A DNA stretch of 64,000 bases from contig CAVQBA010000007.1 in NCBI GenBank assembly GCA_963710605.1, positions 96,001-160,000 of the forward strand. Direction: 5' to 3'. Source of the stretch: an uncultured cyanobacterium (GTDB lineage: Bacteria; Cyanobacteriota; Cyanobacteriia; Cyanobacteriales; Cyanobacteriaceae). This document shows positions 1-64,000 of the stretch, piece after piece (the first letter of the stretch is position 1; every line of letters begins with the position of its first letter). Below the pieces are notes generated by a model. That model saw nothing but the letters and a program-made list of their open reading frames with translations, was not told where the DNA came from and did no database searches. The position numbers were made by a program, and so were the translations under genes.

Positions 1-81
1 AGGGATGGTTTGTTAGATGATACAGCCAGAATTGTAGAGTGGCAAGTTCATATCGGACGCAATCGATTTTTAGAAGAATAA
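1..81 (+). CDS. 3' end of a CDS running in from the left edge (…RDGLLDDTARIVEWQVHIGRNRFLEE*), product unknown
   Basis: Open frame 1 from base 1 to TAA at 79-81; too short to identify. Confidence 0.5.
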   Translation, partial: RDGLLDDTARIVEWQVHIGRNRFLEE

Positions 82-82
82 A

Positions 83-190
83 TATAGCAATTATTGATGA
101 AATGAAGTACAAACTAATCCCCCTAAATCCCCCTTCGCAAGGGGGACTTACTAATTGTAACTGTACCTCATAATTATGAGAAACGCTATA
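83..190. mobile_element. 108-bp MITE-like element with TATAGC...GCTATA ends and internal CCCCCTAAATCCCCCTT..AAGGGGGACTT hairpin
   Basis: Colinear second copy at 39891-39998; TA-terminated inverted ends. Confidence 0.75.
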
Positions 191-309
191 TAAGTTTCAA
201 CAATTAATAATTAATAATGAATAATTAATAATTAACAATCACCTCTGGTTGAAAAGAAGAGGATTGACTAATGTGCGAAAATTTTTATTTATTATCCCCT
301 TCAAAGGGG

Positions 310-345
310 CAGGGCTGATTCATTCTCCGAGCCAAAAATTAGCTC
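310..345 (+). mobile_element. Left end of a CAGGGCTGATTCATTCTC MITE (right end not found), directly after hairpin CCCCTTCAAAGGGG
   Basis: First 18 nt identical to the left end of the complete element at 57142-57305. Confidence 0.6.
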
Positions 346-504
346 AAGGTTAATGACAAAATTATTTTTACCAAAAAACTTGAAAGTGATTAGCCGTTAT
401 TTTATCGATCGTTATTTTTCTTTATTTTAATCTCGATCATACTACTCATAATCTCTTACAGCTAATTTTGAAGACAAAATAAACTTGATTAGTATCATCT
501 TTAA

Positions 505-539
505 TTGACATTGACTAAAAAATCAAGCACAATTAAATA
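505..539 (+). promoter_or_regulatory. Candidate sigma70-type promoter of the WGR gene, overlapping a TTGA-N8-TCAA palindrome (511-526)
   Basis: TTGACA(505)-17-CACAAT or TTGACT(511)-17-TAAATA. Confidence 0.4.
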
Positions 540-576
540 AATACTTATATACTGATAAAGTTCGGGGGCAATAGTC

Positions 577-3500
577 ATGAAGTTAGCAAAAAGGGTTACT
601 TTACATTATCAAGCTGGTAATTCTAATAAAGTTTACGAAGTAGATTTATGTCAAATTTCTGATGATAAATACCTCGTTAACTTTCGTTATGGCAAACGTG
701 GCAAAAACTTAAAAGAAGGAAGCAAAACGATTCAAGCAGTATCTTTAGTTGAAGCCGAGAAAATTTTTGACAAACTAATTGCCGATAAAAAGAAGAAAGG
801 TTATCAAGATATTAATGATGTCGTCACAGAAGTCATAGATAGCCCACAAGTAAATACAACTAGTCGAAGTAACAATCCACGACATCAAGCAATTATCGAT
901 CGTTTGAGAGAACAAAATAGTAAAAATTGGTCATTAAATCGAGTAATTTGGCGTGCGGGAGAGTTAAAAATAAAAGAAGTCGTACCTTTTTTGATTGATT
1001 TAATTGGTACAGAAAAACCATTAAGAGATTATTGTATAGCGTGGGCTTTAGGTAAATGTGGAGAAGGAAATGCTGATGCTATTACAGAATTAAATTCTTT
1101 AGTTAATGGATCATATTATCCTGAATTTGTCAACCGTATTGCTTGGGAAGCTTTGTATAACTTATCTAATGAACAAGGTAAGCAAGTTATGCGATCGCAA
1201 AAAATCAGCGAACTTCCTTTGGCATTAAGAGAATTAGCTCAAAATGGTACAACTAAGATATTCAAATCTGCTATACAAGCTTATCTAAAGCTCGAAGATT
1301 ATCGACGATTTAAAGTTATAGATACGCTATATCAAATTGATAATGAGTATGTTCGTCCTGCATTGTTAGATATAGTTAGAGAAGCACCTTTACAACCAAA
1401 TTATTTCAAACAACTACGACATATTTTCAAGATGGCAGAATACCGTGGTGATGGAGAAGTATTTGGTATATTAGCTCATCGTTTTGAGCTACAAGCTGGT
1501 AATTTTAATAATCCTAAAGGCTGGGGTGGGTATAATAGAGAAACTAGACGTGTGATTCGTTCAGAACGGATTTACTCACAAGAGCTTCAAAAACCAGACT
1601 CAAATAAAGCATACAGCGAACAAACTCGTGAATATCTGCGAAGACGAGTGTGGCGGACATTAAAAACGTTAGGAGAAGAAAACGAACCTGATTATGTGAA
1701 ATTAGCAACAGGTATTTTATTGTCATATAGTGATGCTGATGAAGAAGAAATAAAAGAATCTAGAGGTACTAAATATAGATATAACAAAGAAACTCGTAGA
1801 AGCGATCGTTATACTTATCATTTTCAATGGGATAAATATGCAACCCGTATAATATTAAATCATCTTCTTTACCAAAACAGTCCTCGTTATGAATCTCATC
1901 CTCAAGCTTGGCGTTGCACAGGTGATTACAAACTGGGAGATTCTTTACCTACAGTCAGAGAAGAAGCATTTCCCCAATTATGGAATCAACAACCATCTGC
2001 TTTATTAAGACTATTACAAGAAAGTAAATGTTTACCCGTACATGAATTTGCTCTCAAAGCTATTCAAGAAAATCAGGAGTATTGTCATAGTTTGGAGATT
2101 GCGACTCTGACTCAACTATTAGATACAACCTATGAGATTACCGCTCAATTTGCCTTTAATCTTGCCTGTGAAAAATATGATTCTCAAGCACCTAATCGTG
2201 AATTTGTTTTAGCTGTTGCTAACTGTATTTTAAGCACTGCCAGACAACAAGCTTATGAGTGGATAGAAGCACAACGAGAATACTTTTTTGAAGCTAGTGA
2301 ATTTATCGCAGGTTTAGTTACCAGTTTGCAAGACGATACTCGTGCATTTGCTCGTAAATTACTAAGTTCGACGATTTTAAATGATGCAACAGTACAGGTA
2401 TTAATTATCCGTCTAGTTGGTATATTGTTAGAACTTGACGAGACTCAACCCCAGATGGCGGAAGAAATCAGCGAAACATTATTATTGAGTTTTACACCTC
2501 AATTACGCACATTAGGATTTGATATTATTTTAGATTTATTAGCCCATCCTTTACCCGAAATACAAGTATTAGGGGCAAGAATCTTACTTAATCATCAAAC
2601 ACCAGCGATCGAATTACCATCAGACTTAATCGAGTCGTTGTTATCCTCTCCTCATGATTCAGTAAGAAGTGTCGGGATTAGAATATTTGGGCAATTACCA
2701 GACGAAAGATTGATGGACGATGATATTTTTATCATTGCCATGGCAGTAAATTATAGTAGTGATATACGTCAAGCGATTCGTCCTGTAATCGAACGTTTAG
2801 CCCAAAATCAGCCCGAATTTGGTTATCAAATAGCGATCGACTTAATCGATCTTTTAACCGAACCAGAAAGACATGAAGGAGTACATAAAGACTTGTTATT
2901 CATATTACGATCGAAGATGATACCTAATTGGATAACTCGCATACCTGTAGATAAAACAATCAGTTTGACTCGTGCCAAATCATCTATAGCACAAGAATTA
3001 GGCGGAATAATTTTACAAGCAAATAGTGATTCATTATGGTCAGAATTTGGAGCAAACCAGTTAGTCAAATTTGCTAACCATGAAGTTTTAGCTATTCGTC
3101 AAGCAGGATGGCAGATGATGGAATTAAAACTAGAAAGTATTCTTAATGATGAAGATGAAATGCTTTGTGCGGTGAAGATGTTAGAGGCAAAATGGGAAGA
3201 TTCGCAAGAATTTGCTCGATCGTTATTTGATAAACTAGACGATCAAGATTGGACACCAAGGATGATGATTGGTGTTTGTGATAGTACGAAAGAAAATGTA
3301 CGTCGTTTTGGTCGAGATATTGTTACTAGCAATTTCCAAGAAGAATACGGACAAGAGTATTTGTTGAAATTTAGCGAACATCCCAGTGCCGATATGCAGA
3401 TGTTTGTGACTAATTATTTAGAAACTTATGCGATGGATGATGAGGAAAGGTTGAAGCAGTTAGTACCTTATTTTGTGACTGTTTTGTCTGGGGTAAATAA

Positions 3501-3723
3501 GGGTAGTGTCGCTAAGAAGAGAATTTTTCAGTTTTTGGAAACAGAGGCGATTAAGAATGAGGAGATGGCGAAAATTGTGGCAGAGGTTTTGACGAGGCAA
3601 TCTGTGACAATGGCGATCGCAGATAAGGCGAGTGCGATTCAAATTATGTTGAGGATTAAGAAGCAATATCCTGAGATTGAAATACCGATTCGGGTTAAGG
3701 AGGTGATGCAAATGAGGTGTTAG
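577..3723 (+). CDS. WGR-domain protein with long HEAT/ARM-like helical repeats; retron-associated
   Basis: N-terminal WGR-like segment (NKVYEVDL...VNFRYGKRG...KKKKGY); amphipathic helical repeats; clustered with SWIM gene and retron RT. Confidence 0.85.
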   Translation: MKLAKRVTLHYQAGNSNKVYEVDLCQISDDKYLVNFRYGKRGKNLKEGSKTIQAVSLVEAEKIFDKLIADKKKKGYQDINDVVTEVIDSPQVNTTSRSNNPRHQAIIDRLREQNSKNWSLNRVIWRAGELKIKEVVPFLIDLIGTEKPLRDYCIAWALGKCGEGNADAITELNSLVNGSYYPEFVNRIAWEALYNLSNEQGKQVMRSQKISELPLALRELAQNGTTKIFKSAIQAYLKLEDYRRFKVIDTLYQIDNEYVRPALLDIVREAPLQPNYFKQLRHIFKMAEYRGDGEVFGILAHRFELQAGNFNNPKGWGGYNRETRRVIRSERIYSQELQKPDSNKAYSEQTREYLRRRVWRTLKTLGEENEPDYVKLATGILLSYSDADEEEIKESRGTKYRYNKETRRSDRYTYHFQWDKYATRIILNHLLYQNSPRYESHPQAWRCTGDYKLGDSLPTVREEAFPQLWNQQPSALLRLLQESKCLPVHEFALKAIQENQEYCHSLEIATLTQLLDTTYEITAQFAFNLACEKYDSQAPNREFVLAVANCILSTARQQAYEWIEAQREYFFEASEFIAGLVTSLQDDTRAFARKLLSSTILNDATVQVLIIRLVGILLELDETQPQMAEEISETLLLSFTPQLRTLGFDIILDLLAHPLPEIQVLGARILLNHQTPAIELPSDLIESLLSSPHDSVRSVGIRIFGQLPDERLMDDDIFIIAMAVNYSSDIRQAIRPVIERLAQNQPEFGYQIAIDLIDLLTEPERHEGVHKDLLFILRSKMIPNWITRIPVDKTISLTRAKSSIAQELGGIILQANSDSLWSEFGANQLVKFANHEVLAIRQAGWQMMELKLESILNDEDEMLCAVKMLEAKWEDSQEFARSLFDKLDDQDWTPRMMIGVCDSTKENVRRFGRDIVTSNFQEEYGQEYLLKFSEHPSADMQMFVTNYLETYAMDDEERLKQLVPYFVTVLSGVNKGSVAKKRIFQFLETEAIKNEEMAKIVAEVLTRQSVTMAIADKASAIQIMLRIKKQYPEIEIPIRVKEVMQMRC

Positions 3724-3783
3724 TTTTAAACCGCAGAGTACGCAGAGTACGCAGAGGTATGGTTTGGTTTGATGTTTTAATGG
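3724..3783 (+). repeat. Left inverted repeat of the GxxExxY cassette: (CGCAGAGTA)x3 plus GGTTTGATGTTTTAATGG
   Basis: Reverse-complementary to 4363-4396, 4526-4559 and 4251-4270. Confidence 0.85.
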
Positions 3784-3828
3784 TCAGTATTTTGGAGTTT
3801 TTTTGATATTGTTCAATGGAGGTTTAAT

Positions 3829-4221
3829 ATGGTGAGTTTGAAGGAAGAGGGTGGCGAGTTGACTGGGGCGGTTATTGGTGCGGCGATTGAGGTACATCGA
3901 GTATTAGGAGCGGGTTTTTTGGAGTCTTTGTATGAGAATGCGTTGGCTGTGGAATTGCGAAGAAGGAATATATCTTTTGAACGACAAAAAGTAATTTTAG
4001 TTAATTATAAAGGTCATCCGATCGGTCAAAATAGGTTAGATTTTCTAATTGAAAATAGATTAGTAGTCGAACTCAAAGCCGTAGCTAACTTAACCCCATT
4101 ACACGAAGCACAAGCCCTATCTTACCTCAAAGCCACCAACCTCAATCTAGCACTACTCATCAACTTCAACGTAACCCGCCTTAAAAACGGAATCAAACGT
4201 ATCGTCCGTAGTAACTACTAA
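3829..4221 (+). CDS. GxxExxY protein (PD-(D/E)xK nuclease-like)
   Basis: LGAGFLESLYE signature, RLDFLIE and VELKA motifs, LLINFN; RBS GGAGG upstream. Confidence 0.92.
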   Translation: MVSLKEEGGELTGAVIGAAIEVHRVLGAGFLESLYENALAVELRRRNISFERQKVILVNYKGHPIGQNRLDFLIENRLVVELKAVANLTPLHEAQALSYLKATNLNLALLINFNVTRLKNGIKRIVRSNY

Positions 4222-4250
4222 AAAACTACTTTCTCTCCTCTTTCTCAACC

Positions 4251-4590
4251 CCATTCAAACATCAACCAATAATCCCTCTTCTCTCTCTCTCAACCAAACA
4301 AAGACACACACCAGTCAACCCTCCAATGCCTCAACCAAACATAGACACACACCAACCAACCTCTCTGCGTCCTCTGCGTCCTCTGCGGTTATAAAATCTC
4401 CTCTCTGTTAATCCCATTCAAACATCAATCAATAATCTCTTTTTTCTCTCTCTCAACCAAACAAAGACACACACCAATCAACCCTCCCATGTCTCAACCA
4501 AACAAAGACATACACCAAGCCGCCTCTCTGCATCCTCTGCGTACTCTGCGGTTATAAAATCTCCCTCCCTCAACCAAACATAGACACTAA
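4251..4590 (+). repeat. 163-bp tandem duplication with five CTCAACCAAACAWAGACA sub-repeats and two (CTCTGCGTM)x3-GGTTATAAAA blocks
   Basis: CCATTCAAAC at 4251 and 4414; GGTTATAAAATCTCC at 4387 and 4550 (period 163). Confidence 0.9.
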
Positions 4591-4634
4591 CTAATCTACC
4601 CTTTTTTAAACTATAACTAACGAAATAAAAAACA

Positions 4635-6275
4635 ATGAAATTTAACTACACCTACACCAACACCACCAGCGTTCAACAAACCAGTAACAACACCCAGATG
4701 TCATTTTCCCCAGACATCCAACGGCAACCCACCTACTTCATCGGCGAACTAAGACAAAACATCAACTTCCGTGAAGCCATCAGTGCCTTACATCATGTAG
4801 TAGTCTCAGATTTACGTTTCAAACCCAAAGACAAAGAAGCCTATAAACAATGGCGATCGCAACAAGACGATTTAGACTGGCAACTAGTCGCCGCCCAACA
4901 AAAAGCCGTAGCGGACAAAATCACACCATTACAAGAAGAACTAAATGTTCTACAACAAAATAGCTACCAGCGACGACAACCTTATTACACAGCCCAAAGA
5001 AAATATTATGATTACCTCTATCAAAAAGATTATGATATGTGGTATGTACTCGATCCAGTAATAACCGTTCATCCTGATGAAGTGTTTTTCGAGTGTTTTA
5101 GTCAAGACGAATCAACTTACGGCAGACTCGGTGCAAGTTATGAAGTATTTAAAAATATCAACGAATTTGCTTGTGGTACAACTAATATCGATTATTCCGC
5201 CGCTTTATATAACGAATTCCAAAAAGTCCGCAGTTACAAAACTACACAATTCACGATCGACCCCTCTGGTTTTGAAGTAGAAACCAAACATGAAGAATTA
5301 TTCAAAGAAGTAAAAATCGATCTGCCTGATAGTTGGGTAAGGGGTTTCTTGCAAGTAAGTTCGGCAATGTCTTTACCTACGATCGAGTTTGATTTGCATC
5401 CAATGGATGTTTATAATATCTGTCTTATCCTTCGTCGTCATAAAGAGAAAAAAGGACCTCGTGGAATGCGTTATCATCTAACACCAGGTCAACCCGTAAA
5501 AGTTGTTTTTGAACCTTGGAATATTGAATTAATCTGTTCTCGATCGCCTTATACAGGAACACAAGAGCAAGAAATTCGTGTTTGGGGTCGTCGTCGTATT
5601 CATATTTTAGAACGTTTGATCCCGATCGCTAAAAAATTTACGGTTCATCTTTTGGGTACGGGTATGCCTTCGTTTTATATTGCCGACTTAGGGGATATGT
5701 CTTTTACTCTTGGTTTGTCGGGATGGACGGCTAATGATTGGTCAAATTCTGGTAATTTCGATCTCATGGCTTCTCGTACCGAAATCGATCGTTGGACAAA
5801 ACAACATATCTTCAATTCTCTCAAGGAAAATTGGGCAGAAAACCCTTACGATTTAGCTAAACGTTTGAATATGAATCCTGCGGTGATTCTAGGTGCATTA
5901 GGGGCATATACCCAAGCAGGTAGAGCAATTTATGATCTCAATAAAGGTGTTTACCGTGTCCGAGAATTAACCCGTGAGCCTTTACCAATGGAGAAATTAC
6001 GATTTGCTAACGATCGAGAAGCTAAGGCAACTCGCTTTTTGTCGGGGAATCAAGTCACTATCTCTCATGTAAATGAAGACAATATGGGGGGTTATAGTTT
6101 AGAAGGGAGAGTAAACGATCGTCATAAAACTCATAATCCATCTTTAACGGTAGATGCAGATCAACGCATGACACAAGCTAAATGCGATTGCAATTGGCAC
6201 AAACAAAATAAACTTTATAAAGGACCTTGCGAACATATTTTGGCTTTAAAAATGGAACATAACAGAAGACATTAA
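4635..6275 (+). CDS. SWIM zinc-finger protein; retron-associated
   Basis: C-terminal CDC-x12-CEH SWIM motif; DPVITVHPD and PDSWVRGFLQV blocks. Confidence 0.85.
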   Translation: MKFNYTYTNTTSVQQTSNNTQMSFSPDIQRQPTYFIGELRQNINFREAISALHHVVVSDLRFKPKDKEAYKQWRSQQDDLDWQLVAAQQKAVADKITPLQEELNVLQQNSYQRRQPYYTAQRKYYDYLYQKDYDMWYVLDPVITVHPDEVFFECFSQDESTYGRLGASYEVFKNINEFACGTTNIDYSAALYNEFQKVRSYKTTQFTIDPSGFEVETKHEELFKEVKIDLPDSWVRGFLQVSSAMSLPTIEFDLHPMDVYNICLILRRHKEKKGPRGMRYHLTPGQPVKVVFEPWNIELICSRSPYTGTQEQEIRVWGRRRIHILERLIPIAKKFTVHLLGTGMPSFYIADLGDMSFTLGLSGWTANDWSNSGNFDLMASRTEIDRWTKQHIFNSLKENWAENPYDLAKRLNMNPAVILGALGAYTQAGRAIYDLNKGVYRVRELTREPLPMEKLRFANDREAKATRFLSGNQVTISHVNEDNMGGYSLEGRVNDRHKTHNPSLTVDADQRMTQAKCDCNWHKQNKLYKGPCEHILALKMEHNRRH

Positions 6276-6293
6276 AATGGTTCGGTATTTTAT

Positions 6294-7469
6294 TTAACTT
6301 TGATGCAACTGATTGTGAATGACGATCGAATTGTCATTACAATCTTTGCCTACTATATAAACATCAACTAATCCATCACTAAACAGATATACTTGAATAT
6401 CGGTCAAACTTGACCTAACTTTTTGTGAAAATGATTTAATCTCTTTTAACCAAGATGGAGTATATCCGTCTTCTAGATCGCTATTCTCGCCAAAAAAACC
6501 TGATTCTAATTCTGTAGCTACCATCGCATGAGTATTAATTAAAATATTATGAACTAATGCTTCTTTGGTTTCGGCTATTTCCCAAACAAAACAGTCTAAA
6601 TCTCCATCGTATATGTCTATAGCATTTAATTGTTCGTCGATCGTCTTTTTTAAAACTTTATTTTCTGACTTATGTGATGCTTTATCTAATATTCTTTTTC
6701 GAGTAGGATATGCCCCATATTTGTCGTAATGAGCTACTCTGGTAGAAACACCAATCCAATCTCCATAGATAGTATTACCAATCAAAAATAAAAGACCTTC
6801 CTCAAATAAATTTTCATCTATATTTAGTGAATAAAACTTATAATCTGCCAAATATAAATAAGATGTCAGCAAGTCAATAATTAATTCGTATTCTTGTATC
6901 GGATTCTCTGATGAATACAAAAAGATACTTTTAGTATCTACCTCAACAAATAAGCCTGTAGTTTCTAAAAATAGATCTAAACTAAATTGACCTCTTAATT
7001 TACTATCCCATAAAAATAGATCGTAGGGTTCTGAGCTTTCGGTATTATGATGGTTATGAAGTCCATAAAATAATTTTCTTAATGTTTGAACTAATTCTGC
7101 GTTTGGATTATTTAATTCATCAGCAAGTAAAATATGAGTAGAGGGAAAATCGATCGCTTGAGAAATATCAACCCCTGTTAAATCTGCACCAAATAATATT
7201 GTCTCATTAAAATTAGTACCATTTACGATCGCACCTTGTAAATTTGACCCTTCTAAATTAGCTAAGGATAAATTTGATCCGCTTAAGTCTATATTTTGTA
7301 AATTACTCTCACGTAAATATACTTCTTCCAAATTGCAATTAATTAATTTTGCTCCCTTCAAGTTAGTTTGTGATAGATTAATTGCTCTCAAATCTTGGTT
7401 TTCTAAATGAATATTGGCAAAATTACTCTCACCGTTTTCGATTTTGTTTTTCAGTTGTTCGGCATCCAT
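6294..7469 (-). CDS. Pentapeptide-repeat protein with C-terminal NuiA (nuclease A inhibitor)-like domain(s)
   Basis: N-terminal xNLxx pentapeptides; ESSEPYDLFLWD, IGNTIYGDWIGVST and LTDIQVY...VDVYIVGK resemble NuiA segments. Confidence 0.7.
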   Translation of the reverse strand: MDAEQLKNKIENGESNFANIHLENQDLRAINLSQTNLKGAKLINCNLEEVYLRESNLQNIDLSGSNLSLANLEGSNLQGAIVNGTNFNETILFGADLTGVDISQAIDFPSTHILLADELNNPNAELVQTLRKLFYGLHNHHNTESSEPYDLFLWDSKLRGQFSLDLFLETTGLFVEVDTKSIFLYSSENPIQEYELIIDLLTSYLYLADYKFYSLNIDENLFEEGLLFLIGNTIYGDWIGVSTRVAHYDKYGAYPTRKRILDKASHKSENKVLKKTIDEQLNAIDIYDGDLDCFVWEIAETKEALVHNILINTHAMVATELESGFFGENSDLEDGYTPSWLKEIKSFSQKVRSSLTDIQVYLFSDGLVDVYIVGKDCNDNSIVIHNQLHQS

Positions 7470-7557
7470 AAATCTTTAAGTTGCGATCGATCGCTTATGT
7501 TATCTTTGTGTCTATTTAGCTTATGATATATTACTTGAATAAAAAATCAAATCTTAC

Positions 7558-7586
7558 TTGACTTTTTCTTCAACATTAGTTATATT
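7558..7586 (+). promoter_or_regulatory. Sigma70-type promoter for the ncRNA-RT transcript
   Basis: TTGACT(7558-7563)-17 nt-TATATT(7581-7586), about 25 nt before ncRNA unit 1. Confidence 0.6.
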
Positions 7587-7610
7587 AGAGATAGCTTGAA
7601 AAAGCAATCG

Positions 7611-7863
7611 ATCGATAATCTTGCAATCCTATTTGGTGTATCGCCATTTGTGTATTAAGTAAAGATCAAGCATCACTAGCTAATTTTTCACCTAGTGCGA
7701 AGCCAGCAGGGTTAAACTGTTTGGCTTCTATCGAAGAACGAAAGTTTATTATTTACTAGTCAGTATTTAATATTTGTTCTTTAGACCCTAATATTAAGTA
7801 GGGGTGGGCTGTCTTCGCCGAGTTAAATTATCTAGTCAAATGTATTATTCGAAGATTATCGAT
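7611..7863 (+). ncRNA. Retron msr-msd-like ncRNA unit 1
   Basis: Perfect 12-bp terminal inverted repeat ATCGATAATCTT(7611-7622)/AAGATTATCGAT(7852-7863) followed by G7623; hairpin TGGTG-TAT-CGCCA; long stem 7676-7686/7825-7835 and 7697-7707/7808-7818. Confidence 0.7.
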
Positions 7864-7938
7864 TACCTGAAATGGTCTAGTTATAAGTTAATTTATTTAG
7901 ACTTGACTATTTTCAAAAACATACAATTGAGTCAATAG

Positions 7939-8174
7939 GCTGACTTTGTTGGATTAAAGAACCTTGCAATTAATGGATAGTGTATCGCTATTCTTGTCGT
8001 TAGTTTACTACAAGCATCACTAGCCTCCTCTTGACTGTACGGTCATGCAGTACTAGTTACTTTCCCGGTGTGAATTCGGTGAAATGTAATAAGTAACTAG
8101 TACTGCGACCGCTTGAGTTGAGTAGTCTAGTCCGCCGAAGGCTTACGAAGGAAAAAAATCCCAACAAGATCAGC
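7939..8174 (+). ncRNA. Retron msr-msd-like ncRNA unit 2
   Basis: Imperfect terminal inverted repeat 7939-7955/8157-8174 plus CCTT/AAGG before G7966; hairpin GGATAGTG-TAT-CGCTATTC; perfect 16-bp stem 8047-8062/8091-8106; 73 nt before the RT start. Confidence 0.8.
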
Positions 8175-8247
8175 TTGTTTCTTTTTTGTTTATTTAATTA
8201 AAAAAATCGCTATTTTGTCAAAAAGTTAATCATCACATCATATACCA

Positions 8248-9642
8248 ATGTCTGAACAACCTCGTACTCGTCAGGAACTTTACAATCTAGTTCGTCAAAG
8301 AGGAAAAGATGTATTTATCTTAGAAGAAATGGTTCGCTTGGGTTTTTGGCCAGCCGAAGGAGAGCTTCCGAACGATCCTGCTGACGATATTCGACGTATG
8401 GGGGAGATTAGGCAAGAATTAAACCAGTTAAGACAAGAAAGTAGAAATCTTCAGGATGAAAAACTTCTCCGCAAAAGATTATTAAAAGAAAGATTAGCTG
8501 AATCTCGTCGCAAACAAGCGGAAAACAAGGAAAAAAGAGAACGAGAAAGAATTGCTAGGGCTGAGACTTGGCAAAAGAAGAAACAAACAGAGATTACTTA
8601 CTTAGGAGAAGATGTTTCTGGCGGTTTAAACTATACTGAGTGTAATCGAGAAAAATTAGAAGCACGATCGTTACCCATTTTAGGTAATGCCCTCGAAATA
8701 GCTACAGCTATGGGTATTACCGTTCCTCAGTTAAGATTTTTAGCTTTCAATCGTAAAACTTCGACTGTGTCTCATTATGTTCGTTTTAAAATTCCTAAAA
8801 AGACTGGTGGTGAAAGATTAATTTCTGCACCTATGCCCAGATTAAAAGAAGCTCAGTATTGGATATTAGAACATATTTTAAATAAAATACCCGTTCACGA
8901 TGCCGTTCATGGTTTCAGAAACGATCGTTCTATTGTCACTAATGCTCAACCTCATGTGGGTGCAAATATTGTGATTAATTTTGATTTAGAAAATTTTTTT
9001 CCTTCTGTTTCTTACAAACGAGTTAAAGGCTTATTTCGCTCTTTTGGTTATAGTGAGGCGGCGGCGACTATTTTTGGCTTAATTTGTACTGAAGCCGAAT
9101 TAGAAGAAGTGGAATTAGATGGAATGACTTACTATGTCGCTTTAGACGATCGACATTTACCACAAGGCTCACCTGCTTCACCCGCAATTACTAATATAAT
9201 GTGTCATCGTTTAGATGAATCTTTGACTAAGATGGCACAAAGAAAAGAATTTGTTTATACTCGTTATGCAGACGATCTCACTTTTTCTACTACTGCGGTT
9301 AATCCTCGTATCGGTCATATTCTCAAAGATACTGATTCGATAGTAAGATATGAAGGTTTTAAAATTAATCAGAAAAAAACTAGAGTATTACGCAAAAGTC
9401 GGCAACAAGAAGTTACAGGTATCGTGGTTAATGAAAAACTAAACATCGATCGTCAAACACTCAAAAAATTTCGGGCGACTCTTCATCAAATAGAAATGAA
9501 TGGTTTTGATAATGCCTCTTGGGGAAACAGCAAAGATATTATGGATTCAATTAAAGGTTTTGCTAATTTTGTAGCGATGGTTAACCCTGAAAAAGGAGCA
9601 AAATTTCTGACTCAAATTCAACGTATTGAGCAACAGTTATAG
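8248..9642 (+). CDS. Retron reverse transcriptase (Mx162-like, long charged N-terminal extension)
   Basis: Region X NAQPH, LPQGSPASP, YTRYADD, region Y VTG; N-terminal LGFWP and coiled coil; no maturase/HNH or Cas1 domain. Confidence 0.93.
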   Translation: MSEQPRTRQELYNLVRQRGKDVFILEEMVRLGFWPAEGELPNDPADDIRRMGEIRQELNQLRQESRNLQDEKLLRKRLLKERLAESRRKQAENKEKRERERIARAETWQKKKQTEITYLGEDVSGGLNYTECNREKLEARSLPILGNALEIATAMGITVPQLRFLAFNRKTSTVSHYVRFKIPKKTGGERLISAPMPRLKEAQYWILEHILNKIPVHDAVHGFRNDRSIVTNAQPHVGANIVINFDLENFFPSVSYKRVKGLFRSFGYSEAAATIFGLICTEAELEEVELDGMTYYVALDDRHLPQGSPASPAITNIMCHRLDESLTKMAQRKEFVYTRYADDLTFSTTAVNPRIGHILKDTDSIVRYEGFKINQKKTRVLRKSRQQEVTGIVVNEKLNIDRQTLKKFRATLHQIEMNGFDNASWGNSKDIMDSIKGFANFVAMVNPEKGAKFLTQIQRIEQQL

Positions 9643-9761
9643 TTTAGTTATGTCAATTTATACCTAAAGCGAGACCAAGGTAACGGATTTTGACAACATT
9701 TTGGTGAGATAAAAATTTATATTTACCATAATTAATAATTGAATTTGTAGCTAATCTTTAA

Positions 9762-9868
9762 TATAGCAAGTAACAAGTAGGGAGCGGACATATCAACCAC
9801 CCCTAACCCCTCCTTCAAAGGAGGGGGAACTTCATTCAACTATTCAAAACAACTTGTTTACTGCTATA
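9762..9868. mobile_element. 107-bp MITE-like element with TATAGCAAGTAACAAGT/ACTTGTTTACTGCTATA ends, containing a REP-like unit (9791-9827)
   Basis: Imperfect 17-bp terminal inverted repeat; the internal unit matches the repeats flanking the DUF559 gene. Confidence 0.7.
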
Positions 9869-10040
9869 GCTAATAACTTAAGATATCGGTGTAAAAACAA
9901 TTTTTTTCAAAGAAAATATTTTCTTTTTGTACCCTTGTAGTAACAGTGTTTATAGCTTATTTGATAATAAAGTCACATTAAAGTCACAGAATTGAGAAAT
10001 AAATTCATTAAAATCTAAAGCAACCAACTTTCGAGCTTTT

Positions 10041-10940
10041 GTGAAAATGAAACCTAATTCCTCTAAAGAAAAATTCTCTCCAGAAAATACACCCAATTAT
10101 CATCACGAGGAAAACCAACCCGAACCATACAACTATATACCAGAAGAATATATACCAGAAGAAAAGATACACACAAAGGCAGAAAAAGATCTACTCAACT
10201 ATTCTCCACAAGAGTTTGATGCACTACGTAAAATAATTAAAGAAAGTAACTTACTACACTTATCTTTTCACTTTCTTGATTATATTTTACGATTGCAAAA
10301 ATCAGTTTTTGAACAGATTTATACTCAACAGAAATTACCTAAAATCATTATTTCAATGTCAATATTGTGTGTGTTTTTATCAGGTATTTACGGTTTAACA
10401 ATGGGAATGAATCATAGTTTTTTATTAGCTATCTCTTCAGCCATAAAATTACCAATGTTGTTTTTACTAACTGCGGTTATTTGTATTCCATCGCTTTATA
10501 CTTTTAACGTCATGTTGGGGCAAAAATTTAAGTTTTTACAAACCGTAGCTTTAATGATTATGACATTAGGCACAACTACAATTTTATTAGCTAGTTTAGC
10601 CCCACTCTCTTTTTTCTTTGTGCTAACTACCAGAAACTATTTCTTTTTACAATTAATGCACGTATCGATATTAGGTTTATGTGGAATTTATGGTGTATAT
10701 TATCTTTATCGTGGATGCTCTTATGTTGCTTTTAGAATGGAGCAACCTTTAAATAAATTACTGTTGAAAATTTGGATTGTTATTTATGCAGTAGTGGGCA
10801 TGCAATTAGGTTGGAGATTAAGACCATTTATTGGTACTCCAGGTAGCCCGTTTGAAATTTTTAGAGTCCAAGAAGATGGTAATTTTTACCTTGCTGTTTG
10901 GGAATCTATAATGAGACTTTTAGAGGGAAATGCAGGATAA
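10041..10940 (+). CDS. Conserved hypothetical multi-pass membrane protein
   Basis: About 5 hydrophobic segments; QLGWRLRPFIG motif. Confidence 0.75.
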   Translation: MKMKPNSSKEKFSPENTPNYHHEENQPEPYNYIPEEYIPEEKIHTKAEKDLLNYSPQEFDALRKIIKESNLLHLSFHFLDYILRLQKSVFEQIYTQQKLPKIIISMSILCVFLSGIYGLTMGMNHSFLLAISSAIKLPMLFLLTAVICIPSLYTFNVMLGQKFKFLQTVALMIMTLGTTTILLASLAPLSFFFVLTTRNYFFLQLMHVSILGLCGIYGVYYLYRGCSYVAFRMEQPLNKLLLKIWIVIYAVVGMQLGWRLRPFIGTPGSPFEIFRVQEDGNFYLAVWESIMRLLEGNAG

Positions 10941-10950
10941 TTTGTATTTA

Positions 10951-10991
10951 ATAATTTATAATTTATAATTTATAATTTATAATTTATAATT
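10951..10991. repeat. Heptamer tandem repeat (ATAATTT)x~6
   Basis: Directly visible. Confidence 0.85.
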
Positions 10992-11109
10992 ATGTCCTTT
11001 TAATACTATTTATTAAGGTTAAAAGTAAAATTTCGAGTACTAATGTTAAACCAGATTTTTTGATAATTAATAATGGTAATATTTAAGCAATATAGATTTG
11101 TTATTTGTC

Positions 11110-11610
11110 ATGAAAATAATTATTTTAGGTAACGCTGGTGCGGGAAAAACTACATTAGCTAAATCTTTAATCGGTAATCAAAATATTCCGCTCTTGTGTT
11201 TAGATGATATTGCTTGGGGCGAATTCGCAATTCGTAAACCATTAGATGAAACTATAAAAGAGCTAAAAAACTTTATTTTTACTCACCAATCTTGGGTTAT
11301 TGAAGGTTGTTATAGTTATATTATCGAAGCGGTTTTAGATGAGTGTACCCAATTTATATTTCTTAATCCCGGTATTGAGGCTTGTATTGCTCATTGTCAC
11401 TCAAGGGGATGGGAATCGGAAAAATTTGAATCTCAACAAGCCCAAGATGATAATTTAGCTAATCTAATTAAATGGATTGAAGAATATAATACTAGAACAG
11501 ACGAATATGGTTTAATTAAGCATCAACAATTATTTAACTCATTTGGTGGCACAAAAATAGAGTATCGTAATTCAACTTGTTATAACAAGCTAAATGAGAA
11601 TTTGGATTAA
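11110..11610 (+). CDS. P-loop kinase (adenylate kinase-like / topology modulation family)
   Basis: MKIIILGNAGAGKTT Walker A, WVIEG; ATG at 11110 preferred over upstream TTG. Confidence 0.8.
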   Translation: MKIIILGNAGAGKTTLAKSLIGNQNIPLLCLDDIAWGEFAIRKPLDETIKELKNFIFTHQSWVIEGCYSYIIEAVLDECTQFIFLNPGIEACIAHCHSRGWESEKFESQQAQDDNLANLIKWIEEYNTRTDEYGLIKHQQLFNSFGGTKIEYRNSTCYNKLNENLD

Positions 11611-11681
11611 GTTAATCTAGAATTAATTATTCGATTGTTATTAATTGACTATCTTTTTCTTTTTATTATAATTGACAAATT

Positions 11682-12155
11682 ATGACTCAAGATATTTTAC
11701 AAATTGGTAATCCTCTTCTTCGGGAGATAGCAACAGAAGTTACAGATGTAAATAATGCTCAAGTCCAAAACCTAATTGATAATTTAATTGAGATTACTTT
11801 AGAAGCTAATGGAGTCGGTATTGCCGCCCCACAAATTGGACATTCTGTCAGGGTTGTGATTATTGCCTCTCATCCCAATATTCGTTATCCTGATGCACCG
11901 ACAATGTCACCAATGGCGATGATTAATCCTCGTATTATAAGTCATTCATCGATGATCGAAATAGGCGAGGAAGGTTGTTTGAGTGTGCAAGATGAAAGAG
12001 GTAAAGTCGATCGTTATCAACAAATAGAAGTTGAATACTTTACACGTGAGGGTAAACTTGTCACTGAAGAATATACAGGTTTTGTGGCTCGTATTATTCA
12101 ACATGAGTTAGATCATCTTAATGGTATTTTATTTGTTGACCGTATTGTCGATTAG
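11682..12155 (+). CDS. def: Peptide deformylase
   Basis: GVGIAAPQ, EGCLS, QHELDHLNG motifs. Confidence 0.95.
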   Translation: MTQDILQIGNPLLREIATEVTDVNNAQVQNLIDNLIEITLEANGVGIAAPQIGHSVRVVIIASHPNIRYPDAPTMSPMAMINPRIISHSSMIEIGEEGCLSVQDERGKVDRYQQIEVEYFTREGKLVTEEYTGFVARIIQHELDHLNGILFVDRIVD

Positions 12156-12202
12156 GTTAAAGAATGAAACCGAACTTTATCATTGATTTAATTCTCAATT
12201 GA

Positions 12203-13033
12203 TCATGATTTTTCATTTTCACTATTATTAGCGATCGCTTTCACTTTTTCAGGTACAGTCTGATAAACTTGAGTAAGATATTGCATCACTGCTTGAGAAT
12301 CATTGTAAGCTAAAGGTATATCACCTAACAAATCAAGAACTGTTTTACGATCGTTACTGATATTAATCTCGACTAAAGAAGAATCAAGTGCGTCAGGGTA
12401 TTCCCAAAAATTATCGATCGATAAAGGGGCAGTAGTTTTATGATGATTATGTTTACGACGAGGAGTAGGTTTTATTTTACCTAACATTTCAGGTGTCCAT
12501 TCTTGTCCTGAAAGTTGTAAACTACGAGATACCCTTAATGCTTCTAAAATTTGGGCTTTATCTTTACCCCTTAATTGGAATATAATAAAAGGATCTTCAC
12601 TGAAACGATCGGCTAATTGATAATACACTGCCGCAATATGTTTACAAGGATTTGCTTTATCAGGGCAACTACAACGAGAACGAACTTCTGTAAGATTATA
12701 AGGGAAAAGACTCAAACCATTTTTAATAAAAACTTGTTCTATCTCTAAAGGCATTTCACCGACTAGTAATTTTGCTGATAACAAAGCTTTTTCTGACATT
12801 GTCGCCACTACATAACCCCAATCTTCATCAGAAAAAATATCTAATGCTAAAGTAACTCGATAAGGTTTGTCATCAGTGCCTTGTATTTCAGCTACTAATT
12901 GAGACTGTTTAAATTCTATTTTAAGGACATTTCCTTCTTTAGAATAACTACGCCCTCTTTCTAATCTTTTTTTAAAACGATAAGAATCTAATAATTCTAA
13001 CCACTTTTCTACCCACCACTGTCTTTCTATCAT
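12203..13033 (-). CDS. SWIM zinc-finger family protein (common cyanobacterial type)
   Basis: RLERGRSY and CSCPDKANPCKH motifs. Confidence 0.88.
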   Translation of the reverse strand: MIERQWWVEKWLELLDSYRFKKRLERGRSYSKEGNVLKIEFKQSQLVAEIQGTDDKPYRVTLALDIFSDEDWGYVVATMSEKALLSAKLLVGEMPLEIEQVFIKNGLSLFPYNLTEVRSRCSCPDKANPCKHIAAVYYQLADRFSEDPFIIFQLRGKDKAQILEALRVSRSLQLSGQEWTPEMLGKIKPTPRRKHNHHKTTAPLSIDNFWEYPDALDSSLVEINISNDRKTVLDLLGDIPLAYNDSQAVMQYLTQVYQTVPEKVKAIANNSENEKS

Positions 13034-13173
13034 TATATGTATATGTTTAAATTATAAATTTGTTATTTTTAGCAAGTTTTAAAAAATTGACAATTGACAA
13101 TAAATTCGGAAGTCAGAATTAAGAATTAGAAAGGCAAGAGTGAATCATTAATATTTCTTACTCCTTACTCCTT

Positions 13174-13222
13174 GCGGTGGAAGCCCGCGTCGGCGTAAGA
13201 CGCAAGGGAATGTCCACCAAGA
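13174..13222. repeat. GC-rich hairpin (GGTGGA...GCGTC-GGCGTAA-GACGC...TCCACC) inserted in a TTACTCC heptamer run
   Basis: Nested inverted repeats; CTCCTT heptamers on both sides. Confidence 0.55.
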
Positions 13223-13242
13223 CACTCCTTACTTATTATTCA

Positions 13243-14049
13243 TTATCGTTTGGGTTTTAAATTAGTTTTCAAATTCTGCACTTTATAAAAAGTCTCTAAA
13301 CTATCAGTATCACCGACAAAACGCCAATGCCAAGGCTCATAACTGATACCCTGTAAGTTATCAGGAGGAAAAGATAATTCAAAGCTATATTTAGGAGCAT
13401 TTTTAATTAACCAACGATACGCTTCAGTTTTCTCAAAACTAGTTTCTAAATGAGTATCAGGAAAATTAACATCACCAATATCGATCGCATAACCTGTATG
13501 ATGTTCACTATAACCCGGAGGTGCGCTCACTTCTGCCCTTTGCGACGCATCCTGTTGACGTTGCTCTTTTATTTCAAAAAATAAAACTTCTTGTTCTGAA
13601 ATTGTCCGAAAACCCGATAATGGTACTAAAGTAATCCCTTGTCTTTTGGCATCTCGTTGCATTTGCAAAAACTTAGTCGCCGCTTCACTTCTTAAACGAA
13701 TACTACCATCATTAGTAATTGCTTTTAAATCATTTTCTGGTGCTTGAATGTAAGGTAGATGCCCTAAAATATTTTCAGGAATTTCTTTTTCTGACTCGAT
13801 TGTTGATTCATTATTTGTGGATTCAAAGACAGATTGTTGACTATTCTCATTATCAGTAGAATTTTCAGTGATAGTTGAGTTTGAGTCTGATTGATTCAAG
13901 GATTGAGTTTGATAATTTTGCGATAAAAACCAACTAGTCAAAACTACTACTAAGCTAGCAACAAAGATAAGAATTATGTTGTTAGAGATACGTGCTTTTT
14001 TTTTCTTTTGCGGCTTTTTCTCTCTTTTAGCAACAGGAATTTCATCCAT
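13243..14049 (-). CDS. D-alanyl-D-alanine carboxypeptidase (M15B/VanY family)
   Basis: SGFR, SEHHTGYAID, EPWHWRF motifs; N-terminal TM anchor. Confidence 0.92.
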   Translation of the reverse strand: MDEIPVAKREKKPQKKKKARISNNIILIFVASLVVVLTSWFLSQNYQTQSLNQSDSNSTITENSTDNENSQQSVFESTNNESTIESEKEIPENILGHLPYIQAPENDLKAITNDGSIRLRSEAATKFLQMQRDAKRQGITLVPLSGFRTISEQEVLFFEIKEQRQQDASQRAEVSAPPGYSEHHTGYAIDIGDVNFPDTHLETSFEKTEAYRWLIKNAPKYSFELSFPPDNLQGISYEPWHWRFVGDTDSLETFYKVQNLKTNLKPKR

Positions 14050-14215
14050 ATATATAATAAAAATTATCTTTTAACACTTATGAAACTATATTTTAGCTTT
14101 TTTTAGTCCAAATTACGATCATCAATTCTCAGACAATTTTCACCAAAAATTAAGCTAGACTAGCTTTAATAAAACAAATAGATAATTTTACATAAGTCAA
14201 AATTTAGGAGACAAA

Positions 14216-15364
14216 ATGGGATACGATATTGAAACTTCTGTATTGCAAAGATACGAAGCTGGAGCAAAAGAACATCAACCTAGTTTATGTTGCCCTACCG
14301 AATATGATGGTCGTTATTTAACTATTATCCCCGAAGAAATTATTGCTAAAGATTACGGTTGTGGTGATCCAACACGTTATATTAATGAAGGTGAAACCGT
14401 TTTAGATTTAGGCTCTGGTGCGGGTAAAAATTGTTATATTATTGCCCAGAAAGTTGGTAAAAATGGTCAGGTAATCGGGGTTGATTTTAATGATGAAATG
14501 TTAAATTTGGCTCGTAAATATCAATCAGAAATAGGTGATAAAATAGGTTGTGTTAATACTAAGTTTATTAAAGGTAAAATACAAGATCTTAAGTTACCTT
14601 TATTAACGATGGAATCTTGGTTAAAAGATCATCCTATTCATAATTTAGACGATGTCAGAGCATGGGAAATTGAATGCGATCGTCTCAAGAAAGATGAAAC
14701 TTTAGTACCTGATAATACGATCGATGTTGTAGTTTCTAATTGTGTTTTAAACTTAGTTAAATCAGAAGATAAAAAGCAACTTTTCGCAGAAATATTTCGA
14801 GTTTTAAAAAAAGGTGGTAGAGCTGTTATTTCTGACATTGTTTGTGATCAAGATTTACCTCAAGAAATAATTGATGATCCCGATTTATGGAGCGGTTGTT
14901 TAGCAGGTGCATTTAGAGAAGATTTATTTTTAGAAATGTTTGCTGATGCCGGTTTTTATGGTATCGAAATTTTAGTTAGAGAAGTCGAACCTTGGCAAGT
15001 TATCAAAGGAATTGAGTTTCGCTCTTTGACTGTTCGTGCATACAAAGGTAAGGAAGGAGAATGCAAAGAAACTAATCAAGCAGTAGTTTATAAAGGACCA
15101 TGGAAACAAGTACAAGATGATGATGGTCATACTTATTTTCGTGGTGAAAGAATGGCTGTTTGCGAAAAAACATTTCAGATTTTAACTAATAATAATAGCC
15201 CTTATTCTGATTCAATTATTCCTATCTCACCTTTACAAGAGATTTCTTTAGAAGACGCATCCGATTTTACTTATGATTCTTCAGTAATTCGTACTGCTCA
15301 AGAAACTAAAGGTGATTTTTACAGCGAAACAACAGTTATTAAAAATGAAAGTAGCTGTTGTTAG
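14216..15364 (+). CDS. arsM: ArsM-like SAM methyltransferase
   Basis: LCCP, YGCGDP, LDLGSGAG, SNCVLNL; adjacent to arsS. Confidence 0.7.
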   Translation: MGYDIETSVLQRYEAGAKEHQPSLCCPTEYDGRYLTIIPEEIIAKDYGCGDPTRYINEGETVLDLGSGAGKNCYIIAQKVGKNGQVIGVDFNDEMLNLARKYQSEIGDKIGCVNTKFIKGKIQDLKLPLLTMESWLKDHPIHNLDDVRAWEIECDRLKKDETLVPDNTIDVVVSNCVLNLVKSEDKKQLFAEIFRVLKKGGRAVISDIVCDQDLPQEIIDDPDLWSGCLAGAFREDLFLEMFADAGFYGIEILVREVEPWQVIKGIEFRSLTVRAYKGKEGECKETNQAVVYKGPWKQVQDDDGHTYFRGERMAVCEKTFQILTNNNSPYSDSIIPISPLQEISLEDASDFTYDSSVIRTAQETKGDFYSETTVIKNESSCC

Positions 15365-15419
15365 TTAATTAATAGTAGAGACGTTTTACCGTAAACAACA
15401 TATCTATCCTGTGCGTATT

Positions 15420-15518
15420 GCCCCGACCCCTCTGCCTATCGGCATCTCACGGGGCTTACAAGCACCTGAAATGAATTCAGGTGACAGCCCCTCCCCTTTC
15501 AAGGGGAGAGTGGGAGAC
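15420..15518. repeat. Nested REP-like palindromes (GGGGCT...CACCTGAA-TTCAGGTG...AGCCCC inside a CCCCTCTGCCTATCGGCATCTC...CCCCTTTCAAGGGGAG unit)
   Basis: GC-rich hairpins in an AT-rich spacer. Confidence 0.55.
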
Positions 15519-15655
15519 TTGAAGATAATAAATGTAGCTCATAGTAATGGGAAATGTTATATCTTTATGAAGTAAAATATATCATTAAAAAAGATTGGTA
15601 ATTGTTAATTATTTAAATAACATTTTAAACTAAAAAAGTATAATAAAAAAATCAT

Positions 15656-16639
15656 ATGATTCAAACAACAACTAGTTTTAAAGATAAAATTAACCAGACT
15701 TTAAGTAAAGATAAAATTACTGTTTTACAAATTAATTTAGGTAAAAAATGTAATCTTGCTTGTACTCATTGTCATGTTGAAGCGTCTCCGATTAGAACAG
15801 AAGAATTAACAGCTGATGTTTGTGAGCAACTAATAACTATCATCAAACAATTTCCTCAAATAGAATCGATTGATTTAACAGGTGGTGCGCCCGAAATGAA
15901 CTATGGTTTCAAAAGATTAGTCGATACTGCTAAAGAGTATAATAAAGAAGTGATAGTACGATCGAATTTAACTATCTTTTTTGAATCAGGTTATCAAGAT
16001 TTACCTGAATATTTTGCTCAAAACCAAATTAGAGTAGTTGCTTCTTTACCTTGTTATTTAGAAGATAATGTTGATAAGCAAAGAGGAAAAGGTGTTTATA
16101 ATAAGTCTATTTTAGCTTTACAAAAACTAAATGAATTGGGTTATGGTACTGATGAAAACTTAATTATCGATCTAGTTTATAATCCGCCTTTACCAACTAA
16201 TAATGATTTTAGTTTAACTCCTAATCAAGTAAGTTTACAAACTGATTATAAAAAATATTTAGCAGATAATTTCAACATTCAGTTTAATAACCTTTTCACC
16301 ATAACTAATATTCCTGTAGGTAGAACTAATTTATATCTGGAAAAAAATAATTTAGCTCAAGACTATTTAGCTTTTTTAGAAACTAATTTTAACTCAACAA
16401 CACTACCTCATCTGATGTGTAAAAATCAGTTATCTGTCGATTATTTAGGCAATATCTATGATTGTGATTTTAATCAAATGACAGATGTTTCAGCTAGAGA
16501 TAATCAAGGAAAAAAAATTAGATTAGATGATATTATTAGTCAGAACAATCTTGATTTGATTAAAGAAATAAAAACAGCCAATTATTGCTATGGTTGTACC
16601 GCAGGTAGTGGCTCAAGTTGCACAGGTGCATTAATTTAG
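15656..16639 (+). CDS. arsS: Arsenosugar biosynthesis radical SAM protein
   Basis: CNLACTHC cluster motif, LTGGAPE, YDCDFNQ, C-terminal CYGCTAGSGSSC. Confidence 0.85.
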   Translation: MIQTTTSFKDKINQTLSKDKITVLQINLGKKCNLACTHCHVEASPIRTEELTADVCEQLITIIKQFPQIESIDLTGGAPEMNYGFKRLVDTAKEYNKEVIVRSNLTIFFESGYQDLPEYFAQNQIRVVASLPCYLEDNVDKQRGKGVYNKSILALQKLNELGYGTDENLIIDLVYNPPLPTNNDFSLTPNQVSLQTDYKKYLADNFNIQFNNLFTITNIPVGRTNLYLEKNNLAQDYLAFLETNFNSTTLPHLMCKNQLSVDYLGNIYDCDFNQMTDVSARDNQGKKIRLDDIISQNNLDLIKEIKTANYCYGCTAGSGSSCTGALI

Positions 16640-16917
16640 GATAGTATAAAAATTAACAATAGTTCTTCAACTACTATGATAGGTATCGATCGTCTAAGAT
16701 AAATAATTTAGATAGTTTTACTATGCTCATTTAGAACTGATAAATTGTTTTTGAGCGATTACGAGCAAAATACTAAGGCTTGAATCCTTATTCGTGAGAC
16801 GATTGAAAAGTATAAATAACGATCGATTAAATCCAGATAGTGAAGGCTATTGTTATTGTCGGTAATTTTATCGGCAATTGCTATCTTTGAGAAGATTCAG
16901 TTTGTGAATCACACTGT

Positions 16918-17619
16918 ATGACTTTAAAAGCAATTTTATTTAATTTTAATGGAGTAATTATTAATGATGATTTTGTTCATCAACAATTAATCGATGATAT
17001 TCTTCTAGGGGAAAACTTGTCTGCCTCTGGTAATCAGTATCAACAATTTTGTCTGGGAAAAAACGATCGAGTTGGCTTAAAAAATTTATTCGCCGCTAGA
17101 GGAAGAATTTTAACCGATAAATATCTCGATAAATTACTCTTAGAAAAAGCAACAGCTTATCAAAATGTAATGTCTGGGCTACAAAGATTACCAATTATTA
17201 ATCAAGTAGTCGAATTTATCTTACAGACTCAAACCCTTCATTTACCTTTAGCATTAGTAACAGGCACATCAACCCCAGAAGTTGAATATGTCTTACAAAG
17301 GGCAAACTTACGGCAATATTTTACGGTTATTATCAGCGGTGATGAGATTGCCACATTTAAACCCGCTGTTGATGGCTATTTGTTAGCTGTGGAAAAACTT
17401 AATCAACTTAATTCGACTTTGAATTTAAAACCATCTGAATGCTTGGCAATAGAGGATACACCTTTAGGCATCTCAGCGGCAAAAAATGCGGGAATACAAG
17501 TAGTTGGTGTGGCTAATACTTATCCTTTTCATATGTTGCAAAGACAATGTAACTGGTGCGTTGATAATTTGATGGAATTAGATTTAGAATGGGTACAAAA
17601 AACACTCACTACTGTCTAA
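16918..17619 (+). CDS. HAD-family phosphatase-like protein (motif I reads FNFNG)
   Basis: KP and IEDTPLGI motifs; motif I Asp absent. Confidence 0.8.
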   Translation: MTLKAILFNFNGVIINDDFVHQQLIDDILLGENLSASGNQYQQFCLGKNDRVGLKNLFAARGRILTDKYLDKLLLEKATAYQNVMSGLQRLPIINQVVEFILQTQTLHLPLALVTGTSTPEVEYVLQRANLRQYFTVIISGDEIATFKPAVDGYLLAVEKLNQLNSTLNLKPSECLAIEDTPLGISAAKNAGIQVVGVANTYPFHMLQRQCNWCVDNLMELDLEWVQKTLTTV

Positions 17620-17645
17620 TTTTTGTTACAATGTTAGATCGTATT

Positions 17646-17718
17646 GGGGAATTAGCTCAGTTGGTAGAGTGCTGCGATCGCACCGCAGAGGCGAGGGGTT
17701 CGACTCCCCTATTCTCCA
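17646..17718 (+). tRNA. tRNA-Ala (CGC)
   Basis: GGGGAAT/ATTCTCC acceptor stem with G3-U70; anticodon arm CTGCG-ATCGCAC-CGCAG; GTTCGAC T-loop; 73 nt. Confidence 0.95.
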
Positions 17719-17826
17719 TTGTCTATACTCTTTACGTCGTATAGCTTTAGGGTTTCAAGTAAATTTATAATGGCTCGTTTGATACAATTTTGATCCATTT
17801 CTCGTATATTTCTTGAAGAAACCATT

Positions 17827-19206
17827 GTGAACTACCTCAGCCTAAAGGCGTGAGGCTTCTTATCCAACAGATAGCGTAGTAGTGGTTTTCTTTCGTCCGC
17901 CTCTACTACGTCTTACATCTGGACAATAAGCTTTATCCCCCGTTCCAGAGGAAATAATTCGCATACCTTCATCTCTTATATTGATGGAGGCGTTTATGTC
18001 TCGATCGTGCTTTGTTTCACAACTATTACAAGTCCAGTGACGAATATCAAGGGGTAAACTGTCAACTATATTCAAGCAGTTAGAGCAAGTTTTAGAACTA
18101 GGGAAAAAGCGATCTATCTCTAGATATACTTTTCCTTCATCTTCTGCTTTGTACTTGAGCATTGTCATGAAACTACCCCATCCCACTTGAGAAATTGACT
18201 TACTTAGACAATGATTTTTGACCATACCTTTGATATTGAGATTTTCAACTACAATAACTTGGTTTTCGTTGACTATCTTGCGTGATAGTTTGTGCTGAAA
18301 ATCCTCTCGACAACGAGATATTTTATTGTGTACTTTGGCAACTTTAACCCGTGCTTTGTTGCGGTTATTGCTACCCTTTTGTTTACGTGATAACGCTTTT
18401 TGTTTCAGTGTTAGGTTACGCTCATGCTTTTCTAACCAACGAGGATTATCATATTTAGATCCCTCTGAGGTAATGCAAAAATGAGTCAATCCCATATCAA
18501 TACCAATCGCTTTCCCCTCAACTGATTGTTGAGGTTTTTCTTTGCCATCTTCAAATAAAACCGAAGCATAGTATTGACCAGCTTTATTCAAGCTGATAGT
18601 AACAGTTTTTATCTTACCTTCAATGGGACGATGTACTTTAGCATAAATTTCACCAAGTTTAGGAAACTTGAGATAATCATCAAGCACCTTTACATTTTGA
18701 GGATAAGACAATGACTGCTTACCATGTTTAGACTTGAATCTTGGAAAAGCCGATCGAGCTGAAGGCTCGGCGCCTGAAGGCGATCGTTTTTCAAAGAAGT
18801 TGATGAAAGCACGAGATAGATTTAGACATACTACTTGTAAACATTGAGAGTAAGTTTCGCCTAGCCACTCATGTTCTTTTTTGAGTTCTGGCAACTGTTT
18901 TTGTAGATCATAGCGAGATAACCCTTTACCAGTGCTTTTATAAGTCTCATTTGTCAAAGCCAAGAATCGGTTATGTAGCCAACGAGTACAACCAAACGCC
19001 TTTGATAACTGCGTTTTCTGTGGCTGTGTGGGATACAATCTTACTTTGACGACTTTTAGCATTATCACGTACTCAAGTTTACGATAAAATTATAACATAG
19101 ATTGTAAAATTTATCGCTCGTTGAGGGCTTCAATTTTACTTGAGGTGTCCATGTATCCCCATCCTAAAGGAGCGAGGATTTATTGCCCCTCAAACTCCCC
19201 GTCTCG
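17827..19206 (-). mobile_element. IS200/IS605-family element, tnpB only (IS1341-like)
   Basis: Right end ...GGTAGTTCAC with subterminal hairpin 17835-17855; left hairpin near 19160-19185; TTTAA just outside the left end; no tnpA. Confidence 0.8.
17860..19068 (-). CDS. tnpB: TnpB RNA-guided endonuclease
   Basis: RLYPT N-terminus, RuvC GIDMG / VVENL / DRDINA, CxxC-CxxC zinc ribbon. Confidence 0.95.
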   Translation of the reverse strand: MIMLKVVKVRLYPTQPQKTQLSKAFGCTRWLHNRFLALTNETYKSTGKGLSRYDLQKQLPELKKEHEWLGETYSQCLQVVCLNLSRAFINFFEKRSPSGAEPSARSAFPRFKSKHGKQSLSYPQNVKVLDDYLKFPKLGEIYAKVHRPIEGKIKTVTISLNKAGQYYASVLFEDGKEKPQQSVEGKAIGIDMGLTHFCITSEGSKYDNPRWLEKHERNLTLKQKALSRKQKGSNNRNKARVKVAKVHNKISRCREDFQHKLSRKIVNENQVIVVENLNIKGMVKNHCLSKSISQVGWGSFMTMLKYKAEDEGKVYLEIDRFFPSSKTCSNCLNIVDSLPLDIRHWTCNSCETKHDRDINASINIRDEGMRIISSGTGDKAYCPDVRRSRGGRKKTTTTLSVG

Positions 19207-19470
19207 TTAAATAAAAATTGGCGTAATGATTAAAATAACAAAATGATTTGAGCGTTATTGATTTGATCGAAAATAGAGCTAAACAGTATTAATAGCAACC
19301 GATCGTAACAAAGCTTAATCTAGTCAAATTCGGTTGAATAAAATTAGCTCAATTCAGATATGATCATTGTCTTAAAAGACTTAAGGTTGTATTTAGATCG
19401 ATATATTACGAAAACAAATATAATTAAAAAAAGTGGTAAGTGACATTATACCCACCAACAGAGAAAACTT

Positions 19471-22365
19471 ATGAGTCTCACCCATACTTTAGGTGTACTA
19501 ACAATATTAGTTGTCTGCCCGATACTGGGTTTAATTCCGCTTATTGATTGGTTAACCTACGCTATTAATGGTAAAGAGTTACGCAAATTAGGGACAGGAA
19601 ATGTTTCTGTTTCCGCTGCATTTTATCACGGAGGTAAACTAGCCGGTATCATGGCTGTTTTATCTGAAGCAGGAAAAGGAATTGCTTCTATCTTGTTAAC
19701 TAGAGTTTTCTTTCAGACTGGCTCAACTTGGGAAATAGTTGCTTTAATTGCTTTAGTGGTAGGAAGATATTGGGGTAGTAAAGGTAAAGCCGCTGGGGCG
19801 ACTAATGTAACATGGGGTATTTTATTTCATAACCCCATAGCCGGATTATTAATTGGTATTACAGGTGGAATCAGTTTTACTATTTGGCGAGAAAAACAAA
19901 TAGGTAGAATTAGTATTCTAATTTTGATGGTTGTTATTTTATCCGCTCAAAGAATTCATGATTTTACTTATTTTGTTAGTACGTGTGTCTTGGCAGGTTT
20001 ACTAATATGGATTTACAATCATATGAATGATGATTTGGAATTAGATTTGAACAAAGTGAATAGTGAGTCTAGTAAAATGTTTCGTTTTTTTCGTGGTGAT
20101 ACTGGCGTTCTTAGTTTAAATCAAAATTTGTCAGCGGAAAAAGTAGGTAATAAAGCGGCTAATTTGGCTTTACTTAAAAGGTGGGGTTATAATGTTCCTG
20201 ATGGTTGGGTAATTAAAGTAGGAGACGACTTTAATAAAATAACTAGTTTTTTGCAACCGAGCGAAAATGAGCCTTTAGTAGTACGCTCATCAGCTTTAGA
20301 AGAAGATACAATAAATGCTTCAGCGGCTGGTATTTATGATAGTTTTTTAGATATTAGTAATCCAGTTGATTTACAAAAAGCAATTTTTGATTGTTTTACT
20401 TCTTATGATAGTTCGATCGCTCTTGATTATCGACAACAAAAACAACAAGAAGATAAAGGTATTGCGGTTATTATCCAAAAACAAGTAAAAGGAACTTATT
20501 CAGGTGTAGCATTTAGTCGAGATCCTGTCAATCAATTAGAAGATTGTGTTTGTGTTGAAGCCGTTTCTGGGTTAGGATTACAATTAGTTTCAGGAGAAGT
20601 TACCCCAGAGCAATATCGTATTAGTATCCCCGAAATGACGATTCAAGGAGAAGGTGACACCCCTAAAGACGTATTAGTACAAATTGCTCAAATTGCCAGA
20701 GAAGTAGAGCAAGTTTGTCAAGGTATTCCTCAAGATTTGGAATGGAGTTATGATGGTGATAAATTATGGCTATTACAAACTCGTCCGATAACCAATCTGC
20801 AACCTTTATGGACAAGAAAAATTGCTTCTGAGGTGATACCGGGGGTAATTTGCCCTTTAACATGGTCGATTAATAAGCCTTTAACCTGCGGTGTTTGGGG
20901 TGAAATATTTACCATAGTTTTAGGCAAAAAAGCTCAAAATTTAGATTTTACTAAAACGGCTACTTTACACTATCATCGAGCTTATTTTAATGCCACTTTG
21001 TTAGGCAATATATTTTTATTAATGGGTTTACCCCCAGAGAGTTTAGAGTTTCTTACTCGTGGAAGTAAATTTACTAAACCTCCTTGGAAAAGTACTTTAA
21101 TTAATTTACCTGGTTTAGCGAGATTATTACAAAAAGAATGGGATTTAGAACTTAATTTTAAAGCTGATAACGATCGTTATTTTGCTCCCCTTTTAGATGA
21201 GTTAAATGAAAGTTGCTCTACTATTGATAAACTTTCTAATCAAGAAAAATTCAACCAAATAAACAATATTTTAGCTAGTCTTAAGCAAGTTACTTTTTAT
21301 AATATTTTAGCCCCCTTAAGCTTTAGTTTAAGACAAACATTGTTACAAGTAGATCCTAATGATTTAAACTATCAAAATATTCCTGAAATAGCTTCGGTTA
21401 AAGAATTAGAAAATATCGCAATTGATACTCGTAATTTGCTATCAGAGCAAGAATTAGCGAATATCGATCCTAATAATTATGCCGCATTTTTTACCTATTT
21501 GTCAGAATCTACTGAAAAACAATCAATCTTAGATAGATTTAAAAACTGGTTAGAAAATTACGGCTATTTAAGTAAAGTTGCTACAGATATTAGTGTACCT
21601 CGTTGGCAAGAAGAACCTAAAAATATGAAGATGATGTTTACTAAATTTGTAGCTCAAAATCAAACTTTAGCGTCTAAAAATAAACCTAATATATCCTCTG
21701 GTATTCGGCTTAAAGCAGTTCAACATCGATTAAATACGAAAGGTAAAGTCAATGAAATCTATTCTCAATTGTTAGCTCATTTACGTTACCATTTTATTAG
21801 TATTGAGAAAAAATTTTTACAAGATCATATCTTAGAAAATGAAGGCGATATTTTTTTCTTACGATTTGCTGAAATAGCTGAATATATCCAAAACAAAAAG
21901 TCAGCTACCCAACTACAACAAATAGTTAAAACTAGATATCTACAATGGCAAGAGAGTGATAAAATCAGCCAAATTCCTTATTTAATTTATGGGAATGCAC
22001 CACAAATAGATTTTAATCTTTCATTTACTACTTTAACTTCTAAAGAGCGTTTGACAGGTATCGCCGCTAGTGCAGGAATAGTTGAAGGTAAAATTAGAAT
22101 TGTGACAACTCTAGCAGAAGCGATCGATATAGATTCACAAGTTATTATAGTAGTACCATTTACTGATTCAGGATGGTCAACTATTCTTTCTCAAGCAGGA
22201 GGGTTAATCTCTGAAGTAGGAGGAAAATTATCTCATGGTGCAATTATTGCTAGAGAATATCAAATTCCGGCAGTGATGGATATTAATCATGCTACTCAGA
22301 TTTTTTCTAATGGTCAATTAGTTCGTCTTAATGGTAGTACGGGAGTTATCGAAATTTTAAATTAA
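19471..22365 (+). CDS. PlsY-like acyltransferase fused to PEP/pyruvate-binding and phosphohistidine domains
   Basis: LRKLGTGNVS with TM helices; VRSSALEED, LLQTRPIT; GGKLSHGAIIARE. Confidence 0.85.
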   Translation: MSLTHTLGVLTILVVCPILGLIPLIDWLTYAINGKELRKLGTGNVSVSAAFYHGGKLAGIMAVLSEAGKGIASILLTRVFFQTGSTWEIVALIALVVGRYWGSKGKAAGATNVTWGILFHNPIAGLLIGITGGISFTIWREKQIGRISILILMVVILSAQRIHDFTYFVSTCVLAGLLIWIYNHMNDDLELDLNKVNSESSKMFRFFRGDTGVLSLNQNLSAEKVGNKAANLALLKRWGYNVPDGWVIKVGDDFNKITSFLQPSENEPLVVRSSALEEDTINASAAGIYDSFLDISNPVDLQKAIFDCFTSYDSSIALDYRQQKQQEDKGIAVIIQKQVKGTYSGVAFSRDPVNQLEDCVCVEAVSGLGLQLVSGEVTPEQYRISIPEMTIQGEGDTPKDVLVQIAQIAREVEQVCQGIPQDLEWSYDGDKLWLLQTRPITNLQPLWTRKIASEVIPGVICPLTWSINKPLTCGVWGEIFTIVLGKKAQNLDFTKTATLHYHRAYFNATLLGNIFLLMGLPPESLEFLTRGSKFTKPPWKSTLINLPGLARLLQKEWDLELNFKADNDRYFAPLLDELNESCSTIDKLSNQEKFNQINNILASLKQVTFYNILAPLSFSLRQTLLQVDPNDLNYQNIPEIASVKELENIAIDTRNLLSEQELANIDPNNYAAFFTYLSESTEKQSILDRFKNWLENYGYLSKVATDISVPRWQEEPKNMKMMFTKFVAQNQTLASKNKPNISSGIRLKAVQHRLNTKGKVNEIYSQLLAHLRYHFISIEKKFLQDHILENEGDIFFLRFAEIAEYIQNKKSATQLQQIVKTRYLQWQESDKISQIPYLIYGNAPQIDFNLSFTTLTSKERLTGIAASAGIVEGKIRIVTTLAEAIDIDSQVIIVVPFTDSGWSTILSQAGGLISEVGGKLSHGAIIAREYQIPAVMDINHATQIFSNGQLVRLNGSTGVIEILN

Positions 22366-23101
22366 AAAATGTAGTTGGCAGATTCGATTAAAGTTTTCTT
22401 TTTTATTTTTAGTCCGTTTGAGTAATTGACTGATTAATTTCTTGATTTAATTTATCAAAAATAGCTCTTTATTTTTTTAGAGTATAGATTAGTCAATAGT
22501 TCGTTTTTAATTAATTATAACTAAAGCAAAAAAAGCGAATATCTCCAAATGAATTAGTCATCTAAAAAGTTAAAATCAGTTTAATACGTTAGGCTTTAAA
22601 TATCACTATATTATTTATATTTATTATCTAATCACAACAGTATTTGTCGATAATAATTATTTATTAAAGTTTATTTAATTAAAACAAATCTTTGTAAAAA
22701 AAATAAAAGATAGTTTAAATGTATTGTCAAAAATAAAATAGATATAACTACACAAGTTGATAAAAATCGATCGTATTGTTAGAGTCTTAAAATTTAGGCT
22801 TAATTTATAATATTTTATTTTTGTTTTTTACTTACTAACCTATTAATAATTACTTGGTCAAAACACGATACTTTTTCAATTATTAATGTATGTTAAGAGA
22901 ATTATGAGCGTATAATATGAAAGATTAAAAATATGCTATCAAGTAAAAAATAGAGATGAGCAAAAATATAAATTTAATTACAAGTTACGATCGATCGATT
23001 CTAAAAATAAAGAAGAAATGAAAGAGTGGAAAAAGTTGAGCAAAAAATAGCTAAAAGTTGTAATTAATTGGATTTTAGTAATATAAAGGAATAAAAACTC
23101 A

Positions 23102-23896
23102 ATGGATGAAAGACAACCATTAATTGAATTAAGAGGAGTTAGTAAATCTTATGGCAATCGTTCTATTTTAACTAAAGCCAATCTGAAAGTATATCAAGGC
23201 GATGCACTAGTTGTTATTGGCCCTAGTGGTACAGGAAAATCAACTATTCTTAGATTAATTGCTGGTTTGACCGAACCAGATGAAGGTGAAATCTATGTTA
23301 AAGGAATAAGAAGACTAGGCTCGATCGAAGACTATGATGATCCATTAAACATTAGTATGGTATTTCAACAAGCCGCTTTATTTGATTCTTTAAGCGTCAG
23401 AGAAAATATCGCTTTTTCTTTATACCAAAAACGATCGAATTTATCTCAAGAGCAAATTATCCAGATAGTTGATGACAGTCTAGAAAGAGTTGGTTTACCT
23501 AATAAAGTAGCCGATTTATTTCCTGCGGAATTATCAGGAGGTATGCGTAAAAAAGTGAGCTTTGCTCGTGCGGTAGTCTTTAATCCTCAAAAACCAGAAG
23601 AGCGTCCTGAGATAATATTGTATGATGAACCAACAGCAGGATTAGATCCGATTGCTTCAACGGTGGTAGAAGACTTAGTTAAAAGTATTCAATCTTCTTT
23701 TGCTGATTCTAGTACTTATGTTATGGTAAGTCATCAAGATAGTACAATTCGTCGCACAGGCGATCGATTAGTTTTTTTATATGATGGCAACGTACAATGG
23801 GAAGGAAATGTTAGTCAAATTGATCATACAGAGAATCAATTAGTAAGACAGTTTTTTAGTGCCAGTATCAATGGACCAATTCAAGTGATTAATTAA
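23102..23896 (+). CDS. mlaF: MlaF/TGD3-type ABC ATPase
   Basis: GPSGTGKS, LSGGM, LYDEPTAGLDP; adjacent to MCE gene. Confidence 0.85.
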   Translation: MDERQPLIELRGVSKSYGNRSILTKANLKVYQGDALVVIGPSGTGKSTILRLIAGLTEPDEGEIYVKGIRRLGSIEDYDDPLNISMVFQQAALFDSLSVRENIAFSLYQKRSNLSQEQIIQIVDDSLERVGLPNKVADLFPAELSGGMRKKVSFARAVVFNPQKPEERPEIILYDEPTAGLDPIASTVVEDLVKSIQSSFADSSTYVMVSHQDSTIRRTGDRLVFLYDGNVQWEGNVSQIDHTENQLVRQFFSASINGPIQVIN

Positions 23897-23919
23897 GTAA
23901 TAAAATTGAGGATGAGAAT

Positions 23920-25284
23920 ATGTTTCGTTCACGGTCAAAACAAGAAAGCCTTGTGGGACTATTTATTTTACTCGGTATCGTTTTGTTTGGCGGGATTATT
24001 TTTTTTCTCAGAGGTAGCTCTTTTCAAGATAAAAATTATCAACTCAAATTATTATTTAACGATGCAGGAGGATTAAGAGAAGGGGCAAAAGTATATTATC
24101 GTGGTGTCGCTGTCGGTAAAATTACTTCGATCGATCCTAGCAGTAATGGTGTCGAGGTATCCACCGAAATTGATGGTGATTTACTTATACCTAAAGATGT
24201 TAAAGTTACCACTCTACGTACGGGTTTATTAGGAGATGTAAGCATCAATATTGTTCCTCAGCGTAATTTAGATTCTCTACCGACCAAAATTGAACCACAA
24301 GACACTGAATGTAGCCAACAAAATTTAATTCTGTGTGATAGTGAACAAATAAACGCCAAATCTACACCTGATTTATTTGAAAGTTTAGCCGTGATTACCG
24401 AACGTCTTAATAATGATCAATTTTTTGAGATGATTGATAGTACTTTAGTTAATGTTAATGAAACTACACTAAAAATAGCATTACTAAGCGATCAATTAAC
24501 AGGTACTGTAGTTGAACTAAGAAAAGAATTAAATACCTTTGTTGATACCACCGAAAAAATTGGTAATACTGCCGATAAGATTGGTAATAGTGCCGAGATT
24601 GTTAATGGTACAGTTCAAAAGTTTGGTAATACCGCCGATTCTTTAGCTCGCACCGCTGATGTGGCTACACTCCAAATTGATAGTTTGAGTAATAGTTATC
24701 GTGATACAGCGATCGAACTCAACTCACTTGCGAGTAATCTTAATCGACTTATTGACGATAATAAAACTAACTTCAGTGGAGCGATCGATAATTTTACCCT
24801 CACCACCAACGAAATTAATAAACTAATTAGTAAAACCGATTTGCTACTAGCGGAAGTATCCACCGACGATGTAGGTAAAATTAGTAAAAACATCAGTGAA
24901 ACAAGCGACAATCTTAGTCAAATCAGTCAAGACTTACGAGCTTTATCAGCAGAATTAAATAACCCAACTAATTTAGTTACCCTACAACAAACCTTAGATT
25001 CAGCCAGAGTAACTTTCGCCAATACAGCTAAAATCACCTCTGATATAGACGAGTTTACAGGAGATCCAGAATTTAGAAATAACTTACGAAAACTAGTTGA
25101 TGGTTTAGGCAATCTAGTCTCTTATACCGATGTGCTAGAAAAACAAATAGAATTAGCCAAACTACTAGAAGAAGTAGAAAAAATTACTCCTAAGGAAAAC
25201 TTGACGATTAAAAATAAATCAAGCAAATTCCCAACCGCTTTTTCTGGGGATAAGACAAATTCTAAATTTGAAAATCAAAACTAA
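23920..25284 (+). CDS. mlaD: MlaD/MCE-family lipid-binding protein
   Basis: N-terminal TM, GLREGAKVYYRGVAVG MCE motif, long helical tail. Confidence 0.85.
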   Translation: MFRSRSKQESLVGLFILLGIVLFGGIIFFLRGSSFQDKNYQLKLLFNDAGGLREGAKVYYRGVAVGKITSIDPSSNGVEVSTEIDGDLLIPKDVKVTTLRTGLLGDVSINIVPQRNLDSLPTKIEPQDTECSQQNLILCDSEQINAKSTPDLFESLAVITERLNNDQFFEMIDSTLVNVNETTLKIALLSDQLTGTVVELRKELNTFVDTTEKIGNTADKIGNSAEIVNGTVQKFGNTADSLARTADVATLQIDSLSNSYRDTAIELNSLASNLNRLIDDNKTNFSGAIDNFTLTTNEINKLISKTDLLLAEVSTDDVGKISKNISETSDNLSQISQDLRALSAELNNPTNLVTLQQTLDSARVTFANTAKITSDIDEFTGDPEFRNNLRKLVDGLGNLVSYTDVLEKQIELAKLLEEVEKITPKENLTIKNKSSKFPTAFSGDKTNSKFENQN

Positions 25285-25320
25285 ACGATCGTAATTTAAA
25301 AGCCTTGTAGTAAGTAGTAA

Positions 25321-25681
25321 GTAGGTTGGGTTAAGCCCCAAAAATATATAGTCAAAAATTATAACTTCAAATAAAGCGAAACCCAACGGTTAAAAACATT
25401 TTCAGCTAGAGAAAGTCCTCGCCTCATCTTTATTTGACCGAAATATTTAGAAAATAATTAGCTTTTAGCTGTTATCTTATTACTCTTTACTTGTTACTCC
25501 TTACTCATTACTCATTATTATCAATGTGATTGGGTGTTGGGTTTCGCCTTTATTTTATCGATCGAATGTATATTGAGCTTTTCGTAGCTTAACCCAACCT
25601 ACTTGATCTAGCTCATCATTAATACATTTACATTTTTCTCTGATTGAATGTTGGGTTTCGCCTTTATTTTATCGATCGAAT
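25321..25681. repeat. GTAG-type REP doublet (REPIN-like) plus a partial third copy
   Basis: GTAGGTTGGGTTAAGC(25321) inverted to GCTTAACCCAACCTAC(ends 25602); GTTGGGTTTCGCCTTTATTTTATCGATCGAAT present twice. Confidence 0.75.
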
Positions 25682-25950
25682 ATTGCGTTTACAACTGTAA
25701 CCACAGTAATAATCTTGTTCTCCCCAGAATTGGGAGGCTAAGGGGGCAATTTTAGCCAACAGGTAAAAGCTAAAAGCTCACAGCTAAAAACCATCACAAA
25801 ACTTAACACTATTCATCGTCAGCAAAAAATATTGCTAGATTGTTGAGAGAAGGTAAATATTTAGAAATTTATGCTGAAAAATCATTAATATTGAAATAAC
25901 AGACATCAACTAAATAGTTTACTCGCATTTATTCAACGACTCGATTAGAA

Positions 25951-27549
25951 ATGGACTTAACAAACTTTCCTTGGCTAACGACAATTATTCTTTTACCAGT
26001 CTTATCATCTTTGGTTGTCTTCGTAATACCTGATAAAAATGGTAAAAACGTTAGATGGTTCGCTTTGACAATTGGTTTAATTGATTTTGTCTTAATAGTC
26101 TATGCCTTTTATCAAGGTTATGATTTAAGCAATCCTAATCTACAATTAGTAGAAAGCTATACTTGGATACCCGGAATTGATCTTAAATGGTCAGTTGGTG
26201 CTGATGGTTTATCAATGCCTCTAATCATTCTCACAGGCTTTATCTCGACTCTGGCTATTATGGCGGCATGGCCGGTTACCTTCAAGCCTAGATTATTTTA
26301 CTTCTTGATGTTAGCGATGTATGGCGGACAAATTGCTGTATTTGCTGTCCAAGATATGCTACTTTTCTTCCTCGTTTGGGAATTAGAATTAGTACCCGTT
26401 TATCTCATCCTATCTATTTGGGGCGGTAAGAAACGTTTGTATGCGGCGACCAAATTTATCCTTTATACCGCTGGAGGTTCTTTATTTATCCTTGTAGCCG
26501 CCTTAACGATGGCTTTTTATGGTGATACCGTTACTTTTGATATGACGACGATAGCGAGTAAGGATATTAGTATGAACTTACAGTTGTTACTCTACGGCGG
26601 TTTACTAATTGCTTACGGTGTCAAGTTACCTATCTTTCCCCTACATACATGGTTGCCTGATGCCCACGGAGAAGCTACTGCACCCGCCCATATGCTTTTA
26701 GCTGGTATTCTACTTAAAATGGGTGGTTATGCTTTAATTCGGATGAATGCAGGTATGTTACCTGATGCCCATAGTGTTTTTGCTCCTATTCTGATAATTT
26801 TGGGGGTAGTTAATATCATCTATGCCGCCTTCACCTCTTTTGCTCAAAGGAATCTCAAACGAAAAATTGCCTACTCCTCAATTTCTCACATGGGTTTTGT
26901 TTTAATCGGTATGGCTTCTTATACTGATGTTGGTATGAGTGGAGCGATGTTACAAATGATTTCTCATGGTTTGATCGGTGCGAGTCTTTTCTTTATGGTA
27001 GGGGCAACATACGATCGAACTCATACTCTTATGTTAGATGAAATGGGAGGAGTCGGGCAAAAGATGAAGAAAATGTTTGCGATGTGGACAACCTGCTCGA
27101 TGGCATCTTTGGCTTTACCTGGTATGAGTGGTTTTGTCGCCGAATTAATGGTATTTATCGGTTTTGCGACTAGTGATGCTTATAATTCTACTTTCAAAAT
27201 TATCATGGTTTCTTTAGCGGCTGTCGGTGTCATTTTAACTCCGATATATCTACTCTCTATGTTAAGAGAATTATTATACGGCCCAGAAAACAAAGAATTA
27301 GTTTCTCATAGTAATTTAATTGATGCTGAGCCTAGAGAAGTCTTTATTATCGCTTGTTTATTAATACCTATTATTGGTATTGGTTTGTATCCTAAAATCG
27401 TAACGCAAATTTATGATTCAACGATTCATCAGTTAACAGGGGTACTTCGAGATTCTGTACCTAGCTTACAGCAAGCGGCTACTCTTCCAGAGGTAGATCA
27501 AGATTATAATACTCAATTTGTTGCTTTAAAAGCACCTTCTATTAACTAA
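25951..27549 (+). CDS. ndhD: NAD(P)H-quinone oxidoreductase subunit 4 (NdhD1-type)
   Basis: FPWLT start, [20 protein letters not shown]. Confidence 0.95.
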
Positions 27550-27763
27550 TTAACCTCCGAAAAATATCTTAGTTTTTTGAAAAGGCAATATTAGTTATAA
27601 CAAGAAAATAAAAATCATTCATACTTAATTTAAGTTGACAGTTAATTATCAAATTTGTCAGTCTCTAGACTACAAGTAATTAACTCTCAGCTTTTTTTAA
27701 TCGGTAAATACGACGGATATAGTCGTTTAAAATAAGGATGAGACAATTTTGAAGATTAAATTT

Positions 27764-27816
27764 AAGTTTAATTTATTAAACGGTATCTATTAGCCTTGTA
27801 ATTGATTACAAGGTGG
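27764..27816 (-). repeat. 53-bp double-hairpin dispersed repeat, copy 1
   Basis: Reverse complement matches 34987-35039 and 58106-58158. Confidence 0.75.
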
Positions 27817-28236
27817 GGGAAAAATTCAAGTTTAAAATATAATTAATACTGTCTCAATTTTAATTTAAATTACTATAATCAACAATTGACACTTAATCTC
27901 TAATCTCTAATTGCCAATTCCTCATTCTTCAATTATTGTCTGTTGCGAATAATACTTAAACATTTTAGAATAAGTTTTAGTTATCATAAGAAGACACAGT
28001 CATTATCACAATAGAGAAAGTAGATTAGTTGTGATTATTATCTAATTTGATAATTTATTATTCTATTACTGCTTGTACAAGCTTTTTGAGCTTTGTTATA
28101 AAACAGATAGCAGTTAACAATTTGCGATCGTCTGTTCAACTTTTGTCCTAAAAAATAATGTTGTTCTCGTGGAGTGATAGCGAACAAGTGTAGAGAAAAA
28201 ACTTACATTTAATCCTTAACTTAACTCTATTTCTAA

Positions 28237-30108
28237 TTGTCGTCAAATTTTATGAAGATAGCTCTAAAAATATTACCTCGTACTAAACCGCTAAGACTAT
28301 TTATTTGTTTTGGTGGTGGGATATTATTAGCGTTAATTTTATCGACATTTAGTCATTATCGTTACTGGTATGGCACGATGAAATCAGTACAAGCAACTAA
28401 AATCAATATTATTTCTGAAAGTGTACCCACGAAGTTATCTTTACTACTAGTAAATAAGCAAGAAGAAGAGATACAAAAACTTTTAGATAGTACTGATGGC
28501 TATGTTGGCTTAGTGGTTACTGATTGCTTGGAAGTGACGAATAATTGCCTCAATCAAAATATTATTTATCAAACTCAAATCGATCGAGGTTGGGGTAAAA
28601 AGATTCTTCAACCTAACAACTTAGCCCAAAACTCTTTCGATATCTTAACTAATCCCCCACCACTGATTACTAATAACAATTCACAACTTAATCAAAATCA
28701 AACTGCTTCAGAAATTTTAGGTAGAGTTTATTATCTTCGCTTATCTCCTTCTAGTTTTGTTGAAGAATTAAAGGAATGGTTGATTAATCTTATCAAACTC
28801 AAACCTCAAAGTATTATTCATCCTTATACTGCTTTTTTTGCTTTGACTTTTTTGTCTGTGTTTATTGGTTTGAAATTTTTTGAAAGAGAAGTCGAAAAAA
28901 TAGAAAGTATCGCTAAAATCAGGCAAAAAAAACTAGAAATAGATTTAAATAAACTAAAAAAATATAACAAAACACTGATTAATGCTCAAGATAATTTTAA
29001 TCAAGAAATTAATAGTTTAAACGAAGATATTATAAGTTTACAAGCCAGAACAGCTAAATTTAAAGAAGAGATTAAAAATAAAGAAGATAAACAGTATAAG
29101 CAAGAACAAAAAATACTTAAAACTCAAAATATTTTAAGAGAGTATAAAACAGAATTAGCTCAGACAAAAGAAATTAAACTAATAAATGAAGAAGAAAAAG
29201 AAAACTTAATTTCTAAAATTCAACTACAACAAAAAGAATTAGAAGCTCAAGAATCAGATTTAAAAACATACCTAGAAGAATTAAAAGCTACAAATCAAGA
29301 ACTTACTCTTAATCAATACAAAGAAGAGGAAATTCTAAGATTACTGAGAAAAAGAGAAAAAGAAAAAGTACAACTAGAAAAACAACTTAACGAGAAAGAA
29401 AATCAACTCAACGAAAAAGAAAAACAAATTCAAACATTAGAACAACAAAAAAAAGAATATCAAACTTGGCAAGAACTTGCTCAAGAATTAGAAAAAGATT
29501 TAGATGAAGCTGACTTACTACAAGAAAAAGTAGCTCTTTTAGAAAAAGAAAAATTAGACTACGAAAAACTAATTAAAGATTTAGAAACAACTAATGATCA
29601 ACTTAATATTTCTTTATTAGAATCACAAAGACAAAATAGACAAGTAATTATCGATGAGCATCAAAACATAGATGAAGAAATTAATAAAGAATGGACTATT
29701 TTATGTACTGATAAATTTATTGATTTTTGGTATAATCTCAGCGATGAAGATAAAATTAAAACGGTTATTTACATTGATTATTTACAACAAAAAGGAGTTA
29801 CTTTAAACTATCCTTATAGTAGTGATATTAGAGGTTCTTGTTATCGTGAATTAATTCCGATTAGTCATGCTAATGAAGCTATTAGAATATTCTATAAATT
29901 TACTCCGGCGAGAATTCCAATTCTATTATGTGGTGGAGACAAAGATGGTAAAAATTCTGAAAGATGGTATCGCAAATATGTCGGGATTGCAGAAAATGAA
30001 TATAATAATTATTTAAAAAATCAAGAGGCTTTTTCTTTTAATGATCTTTGGCAAGAAATTAATCCTTTAGAACGTAGAAAAGCAATTAAAAAGTTTATGA
30101 AAATCTAA
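28237..30108 (+). CDS. Two-TM protein with long coiled coil and C-terminal RelE/ParE (Gp49-like) domain; ATG at 28252 is a possible start
   Basis: TM segments near aa 20-40 and 197-215; E/K/Q-rich heptads; GVTLNYPYSSDIRGS..REL..IRIFYKF..ILLCGGDK. Confidence 0.75.
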   Translation: MSSNFMKIALKILPRTKPLRLFICFGGGILLALILSTFSHYRYWYGTMKSVQATKINIISESVPTKLSLLLVNKQEEEIQKLLDSTDGYVGLVVTDCLEVTNNCLNQNIIYQTQIDRGWGKKILQPNNLAQNSFDILTNPPPLITNNNSQLNQNQTASEILGRVYYLRLSPSSFVEELKEWLINLIKLKPQSIIHPYTAFFALTFLSVFIGLKFFEREVEKIESIAKIRQKKLEIDLNKLKKYNKTLINAQDNFNQEINSLNEDIISLQARTAKFKEEIKNKEDKQYKQEQKILKTQNILREYKTELAQTKEIKLINEEEKENLISKIQLQQKELEAQESDLKTYLEELKATNQELTLNQYKEEEILRLLRKREKEKVQLEKQLNEKENQLNEKEKQIQTLEQQKKEYQTWQELAQELEKDLDEADLLQEKVALLEKEKLDYEKLIKDLETTNDQLNISLLESQRQNRQVIIDEHQNIDEEINKEWTILCTDKFIDFWYNLSDEDKIKTVIYIDYLQQKGVTLNYPYSSDIRGSCYRELIPISHANEAIRIFYKFTPARIPILLCGGDKDGKNSERWYRKYVGIAENEYNNYLKNQEAFSFNDLWQEINPLERRKAIKKFMKI

Positions 30109-30225
30109 TTGACAATTAATATTTAAAAATTAAAATTGGTTTAACTAATTAGTCTCAATAATAGTCCAAAGGCGATCGTTAATAATAATCACCTTTTTTT
30201 AAATTTTTTTCGATCGAAAGTTTGG

Positions 30226-31219
30226 TTAACGAAACATAATACTAACTGAACTATCTTCATGAATACGCCAAATTGTCTCACCGACAAGATTAGCCACAGA
30301 TAAAACTTTTAGTTGAGGGAAATAATTATCTAAATGAATCGGAATTGTATTGGTAACAATTACTTCTTCAAACACATCGCTAGAAAGACGTGACATTGCA
30401 TGCAGAGAAAACTGCATGAGTAGCACAAGCATATATCTTGTTTGCACCTTCTTTTTTTAATAATCTTGCACCTTCTAGTAAAGTACCGGCTGTATCAATC
30501 ATATCATCAACTAAAATAGCATTTTTCCCCTTAACATCACCAATCACATTCATCACCTCAGCCACATTATGAGCTTGACGACGTTTGTCGATAATTGCTA
30601 AAGGAGCATCATTTAGTTTTTTAGCAAAAGCCCTTGCCCTTGCTACGCCACCAACATCTGGAGAAACAACAACTAAGTCTTCAATGTTTTTTTGTTGTAG
30701 GTAATCTAAAACTACAGGAGAACCATACACATGATCTAATGGAATATCAAAGTATCCTTGTATTTGAGCTGAATGTAAATCCATTGCCAAGACTCTATCC
30801 GCACCACTATTAGTAATCAAATTAGCTACTAATTTAGCGGAAATCGATTCTCTACCTGCTGTTTTACGATCGGCTCTAGCATATCCATAATAAGGAATTA
30901 CAGCGGTTATTTGTCGTGCTGAAGCTCGACGACAAGCATCAATCATAATCATTAATTCCATCAAATTGTCATTAACGGGATTACAGCAAGGTTGAATTAA
31001 ATAAACATCACAACCCCTTATTGATTCTTGGATTTGAACGTATAACTCACCATCGGCGAATCTTTTACGAACCATAGGCCCTAAATCCATACCTAGATAA
31101 CGAGCTATTTCGGTTGCTAAACCAATATTAGCTGAACCTGAGAATAAACGTAAGCGATTGTTCTCGGATATGTGTTGTGACAGTGTTTGATTTACTGTCA
31201 AGGTGGCAGAATGACTCAC
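30226..31219 (-). pseudogene. prs: Ribose-phosphate pyrophosphokinase split by one frameshift near 30400 (possibly a sequencing error)
   Basis: [26 protein letters not shown] in one frame; C-terminal VIVTNTIP...SVSIMFR in another. Confidence 0.85.
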
Positions 31220-31377
31220 GGCAGATTCTTTAGCCTCTGTGAATTTATTACTACTGTACCCATTTATTCTTAAAAAAAAGCACAGATTTATAAATAGCTT
31301 AGCATTTATAATCTACAGTATCAATCAATTTTATTGTTGATTTGTGTATTTTATTATATTATTGTTAATTTTTTTAA

Positions 31378-32031
31378 ATGAAAACTTGGCTAATTACGGG
31401 AACGGATACGGATACGGGTAAAACTATGATCACGACTGCTTTAAGAGCGTATTATCAGCAATATTTTTCTGGTTTAGAAATTGGTTTGATGAAGTTGTTA
31501 CAAACTGGTGTTGGTGGTGATGCCGAGTTTTATCAACAATATTTTGATGATGTGGTAATACCTTTACAATTTTCTGCTCCTGTTGCACCTCCTATTGCGG
31601 CGGCGAGCGAAAATAAGTCGATCGATTTAGCTATTGTTTGGCAAAGTCTATTAAAATTACAACAAACAAAAGATTTAGTTTTAGTTGAGGCTTTAGGTGG
31701 TTTAGGTTCACCGATTACGGACGAATTGACTATTGCCGATATTGCTGGTAGTTGGCATTTAGAAACGATTTTGGTTGTTCCTGTTAAGTTAGGTGCGATC
31801 GCTCATACAGTAGCCAATATTGCTTTGGCAAGACAAAATAAAGTCAAAATCAGAGGAATTATTTTTAATTGTACTCAGCCGTGTAGTGACGAGCAAATTA
31901 ATCAATGGACACCTAAAGATTTAGTTGAATCATTAACTCAAATTCCTGTTTTGGGTTATTTTCCTTATTTAGAATCGATCGATAACTTGACTGATTTAGC
32001 TAAAGTTACGGCGAAAAGTCTTTCTCTTTAA
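31378..32031 (+). CDS. bioD: Dethiobiotin synthetase
   Basis: ITGTDTDTGKT, VEALGG. Confidence 0.92.
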   Translation: MKTWLITGTDTDTGKTMITTALRAYYQQYFSGLEIGLMKLLQTGVGGDAEFYQQYFDDVVIPLQFSAPVAPPIAAASENKSIDLAIVWQSLLKLQQTKDLVLVEALGGLGSPITDELTIADIAGSWHLETILVVPVKLGAIAHTVANIALARQNKVKIRGIIFNCTQPCSDEQINQWTPKDLVESLTQIPVLGYFPYLESIDNLTDLAKVTAKSLSL

Positions 32032-32358
32032 ATCTCAAAAAGAAACACTACTTAAAATAAGCGATCGTTTTTGGTCAATATGTAACCGTTTGATTTTTTT
32101 AACCTGAGTTATATTATTGACTGAATATTGATCAGTATCAGAAAACTACTTTTGAGAGATAAATATATTTAAGGGCAAATTTAGACAATGAAGATAGGCG
32201 GATACTTTTATCTTTTCTCTGATTTTCGACTTGATTAATACTTATTTTTTCTTAGTTTTCTCAAAGTTTTATTCGTTAATTAGATATATTCTGAATCTCG
32301 ATCGACATTTGGTTAAAATAGAAAACTGAATCAAACAAAAGTAAGTCTGAGAAATCCC

Positions 32359-34974
32359 ATGCAATCCCCTTATCAACCCAGTGACATTGAATCGAAGTGG
32401 CAAAAACAATGGTCAGACACTGGATTATATGATACAGAAGAAAATAAAGAAAAACCGAAATATTATGCCCTTTCCATGTTTCCCTACCCTTCAGGAAAAT
32501 TACACATGGGACACGTTCGTAACTACGTAATCACTGATGTTATTGCTCGTTTCAAAAGAATGCAAGGACATCGTGTTTTACATCCTATGGGATGGGATGC
32601 TTTTGGTTTACCCGCAGAAAACGCCGCTATAGATAGAGGAATACCTCCTGCTGAATGGACGTATCAAAATATTGCTCAGATGAGAGAGCAACTCAAAGAA
32701 TTAGGATTATCGATCGATTGGAGTAAAGAAGTTGCTACTTGTTCGCCTGATTATTATAAATGGACGCAATGGCTCTTTTTACAATTTGTGGACGCAGGAC
32801 TAGCATACCAGAAAGAAGCCGCCGTAAATTGGGACCCCGTCGATCAAACCGTACTGGCTAACGAACAAGTAGATGGTGATGGTTACTCATGGCGAAGCGG
32901 AGCGAAAGTAGAAAGAAAACTATTAAAACAATGGTTTTTCAAAATTACCGACTATGCCGAACAACTATTACAAGACTTAGACAAACTAGATGGATGGCCA
33001 GAAAGAGTCAAAACCATGCAGGAAAACTGGATCGGTAAATCTGTTGGTGCTTATCTGGAATTTCCTGTCGTTGGTAGCGATGAAAAAATTGCTGTTTTTA
33101 CCACTCGCCCCGATACTGCCTATGGTGTCACCTATGTCGTACTCGCACCCGAACATCCTTTAACCTCCGTTATCACCACTGACGAATACAAGGAAAAAGT
33201 AGCTAACTTTATTACCGAAGTAAGCGAAGAAAGCGAAATGGAGCGTACTGCCGATGATAAACCAAAAAAAGGTACATTGACAGGAGGCAAAGCCATCAAT
33301 CCTTTTACAGGAGACGAAATACCTATTTTAATTGCTAACTATGTCTTGTACGAATACGGTACGGGGGCAGTTATGGGTGTACCCGCTCACGATACCAGAG
33401 ACTTTAAATTTGCCAAGGAAAACAATTTACCCATCAAAGTAGTCATCTCTCCCGATGATGGTGACGACGGCGAAAATGGCAAGATTGAATTACAAGAAGC
33501 CTATACCGAAGCAGGGACAACGATCGATTCTGGTAAATTTACAGGGATGAATTCAGTAGAAGCAAAAGAAGCCATTATTGCTTACGCCGAAGAGCAAGGT
33601 TACGGTAAAAAACATATTCAATATCGTCTGCGAGACTGGTTGATTTCTCGTCAGCGTTATTGGGGTTGTCCGATTCCCATTATTCATTGTGATGATTGTG
33701 GTAGCGTACCCGTACCCGAACAAGATTTACCAGTCAAATTGCCAGAGCAAGTAGAATTTAGTGGTAGAGGTCCTTCTCCTTTAGCTAAGATGGGTGATTG
33801 GGTTGATGTACCTTGTCCTAAATGCGGTAAACCTGCCAAACGAGAAACAGACACGATGGATACCTTTATCGACTCTTCATGGTATTTTTTGCGTTATACC
33901 GATGCTAACAACGAAGGTGAGTCTTTTAACCTTGAATCCGTGAATGATTGGATGGGGGTTGACCAGTATGTAGGTGGTATTGAACACGCTATCTTACATT
34001 TACTTTATTCTCGTTTCTTTACCAAGGTAGTGAGAGATAGAGGTTTAGTTAATTGTGACGAGCCTTTTAATCGTCTTTTGACTCAAGGTATGGTACAAGG
34101 TTTAACTTACAAAAATCCTGAAACTGATAAATTTGTTTTAGCTGAAAACGTTGAATCTCTAGAAGAGGAAAACGAAAAAGGCGAGATGGTGACAACTTAT
34201 TACGACAAGCAAAACAAAGCTAAATTGTCTTTAGTGTATGAAAAGATGTCTAAGTCTAAATTTAATGGAGTTGACCCTAAAGACGTTTTAAGCGATTATG
34301 GTGCTGATACTGCCAGAATGTTTATTTTGTTTAAAGCACCACCAGAAAAAGATTTGGAATGGCAAGAGGCGGATGTTGAAGGGCAATATCGTTTCTTGAA
34401 TCGTGTTTGGTTGTTGGTGAATGAATTTATTGATAACACCGAGAGTGCGAAGGAGAAAACTTGTGAGAAGGATAAATTAACTAAAGATGAAAAAGACTTA
34501 AGAAGGGCGATTCATACCGCAATCAAAGAGATAACCGAAGATTTAAATGGTGATTATCAATTTAATACGGCAATCTCTGAGTTGATGAAACTTAATAATG
34601 CTTTACGGGAAACAAAGGCAAAAACTTCTGCTGTTTATCGTGAAGGTGTAGAAACTTTACTTGTCTTGTTAGCACCTTTTTCCCCTCATCTAACTGAGGA
34701 GTTGTGGCAAATGTTGGGTAATAGTGATTCTATTCATACTCAAGATTGGTTGACTTTAGATGAATCTGCTTTAGTGGTGGATGAGATTACTTTGGTGATT
34801 CAGATTATGGGTAAAACTAGAGGTACTATTTCTGTACCCGCTTCTTCGAGTAAGGATGAGTTAGAAAAATACGCTCGTGAATCGGAGATTGCTCAAAAAT
34901 ATATTGCAGATAAGGAAGTGAAGAAGGTGATTGTTGTACCTAATAAGTTAGTTAATTTTGTTGTGCCGAAATAA
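32359..34974 (+). CDS. leuS: Leucine-tRNA ligase
   Basis: [28 protein letters not shown]. Confidence 0.98.
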
Positions 34975-34986
34975 AAAATAAGGTGT

Positions 34987-35039
34987 GCCTTGAATTCAGT
35001 CATTCAAGGCTAATAAAATTCGTTTAATAAATTAAACTT
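34987..35039 (+). repeat. 53-bp double-hairpin dispersed repeat, copy 2 (just after leuS stop; may act as terminator)
   Basis: GCCTTGAAT/ATTCAAGGC stem plus CGTTTAATAAATTAAACTT. Confidence 0.7.
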
Positions 35040-35399
35040 GAAAATCGATCGTTTTAATATTATTTGTGTATCAGACAAACATTTAAAACAAAATTAGCAT
35101 TGTAATTTGAAATAATCATGAAAAAGTTTTTGATTACTGTGGTTTTTTTGGTCACTATTGATATTTTTATTTTTTTGTATAAATTATGCTCAACCATTAC
35201 CAATACAAAAACAAGAAATAGTTAAAATACAGATATTTGAAAAGTTTGAAATCAAATATAAAAAACGTAAAAATTATTTAATTGATAAGAGTTAAAAAAT
35301 ACGTAAGATTATCAGATTTAAAACTTCATAATTTAATTGTGCTAAACCTATAGTAAACACTTACTATAAAAATAGGTAATATAATACTCACAAAAATAG

Positions 35400-36746
35400 A
35401 TGAATCAAAATACTATCTCGACAGACAAAATTATCAGTGCGTCTTTACTTCGGTTAAGAATGAAGTCACCATTTTTTGCTACCTTAGCTTTATTTGCTCG
35501 TTTTATTCCTACTACTTCAACTCCTACCGCCGCTACAGATGGGAAGGATATATTTTTTAATCCAGATTTTTTGCTGTCTTTACCTTCAGCACAACAAGAT
35601 GGTTTGTTTTTACATGAAGTTTTACACGCGGCTTTGCTTCATGTTTTACGTCGAGGTGTCAGAAACCCACAATTATGGAATATTGCCGCTGATATAGTCG
35701 TTAATGGTACTATTTCTGCTCAAGGTTGTTTTGAGTTACCTGCTAATGCGATTCGAGATCAGAAATTAGAACATTTAAGTGTCGAAGAAATTTATGAGTT
35801 GTTATTGCAAGAAGAAAAATGTAGTCATGATTTAATCATGCCCGATTTGTTAGATAATCCTCCTTCTGGTGGCGAGGGCGATGGTAGTAATAATTATCAA
35901 AATCTACCTGATGATGTCAAAAATGATAATAATCAAGGAGAAGAAGATAGTAATAATCAACAATCAAAAGGTGACGATAGCCAAGGCAAAGGAAAAGGGC
36001 AAGATTCTGACGGAGAAGACACTCAAGGAAAAGGGCAAAATTCTGACGGAGAAGATACTCAAACAAAAACAACTAACAATACAGATAGTTTATCCGAGGC
36101 AAAAAAAGCTCAGTTAGAATCTCATTGGCAAAATGCACTACAACAGGCGACAGTTATCGCCCGTACAACGAATCAAGGAAATTTACCCGCAGGAATGGCA
36201 AGAGAGTTAGGAGTATTAAATCAAGCCCAGTTAGATTGGCGTAGTTATTTGTGGCGGTATTTAGTCAAAACACCCACGGATTTTACTAATTTCGATCGTC
36301 GTTTTGTGGGTCGTGGTTTATATTTAGAGACATTAGAGGGTGAATCGGTAAAAGTATATGTAGCGATCGATACTAGTGGCTCGATCGATAATCAGCAGTT
36401 AAAAATGTTTCTTAGTGAAGTTAATGGTATTCTTAATTCTTATCCTCATTTAGAATGTGAATTATATTATGCTGATGCTGATGTATATGGTCCTTATGAA
36501 GTAGATGCGAATAGTGATATACCACAACCAGAAGGTGGTGGAGGTACTTCTTTTATTCCCTTTTTCGATCGGGTTAGTAACAGTTGGGATGGTATGACAA
36601 CAGGAGTTTGTGTTTATCTCACTGATGGTTACGGCTCGTTTCCCGATACTTTACCTGAATTACCTGTGTTGTGGGTGGTGACACCAGGGGGTTTAGATTT
36701 ATCGCAGTTTCCTTTTGGGGAAGCGGTGAGATTGTTGTCAATTTAA
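35400..36746 (+). CDS. DUF2201-type metallopeptidase plus vWA domain protein
   Basis: TAATDG, HEVLH, WNIAAD; DTSGS MIDAS, GGGGT, LTDG; acidic linker with 36-bp tandem repeat (GKGQxSDGEDTQ)x2. Confidence 0.88.
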   Translation: MNQNTISTDKIISASLLRLRMKSPFFATLALFARFIPTTSTPTAATDGKDIFFNPDFLLSLPSAQQDGLFLHEVLHAALLHVLRRGVRNPQLWNIAADIVVNGTISAQGCFELPANAIRDQKLEHLSVEEIYELLLQEEKCSHDLIMPDLLDNPPSGGEGDGSNNYQNLPDDVKNDNNQGEEDSNNQQSKGDDSQGKGKGQDSDGEDTQGKGQNSDGEDTQTKTTNNTDSLSEAKKAQLESHWQNALQQATVIARTTNQGNLPAGMARELGVLNQAQLDWRSYLWRYLVKTPTDFTNFDRRFVGRGLYLETLEGESVKVYVAIDTSGSIDNQQLKMFLSEVNGILNSYPHLECELYYADADVYGPYEVDANSDIPQPEGGGGTSFIPFFDRVSNSWDGMTTGVCVYLTDGYGSFPDTLPELPVLWVVTPGGLDLSQFPFGEAVRLLSI

Positions 36747-36917
36747 TTAATGTTGTAATTTGTGATTATGTTGAATTGTAATTATGATAATTATGAGTCG
36801 AAAAAAAGTATTCAAATATTACAAAACAAAAATAATTTGATGTTCAATCGATGATAAATAGCTACACAAAATTTTGTTTATATTAAGAAAAAATAGCATC
36901 GTGATTGGGATAATAAA

Positions 36918-38273
36918 ATGAATATAGAACAACAAAGAATTGAAGCACAAAACGATAATACTACTGCAAACAGATTAGTTGAGTTAGCGAAAAATCAAGA
37001 TTATCTTACCCGTCGATATGTTACTTCTAACCCTAATACTCCTAAACAAACATTATTTAATTTAGGTGTTTTATTTCCTAGAGAATTAATCAATAATCCT
37101 ATTTTTGATTTGTTTATTTTAGAAGATATTAATTTTGTTGAGAATATGCCATTACCTACTTTAATCGCTATTTTGCGTCAACAGGATGTACCAGACTTTG
37201 TTTATCAAGGAGCAACTAATCGTGCTGAATTAGAAACTCAATTATTATTAGCTAATAAAACAGATACCTCTCAAGATACTTTAGAAAAACTAACTAAAAG
37301 TAAGTATTGTGAAGTTAGACAAGTTGCAAATCTCCATATTAATTTGGCAGGAGAATTAGAAGATGAATATGAAGAAAAAGGACAAAAATCAATTAGAAAA
37401 TTGTTTAATTGTTTAAAACATTCTCATTTAAAAGTACAAAAATTGCAATTGTTATGTGAAATAGTTTTGTTACCAGATTTTATCGTTGAATATTTAATCT
37501 ATAACGGTTATTATTCTATTTTGATCAATATGGCTAAATGTATTCATTCTTTACCGACAGTTTTTGAACAAATAGCGACATATAATAAGTATCAAAAAAA
37601 ATTTAAGTTAACTAAACAAAACTTTAATTTAATCAGAAGAAATTTAGCTGAAAATCCGCACCTTTCTACAGATACTTTTTATCTCTTAATGAAAGAAAAT
37701 AAAGATAGTGTTGTTACTAAAAATTTGGCTGAAAATCCTCGTACTCCAGTAGATATTTTAAAAAAATTAGCTAAAAGTCAAAATAAATGGGTTCGTTATC
37801 GGGTGGCTAACAATCCTAATACCTCAATCACGGTGTTAGAAGATTTAACAAAAGATAAAATGTCTCTAACTGCCAAATCTGCTCAAAAAAATATTCTTAG
37901 TCAAACAAATAATAAAAGTACTTTATTGTCTGATAATTATGAATTAAAAAACTCATCTCAATTTTCATGGCAGAATTTTAAAGAAATTATAAGTCAAGAT
38001 ACTTATTTATTTAAAAATGATCACGATCGTTTAGCCGAAGTATTAAATTACTATATTCTATCTAAATGTCCGTTGACTCGTTATGTTGTCTTATCACAAC
38101 CTCAGCTATCTCAAGAAAGACTAACAGAAGCTACTTTTTCTGTATGTTGGAGCGATCGATTTGCTGTCAGTCAAAATCCTAACACTCCTTTGGATGTCTT
38201 AAAAAAATTAGCCCAAGACAGCAATCAATTAGTACGTGCAGGGGCTAAAAATAATTCTAGTTTTAGTCAATAA
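36918..38273 (+). CDS. Leucine-rich-variant (LRV)/HEAT repeat protein
   Basis: Repeated A.NP.TP...L..LA.D....VR units. Confidence 0.8.
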   Translation: MNIEQQRIEAQNDNTTANRLVELAKNQDYLTRRYVTSNPNTPKQTLFNLGVLFPRELINNPIFDLFILEDINFVENMPLPTLIAILRQQDVPDFVYQGATNRAELETQLLLANKTDTSQDTLEKLTKSKYCEVRQVANLHINLAGELEDEYEEKGQKSIRKLFNCLKHSHLKVQKLQLLCEIVLLPDFIVEYLIYNGYYSILINMAKCIHSLPTVFEQIATYNKYQKKFKLTKQNFNLIRRNLAENPHLSTDTFYLLMKENKDSVVTKNLAENPRTPVDILKKLAKSQNKWVRYRVANNPNTSITVLEDLTKDKMSLTAKSAQKNILSQTNNKSTLLSDNYELKNSSQFSWQNFKEIISQDTYLFKNDHDRLAEVLNYYILSKCPLTRYVVLSQPQLSQERLTEATFSVCWSDRFAVSQNPNTPLDVLKKLAQDSNQLVRAGAKNNSSFSQ

Positions 38274-38373
38274 AACCTAATCTATATCAGTGATATGAAA
38301 TAATAAAATAAAGTAATCAAACTCGAATCTATCAAATAGATTGATTTACTCATTTATTAGTTAATTTTAGAAG

Positions 38374-38937
38374 TTAATCGATCGTTATTTCTAACCCTAA
38401 TAACATATCCTCCCCAGACAAAACCACAGGCATATTAACTACTTCTACTTCTTGCTTAGGGCGATAGATTTCGACTTGTTTTTGATGAGGATTAATTAAC
38501 CAGCCTAACTGTAACCCTGAATCTAAATACTCTTGCATCTTTTCTTGTAATGGTTTGAGTCGATCGCTTTTTGATCTTAATTCAATGACAAAATCAGGAC
38601 AAATGGGCGGAAAACCTTCTTTTTGGGCTTGAGTAAGATTATTCCATTTTTGGGCAGATACCCATGCTACATCAGGAAACCTGTCGCCACCGTTTGGTAA
38701 ACTAAAAATAGCGGAAGAACTAAAAACAAATCCTAATCGACTTTGATTATTCCATAAACTAACTTGAAATATTAAATTAGCTTCTTCTCTACCACTTTCT
38801 CCACCAACTGGCGACATAATAATTAATTTCCCCTCGGGGTTTCTTTCTATTTGTAAATCTGGATTTTTCAAGCAAAGTTGATAAAATTGTTCTCTACTTA
38901 AAGAGGTAATTGGTTCAAGGTTTATTACTGTTTGCAT
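38374..38937 (-). CDS. Uma2 family endonuclease
   Basis: PDVAWV, PDFVIELRS, KMQEY, LGWLINP. Confidence 0.92.
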   Translation of the reverse strand: MQTVINLEPITSLSREQFYQLCLKNPDLQIERNPEGKLIIMSPVGGESGREEANLIFQVSLWNNQSRLGFVFSSSAIFSLPNGGDRFPDVAWVSAQKWNNLTQAQKEGFPPICPDFVIELRSKSDRLKPLQEKMQEYLDSGLQLGWLINPHQKQVEIYRPKQEVEVVNMPVVLSGEDMLLGLEITID

Positions 38938-39093
38938 CTTTAATTTACCTCCATGATTTGATTTTTCTATTTTACATCTGATTTTAAGTGTAATTGTTGA
39001 AGTTCGATCGAGTTTGTATTATATGAGTTAATACGATCGAACTTTATTTACAATAGATCAAAAATCTGGGTTATTTTTTCTTCAAGATAAATA

Positions 39094-39834
39094 ATGGATA
39101 TCAGACAAAAAAAGCAATTAGCGATCGCAGAAGATACACCTGCTGATACTTTAGAACAATTAAGTAAAGATATAGATGAGGAGATACTAAAATTAGTAGC
39201 TCGTAATCCCAACACAGATATCAAGATTTTAGAAAAATTAAGTTACAAATTTCCTGAAGCAGTAATTGGAAATCCGATTTTTGATTTATTGATTTTAGAG
39301 AATACTGATAGTTATCTTGTCAAATCAACTTTAGCTAGAAGCTCAACTACACCACAACCAGTATTAAAGAAACTCGCAAACGATCGAGATTCTTCTATTC
39401 GTCGCATCGTCGCAGAAAATAGGCAAACTAACGTAGAATTATTATGGCTACTAACTAAAGACGTTGATAGTGGCGTTCGTCGAGGAGTGGCAAGTAATAC
39501 AAATTTACCTCTAGAGATATTTTTATATTTAGCTAAAGACAAAGATATTAGTATTCGTGAAGCTGTCGCCCAAAATTCTCATACACCAACTGATATTCTT
39601 GAAAGTTTAGCCCGAAATCAACACACTCGTATTCGTCTGGCGATTGCGAATAATCACGATACTCCTTTAGAATTACTGAACAAATTAGCTAAAGATAAAT
39701 CTCATGAAGTATGTTTGGCTGTGATTCGCAATCCGCAAACATTATTAATCGGTAGAAAGATTTTAAAAAGACTAACTAGAAACAAAAATAGAGAGATAGC
39801 AAGGGCGGCACAAGAGGTTTTAAATATAGCTTGA
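39094..39834 (+). CDS. LRV/HEAT repeat protein
   Basis: About 24-aa repeats; shares NPIFDL.ILE with 36918-38273. Confidence 0.82.
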   Translation: MDIRQKKQLAIAEDTPADTLEQLSKDIDEEILKLVARNPNTDIKILEKLSYKFPEAVIGNPIFDLLILENTDSYLVKSTLARSSTTPQPVLKKLANDRDSSIRRIVAENRQTNVELLWLLTKDVDSGVRRGVASNTNLPLEIFLYLAKDKDISIREAVAQNSHTPTDILESLARNQHTRIRLAIANNHDTPLELLNKLAKDKSHEVCLAVIRNPQTLLIGRKILKRLTRNKNREIARAAQEVLNIA

Positions 39835-39890
39835 TTTTCGATCGATGAAACTATATTTTTAAATCTGTGCGTCTAATTAATTAAAGATAT

Positions 39891-39998
39891 TATAGCAATT
39901 ATTAGTATGATGAAGTACATCTCGATCCCCCTAAATCCCCCTTATAAAGGGGGACTTGCAAATAATTAATGTACCTCATAATGATGGTAAACGCTATA
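39891..39998. mobile_element. 108-bp TATAGC...GCTATA MITE-like element, second copy
   Basis: Colinear with 83-190. Confidence 0.75.
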
Positions 39999-40176
39999 TA
40001 GTTTTACTATATAGACGATCGTATTTTACTCCAACGGTTGAAAACTCCTCAGTCAAAGTATTTTCAACTAATGTTTGATGATTATTCCTCTCCTCAAAAT
40101 AAAAAATCATCGCTTTAACTCAAGAAAAATTAACTTTTTTTGATACACCTGAATTAAATTAAACCCTAGTTAGATT

Positions 40177-40655
40177 AAAAATAGAAATTGGGTGTTTGGT
40201 ACCAGAAATAGCGGTTAAAGCTGGTATAATTTAATAAATCACGAAGATACTCCTAATAAGTAAGACAGATTAAACAAAAAGGTAATAGAAGCCTAATTAA
40301 TACCGACTTATATAGCAGGAGTAGTCAAGGGAAAAATACCTAAAAATGTCTTTTTAAGAGGCATATTTACTTATTTAAGAAGTAAAAAGGAAAATGTTCC
40401 TATCGTAATATGTATTTTAAAAGTGGAGACTTAATGGAAATTGACCAGATAAAATCTAAAATATTAGATGGTGAAAATAACATTAAGAATAGACAATTAC
40501 TCCACAAACGTTGTCACGACGAGCAGATTGTTAAATACAGCAGTTTGCATTGTCTCCATGACTAGGGTTCTAATCAAAAAGAGTATGGTGAAAGAAAACT
40601 TTCATACCACGTTCTGAAGACAAGTCTAGATAGCGATATCTTAGCTTGGTTTGAC
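40177..40655 (+). pseudogene. Decayed 3' portion of a group II intron (maturase/HNH remnant plus domains V and VI)
   Basis: KNRNWVFGT; LFKK*KGKCSY..MYFKSGDLMEIDQI...QLLHKRCHD; DV-like 40580-40615; DVI-like hairpin ending TTTGAC. Confidence 0.75.
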
Positions 40656-40695
40656 CCCAATTATAACCGCTCAACTTTAATTAGGAAAAATATTG

Positions 40696-41613
40696 ATGCC
40701 TAAAATCGGCGTAATCTACAATGATATTAAGCCTATTGCTTGTCAGGTAGCTAAAGACTTGCAAATAGAATTAGAACAAAAAGGTTATCAGGTTGTGTTA
40801 GGTACGGGTATGGCAGGTATTTTAGGCTATTCTCGTGGCGATCGTCCTGTTTGTTTTACAGCGATCGATCAAATTGCGACTTTTGGATTCGATGCCGAAA
40901 TGGAGTGTGCGATCGTATTAGGTGGTGACGGTACTGTTTTGTCCGCCGCTAGGCAAGTTGCCCCTTATAATATCCCTCTTTTATCTATCAACACAGGACA
41001 TTTAGGTTTTCTGACTGAATTATATCTTAATCAATTATCTACAGGAATCGAAGCTTTACTTGCTCAAGATTATCAAATCGAAAATCGTTCTTTGATGAGA
41101 GTACAAGTATATCGTGATCAATCTTTGTTATGGGAAGCATTATGTTTGAATGAAGCTGTAATTCATAGAGAACCATTAACCAGTATGTGTCACTTTGAAA
41201 TTACAATAGGTAATCATGCTTCTGTAGATATAGCCGCAGATGGTGTGATTTTATCGACTCCGACAGGTTCAACTGCTTATTCTTTGAGTGCGGGAGGTCC
41301 CGTTGTTACCCCCGATGTGCCTGTGTTTCAATTAGCCCCTATTTGCCCTCATTCTCTTTCATCTCGGGCATTAGTTTTTAGTGATAAGGAATCGGTAGTT
41401 ATTAATCCTGCTACTCGTAATCAAATGGTGTTGATTGTTGATGGTAATGCAGGTTGTTATATTTTACCTGATGATAAAATTATGATCAAACGATCGCCAC
41501 ATGATGCTCAGTTTATCCGTTTACAATCACCTGAATTTTTCCGTTTACTACGAGAAAAACTAGGCTGGGGATTACCTCATACTGCTAAACCCACTTCGGT
41601 TGAATTACCATAG
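40696..41613 (+). CDS. nadK: NAD(+) kinase
   Basis: [26 protein letters not shown]. Confidence 0.95.
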
Positions 41614-41855
41614 ATTAGAATATTAGTTTTTCAGTAAAAAAAAGCTGAGTCAATATCACCTCTAATTTTTTCAAATCAAGTTAAAATTCTGATGGTGATC
41701 TATTTCAATTTTAGTTGAGATAAAATGTTTAGTAGAAAGAGTTGTCAAATAATCGTTAAAATATACAGATATTTTGTCACAATCACTGATATAATCACAA
41801 AAATTATTGCTATTTTTTGTCCCTGATTTTTCTTTTAAAAATAAACTAACTAAGA

Positions 41856-43541
41856 ATGACGATCGCTAACTCTAATAAAACTAATATCAGTCTAATTTTG
41901 TTAGATGAAGATCCTATTTTTACACTAGGATTAAAAGAGATTTGTAAGAGCGAAGAATATACCGATGTTAATATCACCGCTACAGGTAAAGTCAAAGATA
42001 TATACAGCTTAATTAAACGATATCAAGTTGATTTATGGGTTGTTGCTTTAGACTTCGATCGATTTTCTACTTTAGCCAACAAATTTATTAATTCAATACC
42101 TAAACTAACTCAAGAATATCCACAGCTAAATTTAGTGATTATTGTTAATCCTGAAAGTTTTGTCAATGATTTTCAACAGATAACGATGATTAAAGGATGT
42201 TGTTATAAATATACTGATATTGATGAATTAATTAATACATTTAGAGTTTGTGCTAGAGGAGAAATTTATTTTAGTACCTCAAATATCTCAACATCTAAAA
42301 ATCGCCGTTTTAATACTTGGTTTTGTAATCAATGTAATATCGGCATCAACCAAATTAGTAATCAGATAAACGAACTAAATAGTTACACTAAAAGCCAGCA
42401 ATTAGCCACGATCGATTTAATTTATTGGCAAGGAAGAAAAAGAGAATTAAAACTAACAAAATGGTTAATAGAAAAAGCGTTACCCAAAAATAGATTAAAT
42501 TTACCAGAAGACTTATCTAACAACTCTATATCATTACAAAAACAACCTTCAGAAGCAGAAAAATTAGTCAATACTGATACTGATAATAGTCAGATAATTT
42601 TAAGCGATCAACCATTTAGTACCTATAATTTTGCTTTAGCAAAAATAAATAATTCTTTAATAAATTTGACAGGTAAAATCCAAGAAACTGATATTTTAAA
42701 ACCGACGAAAAAAAAAGAATTATTTATCACGATTTTGCAACAATGGTATCAGCTAATTGCCGAGCTTAAAAATAATAATGTTAGCGATTTAGAATTGATA
42801 AAAAATGTTAATAGTGAAGTATTTATTAAGCAATTATATCAAGATTTACTTAGTCTTTTTTTGGGTAATATAATTGAAGAAAAAGCAGTAATTAAATATC
42901 AACCATCAACGATTTTACCAGAAAATATTAACTTAAATGTTTATGATTTGGAAAAAATATATTTTTGGGAAGAATTGATTTTATATCAGGTATTAGAGAG
43001 AGACTTTTTAGTTGATGATCAAATTTATCAATATGGTTCAGAAGAAGCTCAAGAAATAGAAGCGATAGTCTTAGAAAACTTAATTATTTCGATCGCTAAC
43101 TATATGATGCAATATGTTTTAAATAACTTTTACGATAATCTCAACCTCAAAGATAAATTATTTGAAAAAGAACTAAAATCATCAAGAAAAGTAGCAATGT
43201 TTCGTAACAACCTAGATTGGAAATATCGACAAGAAAAATATTGGCGTAATCCAACTAATATCTTTGAAGACAAATACGAAATGCTAAAATTTACTTATCG
43301 AGGCATGGAAATAATCAAAATTCATCATTCTCGGCATCTAGAATTAAACCAAATACGAGGTATCCCTTGGCTAGTAACAATTTTGATTGAATTACGAGAT
43401 AGCCTTGCTCGTGGAGTGAGAGCCTTTGGAGATACCCTCGGACAAATAATAGTCTATTTGTTAACCGAAGTAATTGGTAGGGGAATTGGACTAATTGGTA
43501 AAGGCATACTTCAGGGTATAGGCAGTAGAATAAAAAATTAG
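41856..43541 (+). CDS. ycf55: Ycf55/DUF3685 protein with degenerate receiver domain
   Basis: LLDEDPIFTLGL N-terminus; C-terminal IGRGIGLIGKGILQG. Confidence 0.8.
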   Translation: MTIANSNKTNISLILLDEDPIFTLGLKEICKSEEYTDVNITATGKVKDIYSLIKRYQVDLWVVALDFDRFSTLANKFINSIPKLTQEYPQLNLVIIVNPESFVNDFQQITMIKGCCYKYTDIDELINTFRVCARGEIYFSTSNISTSKNRRFNTWFCNQCNIGINQISNQINELNSYTKSQQLATIDLIYWQGRKRELKLTKWLIEKALPKNRLNLPEDLSNNSISLQKQPSEAEKLVNTDTDNSQIILSDQPFSTYNFALAKINNSLINLTGKIQETDILKPTKKKELFITILQQWYQLIAELKNNNVSDLELIKNVNSEVFIKQLYQDLLSLFLGNIIEEKAVIKYQPSTILPENINLNVYDLEKIYFWEELILYQVLERDFLVDDQIYQYGSEEAQEIEAIVLENLIISIANYMMQYVLNNFYDNLNLKDKLFEKELKSSRKVAMFRNNLDWKYRQEKYWRNPTNIFEDKYEMLKFTYRGMEIIKIHHSRHLELNQIRGIPWLVTILIELRDSLARGVRAFGDTLGQIIVYLLTEVIGRGIGLIGKGILQGIGSRIKN

Positions 43542-43586
43542 AGCAATTATTGTTTATATTTAACAAATACTTCAAGGAATTACAGA

Positions 43587-45479
43587 ATGAAGAATATTGA
43601 TCAAGGTAGAAGAAAGAAAAAAAATCAACGTCATAAACTACTAAATTTATTAGCAGGTACTTTGCTTTTTGGGCAAACACTTTTAGGTGGTGGTAGTATC
43701 CTTGCCCAAGACAAAGAGAGTGATTATAGCTATAGTGATCTTTTAAAAGGAATCGATGCAGGAAATGTTGAAAGAATTGTTTCTGATCCTTCGACCAATG
43801 TTGCTAAAGTTTATTTAAAAGGGGGCGATGAAAAAAATCCTGAAAGAGTTGCTCTGTTTTATCAAAACCCTGAATTAATTAAAACTATTAGAGAAAAAGA
43901 TATTGAATTTGTAGTTGATTCCTCGGTGGAGAAAACTACAGCCGTTATCAATATGATTCAAGTGGGTATTTTGTTGATGTTGATTTTGGGTTTGTTTTTA
44001 CTTATCAAACGAAGTGCTAACAGTGCCGCAGGAGCGATGAATTTTGGTAAATCACGAGCCAAATTCCAAATGGAGGCGGCGACTGGTGTTGGCTTTAATG
44101 ATGTGGCAGGAATTGAAGAAGCAAAGGAAGAATTAGAAGAGGTAGTTACTTTTCTGAAAAATCCTGAAAAATTTACCGCTATTGGTGCAAGAATTCCTCG
44201 TGGTGTCTTGTTAGTAGGACCTCCAGGGACTGGTAAAACTTTACTAGCTAAAGCGATCGCCGGGGAAGCACAAGTGCCTTTTTTCAGTATTTCTGGTTCG
44301 GAATTTGTTGAGATGTTTGTTGGAGTTGGTGCTTCTCGTGTGCGAGATTTATTCCGCAAAGCTAAAGAAAGTGCTCCTTGTCTCATCTTTATTGATGAAA
44401 TTGATGCGGTTGGCAGACAAAGGGGTTCGGGTTATGGCGGTGGTAACGATGAACGAGAACAAACTTTAAATCAGTTGTTAACAGAAATGGATGGTTTTGA
44501 GGGTAATACGGGGATTATCGTTATTGCGGCGACTAACCGCCCTGATGTACTTGATAGTGCCTTGCTTCGCCCTGGTAGATTCGATCGACAAGTGTTAGTT
44601 GATTACCCTGATTTAGATGGGCGTTACTCCATTTTGCAAGTTCATGCCAATGACAAAAAAGTTGATCAAGAAGTTAGTTTACATACCATTGCTAAACGTA
44701 CACCCGGTTTTTCAGGAGCAGACTTAGCTAATTTACTTAATGAGGCGGCTATTTTGACGGCGAGAAGAAGAAAAGACGCTATTACTATGTTAGAGATAGA
44801 TCAAGCGATCGATCGAGTTATAGCAGGCATGGAAGGTGTACCATTAGTAGATAGTAAAAGTAAACGTCTAATTGCTTATCATGAAGTTGGTCATGCGATT
44901 ATTGGTACTATTACCCAAGGTCACGATCGTGTTGAGAAAGTTACATTGATACCCAGAGGGCAAGCCGCTGGATTAACTTGGTTTACTCCTGATGAAGAGC
45001 AAGGATTGATTTCTCGTAGCCAACTTTATGCTCGTATTACTGGTTTGTTAGGCGGAAGAGCGGCAGAAGAAGTCGTTTTTGGTCATGATGAAGTAACTAT
45101 CGGTGCAAGTAATGACATTGAAAAAGTAACTAGTCTTACTCGTCAGATGGTAACTAAATATGGAATGTCTGATCTTGGTCCCTTAGCTTTAGAAGGTAGT
45201 CAGCAACCAATCTTTATCGGTGGAGAATCGGGTAATCATTCAGAATATTCTCAAGATATAGCGGCAAAGATTGATGAGCAAATAAGAACGATCGTTTTTG
45301 GTTGTTATGAGAATGCAAAACAAATCATCCGTGAGAATAAAGCTGTGGTTGATTATTTAGTTGATCTTTTAATCGAACAAGAAACGATCGACGGTGATAC
45401 TTTTCGCAAAATTGTGGAAAAATATTTAGCCCAATCCCCTGTCTTGACAAAATCACCAGTATTAACAAAAATAGTTTAA
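43587..45479 (+). CDS. ftsH: ATP-dependent zinc metalloprotease FtsH
   Basis: [30 protein letters not shown]. Confidence 0.97.
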
Positions 45480-45509
45480 TCTTATTTCAAACTAAATATT
45501 CAATAATAA

Positions 45510-45541
45510 TAGGGTGCAATTAAATTTTTCTTTGCACCCTT
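45510..45541. terminator. Hairpin after ftsH
   Basis: AGGGTGCAA/TTGCACCCT 9-bp stem between convergent genes; no clear U tract. Confidence 0.4.
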
Positions 45542-45614
45542 AGATCGATCGTTTCTTTAAATTTTTATGATGAGCAATACTTATTATCTGTTGTCTATCT
45601 GGAAATCGTAGCAA

Positions 45615-45899
45615 CTAATTAGCATTAGCTAGATCGTAACCTGCATCTGTAAAATAATCTTGTTTGAATCTAGGTAAATAATTTTGATCATGTTCTAAAT
45701 TAAAGACGATCGGTGTCGAGACTTCGGCTACTAAAACCATTGTTTGCGGATCGATTATCTTACCCCAATGAGACAGACTGTTATAAAATCCTTTTAATCC
45801 ACCTACTAATTCCACAGCTTTAGCCGAAGAATCGTCTAAGATTTTATCGATGTATTTTTGATCGATTTTGGTTTGTTGTTTTTTGATCTCTAATTTCAT
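45615..45899 (-). CDS. Hypothetical protein, possibly a fragment
   Basis: 94-aa ORF, no confident family. Confidence 0.4.
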   Translation of the reverse strand: MKLEIKKQQTKIDQKYIDKILDDSSAKAVELVGGLKGFYNSLSHWGKIIDPQTMVLVAEVSTPIVFNLEHDQNYLPRFKQDYFTDAGYDLANAN

Positions 45900-46099
45900 T
45901 TTTATTCTGTATCTTTTACTACACCTTCTCTAATATAGTATAAATTGATACCGAATGTTGTGTATTTTTATGTACGGTTTCCACGATCGTCAAGTTAAAT
46001 GATTAGGAATTAACAACAGAGAATTATTCACTATTAGGTTTTAGGTTTTAGAAATAAAAGAGGAAGGAGTATTAATTGCTAATTCCTAATTACTAACTG

Positions 46100-47515
46100 C
46101 TAATTTTCCACTGTTATCTGTTCACCATTTACTGTTGGAGTAGATTGTACAAGTAAAGTTAAACCAGCGGCGATAACTAAGAAAACACCACCTAAAACAA
46201 CTGCCATCAGCCGATTATCATTGAGTAGATAATTCATCACCCAACCAAAACATAGAGATACAGCAATTTCAGGTAAAACAATAAAAAAGTTAAATATTCC
46301 TTGATAGATACCTCGACGTTGAGGGGGAATTGAGCCTGTAAGCATCGCATAAGGCATTACTAAGGCACTTGCCCAAGCGACACCAAAACCAACCATTACA
46401 ATTAAAAGTAAATATTTATTAGTGATAAAAAGTAACGAAATTAAACTGATTCCACCACAAAGTAAAGACAGAGAATGAGTAGTTTGACGACCAATTTTTT
46501 GACCTAGATAGGGTAAGACAAAAGAAAAACCAATACAAACAGCATTAAACACAGCAAAACAAATACCTGCCCATTCAATTCCTTCACTATAAACGATCGA
46601 ATCTTGAGTTAATGCCCCAAAAATATTTCGGGCTACAGCAGGAGGAAAATAAAGGAAAAAACAAAATATACCCAACCAAGTAAAAAACTGTACCTTTGCC
46701 AACTGACTCATTATCGGCGGCATTTGTTTGAGTGCATACCAACTTTCACGGATGCTACTTGTTATCCCTCCTCTTTCTTGTTTTAAAACCTCAAATTTAT
46801 CTAAATCGGCGGGAGGATACTCAGGGGTTGTCACCACCGTCCAAATTACTGTACCTAAAAAAAGTATTGCTCCTAGATAAAAAGAATACTCTACAGTAAG
46901 AGGAATAGTATGAACCGAATCACTAGTATTTTGTACCGAGAAAAGATGACTTAAAATCCAAGGTAAAGCCGAAGCACAAACCGCACCCATCCCCACCATA
47001 ATACTTTGAAGAGCAAATCCTTTTGTTCTTTGTTCTTTCGGTAACAAATCGCCGACAAATGCCCGAAAAGGCACCATACTTACATTAGCACTAGTATCTA
47101 ATATCCATAATAAAACTGCCGCCATTGCTAAATTAGAAGAGCGAGGCATAAAGATTAAAGCAAAAGCCGCTAAAATTGCTCCACCTAGAAAATAAGGTCT
47201 TCTTCTACCTAACCAAGTCCATGTATAATCGCTCAAGTTACCAATAATAGGTTGTACAATCAAACCCGTTAATGGTGCGGCTATCCATAAAATCGGTAAC
47301 TGATGGGCATCTGCACCTAAATATTCAAAAATAGCACTCATATTCGCCATTTGTAGCCCCCATCCAAACTGAATACCTAAAAAACCAATATTCATATTCC
47401 ATAGCTGTAATAAGCTAAATAAAGGTTTTTGGGAGGCTGAATTTAAGTCGGGTGCTGATTCTTCTACTTGATTAATTGATGTTTCTTGAGTATTCATGCA
47501 GTTGTTTATGAGCAA
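46100..47515 (-). CDS. MFS sugar transporter (sucrose/maltose-like)
   Basis: GFLGIQFGWGLQ, LGRRRPY, about 12 TM. Confidence 0.9.
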   Translation of the reverse strand: MLINNCMNTQETSINQVEESAPDLNSASQKPLFSLLQLWNMNIGFLGIQFGWGLQMANMSAIFEYLGADAHQLPILWIAAPLTGLIVQPIIGNLSDYTWTWLGRRRPYFLGGAILAAFALIFMPRSSNLAMAAVLLWILDTSANVSMVPFRAFVGDLLPKEQRTKGFALQSIMVGMGAVCASALPWILSHLFSVQNTSDSVHTIPLTVEYSFYLGAILFLGTVIWTVVTTPEYPPADLDKFEVLKQERGGITSSIRESWYALKQMPPIMSQLAKVQFFTWLGIFCFFLYFPPAVARNIFGALTQDSIVYSEGIEWAGICFAVFNAVCIGFSFVLPYLGQKIGRQTTHSLSLLCGGISLISLLFITNKYLLLIVMVGFGVAWASALVMPYAMLTGSIPPQRRGIYQGIFNFFIVLPEIAVSLCFGWVMNYLLNDNRLMAVVLGGVFLVIAAGLTLLVQSTPTVNGEQITVEN

Positions 47516-47700
47516 TTAATATTCAATCAGCTCAATTGTAAGGTTTTTCTTAGGAATATTTATTTTATCAACAATTTTTAAACTTAACATATTTTAATAA
47601 TTACTTATTTACTGAAGGAGGAAAAATCTAAATATTTAATTCTTAATTCTCAATTAGATCTTTATCTGGTATAGTTAAACAAAATTTTTGAGGATGAAGA

Positions 47701-48060
47701 ATGACCAATATAGAATCGATTATTGATACTTATGTTTTGGGTTGGAATAGCAATAATTCTGAACAAAGAAAAGAGTTAATGAAGCAAGTTTTAACTCAAG
47801 ATTGTCTTTACTTTGATTCTCATTTACCTGAGCCGACTGAAGGTAAGGATTTACATTGCCAATTTATCGATCGTTTTCGGTCAAAGTTTGATGATTTAAG
47901 TTTGAAATTAACTTCTACCCCTACTACTCATCACGGTTATTTTCGTTTTACATGGCAAATGGTGAAGGCTGATCAAAGTATTTTTGTTCAAGGTAACTTT
48001 TTCGGTGAGTTAGATCAAGAAGATAAAATTACTAAGTTAGTTGGTTTTGTCGATAGTTAG
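47701..48060 (+). CDS. SnoaL/NTF2-like protein
   Basis: Size and pattern Y..GWN...RFTW...KITKLVGF. Confidence 0.65.
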   Translation: MTNIESIIDTYVLGWNSNNSEQRKELMKQVLTQDCLYFDSHLPEPTEGKDLHCQFIDRFRSKFDDLSLKLTSTPTTHHGYFRFTWQMVKADQSIFVQGNFFGELDQEDKITKLVGFVDS

Positions 48061-48202
48061 TTAACCTTAATTAGGTTTAAGAATTACTAATTTTGAATCA
48101 GTTTTAGGTAATGGAGAATGGAGATGAATTCTTGCTCTTCGAGCAATTATTCGAGGAGAATTAAAAATGATTGTTATACTTTTAACTTTTAACTTTTAAC
48201 TA

Positions 48203-50653
48203 TTAGTTGTCTCTTTTAATACCATCAACTACTGGTGTAATACCTGTTCCTCCCTCAAAAGGGGCAGAATTGCCATCCCAATTAAAGTCACTAATTTGGA
48301 AATTGATTGAGCCAATTTCTAACACAGGATTGTAACGTAAGATTACATTGTAAGTGCGACGGCTGTATTCAAGAAAATAATCAGTACTAATTTCTTCGCT
48401 ATTATCGATACTATAAAATGTTTGTAAACCAGCTCTAAATGGTCCATACAATTGCTGAGTCAACCCTGCTGATAATACTTGAGAATCGACAGCTCGATCG
48501 AATAAAAAGGGTGATTCGTCCCCGATAATTCCTTGACTAAAACTAAGATTAAAACCTGTATAATCGAAAAATGGACGAGAAAAATAACCAAATTGTCCTT
48601 CTAAGCCAATAGTCGCTGTCAAATTAGGTTGATTATCTCCATTGCTGTAATAACTAGCTACACCTGTCAAATTTGTATTTAGCCTTAAATAAGGTGCAAC
48701 AGGAGTAGAAGTATATTTTAAACCTTCTTCAGCAGTGGCAGGTAATGGTTCACTTGACCATAATAAGAAATTACCACTGATTAAAGCGGCGGCTTGATAA
48801 CGTGTGAGATTGGTTAAATTATCATCTCGAATAGGCTCTAATAATTCAACTCGATCGGTATCAGCAAGAACATTTTGAATTGAGCCTTGATATTGAATAT
48901 TAAAACGAGTATTGCCAATGGGGATATAAGGTGAAGAAATTACCGCCCCAAAACTTTGTTGTACCGTTCTAAATCCTAACGAACCATTAAAAAGTCGATC
49001 TCGATAGTTGTATTGTAAACTTAGATTGTATGGTGCGGATAAATCACCTACTTTTTGGTTTAATCTAATTGTGGCACGTAAACGATCGTCAATATTATCA
49101 AAATCTAAGCCAGTCAAATTACCAATCGCTCTTAGATTAGTACGTTCTGAAAAATTAGCTTCTAGTCTGCTAACCAAACCATAACTTGAGCCACTTAATA
49201 AACTACCATCGTCATCTTCCTCATCTTCATCGGGAAAAAATGCTCTTTGAAGTAAAATTTGTGGTGTTAAAGAAAAGAAAAAGTTTTCGTTGCTATAAAT
49301 ATCAAATTCTCTTTCGATATATAATCCGCCTAAATCTTCACCATCAAAACCAATGGTAAATAAACCCGGATTTCGCTCACGACGATCGAATACTAAACGG
49401 TTACGAAAAATAGGTATCGAAAAACCTTGGTCGAATACTAACCGAGAATTAGTTGTTACTAACTCATCTCTCAAAGGAGATATTTTGGTTAGATAAGCAG
49501 TATCAGCTCTAATTTCAAATTCAGGAGGAGAAAAAGGATCATTTGTAATTCTAATATTAACTGCTTCCCAACCATCGCTATCAAAATTTACTTTTTCAGC
49601 TTGAAAACGAAAACGATTAATTTTTCCTCCAGTGGCATTAGTGCTATTTCGATTTCTGCCTGATTGTTCTAAAATTGCTAACTCTCTCACACTTCCTACC
49701 ACAAAGCTATAACCACCTTCAGAAACGACTCTTCTTAATGGTTGATTCACTTGTAGTTGAGAAGTTAGTGGTTGTGATTGAATCGGATTATTATTATTTT
49801 CAAAATCAGTATCTTGATTCAAACTTGGTTGATATATTTCTCCACTAGCGTTAAAAATAACTCCTTTATCTTCGACAAAATAATACTCAAATCGATCGCC
49901 TTTGAGTAATTGCTCTCCTCTTTGTAAATTAACATTATCTTGAGCTACTGCTACTCTATCTACTAAATTTACTAATACTTGATCAGCAATTAAAATACCA
50001 TTAGCAAAACGAATAACAACATTTCCTTTCGCTCTAATAATTTGTTCTCGATCTAAATATTCCTGCTCGTCTGCTAAAATTTCGACTACATTTAGAGGTG
50101 TTTCAATCTGATTATTAATTGTTTCTTCTTCTATGTTATTTTCTAAATCTTGGTTATCTTCTTCCTCTGTGTTATTTTCCAAATCTTGGTTATCTTCTTC
50201 CTCTATAATCGGTTCTATAATCAAATCATCTTGAACCAATTTAAATTTTTGAGAATCTACCTCAAATTTAAAATGACGAATCTTGCCTTGACGAGTTTTA
50301 GTGACTAAAATACGATCGCCCATCGCCGTTTCTTTAACACGATCGGGTTTTTTCCAGTTAACCGACGATTGAGACTGTTCTAAATTGGATGTTTCTTCAT
50401 TTACTGTTATTGGTTGCCCTAAAGATTCAGCCGTCGTATTTGGATCGATAGGATGTTCGATCGTGATTGGGATGTTTTCTGGTGACAAGGAAGAATCAGC
50501 AATAATCAACGGTGGATTTTGAGGCTCATCTACTCTATCTTCTGCCAAAATAAGAGACGATCGATTTTCGTCCGTAGTCGAACGCTCTTCAATTAATGAA
50601 GCATCAGCAGGTAGAGAAATTAAAATACTACTTAAAATAGGTATCATCATCAC
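48203..50653 (-). CDS. DUF3769 / LptD(OstA)-like outer membrane protein
   Basis: OstA-like AKGNVVIRF, RITNDPFSPP, beta-rich C-terminus; internal (EEEDNQDLENN)x2. Confidence 0.8.
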   Translation of the reverse strand: MMMIPILSSILISLPADASLIEERSTTDENRSSLILAEDRVDEPQNPPLIIADSSLSPENIPITIEHPIDPNTTAESLGQPITVNEETSNLEQSQSSVNWKKPDRVKETAMGDRILVTKTRQGKIRHFKFEVDSQKFKLVQDDLIIEPIIEEEDNQDLENNTEEEDNQDLENNIEEETINNQIETPLNVVEILADEQEYLDREQIIRAKGNVVIRFANGILIADQVLVNLVDRVAVAQDNVNLQRGEQLLKGDRFEYYFVEDKGVIFNASGEIYQPSLNQDTDFENNNNPIQSQPLTSQLQVNQPLRRVVSEGGYSFVVGSVRELAILEQSGRNRNSTNATGGKINRFRFQAEKVNFDSDGWEAVNIRITNDPFSPPEFEIRADTAYLTKISPLRDELVTTNSRLVFDQGFSIPIFRNRLVFDRRERNPGLFTIGFDGEDLGGLYIEREFDIYSNENFFFSLTPQILLQRAFFPDEDEEDDDGSLLSGSSYGLVSRLEANFSERTNLRAIGNLTGLDFDNIDDRLRATIRLNQKVGDLSAPYNLSLQYNYRDRLFNGSLGFRTVQQSFGAVISSPYIPIGNTRFNIQYQGSIQNVLADTDRVELLEPIRDDNLTNLTRYQAAALISGNFLLWSSEPLPATAEEGLKYTSTPVAPYLRLNTNLTGVASYYSNGDNQPNLTATIGLEGQFGYFSRPFFDYTGFNLSFSQGIIGDESPFLFDRAVDSQVLSAGLTQQLYGPFRAGLQTFYSIDNSEEISTDYFLEYSRRTYNVILRYNPVLEIGSINFQISDFNWDGNSAPFEGGTGITPVVDGIKRDN

Positions 50654-50829
50654 CGAATTGATTTTTAGCTAAATGGGTAGTCAACGAAATAATTGGTTCA
50701 CCAGAATAATTGACAATAATTAAACATTAACAAGTATAGACGATTGTAATTGATAATTGATAATACTATACTTGATACCCGCCTTATCGATATACTAAGA
50801 TCTATAATCTATTTTTTCTTTCTTTCAAT

Positions 50830-50867
50830 CCCCCTCCTTCGGAAGGAGGGGTTAGGGGTGGTTGATA
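50830..50867 (-). repeat. REP-like unit left of the DUF559 gene
   Basis: CCCCTCCTTCGGAAGGAGGGGTTAGGGGTGGTTGATA, inverted to 51308-51344. Confidence 0.85.
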
Positions 50868-50912
50868 CCTTGACAAGCAGGGGCTAGGCGTGGTTACTAT
50901 AGACAAAAAAAA

Positions 50913-51305
50913 ATGAGTGATAAATCAGCTAAAGAGACACCATCATATAAATTAGTTAGTAACCTTAAACAGAAAAGAAAATTAAGACGATCGTTACGCA
51001 ACAACGCCACACAAGCCGAACAAATACTTTGGAAATCGATACAAGGGAAAAAACTAGATGGTTTTAAATTCAGGAGACAAAACTCGATCGATCGATACAT
51101 ATTAGACTTTTTTTGTCCTGGTGCTAATTTAGCGATCGAATTAGATGGTGACACTCATTATACTGACGAAGCGATCGAATACGATCGAATTAGGGATGAA
51201 TACTTGCAAGCAGTAGGAATTAAAGTGATTCGTTATCCCAATCATCAAGTACTTGAAAATCTAGATGGTGTTTTAGAAGATATACGCAAATATTTACCAA
51301 TTTAA
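50913..51305 (+). CDS. DUF559 (Vsr-like) endonuclease domain protein
   Basis: T.AEQILW, KFRRQ, YILDF, IELDG..H, YD..RD. Confidence 0.92.
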   Translation: MSDKSAKETPSYKLVSNLKQKRKLRRSLRNNATQAEQILWKSIQGKKLDGFKFRRQNSIDRYILDFFCPGANLAIELDGDTHYTDEAIEYDRIRDEYLQAVGIKVIRYPNHQVLENLDGVLEDIRKYLPI

Positions 51306-51307
51306 AT

Positions 51308-51344
51308 TATCAACCACCCCCAGCCCCTCCTTCAAAGGAGGGGA
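51308..51344 (+). repeat. REP-like unit right of the DUF559 gene
   Basis: TATCAACCACCCCCAGCCCCTCCTTCAAAGGAGGGG. Confidence 0.85.
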
Positions 51345-51400
51345 GTAGTTCTTCTTTTAATAAATAATATCTCAATAATTTTCACCTTTAACTAACTAAT

Positions 51401-54400
51401 ATGAATAGCGATCGAATTATTACTAAACTCAAAAATTTAACTGAATTAGACGTTCAAAATAATTGGTATTTTACAGATGAAAATTTAACTAATCCTCCTT
51501 TAGAAATATCATCACAATGGCAAAAAGCAGTAGTTAACGAAAATAAATATTTAGTTTGGGAAAAAGGCGATCGAGTTAGATGGTTTGCTCAAAAAATTAC
51601 TATTCCTGTTAGTTTAAATAAAGATAATTATCCCCTCAAAGATTTATCATTAAGAATAAAATTAACTTGGTGGGCTCAATCTGCTCAAATATTTGTTAAT
51701 GGTAAATTAGTTAATGAAGGCGATCTTTTTGATTCTTCTTGTCGAGTTTTGTTAACCCAAAAAGTAGTCGCTAATCAAGAATTTTTGGTCGCTTTACGTT
51801 TAGTTAGTCCCAGCCACGATATTGGCGGTTTAATGTTTTCTCAGTGTCTTTATGAGAGCGAATACGACAAGTTAGATCCTAGTTTTGTCGCTAACGAAAT
51901 TGCTATTATCGATAAATATATTACTAACTTTCATCCCGAAGAAAAAAGCTTTTTCGATGAGTATCTTCAACAAATTGATTGGCAAGTAATTAGTAATCGA
52001 TCGTTATTTAATCAACAATTAAACCAATTTAGACAAACTATTTTACCTTTAGCAAAATATATCAAACAAAGAAGTTTTAATTTACTAGGTCACGCTCATT
52101 TAGATATGGCTTGGTTATGGACGATTGAAGAAACTTACGATGTAGCTGAACGTACTTTTAATTCTGTTTTAAACTTACAAAAAGATAACGAAAATTTAGT
52201 ATTTGGTCATACAACCGCTTATCTTTATCAATGGATAGAAGAACACAATCCTGACTTATTTAATAAGATTAAAGACGCAATTAGTAAGGGAAAATGGGAA
52301 GTTTTAGGAGGAATGTGGGTTGAGCCTGAAGTTAATTTAATTAGTGGCGAATCGCTGGTAAGACAACTGTTATACGGGCAGAAATACTCTCTCGAAAAAT
52401 TTGGTAAATACGATCGAGTCGCTTGGTTGCCCGATACCTTTGGTTTTCCTTGGCAGTTACCGCAAATTTTACGACAAGCGAACATAGAATACTTTGTCAC
52501 AGGAAAACTACATTGGAATGATACTAATAAATTTCCTCATGGTTGTTTTTGGTGGCAATCTCCCGATGGCAGTCAAATTTTTACCGCTATGTCTCCCCCC
52601 AATGTAGCAGGCGTTATGGACACTCATCCGCTTGTGATGACAGATTATAGCGTAGAGTGGGAAAATCAAACAGGCTTGCAAGATAGCTTCTGGTTGCCCG
52701 GTGTTGGCGATCATGGTGGTGGTCCTACTCGTGATATGTTGGATGTAGCTAAACGTTATCAAGATTCTCCTTTTTTTCCTCAGCTCAACTTCAGCACTGC
52801 TAGTCAATATCTAGATAAAATCAGTCATACTTCTAATCATGATGATTTTCCTGTTTGGGATAACGAACTTTATTTAGAATTACATCGAGGTTGTTATACT
52901 ACTCATGCTGACCAGAAGTATTACAATCGTTACGCCGAAAGATTACTCTATCAAGCTGAGTTATTTGCGACGATCGATTATATCTTAGCTCAGAAATATC
53001 AAGCCGACTTTAAAGCGAATAATGAGACTCAACAACAAATTAAGCATATATGGCAAAAAGTACTGTTGAACCAATTTCATGATATTCTTCCTGGTACATC
53101 GATTCCACCTGTTTTTACTGCCAGTAATCAACTTTGGGGTGAGGTGATTGAAGAAGGAGAAACTATATTGAATAATAGCTTACATTCGATCGCTTCTTAT
53201 ATTGATGTTCCTACCTTACCAGATCTATCAGCACAAGTAATTGTTGTGTTTAATAGTCTTAACTGGAAACGATCGCAAATCGTTGAATTAGAAGTTAATC
53301 CTACTCAATATACTATTTACGATTCACAACATAGTCAATTAATAACACAAGTATCTCACGATGAAAAATTACTATTTTTAGCCGAAGATATTCCTAGTGT
53401 CGGCTACAAATTATTTTATCTGGTTTCTACAAATTCACCTAAAAATATTGACGAAATTAATCAAGAAACTTCTATCTCCGAATCTTCATTTATGATGAAA
53501 AACGATAATTTAAAAATTATTATCGATCGTCAAACAGGAAATTTAACTAATGTTTATGACATAGTAAATCAAAAAGAAATTGTCAAGGGTCAAGCAAATG
53601 AATTACAATTATTTCAAGATTCTGGTCAATATTGGGATGCTTGGAATATCGATCCTAATTATGAACAACATTTGTTAGATACTCCTGAGGTAAAATCGAT
53701 TAAATGGTTAGAAAAAGGAAAACTTAGACAAATAATTAGAGTAGAAAAAATATTTAATAAATCTTCTTTTATTCAAGACTACATTTTAGAAACTAATTCG
53801 CCAATTATCAAAATAAAAAATCAGGTTAATTGGCAAGAAGATTACACCTTATTAAAAGTTAATTTTCCTTGCAAGATTGAAAGTGATTATGTAACCTACG
53901 AAATAGCTTGTGGTAGTATCAAAAGGACAACTAAACCCGTCACAGCCACCGAAAAAGCCCAATGGGAAGTTTATGGACATCAATGGGCAGATTTAGGTAA
54001 TGATGATTATGGTGTTAGTTTAATCACTGATAGTAAGTATGGATATGATAGTAAGCCTAATCAGTTACGGTTGAGTTTATTAAGAAGTCCTAAATGGCCA
54101 GATTCTCAATGCGATCGAGGTCAACATAATTTTACTTATGCTTTATATCCTCATCAAAATAGTTGGCAAAAAGCCCAAACAGTACGTCAAGGTTATCAGT
54201 TAAATACTCCTTTACAAACTATATTTTTATCCTCATTAAATAATCAATTAACTAATTTGTCTTCTACAGAAACTTTTATCGATTTTGGTTCAGATAATTT
54301 AATTTTAATATCTTTTAAACAAGCTGAAGATTGTAGTAATAAGTTTATTCTTCGTGGTTATGAATCTCACCATCAACCAGCATTATTTACTTCAACAAAA

Positions 54401-54517
54401 ATGTTAGATTTATCTATTTTAAAACCTGTTAATTTGTTAGAAGATAGTTTAGATAATCACGATCGTGATTTTAAGACAATTAAACCGAGTAGTATTTTTA
54501 CTTTCTTACTTAGTTAA
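51401..54517 (+). CDS. Alpha-mannosidase, glycoside hydrolase family 38
   Basis: GHAHLDMAWLW, WLPDTFG, GDHGGGP, NQFHDILPG. Confidence 0.93.
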   Translation: MNSDRIITKLKNLTELDVQNNWYFTDENLTNPPLEISSQWQKAVVNENKYLVWEKGDRVRWFAQKITIPVSLNKDNYPLKDLSLRIKLTWWAQSAQIFVNGKLVNEGDLFDSSCRVLLTQKVVANQEFLVALRLVSPSHDIGGLMFSQCLYESEYDKLDPSFVANEIAIIDKYITNFHPEEKSFFDEYLQQIDWQVISNRSLFNQQLNQFRQTILPLAKYIKQRSFNLLGHAHLDMAWLWTIEETYDVAERTFNSVLNLQKDNENLVFGHTTAYLYQWIEEHNPDLFNKIKDAISKGKWEVLGGMWVEPEVNLISGESLVRQLLYGQKYSLEKFGKYDRVAWLPDTFGFPWQLPQILRQANIEYFVTGKLHWNDTNKFPHGCFWWQSPDGSQIFTAMSPPNVAGVMDTHPLVMTDYSVEWENQTGLQDSFWLPGVGDHGGGPTRDMLDVAKRYQDSPFFPQLNFSTASQYLDKISHTSNHDDFPVWDNELYLELHRGCYTTHADQKYYNRYAERLLYQAELFATIDYILAQKYQADFKANNETQQQIKHIWQKVLLNQFHDILPGTSIPPVFTASNQLWGEVIEEGETILNNSLHSIASYIDVPTLPDLSAQVIVVFNSLNWKRSQIVELEVNPTQYTIYDSQHSQLITQVSHDEKLLFLAEDIPSVGYKLFYLVSTNSPKNIDEINQETSISESSFMMKNDNLKIIIDRQTGNLTNVYDIVNQKEIVKGQANELQLFQDSGQYWDAWNIDPNYEQHLLDTPEVKSIKWLEKGKLRQIIRVEKIFNKSSFIQDYILETNSPIIKIKNQVNWQEDYTLLKVNFPCKIESDYVTYEIACGSIKRTTKPVTATEKAQWEVYGHQWADLGNDDYGVSLITDSKYGYDSKPNQLRLSLLRSPKWPDSQCDRGQHNFTYALYPHQNSWQKAQTVRQGYQLNTPLQTIFLSSLNNQLTNLSSTETFIDFGSDNLILISFKQAEDCSNKFILRGYESHHQPALFTSTKMLDLSILKPVNLLEDSLDNHDRDFKTIKPSSIFTFLLS

Positions 54518-54601
54518 TCTGGTTGTATTTACGTTATATAGCAAATTCAAAAATGTTATTTATCTACGACTTTTTATGCTTAATGAGTTTATAGCTGATT
54601 A

Positions 54602-54898
54602 TCACTGAAAACTTTCTGTATTGATTTGTTCAACAGGATTATCTTTAATCAAAGAAGCAAAAACCGTCGTCATAACTACTGTCATCGGTCCAGTTGGTCC
54701 TGAAATTTGAGAAGGTATTCCACCACATAAAGCCGCAAAAAAGCCAACTATAACCGCTCCATAAAGCCCTGTGATAGCTCCTGCACCAGATGAGACACCA
54801 AAGGCTAATGCTAAAGGTAATGCAACGATCGCCGCTGTAATTGCGCCAAACAAATCGCCTCGTAAATTTCGCAAGTGTATTTTATTGATTAATCCCAT
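54602..54898 (-). pseudogene. N-terminal fragment of a SulP/BicA-type anion transporter
   Basis: GDLFGAITAAIVALPLALAFG...QISGPTGPM, ends after 98 aa; no continuation before the mannosidase gene. Confidence 0.8.
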
Positions 54899-55237
54899 AA
54901 AAAATTAAACTTTCCTAAATCACTAATTTATTAATTGACGTGAGTTCAAGGATTAGTAAAATAAGAAAAACTTACGTCTAACTAAGTCTATATCTAAATT
55001 CGATTAATCCTCACAATTTGTTGATAAACATTTATTGACGCTCTTGAATACGATAAAGTATCCTCGCTATTAGTGAAAAATCGTCATAATTGTTGTATTT
55101 CAATCCCAACCGAAAATAAGAACAGAAACTATTTATCTGTAAAGTTTTTGATGAATTATTAGTTAATTATTCTCAATTACTAGTCAACTGTTATATGATC
55201 AAAGTTAAAACGCAATTATTTAAAAAAATAGACAATT

Positions 55238-55360
55238 ATGGATGTAAAAGTAGTTTTATTAATTTTGACTGGTTTGTTTATTGTTTCTGCACTCTATTTC
55301 GGTACCAAAAATGGTTATTATGACTCTGACAACTATGATGGTAATGGTTCAGCTCATTAA
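55238..55360 (+). CDS. ndhP: NDH-1L small subunit NdhP (40 aa, not in the ORF track)
   Basis: MDVKVVLLILTGLFIVSALYFGTKNGYYDSDNYDGNGSAH: one TM and the characteristic FGTKNG.Y....Y.GNGSAH tail. Confidence 0.9.
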   Translation: MDVKVVLLILTGLFIVSALYFGTKNGYYDSDNYDGNGSAH

Positions 55361-55372
55361 TTTCCTTAGCAG

Positions 55373-57037
55373 ATGATGAAACGGCAAGAATTTAATTCTA
55401 TACCTGATGATATTACTATATCGTGTTATCCCTTTAGTGTTGGCAATAATACTGAGGGGGTTGCCGTTTTGCTACAAATTGCTGATTATCGGATTTTGTT
55501 AGATTGTGGTTTAGAAGACATTTCTACTTTATCAGCACCAGATACAACAACAACATCTTCTCTGAATTGGGTTTTTTGTAGTCATGCTCATCATGATCAC
55601 GCTTATGGGTTATTATCTCTTCATCAGAATGCACCTGATTTGCCCATTTATACTAGTGAAGTAACTGCGAAATTATTACATCTAAATTGGTTAGATAACG
55701 ATCGTCTTAATGGTTTATCTTTTGCTCAAATTATACCTTGGCGATCGCCTATTTATCTTCAACCAGATTTGAGTGTCGAATTATATCCTGCTGGGCATTT
55801 ACCCGGTGCGGCTTCTTTTTTGTTTAAATATTATCATCAACAAAGAGTAATCCAAGTTTTTTATACAGGTGATTTTTGCTTATCTAATTTGCAATTAGTT
55901 GAAGGTTTATCTTTAGACAGCTTAAGAGGTTTAAGCCCGGATATATTAATCATTGAAGGTACTTACGGTACAGCTCGGCATCCTCATCGTCGGCAACAAG
56001 AAAAGCATTTAATGGAGAGAATTAAAACTGCTTTAGCTAATGACGTAAACGTTATTTTACCTGTACCGATATTTGGTTTGGGACAAGAATTATTAAAATT
56101 ATTACGATCGCATCACGCTTTTACAGGTACAGATGTTGATATATGGGTAGATGGTAATTTACCGATTGCTTGTGACTTGTATTTAGAATTACTCGGTTAT
56201 TTTCCTGAAAACGTCCAAAATTTTGCTAAACATCAACCACTTTTTTGGGATGAGAAAATCAAACCGAGAATGTATCGAGTTAGTGAACAAATCGATCGAA
56301 ATCAATTGTTAACTCAACCTTCAATAATATTAACCGACAACTTACAACATTTATCTGTCTATTGCCAAGAAAGTGAACAAAAATGGTTAGTTTTGATGCC
56401 TGAGCATTCTAGAATCAGACAAAACAAACAATACCTCGATTTTCAGGAAAATTATGATGCTGAAAATATCATCATTGAAGATTACTTATTAGCTCAACAC
56501 AGCGACGGCAAAAATACAACTCAACTAATTCATAATTTACGTCCTCAACATATCGTTTTTGTTCACGGTTTGGCTAGTTACTTAGCCGATTTGACTAGCT
56601 TAGAAGAATTACAAAATCGTTATCAATTACATTCCCCTGCACAAGGAGTAAAAGTTGATTTACCAGTAAGTACACCTTTTATTCAACCTAAAGTATTACC
56701 AAAAACCAATTACGAAGGAGAATTAAACGAAACAGGAGCATATATTACTATTAGTTTACCCGAACAAATGAATCGAGATCCACGCTGGCAAAATTTTGCG
56801 GATACAGGATTAATTGAGGCAAGATGGCAAGGAGACGAATTAGTTTTAAGAGGTTTATCTCAACGAGAATTATTACAACAAAATAGCTCGTTACGTCGTC
56901 AATTAAATACCGAATCTTGTGGTAATTGTTCTCATTATGATTACCATGACTCTGTTTGTCGCAACCGGGAATCTCCTTTAAAAGGTTTTACTGTGCCTGT
57001 TGATGGCTATTGCCCTTTGTTTGAAAATTTACTCTGA
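55373..57037 (+). CDS. MBL-fold/beta-CASP hydrolase family protein with C-terminal Cys cluster
   Basis: LLDCG, SHAHHDH, AGHLPGA, YTGD, IEGTYG, FVHG. Confidence 0.85.
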   Translation: MMKRQEFNSIPDDITISCYPFSVGNNTEGVAVLLQIADYRILLDCGLEDISTLSAPDTTTTSSLNWVFCSHAHHDHAYGLLSLHQNAPDLPIYTSEVTAKLLHLNWLDNDRLNGLSFAQIIPWRSPIYLQPDLSVELYPAGHLPGAASFLFKYYHQQRVIQVFYTGDFCLSNLQLVEGLSLDSLRGLSPDILIIEGTYGTARHPHRRQQEKHLMERIKTALANDVNVILPVPIFGLGQELLKLLRSHHAFTGTDVDIWVDGNLPIACDLYLELLGYFPENVQNFAKHQPLFWDEKIKPRMYRVSEQIDRNQLLTQPSIILTDNLQHLSVYCQESEQKWLVLMPEHSRIRQNKQYLDFQENYDAENIIIEDYLLAQHSDGKNTTQLIHNLRPQHIVFVHGLASYLADLTSLEELQNRYQLHSPAQGVKVDLPVSTPFIQPKVLPKTNYEGELNETGAYITISLPEQMNRDPRWQNFADTGLIEARWQGDELVLRGLSQRELLQQNSSLRRQLNTESCGNCSHYDYHDSVCRNRESPLKGFTVPVDGYCPLFENLL

Positions 57038-57141
57038 CGATCGATTTTTTTGAATTTGGTACAACTTACAAAGTTAAATGGTTAAAAGACAGATTAAGCA
57101 TAGACTAAATCCCCTGCCCCCTAAATCCCCCAATTCTGGGG

Positions 57142-57305
57142 CAGGGCTGATTCATTCTCGTTAGCCGAAAATAGCTAGAAGCTATTATTACAAAACGATC
57201 TAGCGACTTAGATACACGATTGTTTTACTATTAGAAAAAAATGGCTAAATTTACTGCTATTTTTTAGTTGTAAAAATTACAAAAATAAGACATGAAACAG
57301 CCCTG
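57142..57305. mobile_element. 164-bp MITE with 14-bp TIRs and 12-bp target duplication, inserted in a REP-like hairpin
   Basis: CAGGGCTGATTCAT/ATGAAACAGCCCTG; CCAATTCTGGGG at 57130-57141 and 57306-57317. Confidence 0.9.
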
Positions 57306-57332
57306 CCAATTCTGGGGGAGGATAGTAGTATT

Positions 57333-57474
57333 CGTTTAACCGAGGTTAATTTAAGCGATATTAATTTGAGTGGGGCTGATGAGCGAACAGGCTTCTTTAA
57401 CTAAAGTAAATCTCGATCGAGTTATCATGCCAGACGGAACTATTGTAACCGATGATTGGGCTTTTCCTGATTAG
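57333..57474 (+). pseudogene. Frameshifted C-terminal remnant of a pentapeptide-repeat gene
   Basis: RLTEVNLSDINLSGAD / ASLTKVNLDRVIMPDGT. Confidence 0.55.
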
Positions 57475-57529
57475 ATTTTTATCATATTATATATTAGTTT
57501 CTCTTGATAATATTGGTTACTTTAAATTC

Positions 57530-57880
57530 TTAATTAGCTATATCTACTTCATCAGAAGTATTGTTATTAGAAGGCTGAGATTGTTGCATTTGCATTAATC
57601 TTTGTTGTTGTTGCTTTTTAAAATCGGTAGTAGCATTATCTAATTGTTTATTTGTATCGTCTTTAAATTCGCTTCCGCTACGAATATTACCAAAATTAGC
57701 ATTGTGAATAAAATCCATTGGATCAAATCCACTACTACCTACAAAGGGGTCAACTTCGTTAGATTGAAAAGCAGGAGGTTGGTTTAGGTCATTTTGAGCT
57801 TGAGCTTGTACAGGATTATTCGTTACTGCTACAAAACCCAAAGCAATTAATAAAAAAGAAATATTTTTATAATTCATCAT
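57530..57880 (-). CDS. Secreted hypothetical protein
   Basis: Signal peptide ending VQA; Q-rich tail. Confidence 0.7.
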   Translation of the reverse strand: MMNYKNISFLLIALGFVAVTNNPVQAQAQNDLNQPPAFQSNEVDPFVGSSGFDPMDFIHNANFGNIRSGSEFKDDTNKQLDNATTDFKKQQQQRLMQMQQSQPSNNNTSDEVDIAN

Positions 57881-58105
57881 AGTAGTTAGTTGTTAAAAAA
57901 GAAAAATCTTGATATTAGTTATTTTAAAATAGCAATTATTAGTCAACGATAGCTATTATTATCGTTCATCAATTAATGACGAAATACTCATAATTAGAGT
58001 TTCATCAATAATCTTTATTTTAATTCTATGTTGTTTTAATTATGTAGGGGTTTATGGCATAAACCCTAATATTATATACAAATAATTGCTTGGCTTCTAT
58101 ATTAA

Positions 58106-58158
58106 CCACCGTGCAATGAATTACACGGCTAATAGATGTCGTTTAATAAATTAAACTT
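58106..58158 (+). repeat. 53-bp double-hairpin dispersed repeat, copy 3
   Basis: CCGTGCAAT/ATTACACGG stem plus CGTTTAATAAATTAAACTT. Confidence 0.75.
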
Positions 58159-58245
58159 AGACTTCCCTAAATCTACCCTGGGCTGATTCAAAATTAAAAA
58201 GTAATAATAGCTCTGATTATTCTTTGATTTGTAAAATACGAGTTT

Positions 58246-59642
58246 GTGAACTACCCACACTAAAATTAAAAATTTATAGTGTAGGCTTCATCCTTCACAG
58301 ATTCATGCCTCAAGACAGACTTACGCCCACCTTTTGGTCTTACTGATTCTCCAGATGCAGAAACGGCTGTTCCATCCGTTTGTATTATTCTTATTCCTTC
58401 GGCTCTTATATTTTTTGAAGCATTTTCATCCCTGTCATGGATAGTACCACAACTAGGACAAGTCCACTCTCTTACGTCTAAAGGCATTTCAGACATTTGC
58501 TCTAAGCAGTTGGAACAAGTTTTTGAACTCGGAAACCATCTGTCAACTTCAACTAATAACCCACCTTTAAGTTTGAGTTTATAGTCCAAGAAATTGATCA
58601 AAGTTCCCCATCCAACATCAGATATTGCTTTGGCTAAACAGTGATTACGAACCATACCCTTGATATTTAGTTTTTCGACGCAGATTACTTGATTATTATC
58701 AACAATCTTTCTCGAAAGTTTGTGCACGAAATCGTGACGGGCATTGCTTGTATGTTCGTGTACTTTAGCTACTAACAGTCGTGCTTTTTCTCTTTGTTTA
58801 GAACCTTTTTGCTTACGAGCCAGTTTTTGCTGTTTTCGCCGTAAGTTCCTTTCATGTTTTTTAATCTGTCTAGGATTAGAATACTTGCTTGTTTTAGTAC
58901 CATCATTGACGATAGCAAAATGTTTAATCCCTAAATCAATACCAGCTATCTTACCTGTCACAATAACCTTTGGGAGTTCCTCTTCTGTCTCAAATAGAAG
59001 ACTCGCAAAGTATTTACCTGTTGGTGTTTTACTTACAGTAACCGTTTTAATCTTACCCTCAAAGATACGATGAATAGAGGCTTTAACTAAACCTAATTGT
59101 GGTATTTTCAAACATCCATCAATGATCAAAACACTTTGTGGATACTGACAAGACTGTTTACCATGGTAACTTTTAAACCGTGGGTATTTTGCTCGTTTCT
59201 CAAAGAAGTTTTTAAATGCTTTAGTGAGATTAAGAGTTGCTGACTGTAAGACTTGAGAGTAGCATTCTTTTAACCAAGCTGTCTGTTCATCGCTTTTTAG
59301 TTTGGGCAAATAGGCATTTATAGCTGAACGATTGAGCCCCTTACCTGTTTCTTTATAAGTTTTATTACATAAATCCAGTGCATAATTATACCACCAACGA
59401 CTGCAACCCATTACTTGAGTCAGTTTTTGGGCTTGAGTACTAGTTGGATACAATCTGATTTTGATAGCTCTGTGCATTTATCATTTACTATAAATCATGA
59501 GAAAATAATCTTACCACAAGATTGTAATTTTGGAACTAATGTCTTAATCAGACTTTGCTTTGTTGGTTGAAATTCATCCCATCACTCATTTTATGGGTAT
59601 GTTAATCGAAAAATAGAGTGTGGGACTTCTTTCTCCATTTTG
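58246..59642 (-). mobile_element. IS200/IS605-family element, tnpB only
   Basis: Right end ...GGTAGTTCAC with subterminal hairpin; left hairpin 59577-59624; TTTAA just outside the left end. Confidence 0.8.
58266..59477 (-). CDS. tnpB: TnpB RNA-guided endonuclease
   Basis: RuvC GIDLG / CVEKL / DRDENA; CSNC..CPSC zinc ribbon. Confidence 0.95.
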   Translation of the reverse strand: MHRAIKIRLYPTSTQAQKLTQVMGCSRWWYNYALDLCNKTYKETGKGLNRSAINAYLPKLKSDEQTAWLKECYSQVLQSATLNLTKAFKNFFEKRAKYPRFKSYHGKQSCQYPQSVLIIDGCLKIPQLGLVKASIHRIFEGKIKTVTVSKTPTGKYFASLLFETEEELPKVIVTGKIAGIDLGIKHFAIVNDGTKTSKYSNPRQIKKHERNLRRKQQKLARKQKGSKQREKARLLVAKVHEHTSNARHDFVHKLSRKIVDNNQVICVEKLNIKGMVRNHCLAKAISDVGWGTLINFLDYKLKLKGGLLVEVDRWFPSSKTCSNCLEQMSEMPLDVREWTCPSCGTIHDRDENASKNIRAEGIRIIQTDGTAVSASGESVRPKGGRKSVLRHESVKDEAYTINF

Positions 59643-59809
59643 TTAAATTACTAAGGGTTTAATGTTGTGACATACTCCCAACCCCACTTTTTTGCTCAAT
59701 TTTGCACTGCCTTCATTTCTATCCACTGAAACATGAAAAATTATGCTCCCGTTATTTTTCTTCGTATTTAATCAAAACTCATTACTTATTACTCGTTACT
59801 CGTTACTCA

Positions 59810-61072
59810 TTATTCGTTCATTTGTGTGAAAAAATCGATCGTCTCTTTTAAGGCATCAACAAAAGCGTCTATCTCAGCAAAAGTATTATAAAAGTACAAA
59901 CTAGCTCTAGCACTACCAGAAGCACCTAAATAACGATGTAAAGGTTGAGTACAATGATGTCCAGAACGAATTGCTATACCTTCATGATCTAACAATGTGG
60001 CTAAGTCGCTACTATGAACATCATCAATATTAAAAGCGGCTAAAGCGGCTCTACCTTTTCCTTCAGGAGTTGGTTGTTTACCGTAAATAGTTATATTAGA
60101 AACTTGATTAAGTTTTTTGAATAAATAAGCGGTTAACTCTTCTTCGTAGTCGTGAATATTATCCATGCCTATATTATTAAGATAATCGATCGCCGCACCA
60201 AGTCCGATCGCTTCACCGATGGCGGGTGTACCTGCTTCAAATTTATGGGGTAAATCACCATAAGTAGAATGATCTAAATATACCTCAGCAATCATTTCGC
60301 CACCGCCTAAAAAAGGAGGCATGATTGTTAATATTTCTTCTTTACCATACAAAAAACCAATTCCTGTCGAAGCACACATCTTATGCCCTGAGCCGACTAA
60401 CCAATCACAATCCATTTTTTGAACATCGATCGGCATATGCGGTAAACTTTGGCAAGCATCTATTAATACTTTCGCACCCTGTTGATGTGCTAATTCAATA
60501 ATTTCGTTGACTGGGTTAACACATCCTAAAGTGTTAGAAACATGAACGATCGAAACTAACTTTGTTTTAGCCGATAATAAGGATTGATACTGAGTAAAAT
60601 CAAATTCTTGTTCGGGGGTTAATTCTACGTATTTAATCACAGCCCCTGTTTTTTGAGCAATCATTTGCCAAGGAACAATATTACTATGATGCTCCATTAC
60701 CGATAAAATTATCTCATCATCTGGTTTTAGATTATCCAAACCCCAACTATAAGCGACTAAATTAATTGCTTCACTGGCATTACGAGTATAAACAATTTCA
60801 TTACGACTACGAGCATTAATAAATTGAGCAACTTTATCCCTTGCACCTTCATAAGCAGTGGTAGCCCTACCACTTAAGCTATGCGCACCACGATGAACAT
60901 TTGCATTATCACATTCGTAGTAATGGCGTAGAGTATCAATTACCGCACTTGGTTTTTGAGATGTTGCCGCATTATCTAAATAAACTAAAGGTTTGTCGTG
61001 AATTTTTTGAGACAGAAGAGGAAAATCATCACGAACTCGATCGGCGATTGTTTTACTATGAATAAGAGTCAT
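59810..61072 (-). CDS. sufS: Cysteine desulfurase, SufS family
   Basis: [22 protein letters not shown]. Confidence 0.95.
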
Positions 61073-61139
61073 CGGTTAAATAATGAATAATGAATAATTA
61101 ATAATGAAGTCTTAATAGTTTAGTGGTTAAAACACTTAA

Positions 61140-61179
61140 GCTAAGAGCTAAGAGCTAAAAGCTAAAAGCTAAAAGCTAA
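61140..61179. repeat. Heptamer tandem repeat (GCTAARA)x~6
   Basis: Directly visible; similar STRR-type heptamers at 25480-25520, 48178-48202 and 59776-59810. Confidence 0.8.
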
Positions 61180-61268
61180 TCCTAATTATAACAATCGACG
61201 GTGGACAATTTTATGAATTGATAAGTAAATGTTCACCGTCTAATCGATACTAAAATTGAGTTTGATGG

Positions 61269-62243
61269 TTATTTAAAGAAACTATTTTTTTTCTTACTTT
61301 TTTTGCCTTTACTTTTTTCGTAATCAATTTCTCTGATTTTTTTGGTGATACGCTCAAAATATTCTTTGAGATAACTTTCTAGGGTAGTTGTTTTCTCAGC
61401 ATCTAAACCAAATGTTTGATAAACTTCTTCCATCTCACTATCCATTGGTTTACCACTTGCTAAAACTTCGGCAAAAGCTAAACGATCGGATGTATTAACT
61501 GTCCATTTAAACCAACGAGTAAATCCTCGTAAAGAGCGGAGTAAAGGTAAGGGAATACGAGAAATTTTGGCTTTTTTACCTGAGAGTTTTTCACAAAGCT
61601 CAATAATTTGATTTGCTGTCCATGCACGTTTACCCGCTACAGGATAAGTTTTATTGGCTGTTTCAGGAATTTCGATCGCTTTAATGGCAAATTTAGCAAT
61701 ATCTTGAGTATTCATATAAGCAATGGGTGTATTTTCTCCACTTACCCAAACTGCTTGATTATCTAAAATAGGGATACCATATTGCCCAATCAAACCTTGC
61801 ATAAATCCAGCTAGTTTCAAAATGGTATAGTCTAAACCAGATTCAGCTAAAAATGTTTCTGTACATTGTTTGATATTCATCAAAGGCACATTATTAAAAT
61901 CTTCAGCATTCATAATCGAAAAGAAAACATATCTTTTAATATTCGCTTTAGCCGCCGCTTGAATTAAATTAACCTTTCCTTCCCAATCTATTTCTTTGAT
62001 ACTTAATGAATCAGTTGCCCTCGCTGTTGCCGCATCTATAACCACATCAACACCTTCTAAGGCTTCATCTAACGTGCTAGGATTACAAATATCACCTTTA
62101 ACTAATTCTGCTCCCCATTCTTTTAAAAACGAAGCTCTACCTTGGTTTCTCACTAAACAACGAACTGTGTATTCTTTGTCGATTCCGTGACGAACAATTT
62201 GTCTTCCTAATGTTCCTGTACCACCAACTACTAATATTTTCAT
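61269..62243 (-). CDS. ycf39: Ycf39-like NmrA/atypical SDR protein
   Basis: GGTGTLGRQ, FLKEWGAEL, DRLAFAEV. Confidence 0.88.
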   Translation of the reverse strand: MKILVVGGTGTLGRQIVRHGIDKEYTVRCLVRNQGRASFLKEWGAELVKGDICNPSTLDEALEGVDVVIDAATARATDSLSIKEIDWEGKVNLIQAAAKANIKRYVFFSIMNAEDFNNVPLMNIKQCTETFLAESGLDYTILKLAGFMQGLIGQYGIPILDNQAVWVSGENTPIAYMNTQDIAKFAIKAIEIPETANKTYPVAGKRAWTANQIIELCEKLSGKKAKISRIPLPLLRSLRGFTRWFKWTVNTSDRLAFAEVLASGKPMDSEMEEVYQTFGLDAEKTTTLESYLKEYFERITKKIREIDYEKSKGKKSKKKNSFFK

Positions 62244-62525
62244 CTTATTATATTAAGTTTGTTTACGTTTTTTTAAATATCTTTAAGATTTTATCAGAAA
62301 TAGGGCTGTCAATCGGAATTGAGAATTGAGAACGAAGTTTAATTGATATCTTATCCCTCATTTATACTGAGCGTAGCCGAAGTATCCTTCACCCTTCAGC
62401 CTTCATTCTTTTTCCCTATCCTTCATCCCTCATCTTTCTCTATATCTGTTATTGTTAAGTTTGGTTAAGTAATTAATGGTTTGAATTAATCAACTTGTAA
62501 CAACTAAATAATTTTGTAGGCAATA

Positions 62526-63413
62526 ATGGATGTTATTCTTGGGGCGGTATTGCCTGTAGCACTAATAATCACGATCGGTTATATTGCAGGGGCGAGGTTA
62601 GGTTTAGATCAATCTACATTATCTAGATTAAGTATTTATGTTCTGTCTCCTGCTTTAGTAATCAATAGTCTTTATCGTACAGAAGTTTCTGGAGGAGATG
62701 CTTTATTATTAGTACTTGGTTTTTGCTTAATTTCGCTAATTCTTTACGGTATAGCTACAGGTTTAGGTTATTTATTGAAATTAGAGGGTGAAGATAGGCG
62801 TAGTTTGTCGGCGGTCATTCTTAGTGCTAATAATGGTAATATGGGTCTTTCGATCGTTGCTTTTGCTTTAGGTGAAGGAGGATTAGAAAGAGCAATTATT
62901 TATTTAATTTGTTCGAGTATCTTTTTGTTTGGTGTTTTACCCGGATTATTCAAAGGTAGTGGTTTATTGGTTGGATTGAATATGACTTGGAAACTACCTT
63001 TGTTTTGGTCTATTTTAGTTGGGCTGAGTTTGCATTTAACTAAGATTGAATTACCATTTAACTTGGGTACAAGTATTGAATGGTTAGGAATGGCGGCAAT
63101 TCCGATGGCTTTAATTATTTTAGGAATTCAGTTGAAAAAAACAAAATTTAGTTTTAGTTTGCCAGAAATCGGTTATAGTTTTGTTAAATTAGCGATCGCT
63201 CCTTGTGTTGCTTATGGTGTTGCCTTATTCTTGGGTTTAACAGGTTTAGATTTACAAGTTTTGGTTTTACAAACCTGTATGCCGACGGCAGTAAATACTC
63301 TTGTTGTTGCCAAAGAATTTGGTGGTAATGCGACAATGGTAGCAAGAACAATTATTATTTCTACTTTGATTAGTTTTGTTACTATTCCTGTCGTGATTGG
63401 TTTAGTAACTTAA
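62526..63413 (+). CDS. AEC (auxin efflux carrier) family transporter
   Basis: About 10 TM, NNGNMG, MPTAVN. Confidence 0.88.
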   Translation: MDVILGAVLPVALIITIGYIAGARLGLDQSTLSRLSIYVLSPALVINSLYRTEVSGGDALLLVLGFCLISLILYGIATGLGYLLKLEGEDRRSLSAVILSANNGNMGLSIVAFALGEGGLERAIIYLICSSIFLFGVLPGLFKGSGLLVGLNMTWKLPLFWSILVGLSLHLTKIELPFNLGTSIEWLGMAAIPMALIILGIQLKKTKFSFSLPEIGYSFVKLAIAPCVAYGVALFLGLTGLDLQVLVLQTCMPTAVNTLVVAKEFGGNATMVARTIIISTLISFVTIPVVIGLVT

Positions 63414-63469
63414 TTTTAAACAAATAAATTTTTGATTAATCAATACCATTTGTCGCAAGTCGCAATATT

Positions 63470-64000
63470 CTAACTATTAAATAGTCTTTGTCTAACTAAT
63501 CTAACAGCAGGTATTTGAATATATTTAGTCAGTAATTTAATTTCTTTTTTATCTAACTCATCTTTGAGGTGAGGAAAATCTTTAAAAAAATCTTCAGTAA
63601 TATCTTGATTTAACATCTTTAAAATTTGACCAAAATCTTTTTCGGTTACTTCACCAATTTTACTAATAACATTATCAAGTCTATTTTCGGTTACATAAGC
63701 TGATATTTCTTCTTGCCATTTGAGTACTTTTTCAGAAGCTACATTTTCTTTTTTGGTTGAGGATTTATTTGCCCTTCTATTTTTTTCTGACCATTTTTCG
63801 TTTTTATTTTTTAAAATAACTCTAGTACCATTAGGAAGATAAGTATTTTGAATTGGTTTAATAACCACACCTTCGCAGATATTTGGTTGAATTTCAGGTA
63901 ATCCTAAATCCAAAGCAATAGTTGATGAGAAATTGTTAGGATATGCTAAACATTCATCTAAGTTACCTTGAAATAATGTTTTAGCATAAAGTAATTCTTC
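63470..64000 (-). CDS. C-terminal part of an Rnl2-family RNA ligase (starts beyond the window)
   Basis: Frame open to the right edge; motif IV EGVVIKP, motif V ILKNKNEKWSE, YVTENRLDNVISKIG. Confidence 0.85.
   Translation of the reverse strand, partial: EELLYAKTLFQGNLDECLAYPNNFSSTIALDLGLPEIQPNICEGVVIKPIQNTYLPNGTRVILKNKNEKWSEKNRRANKSSTKKENVASEKVLKWQEEISAYVTENRLDNVISKIGEVTEKDFGQILKMLNQDITEDFFKDFPHLKDELDKKEIKLLTKYIQIPAVRLVRQRLFNS

Follow-up and report, generated by a model that had tools for sequence, protein, structure and literature searches.

Retrons are treated, annotated and engineered as systems of one reverse transcriptase (RT) and one ncRNA; in M. xanthus, which makes two msDNAs, these come from two separate retrons that each have an RT of their own. 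The locus described here raises the question of whether a natural retron RT may serve two templates. Within a 64-kb stretch of cyanobacterial DNA (hereafter the window; G+C content 33.6%, i.e. AT-rich), two diverged msr-msd units lie in tandem in front of a single RT gene. The genome from which the window was taken comprises 3.93 Mb in seven contigs and is 84.9% complete. Based on comparative sequence analysis, we consider it likely that the RNA module of this type XIII retron holds two paralogous msr-msd genes and that one RT serves both as templates, which would give rise to two msDNAs.

The locus is a type XIII retron

The protein-coding genes of the locus are as follows:

577–3723, + strand: WGR/HEAT-ARM accessory protein of type XIII retrons, 1048 aa; PADLOC WGR_XIII (PDLC02973), E = 0, 1188 bits, residues 1–1043
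3829–4221, + strand: small PD-(D/E)XK (PDDEXK_3) ORF between the WGR and SWIM genes; Pfam PF13366, E 1.1e-42
4635–6275, + strand: SWIM zinc-finger protein of type XIII retrons, 546 aa; PADLOC SWIM_XIII (PDLC02972), E 2.6e-242; Pfam SWIM at residues 506–539
6294–7469, opposite strand: pentapeptide-repeat/NuiA ORF between the SWIM gene and the ncRNA units
8248–9642, + strand: retron reverse transcriptase, type XIII, 464 aa; N-terminal extension of about 140 aa; Pfam RVT_1 at residues 182–393

Type XIII comprises, according to Mestre et al. 2020 (PMC7736814, main text), the classical myxobacterial retrons Mxa1/Mx162, Mxa2/Mx65, Sau1/Sa163 and Nex2/Ne144 and corresponds to retron clade 10; the same text names NAXXH, VTG and YxDD as retron RT hallmarks. 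The RT at 8248–9642 matched the PADLOC profile RT_XIII (E 1.8e-191, 635 bits, residues 1–463), with RT_other as the runner-up profile (E 1.3e-95), and its translation contains NAQPH (NAXXH, region X), VTG within QEVTGIVVN (region Y) and YADD (YxDD). The linked SWIM (cluster 114) and WGR/HEAT-ARM (cluster 216) genes are both situated upstream of the RT gene and on its strand. As RT_XIII, SWIM_XIII and WGR_XIII all match, the region is a type XIII retron, consisting of WGR/HEAT-ARM, SWIM, ncRNA and RT.

Further ORFs of the neighborhood were compared with L001, the closest related locus. The PDDEXK_3 ORF is 78% identical to an ORF at the equivalent position of L001; it had no match in the PADLOC profile search and is a candidate member of the system, a status that is not established. 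The pentapeptide-repeat/NuiA ORF is missing from L001. An ORF downstream of the RT gene (10041–10940) was rejected as a part of the system, having neither similarity to the post-RT ORF of L001 nor a PADLOC match. The ORF listing contains no ORF of at least 50 aa on either strand between 7470 and 8247, where the two ncRNA units reside.

Two tandem units with the layout of retron ncRNAs

The two units and their parts are listed below; R1 denotes a covariance model of the conserved 5′ scaffold, and classes A and B refer to the msd, both as described further down.

7611–7863, + strand: ncRNA unit 1, a class B msr-msd; R1 match 64.4 bits, E 1e-11; fold z −3.83; class B consensus structure
7611–7622, + strand: a1 of unit 1
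7623, + strand: candidate branching G of unit 1
7634–7646, + strand: msr hairpin of unit 1
7675–7679 with 7832–7836, + strand: junction helix of unit 1, ACUAG with CUAGU
7681–7849, + strand: branched msd of unit 1
7851, + strand: opposing G of unit 1
7852–7863, + strand: a2 of unit 1
7939–8174, + strand: ncRNA unit 2, a class A msr-msd; R1 match 77.3 bits, E 6.8e-15; fold z −5.74
7939–7955, + strand: distal a1 of unit 2
7962–7965, + strand: proximal CCUU of unit 2
7966, + strand: candidate branching G of unit 2
7975–7993, + strand: msr hairpin of unit 2
8019–8023 with 8127–8131, + strand: junction helix of unit 2, ACUAG with CUAGU
8025–8145, + strand: single long msd hairpin of unit 2
8147, + strand: opposing G of unit 2
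8148–8151, + strand: AAGG of unit 2
8157–8174, + strand: distal a2 of unit 2, followed by a T-rich tract

A first-pass annotation, made from the sequence of the window, had named five motifs shared by the two units, and all five were found where it had placed them. The + strand of the window contains exactly two copies each of CTTGCAAT (7620 and 7963; one further copy is on the − strand, at 35804), GTGTATCGC (7636 and 7980) and CAAGCATCACTAGC (7667 and 8011). For CAAGCATCACTAGC with at most one mismatch, 0.02 matches are expected by chance, and none of 100 shuffles contained two or more. TCTAGTC has three more + strand copies in the window and CGAAG has 46 + strand copies; these two motifs therefore carry weight as evidence through their position only, CGAAG being invariant in 25 of 25 aligned units.

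The annotation had also assigned to each unit its own closing inverted repeat, which is borne out by a perfect repeat in unit 1 (12/12; 7611–7622/7852–7863) and by arms of 17 and 18 nt in unit 2 that match except for a single mismatch and a single additional base (7939–7955/8157–8174). A G placed directly after the stem, as it had further claimed, is present in unit 1; in unit 2 the stem that it had named ends 10 nt before G7966, but CCUU 7962–7965 pairs with AAGG 8148–8151 in the predicted fold, such that the stem resumes adjoining G7966. Given this pairing, the modelled geometry is common to both units, with CUU paired with AAG, followed by a G that faces the G of CG-AAG. The proposed compensatory change in the msr hairpin (TGGTG/CGCCA versus TAGTG/CGCTA) is real and recurs beyond the window, 18 of 25 units having G-C at the pair in question and the other 7 having A-U. 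The hairpin cargoes of 150 and 101 nt, described as unrelated, have these lengths; they are unrelated only in part, as their basal helices are homologous and the msds are 38% identical overall.

None of 200 shuffles of either unit folded as well as the native sequence. Judged by description, both units exhibit the features of a retron ncRNA, namely a1/a2 repeats, a G at the stem end facing another G, one or more msr hairpins and a long msd stem. Rfam covariance models gave no match overlapping either unit in a search of positions 6000–11000 at E ≤ 10; the nearest match, IRE_I at 7558–7607 with an E value of 0.5, is at chance level and was rejected.

A conserved ncRNA family

Relatives were collected in a protein-guided scan of one genome per species, which yielded 22 loci with an RT 46–79% identical to the window RT (the match covering almost the entire length in 20 of these) and nine further loci with distant RTs (L023–L031; 31–36% identical). 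The 5′ scaffold was located in relatives by iterated nhmmer, and matches were confirmed with R1, a covariance model of its first 94 positions; the 3′ parts were located by motif and folding. The resulting 25 units align nearly free of gaps, except for a long insert in unit 1 and its L001 counterpart, and the alignment of unit 2 with 22 other class A-type units has no large gaps. Thirty columns, including CUUGC and CGAAG, are invariant across the 25 units, and both window units keep all of them.

Covariation was tested on five helices, i.e. the msr hairpin, the junction helix CACUAG/CUAGU, two basal msd helices and the apical hairpin. Across the 25 units, 94.4% of 675 cells are paired, compared to 33–50% when the partners are slid by one to three columns; both partners have changed in 22 of the 27 pairs tested, and the observed covariation score was reached by none of 500 shuffles. 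An a1/a2 duplex is present in every unit examined (−11.6 to −37.7 kcal/mol), formed by sequences that are unrelated between units. The covariation and these duplexes of unrelated sequence argue that the units represent a genuine conserved retron ncRNA family. Each window unit constitutes a complete retron ncRNA, with its own a1/a2 stem, CUU-G facing CG-AAG, a covarying msr hairpin and junction helix, and an msd stem. The first-pass picture of a conserved scaffold with a variable msd beside one retron RT is thus supported, both by the RT_XIII match (E 1.8e-191) and by the invariant columns that the two units retain.

Copy number in relatives

The RNA is present in 36 of 151 genomes of the same order, with one unit in 29, two units in seven (G000, which is the window genome, G266, G407, G425, G430, G438 and G467) and more than two in none. 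In a set of ten cyanobacterial genomes chosen for an RT orthologue, all ten have the RNA and two have two units (G266 and G284). Tandem pairs also occur at L001 (Xenococcaceae; its RT is 79% identical) and at three acidobacterial loci, L004, L006 and L008. Genome-wide scans retrieved exactly two units in each of these four genomes and exactly one in five of five single-unit genomes. A single RT accompanies the two units in G000, G284, G266, G430, G438, G407 and G467, while the two-unit genome G425 has two RT matches. The pair is not peculiar to the window genome. Since 29 of the 36 ncRNA-bearing genomes manage with one unit, the second unit is dispensable for core function. Copy number and cargo thus both vary among relatives, as the first-pass annotation had predicted for a covariance-model search.

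Two msd classes

The msds fall into two classes. Class A, to which window unit 2 belongs, is present in every relative; it has a core of about 181–188 nt in cyanobacteria and forms one long msd hairpin over a conserved internal loop (CUCUUGACUGU.CGG ... CCGCUUGAGUUGAG). Of the 29 single-unit census genomes, 24 could be classified and all 24 have class A, the others being three without a locus and two without a motif match. Class B, to which window unit 1 belongs, has an msd basal stem of the form GCGRAGCCA.../...GGUGGCUYCGC, is mostly branched above this stem and has a core of 181–235 nt. Its six carriers (the window genome G000, L001, G284, G266, G430 and G438) are all cyanobacterial and always have class A as well, and the consensus fold of the six class B units shows compensatory changes in 13 of 38 pairs. 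A metagenome scan with the class B pattern returned at least 120 stretches; among the listed loci an R1 match was found in none of 80, and the stretches were judged to be chance matches.

In the window, L001 and G430 the order of the units is B-A, in G284, G438 and G266 it is A-B. Depending on the genome, the two units are adjacent, separated by 1.25–1.5 kb that include ORFs, or located on different contigs. In a quick RT tree, in which 5 of 23 inner branches are open and only 4 are starred, the six class B carriers form two groups with weak support, among which genomes having class A alone are interspersed. Class B is patchy on this poorly resolved tree, which is compatible with one old origin with losses as well as with several gains or transfer.

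Other pairs are built differently. The upstream units of the acidobacterial loci are not class B; they align with class A without gaps, and the differences from it concern the junction helix and the variable portion of the msd stem. In place of CACUAG/CUAGU, the junction helix is CAAUGG/CCAUU in L004 and L006 and CUAUGA/UCAU in L008, the changes being compensatory. G407 has two adjacent units, one of them with an extra hairpin inside the msr, and G467 and G425 have two class A units each, located on different contigs. The two-unit state has thus arisen more than once.

Conservation of unit 1

Between the window and L001, unit 1 is 100% identical in a1, 74% in the msr, 91% and 78% in the basal arms of the msd and 47% in the msd interior; the corresponding values are 42% further upstream, 50% in the inter-unit spacer and 30% in the stretch before the RT gene. 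The earlier suggestion that both units are under selection agrees with this difference (74–100% in the functional parts of unit 1 versus 30–50% in the flanks) and with the occurrence of class B, including compensatory changes, in six genomes. Unit 1 might nevertheless be regarded as a decaying, non-functional duplicate of unit 2, as its R1 score is the lower one (64.4 versus 77.3 bits) and most relatives have one unit only. Against such decay, unit 1 keeps all invariant columns, its 12-bp a1/a2 stem is perfect, conservation is much higher in its functional segments than in the flanks, and the class B msd stem is found with compensatory changes in six genomes whose RTs are 68–79% identical to that of the window. 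The decay reading is already disfavored by these data, and we regard it as extremely unlikely.

Material from public runs (word shares 0.04–0.10) consists of contigs of relatives. Such contigs in three runs of unrecorded type contain unit 1-like 5′ and 3′ arms, and in runs X1 and X2 one contig has 118 interior bases (7688–7805) swapped for 114 other letters. A 352-nt contig of a relative from an RNA library spans 7669–8022, i.e. the unit 1 msd, the spacer and the unit 2 msr, with 20 differences and two gaps. We take these contigs only as hints of cargo turnover and of read-through.

The distribution of conservation within unit 1 bears on the role of class B. A class B unit could bind the RT via its msr and undergo little or no reverse transcription, serving as a regulatory RNA, a decoy or a scaffold that adjusts the amount of class A msDNA produced, or as an RNA member of the complex. 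Such a role would suit the branched class B msd, which is unlike the single long hairpin typical of retron msds, the poorly conserved interior (47% between the window and L001, and replaced by 114 other letters in the contigs of relatives) and a conservation that peaks in the msr and the basal arms, the parts that RT binding alone would need. However, class B also keeps features that serve only in priming and templating, namely the invariant CUU-G facing CG-AAG, the a1/a2 stem and the junction helix, and the msd interiors of class A stems are variable as well. We therefore consider an RNA-only role of unit 1 unlikely and prefer the reading that unit 1, like unit 2, is a template.

msr, msd and the RT

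Within one genome, the msrs of classes A and B are 70–95% identical, compared to a mean of 72% for msrs of the same class between genomes, while A-versus-B msd identity within one genome amounts to 33–58%. In the window, the msrs of units 1 and 2 are 70% identical and the msds 38%; in G284, the two msrs are 95% identical, with msds that differ throughout. Judged by these values, the msr goes with the genome, and hence with its one RT, and the msd with the class.

R1 matched the window genome at exactly two places, units 1 and 2. All matches to the scaffold came from genomes or loci that have a type XIII RT of this subclade; at E ≤ 0.001 the nine distant-RT loci L023–L031 gave none. The motifs thus do not occur genome-wide and independently of RT genes, a pattern that would have spoken against the first-pass annotation. 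RT_XIII has one strong match in the window genome, besides which there are five weak RT-like matches (E 3.3e-7 to 9.5e-4); because the genome is 84.9% complete, a second RT might lie in its unassembled part. The weak matches, in an incomplete genome, leave some room for unit 1 being the template of a different RT or a part of another system, but the 70% identity of its msr to that of unit 2, rising to 95% for A/B pairs within other genomes, fits a shared RT, and the restriction of the scaffold to type XIII RTs of this subclade, with no match in L023–L031, points the same way. We hold a separate partner for unit 1 to be exceedingly improbable and retain the reading of one RT shared by both units.

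Sharing of one RT would not depend on proximity. The class A unit usually starts about 40 nt past the SWIM stop codon, and the position of the RT relative to it varies. The RT gene lies directly downstream in some genomes and 1.4–2.6 kb downstream in G056, G310 and G316, where coding sequence abuts the RT start in at least G056 and G310. It is 0.56–3.4 Mb away on the same contig in G274, G029 and G016, and on another contig than the ncRNA in G212, G344, G266, G430, G407 and G467. Given RT and ncRNA genes that are far apart or on separate contigs, the RT of this lineage can, by the evidence of gene arrangement, clearly work in trans on the ncRNA.

Predicted transcription of the units

Two promoter-like sites precede the units:

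7558–7586, + strand: promoter-like site P1, before unit 1; TTGACT, 17 nt, TATATT; 10/12 matches
7898–7927, + strand: promoter-like site P2, before unit 2; TAGACT, 18 nt, TACAAT; 9/12 matches

In L001, the counterpart of P1 is TTGACC-18-TAAATT, with −35, −10 and spacing conserved, and that of P2 is TTGACT-16-TACAAT, with TACAAT kept. The segment 7551–7610 is 74% identical to L001 versus 42% further upstream. P2 is weak in the window, having either a poor −35 or a spacing of 13 nt to TTGACT. Promoter-like sites are not enriched in the region (four found versus 4.1 expected from shuffles), so that the promoter call derives from the conservation in L001.

Both units might also be part of one long transcript, possibly extending into the RT gene and forming a composite RNA, which would alter the transcription model and leave the two-template idea as it is. 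The 352-nt RNA-library contig runs across both units (7669–8022), the first unit follows directly upon the SWIM stop codon in G284, G430 and G438, where no promoter-like site was found, and in classical retrons msr, msd and ret form one transcript, as given in the main text of Mestre et al. 2020 (PMC7736814). On the other hand, an RNA library may contain DNA, and the contig, with its 20 differences and two gaps, comes from a relative; −35/−10-like sites are kept before both units in the window and L001; and elsewhere the units are 1.25–1.5 kb apart with intervening ORFs or on different contigs. We judge a joint transcript highly unlikely and favor separate transcription of the two units.

Proposed mechanism

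Under the two-template reading, each unit would be transcribed, in the window genome probably from its own promoter, and would fold independently, and the single RT would recognize the nearly shared msr of both. In retrons, priming takes place from the 2′-OH of the branching G, and the msd is copied towards the msr, with a halt before the msr that leaves the 3′ ends base-paired (Mestre et al. 2020, PMC7736814, main text). By this established mechanism, the RT of the window would prime at G7623 and G7966. Synthesis would start next to 7851 and 8147, with the msds copied leftwards from about 7849 and about 8145. The 3′ end of the Mx162 msr lies about 57 nt after the branching G, a position that we take to correspond here to CACUAG. 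By analogy, synthesis may stop near the CACUAG junction, and the predicted products are two different msDNAs of about 170–180 nt and about 120–130 nt. Both would then reside with the RT and the accessory proteins.

What the second msDNA might do is a matter of speculation; it could provide a second specificity or sensor, or a second subunit of one complex. We also entertain, more tentatively than the two-template reading itself and with somewhat more doubt than trust, that a two-template system evolved in the classical retron lineage, in which the msr handle co-evolves with one RT and two long-lived msd classes, A (universal) and B (accessory, branched), have interiors that are exchanged or replaced between strains, yielding two msDNA "sensors" or a hetero-complex. 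If true, and together with the frequent separation of the RT from SWIM and the ncRNA, type XIII retrons would be modular, trans-acting systems and not compact cassettes.

Relation to known systems

The system resembles the type XIII retrons in the main text of Mestre et al. 2020 (PMC7736814) in its RT clade, NAXXH and VTG, SWIM and WGR/HEAT-ARM proteins, a1/a2 stem, stem-adjoining G, short msr hairpins and long msd stem. Unlike those described, it has two paralogous ncRNA genes per RT, and many cyanobacterial relatives keep the ncRNA with SWIM and have the RT elsewhere. That main text contains no mention of duplicated, tandem or multiple ncRNAs; its supplements may hold relevant ncRNA tables. 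A retron census preprint describes, in its available text, one cognate ncRNA per RT within about 500 bp and makes no mention there of a two-ncRNA retron (bioRxiv 10.1101/2024.01.25.577267).

Arrays of templates are known from two other settings. Engineered multitrons, as presented in the available text, likewise have tandem msr-msd units, each with a distinct msd, from which one retron RT produces several RT-DNAs independently (bioRxiv 10.1101/2023.07.17.549397). They are synthetic arrays of a different retron, made for genome editing, whereas the pair in the window is natural, consists of exactly two units and has conserved msd classes; natural arrays are not mentioned in the available multitron text (same preprint). 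Phage UG27 RT arrays are natural, with diverse structured ncRNA units beside one RT, and according to the available text the hairpin at the center of each unit was experimentally shown to be reverse transcribed to a short cDNA (bioRxiv 10.64898/2026.09.22.753630). As described there, UG27 differs from the present system in its RT family (class 2 Unknown Group), its accessory proteins, an AUC-containing start motif and a UUYA stop motif; its arrays are variable, with 82,314 units across 14,118 loci, and mostly phage-borne, and a 2′-5′ branch does not figure in that text. Membership of the window system in UG27 was rejected, as its RT matches retron profiles and its accessory genes are the type XIII SWIM and WGR genes; the layout alone is similar.

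We found no published description of a natural two-ncRNA bona fide retron, the published arrays that we found being the engineered ones and those of phage UG27. New here is a natural, conserved and putatively two-template type XIII retron within a known retron type. By this locus, a retron RT can be expected to use two different templates in nature, which would provide a natural precedent for engineered multitrons. For the oldest known retron type, the locus poses the question of what a second msDNA would add. A two-unit retron also offers a comparative handle for separating the part recognized by the RT, the shared msr, from the part free to vary, the msd. Finally, since two ncRNAs per RT occur together with unlinked RT and ncRNA genes in relatives, searches for one ncRNA near each RT will under-annotate such systems.

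A SWIM-linked ncRNA and an often distant RT

In the cyanobacterial type XIII retrons of this lineage, linkage of the ncRNA is with the SWIM gene and not with the RT gene; the ncRNA usually starts about 40 nt 3' of the SWIM stop codon (related loci L070–L079 and L084–L115). Often the RT gene is found kilobases from the ncRNA, at a distance of 0.56–3.4 Mb within one contig, or on a different contig altogether, as seen in genomes G274, G029, G016, G212, G266, G430, G407 and G467. With its RT gene set apart in this way, the retron is a split one, and its RT must work in trans.

Paired units in other loci and possible turnover of the msd interior

Two tandem msr-msd units were also found in three acidobacterial loci, all from Pyrinomonadaceae/Blastocatellaceae MAGs:

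L004, 2262-2729, two tandem units
L006, 5429-5886, two tandem units
L008, 5375-5894, two tandem units

In these loci, the upstream unit retains the class A architecture (a single long msd hairpin) while its msr-msd junction helix is altered in a compensatory manner, reading CAAUGG/CCAUU or CUAUGA/UCAU, and its variable stem differs as well. Paired units likewise occur in two further genomes, adjoining in G407 and, in G284, as a class A and a class B unit separated by an ORF:

L109 (G407:C26), about 2450-2960, (-), two adjoining units
L082 (G284:C31), 6861-7670, (-), 269-aa ORF lying between the two units

The upstream unit of G407 carries an additional hairpin within the msr hairpin region and has a core of 211 nt.

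In two public runs, relatives' contigs have 114 unrelated nucleotides in place of the msd interior of unit 1 of the window (7688-7805) and retain the flanking arms (7600-7687 and 7806-7860), a pattern that suggests cassette-like turnover of this msd interior.

Additional ORFs near the retron of the window

Three further ORFs accompany the retron in the window, and one of them has a counterpart in L001, the closest related locus:

Window 12203-13033, (-), shorter second SWIM-domain ORF, 276 aa (Pfam SWIM, E 3.6e-7)
Window 6294-7469, (-), pentapeptide repeats and a nuclease-A-inhibitor-like (NuiA) domain, flanked by the SWIM gene and the ncRNAs
Window 3829-4221, (+), PD-(D/E)XK (PDDEXK_3) ORF, 130 aa, between the WGR and SWIM genes
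L001 2805-3194, counterpart of the PDDEXK_3 ORF

The second SWIM-domain ORF lies 2.5 kb 3' of the RT gene on the opposite strand and gave no match to the SWIM_XIII profile. The pentapeptide/NuiA ORF represents an opposite-strand insertion in the window and is absent from L001. The PDDEXK_3 ORF, which had no match in a PADLOC search and falls outside the published type XIII gene set, is 78% identical to its L001 counterpart, which is also flanked by WGR and SWIM genes.
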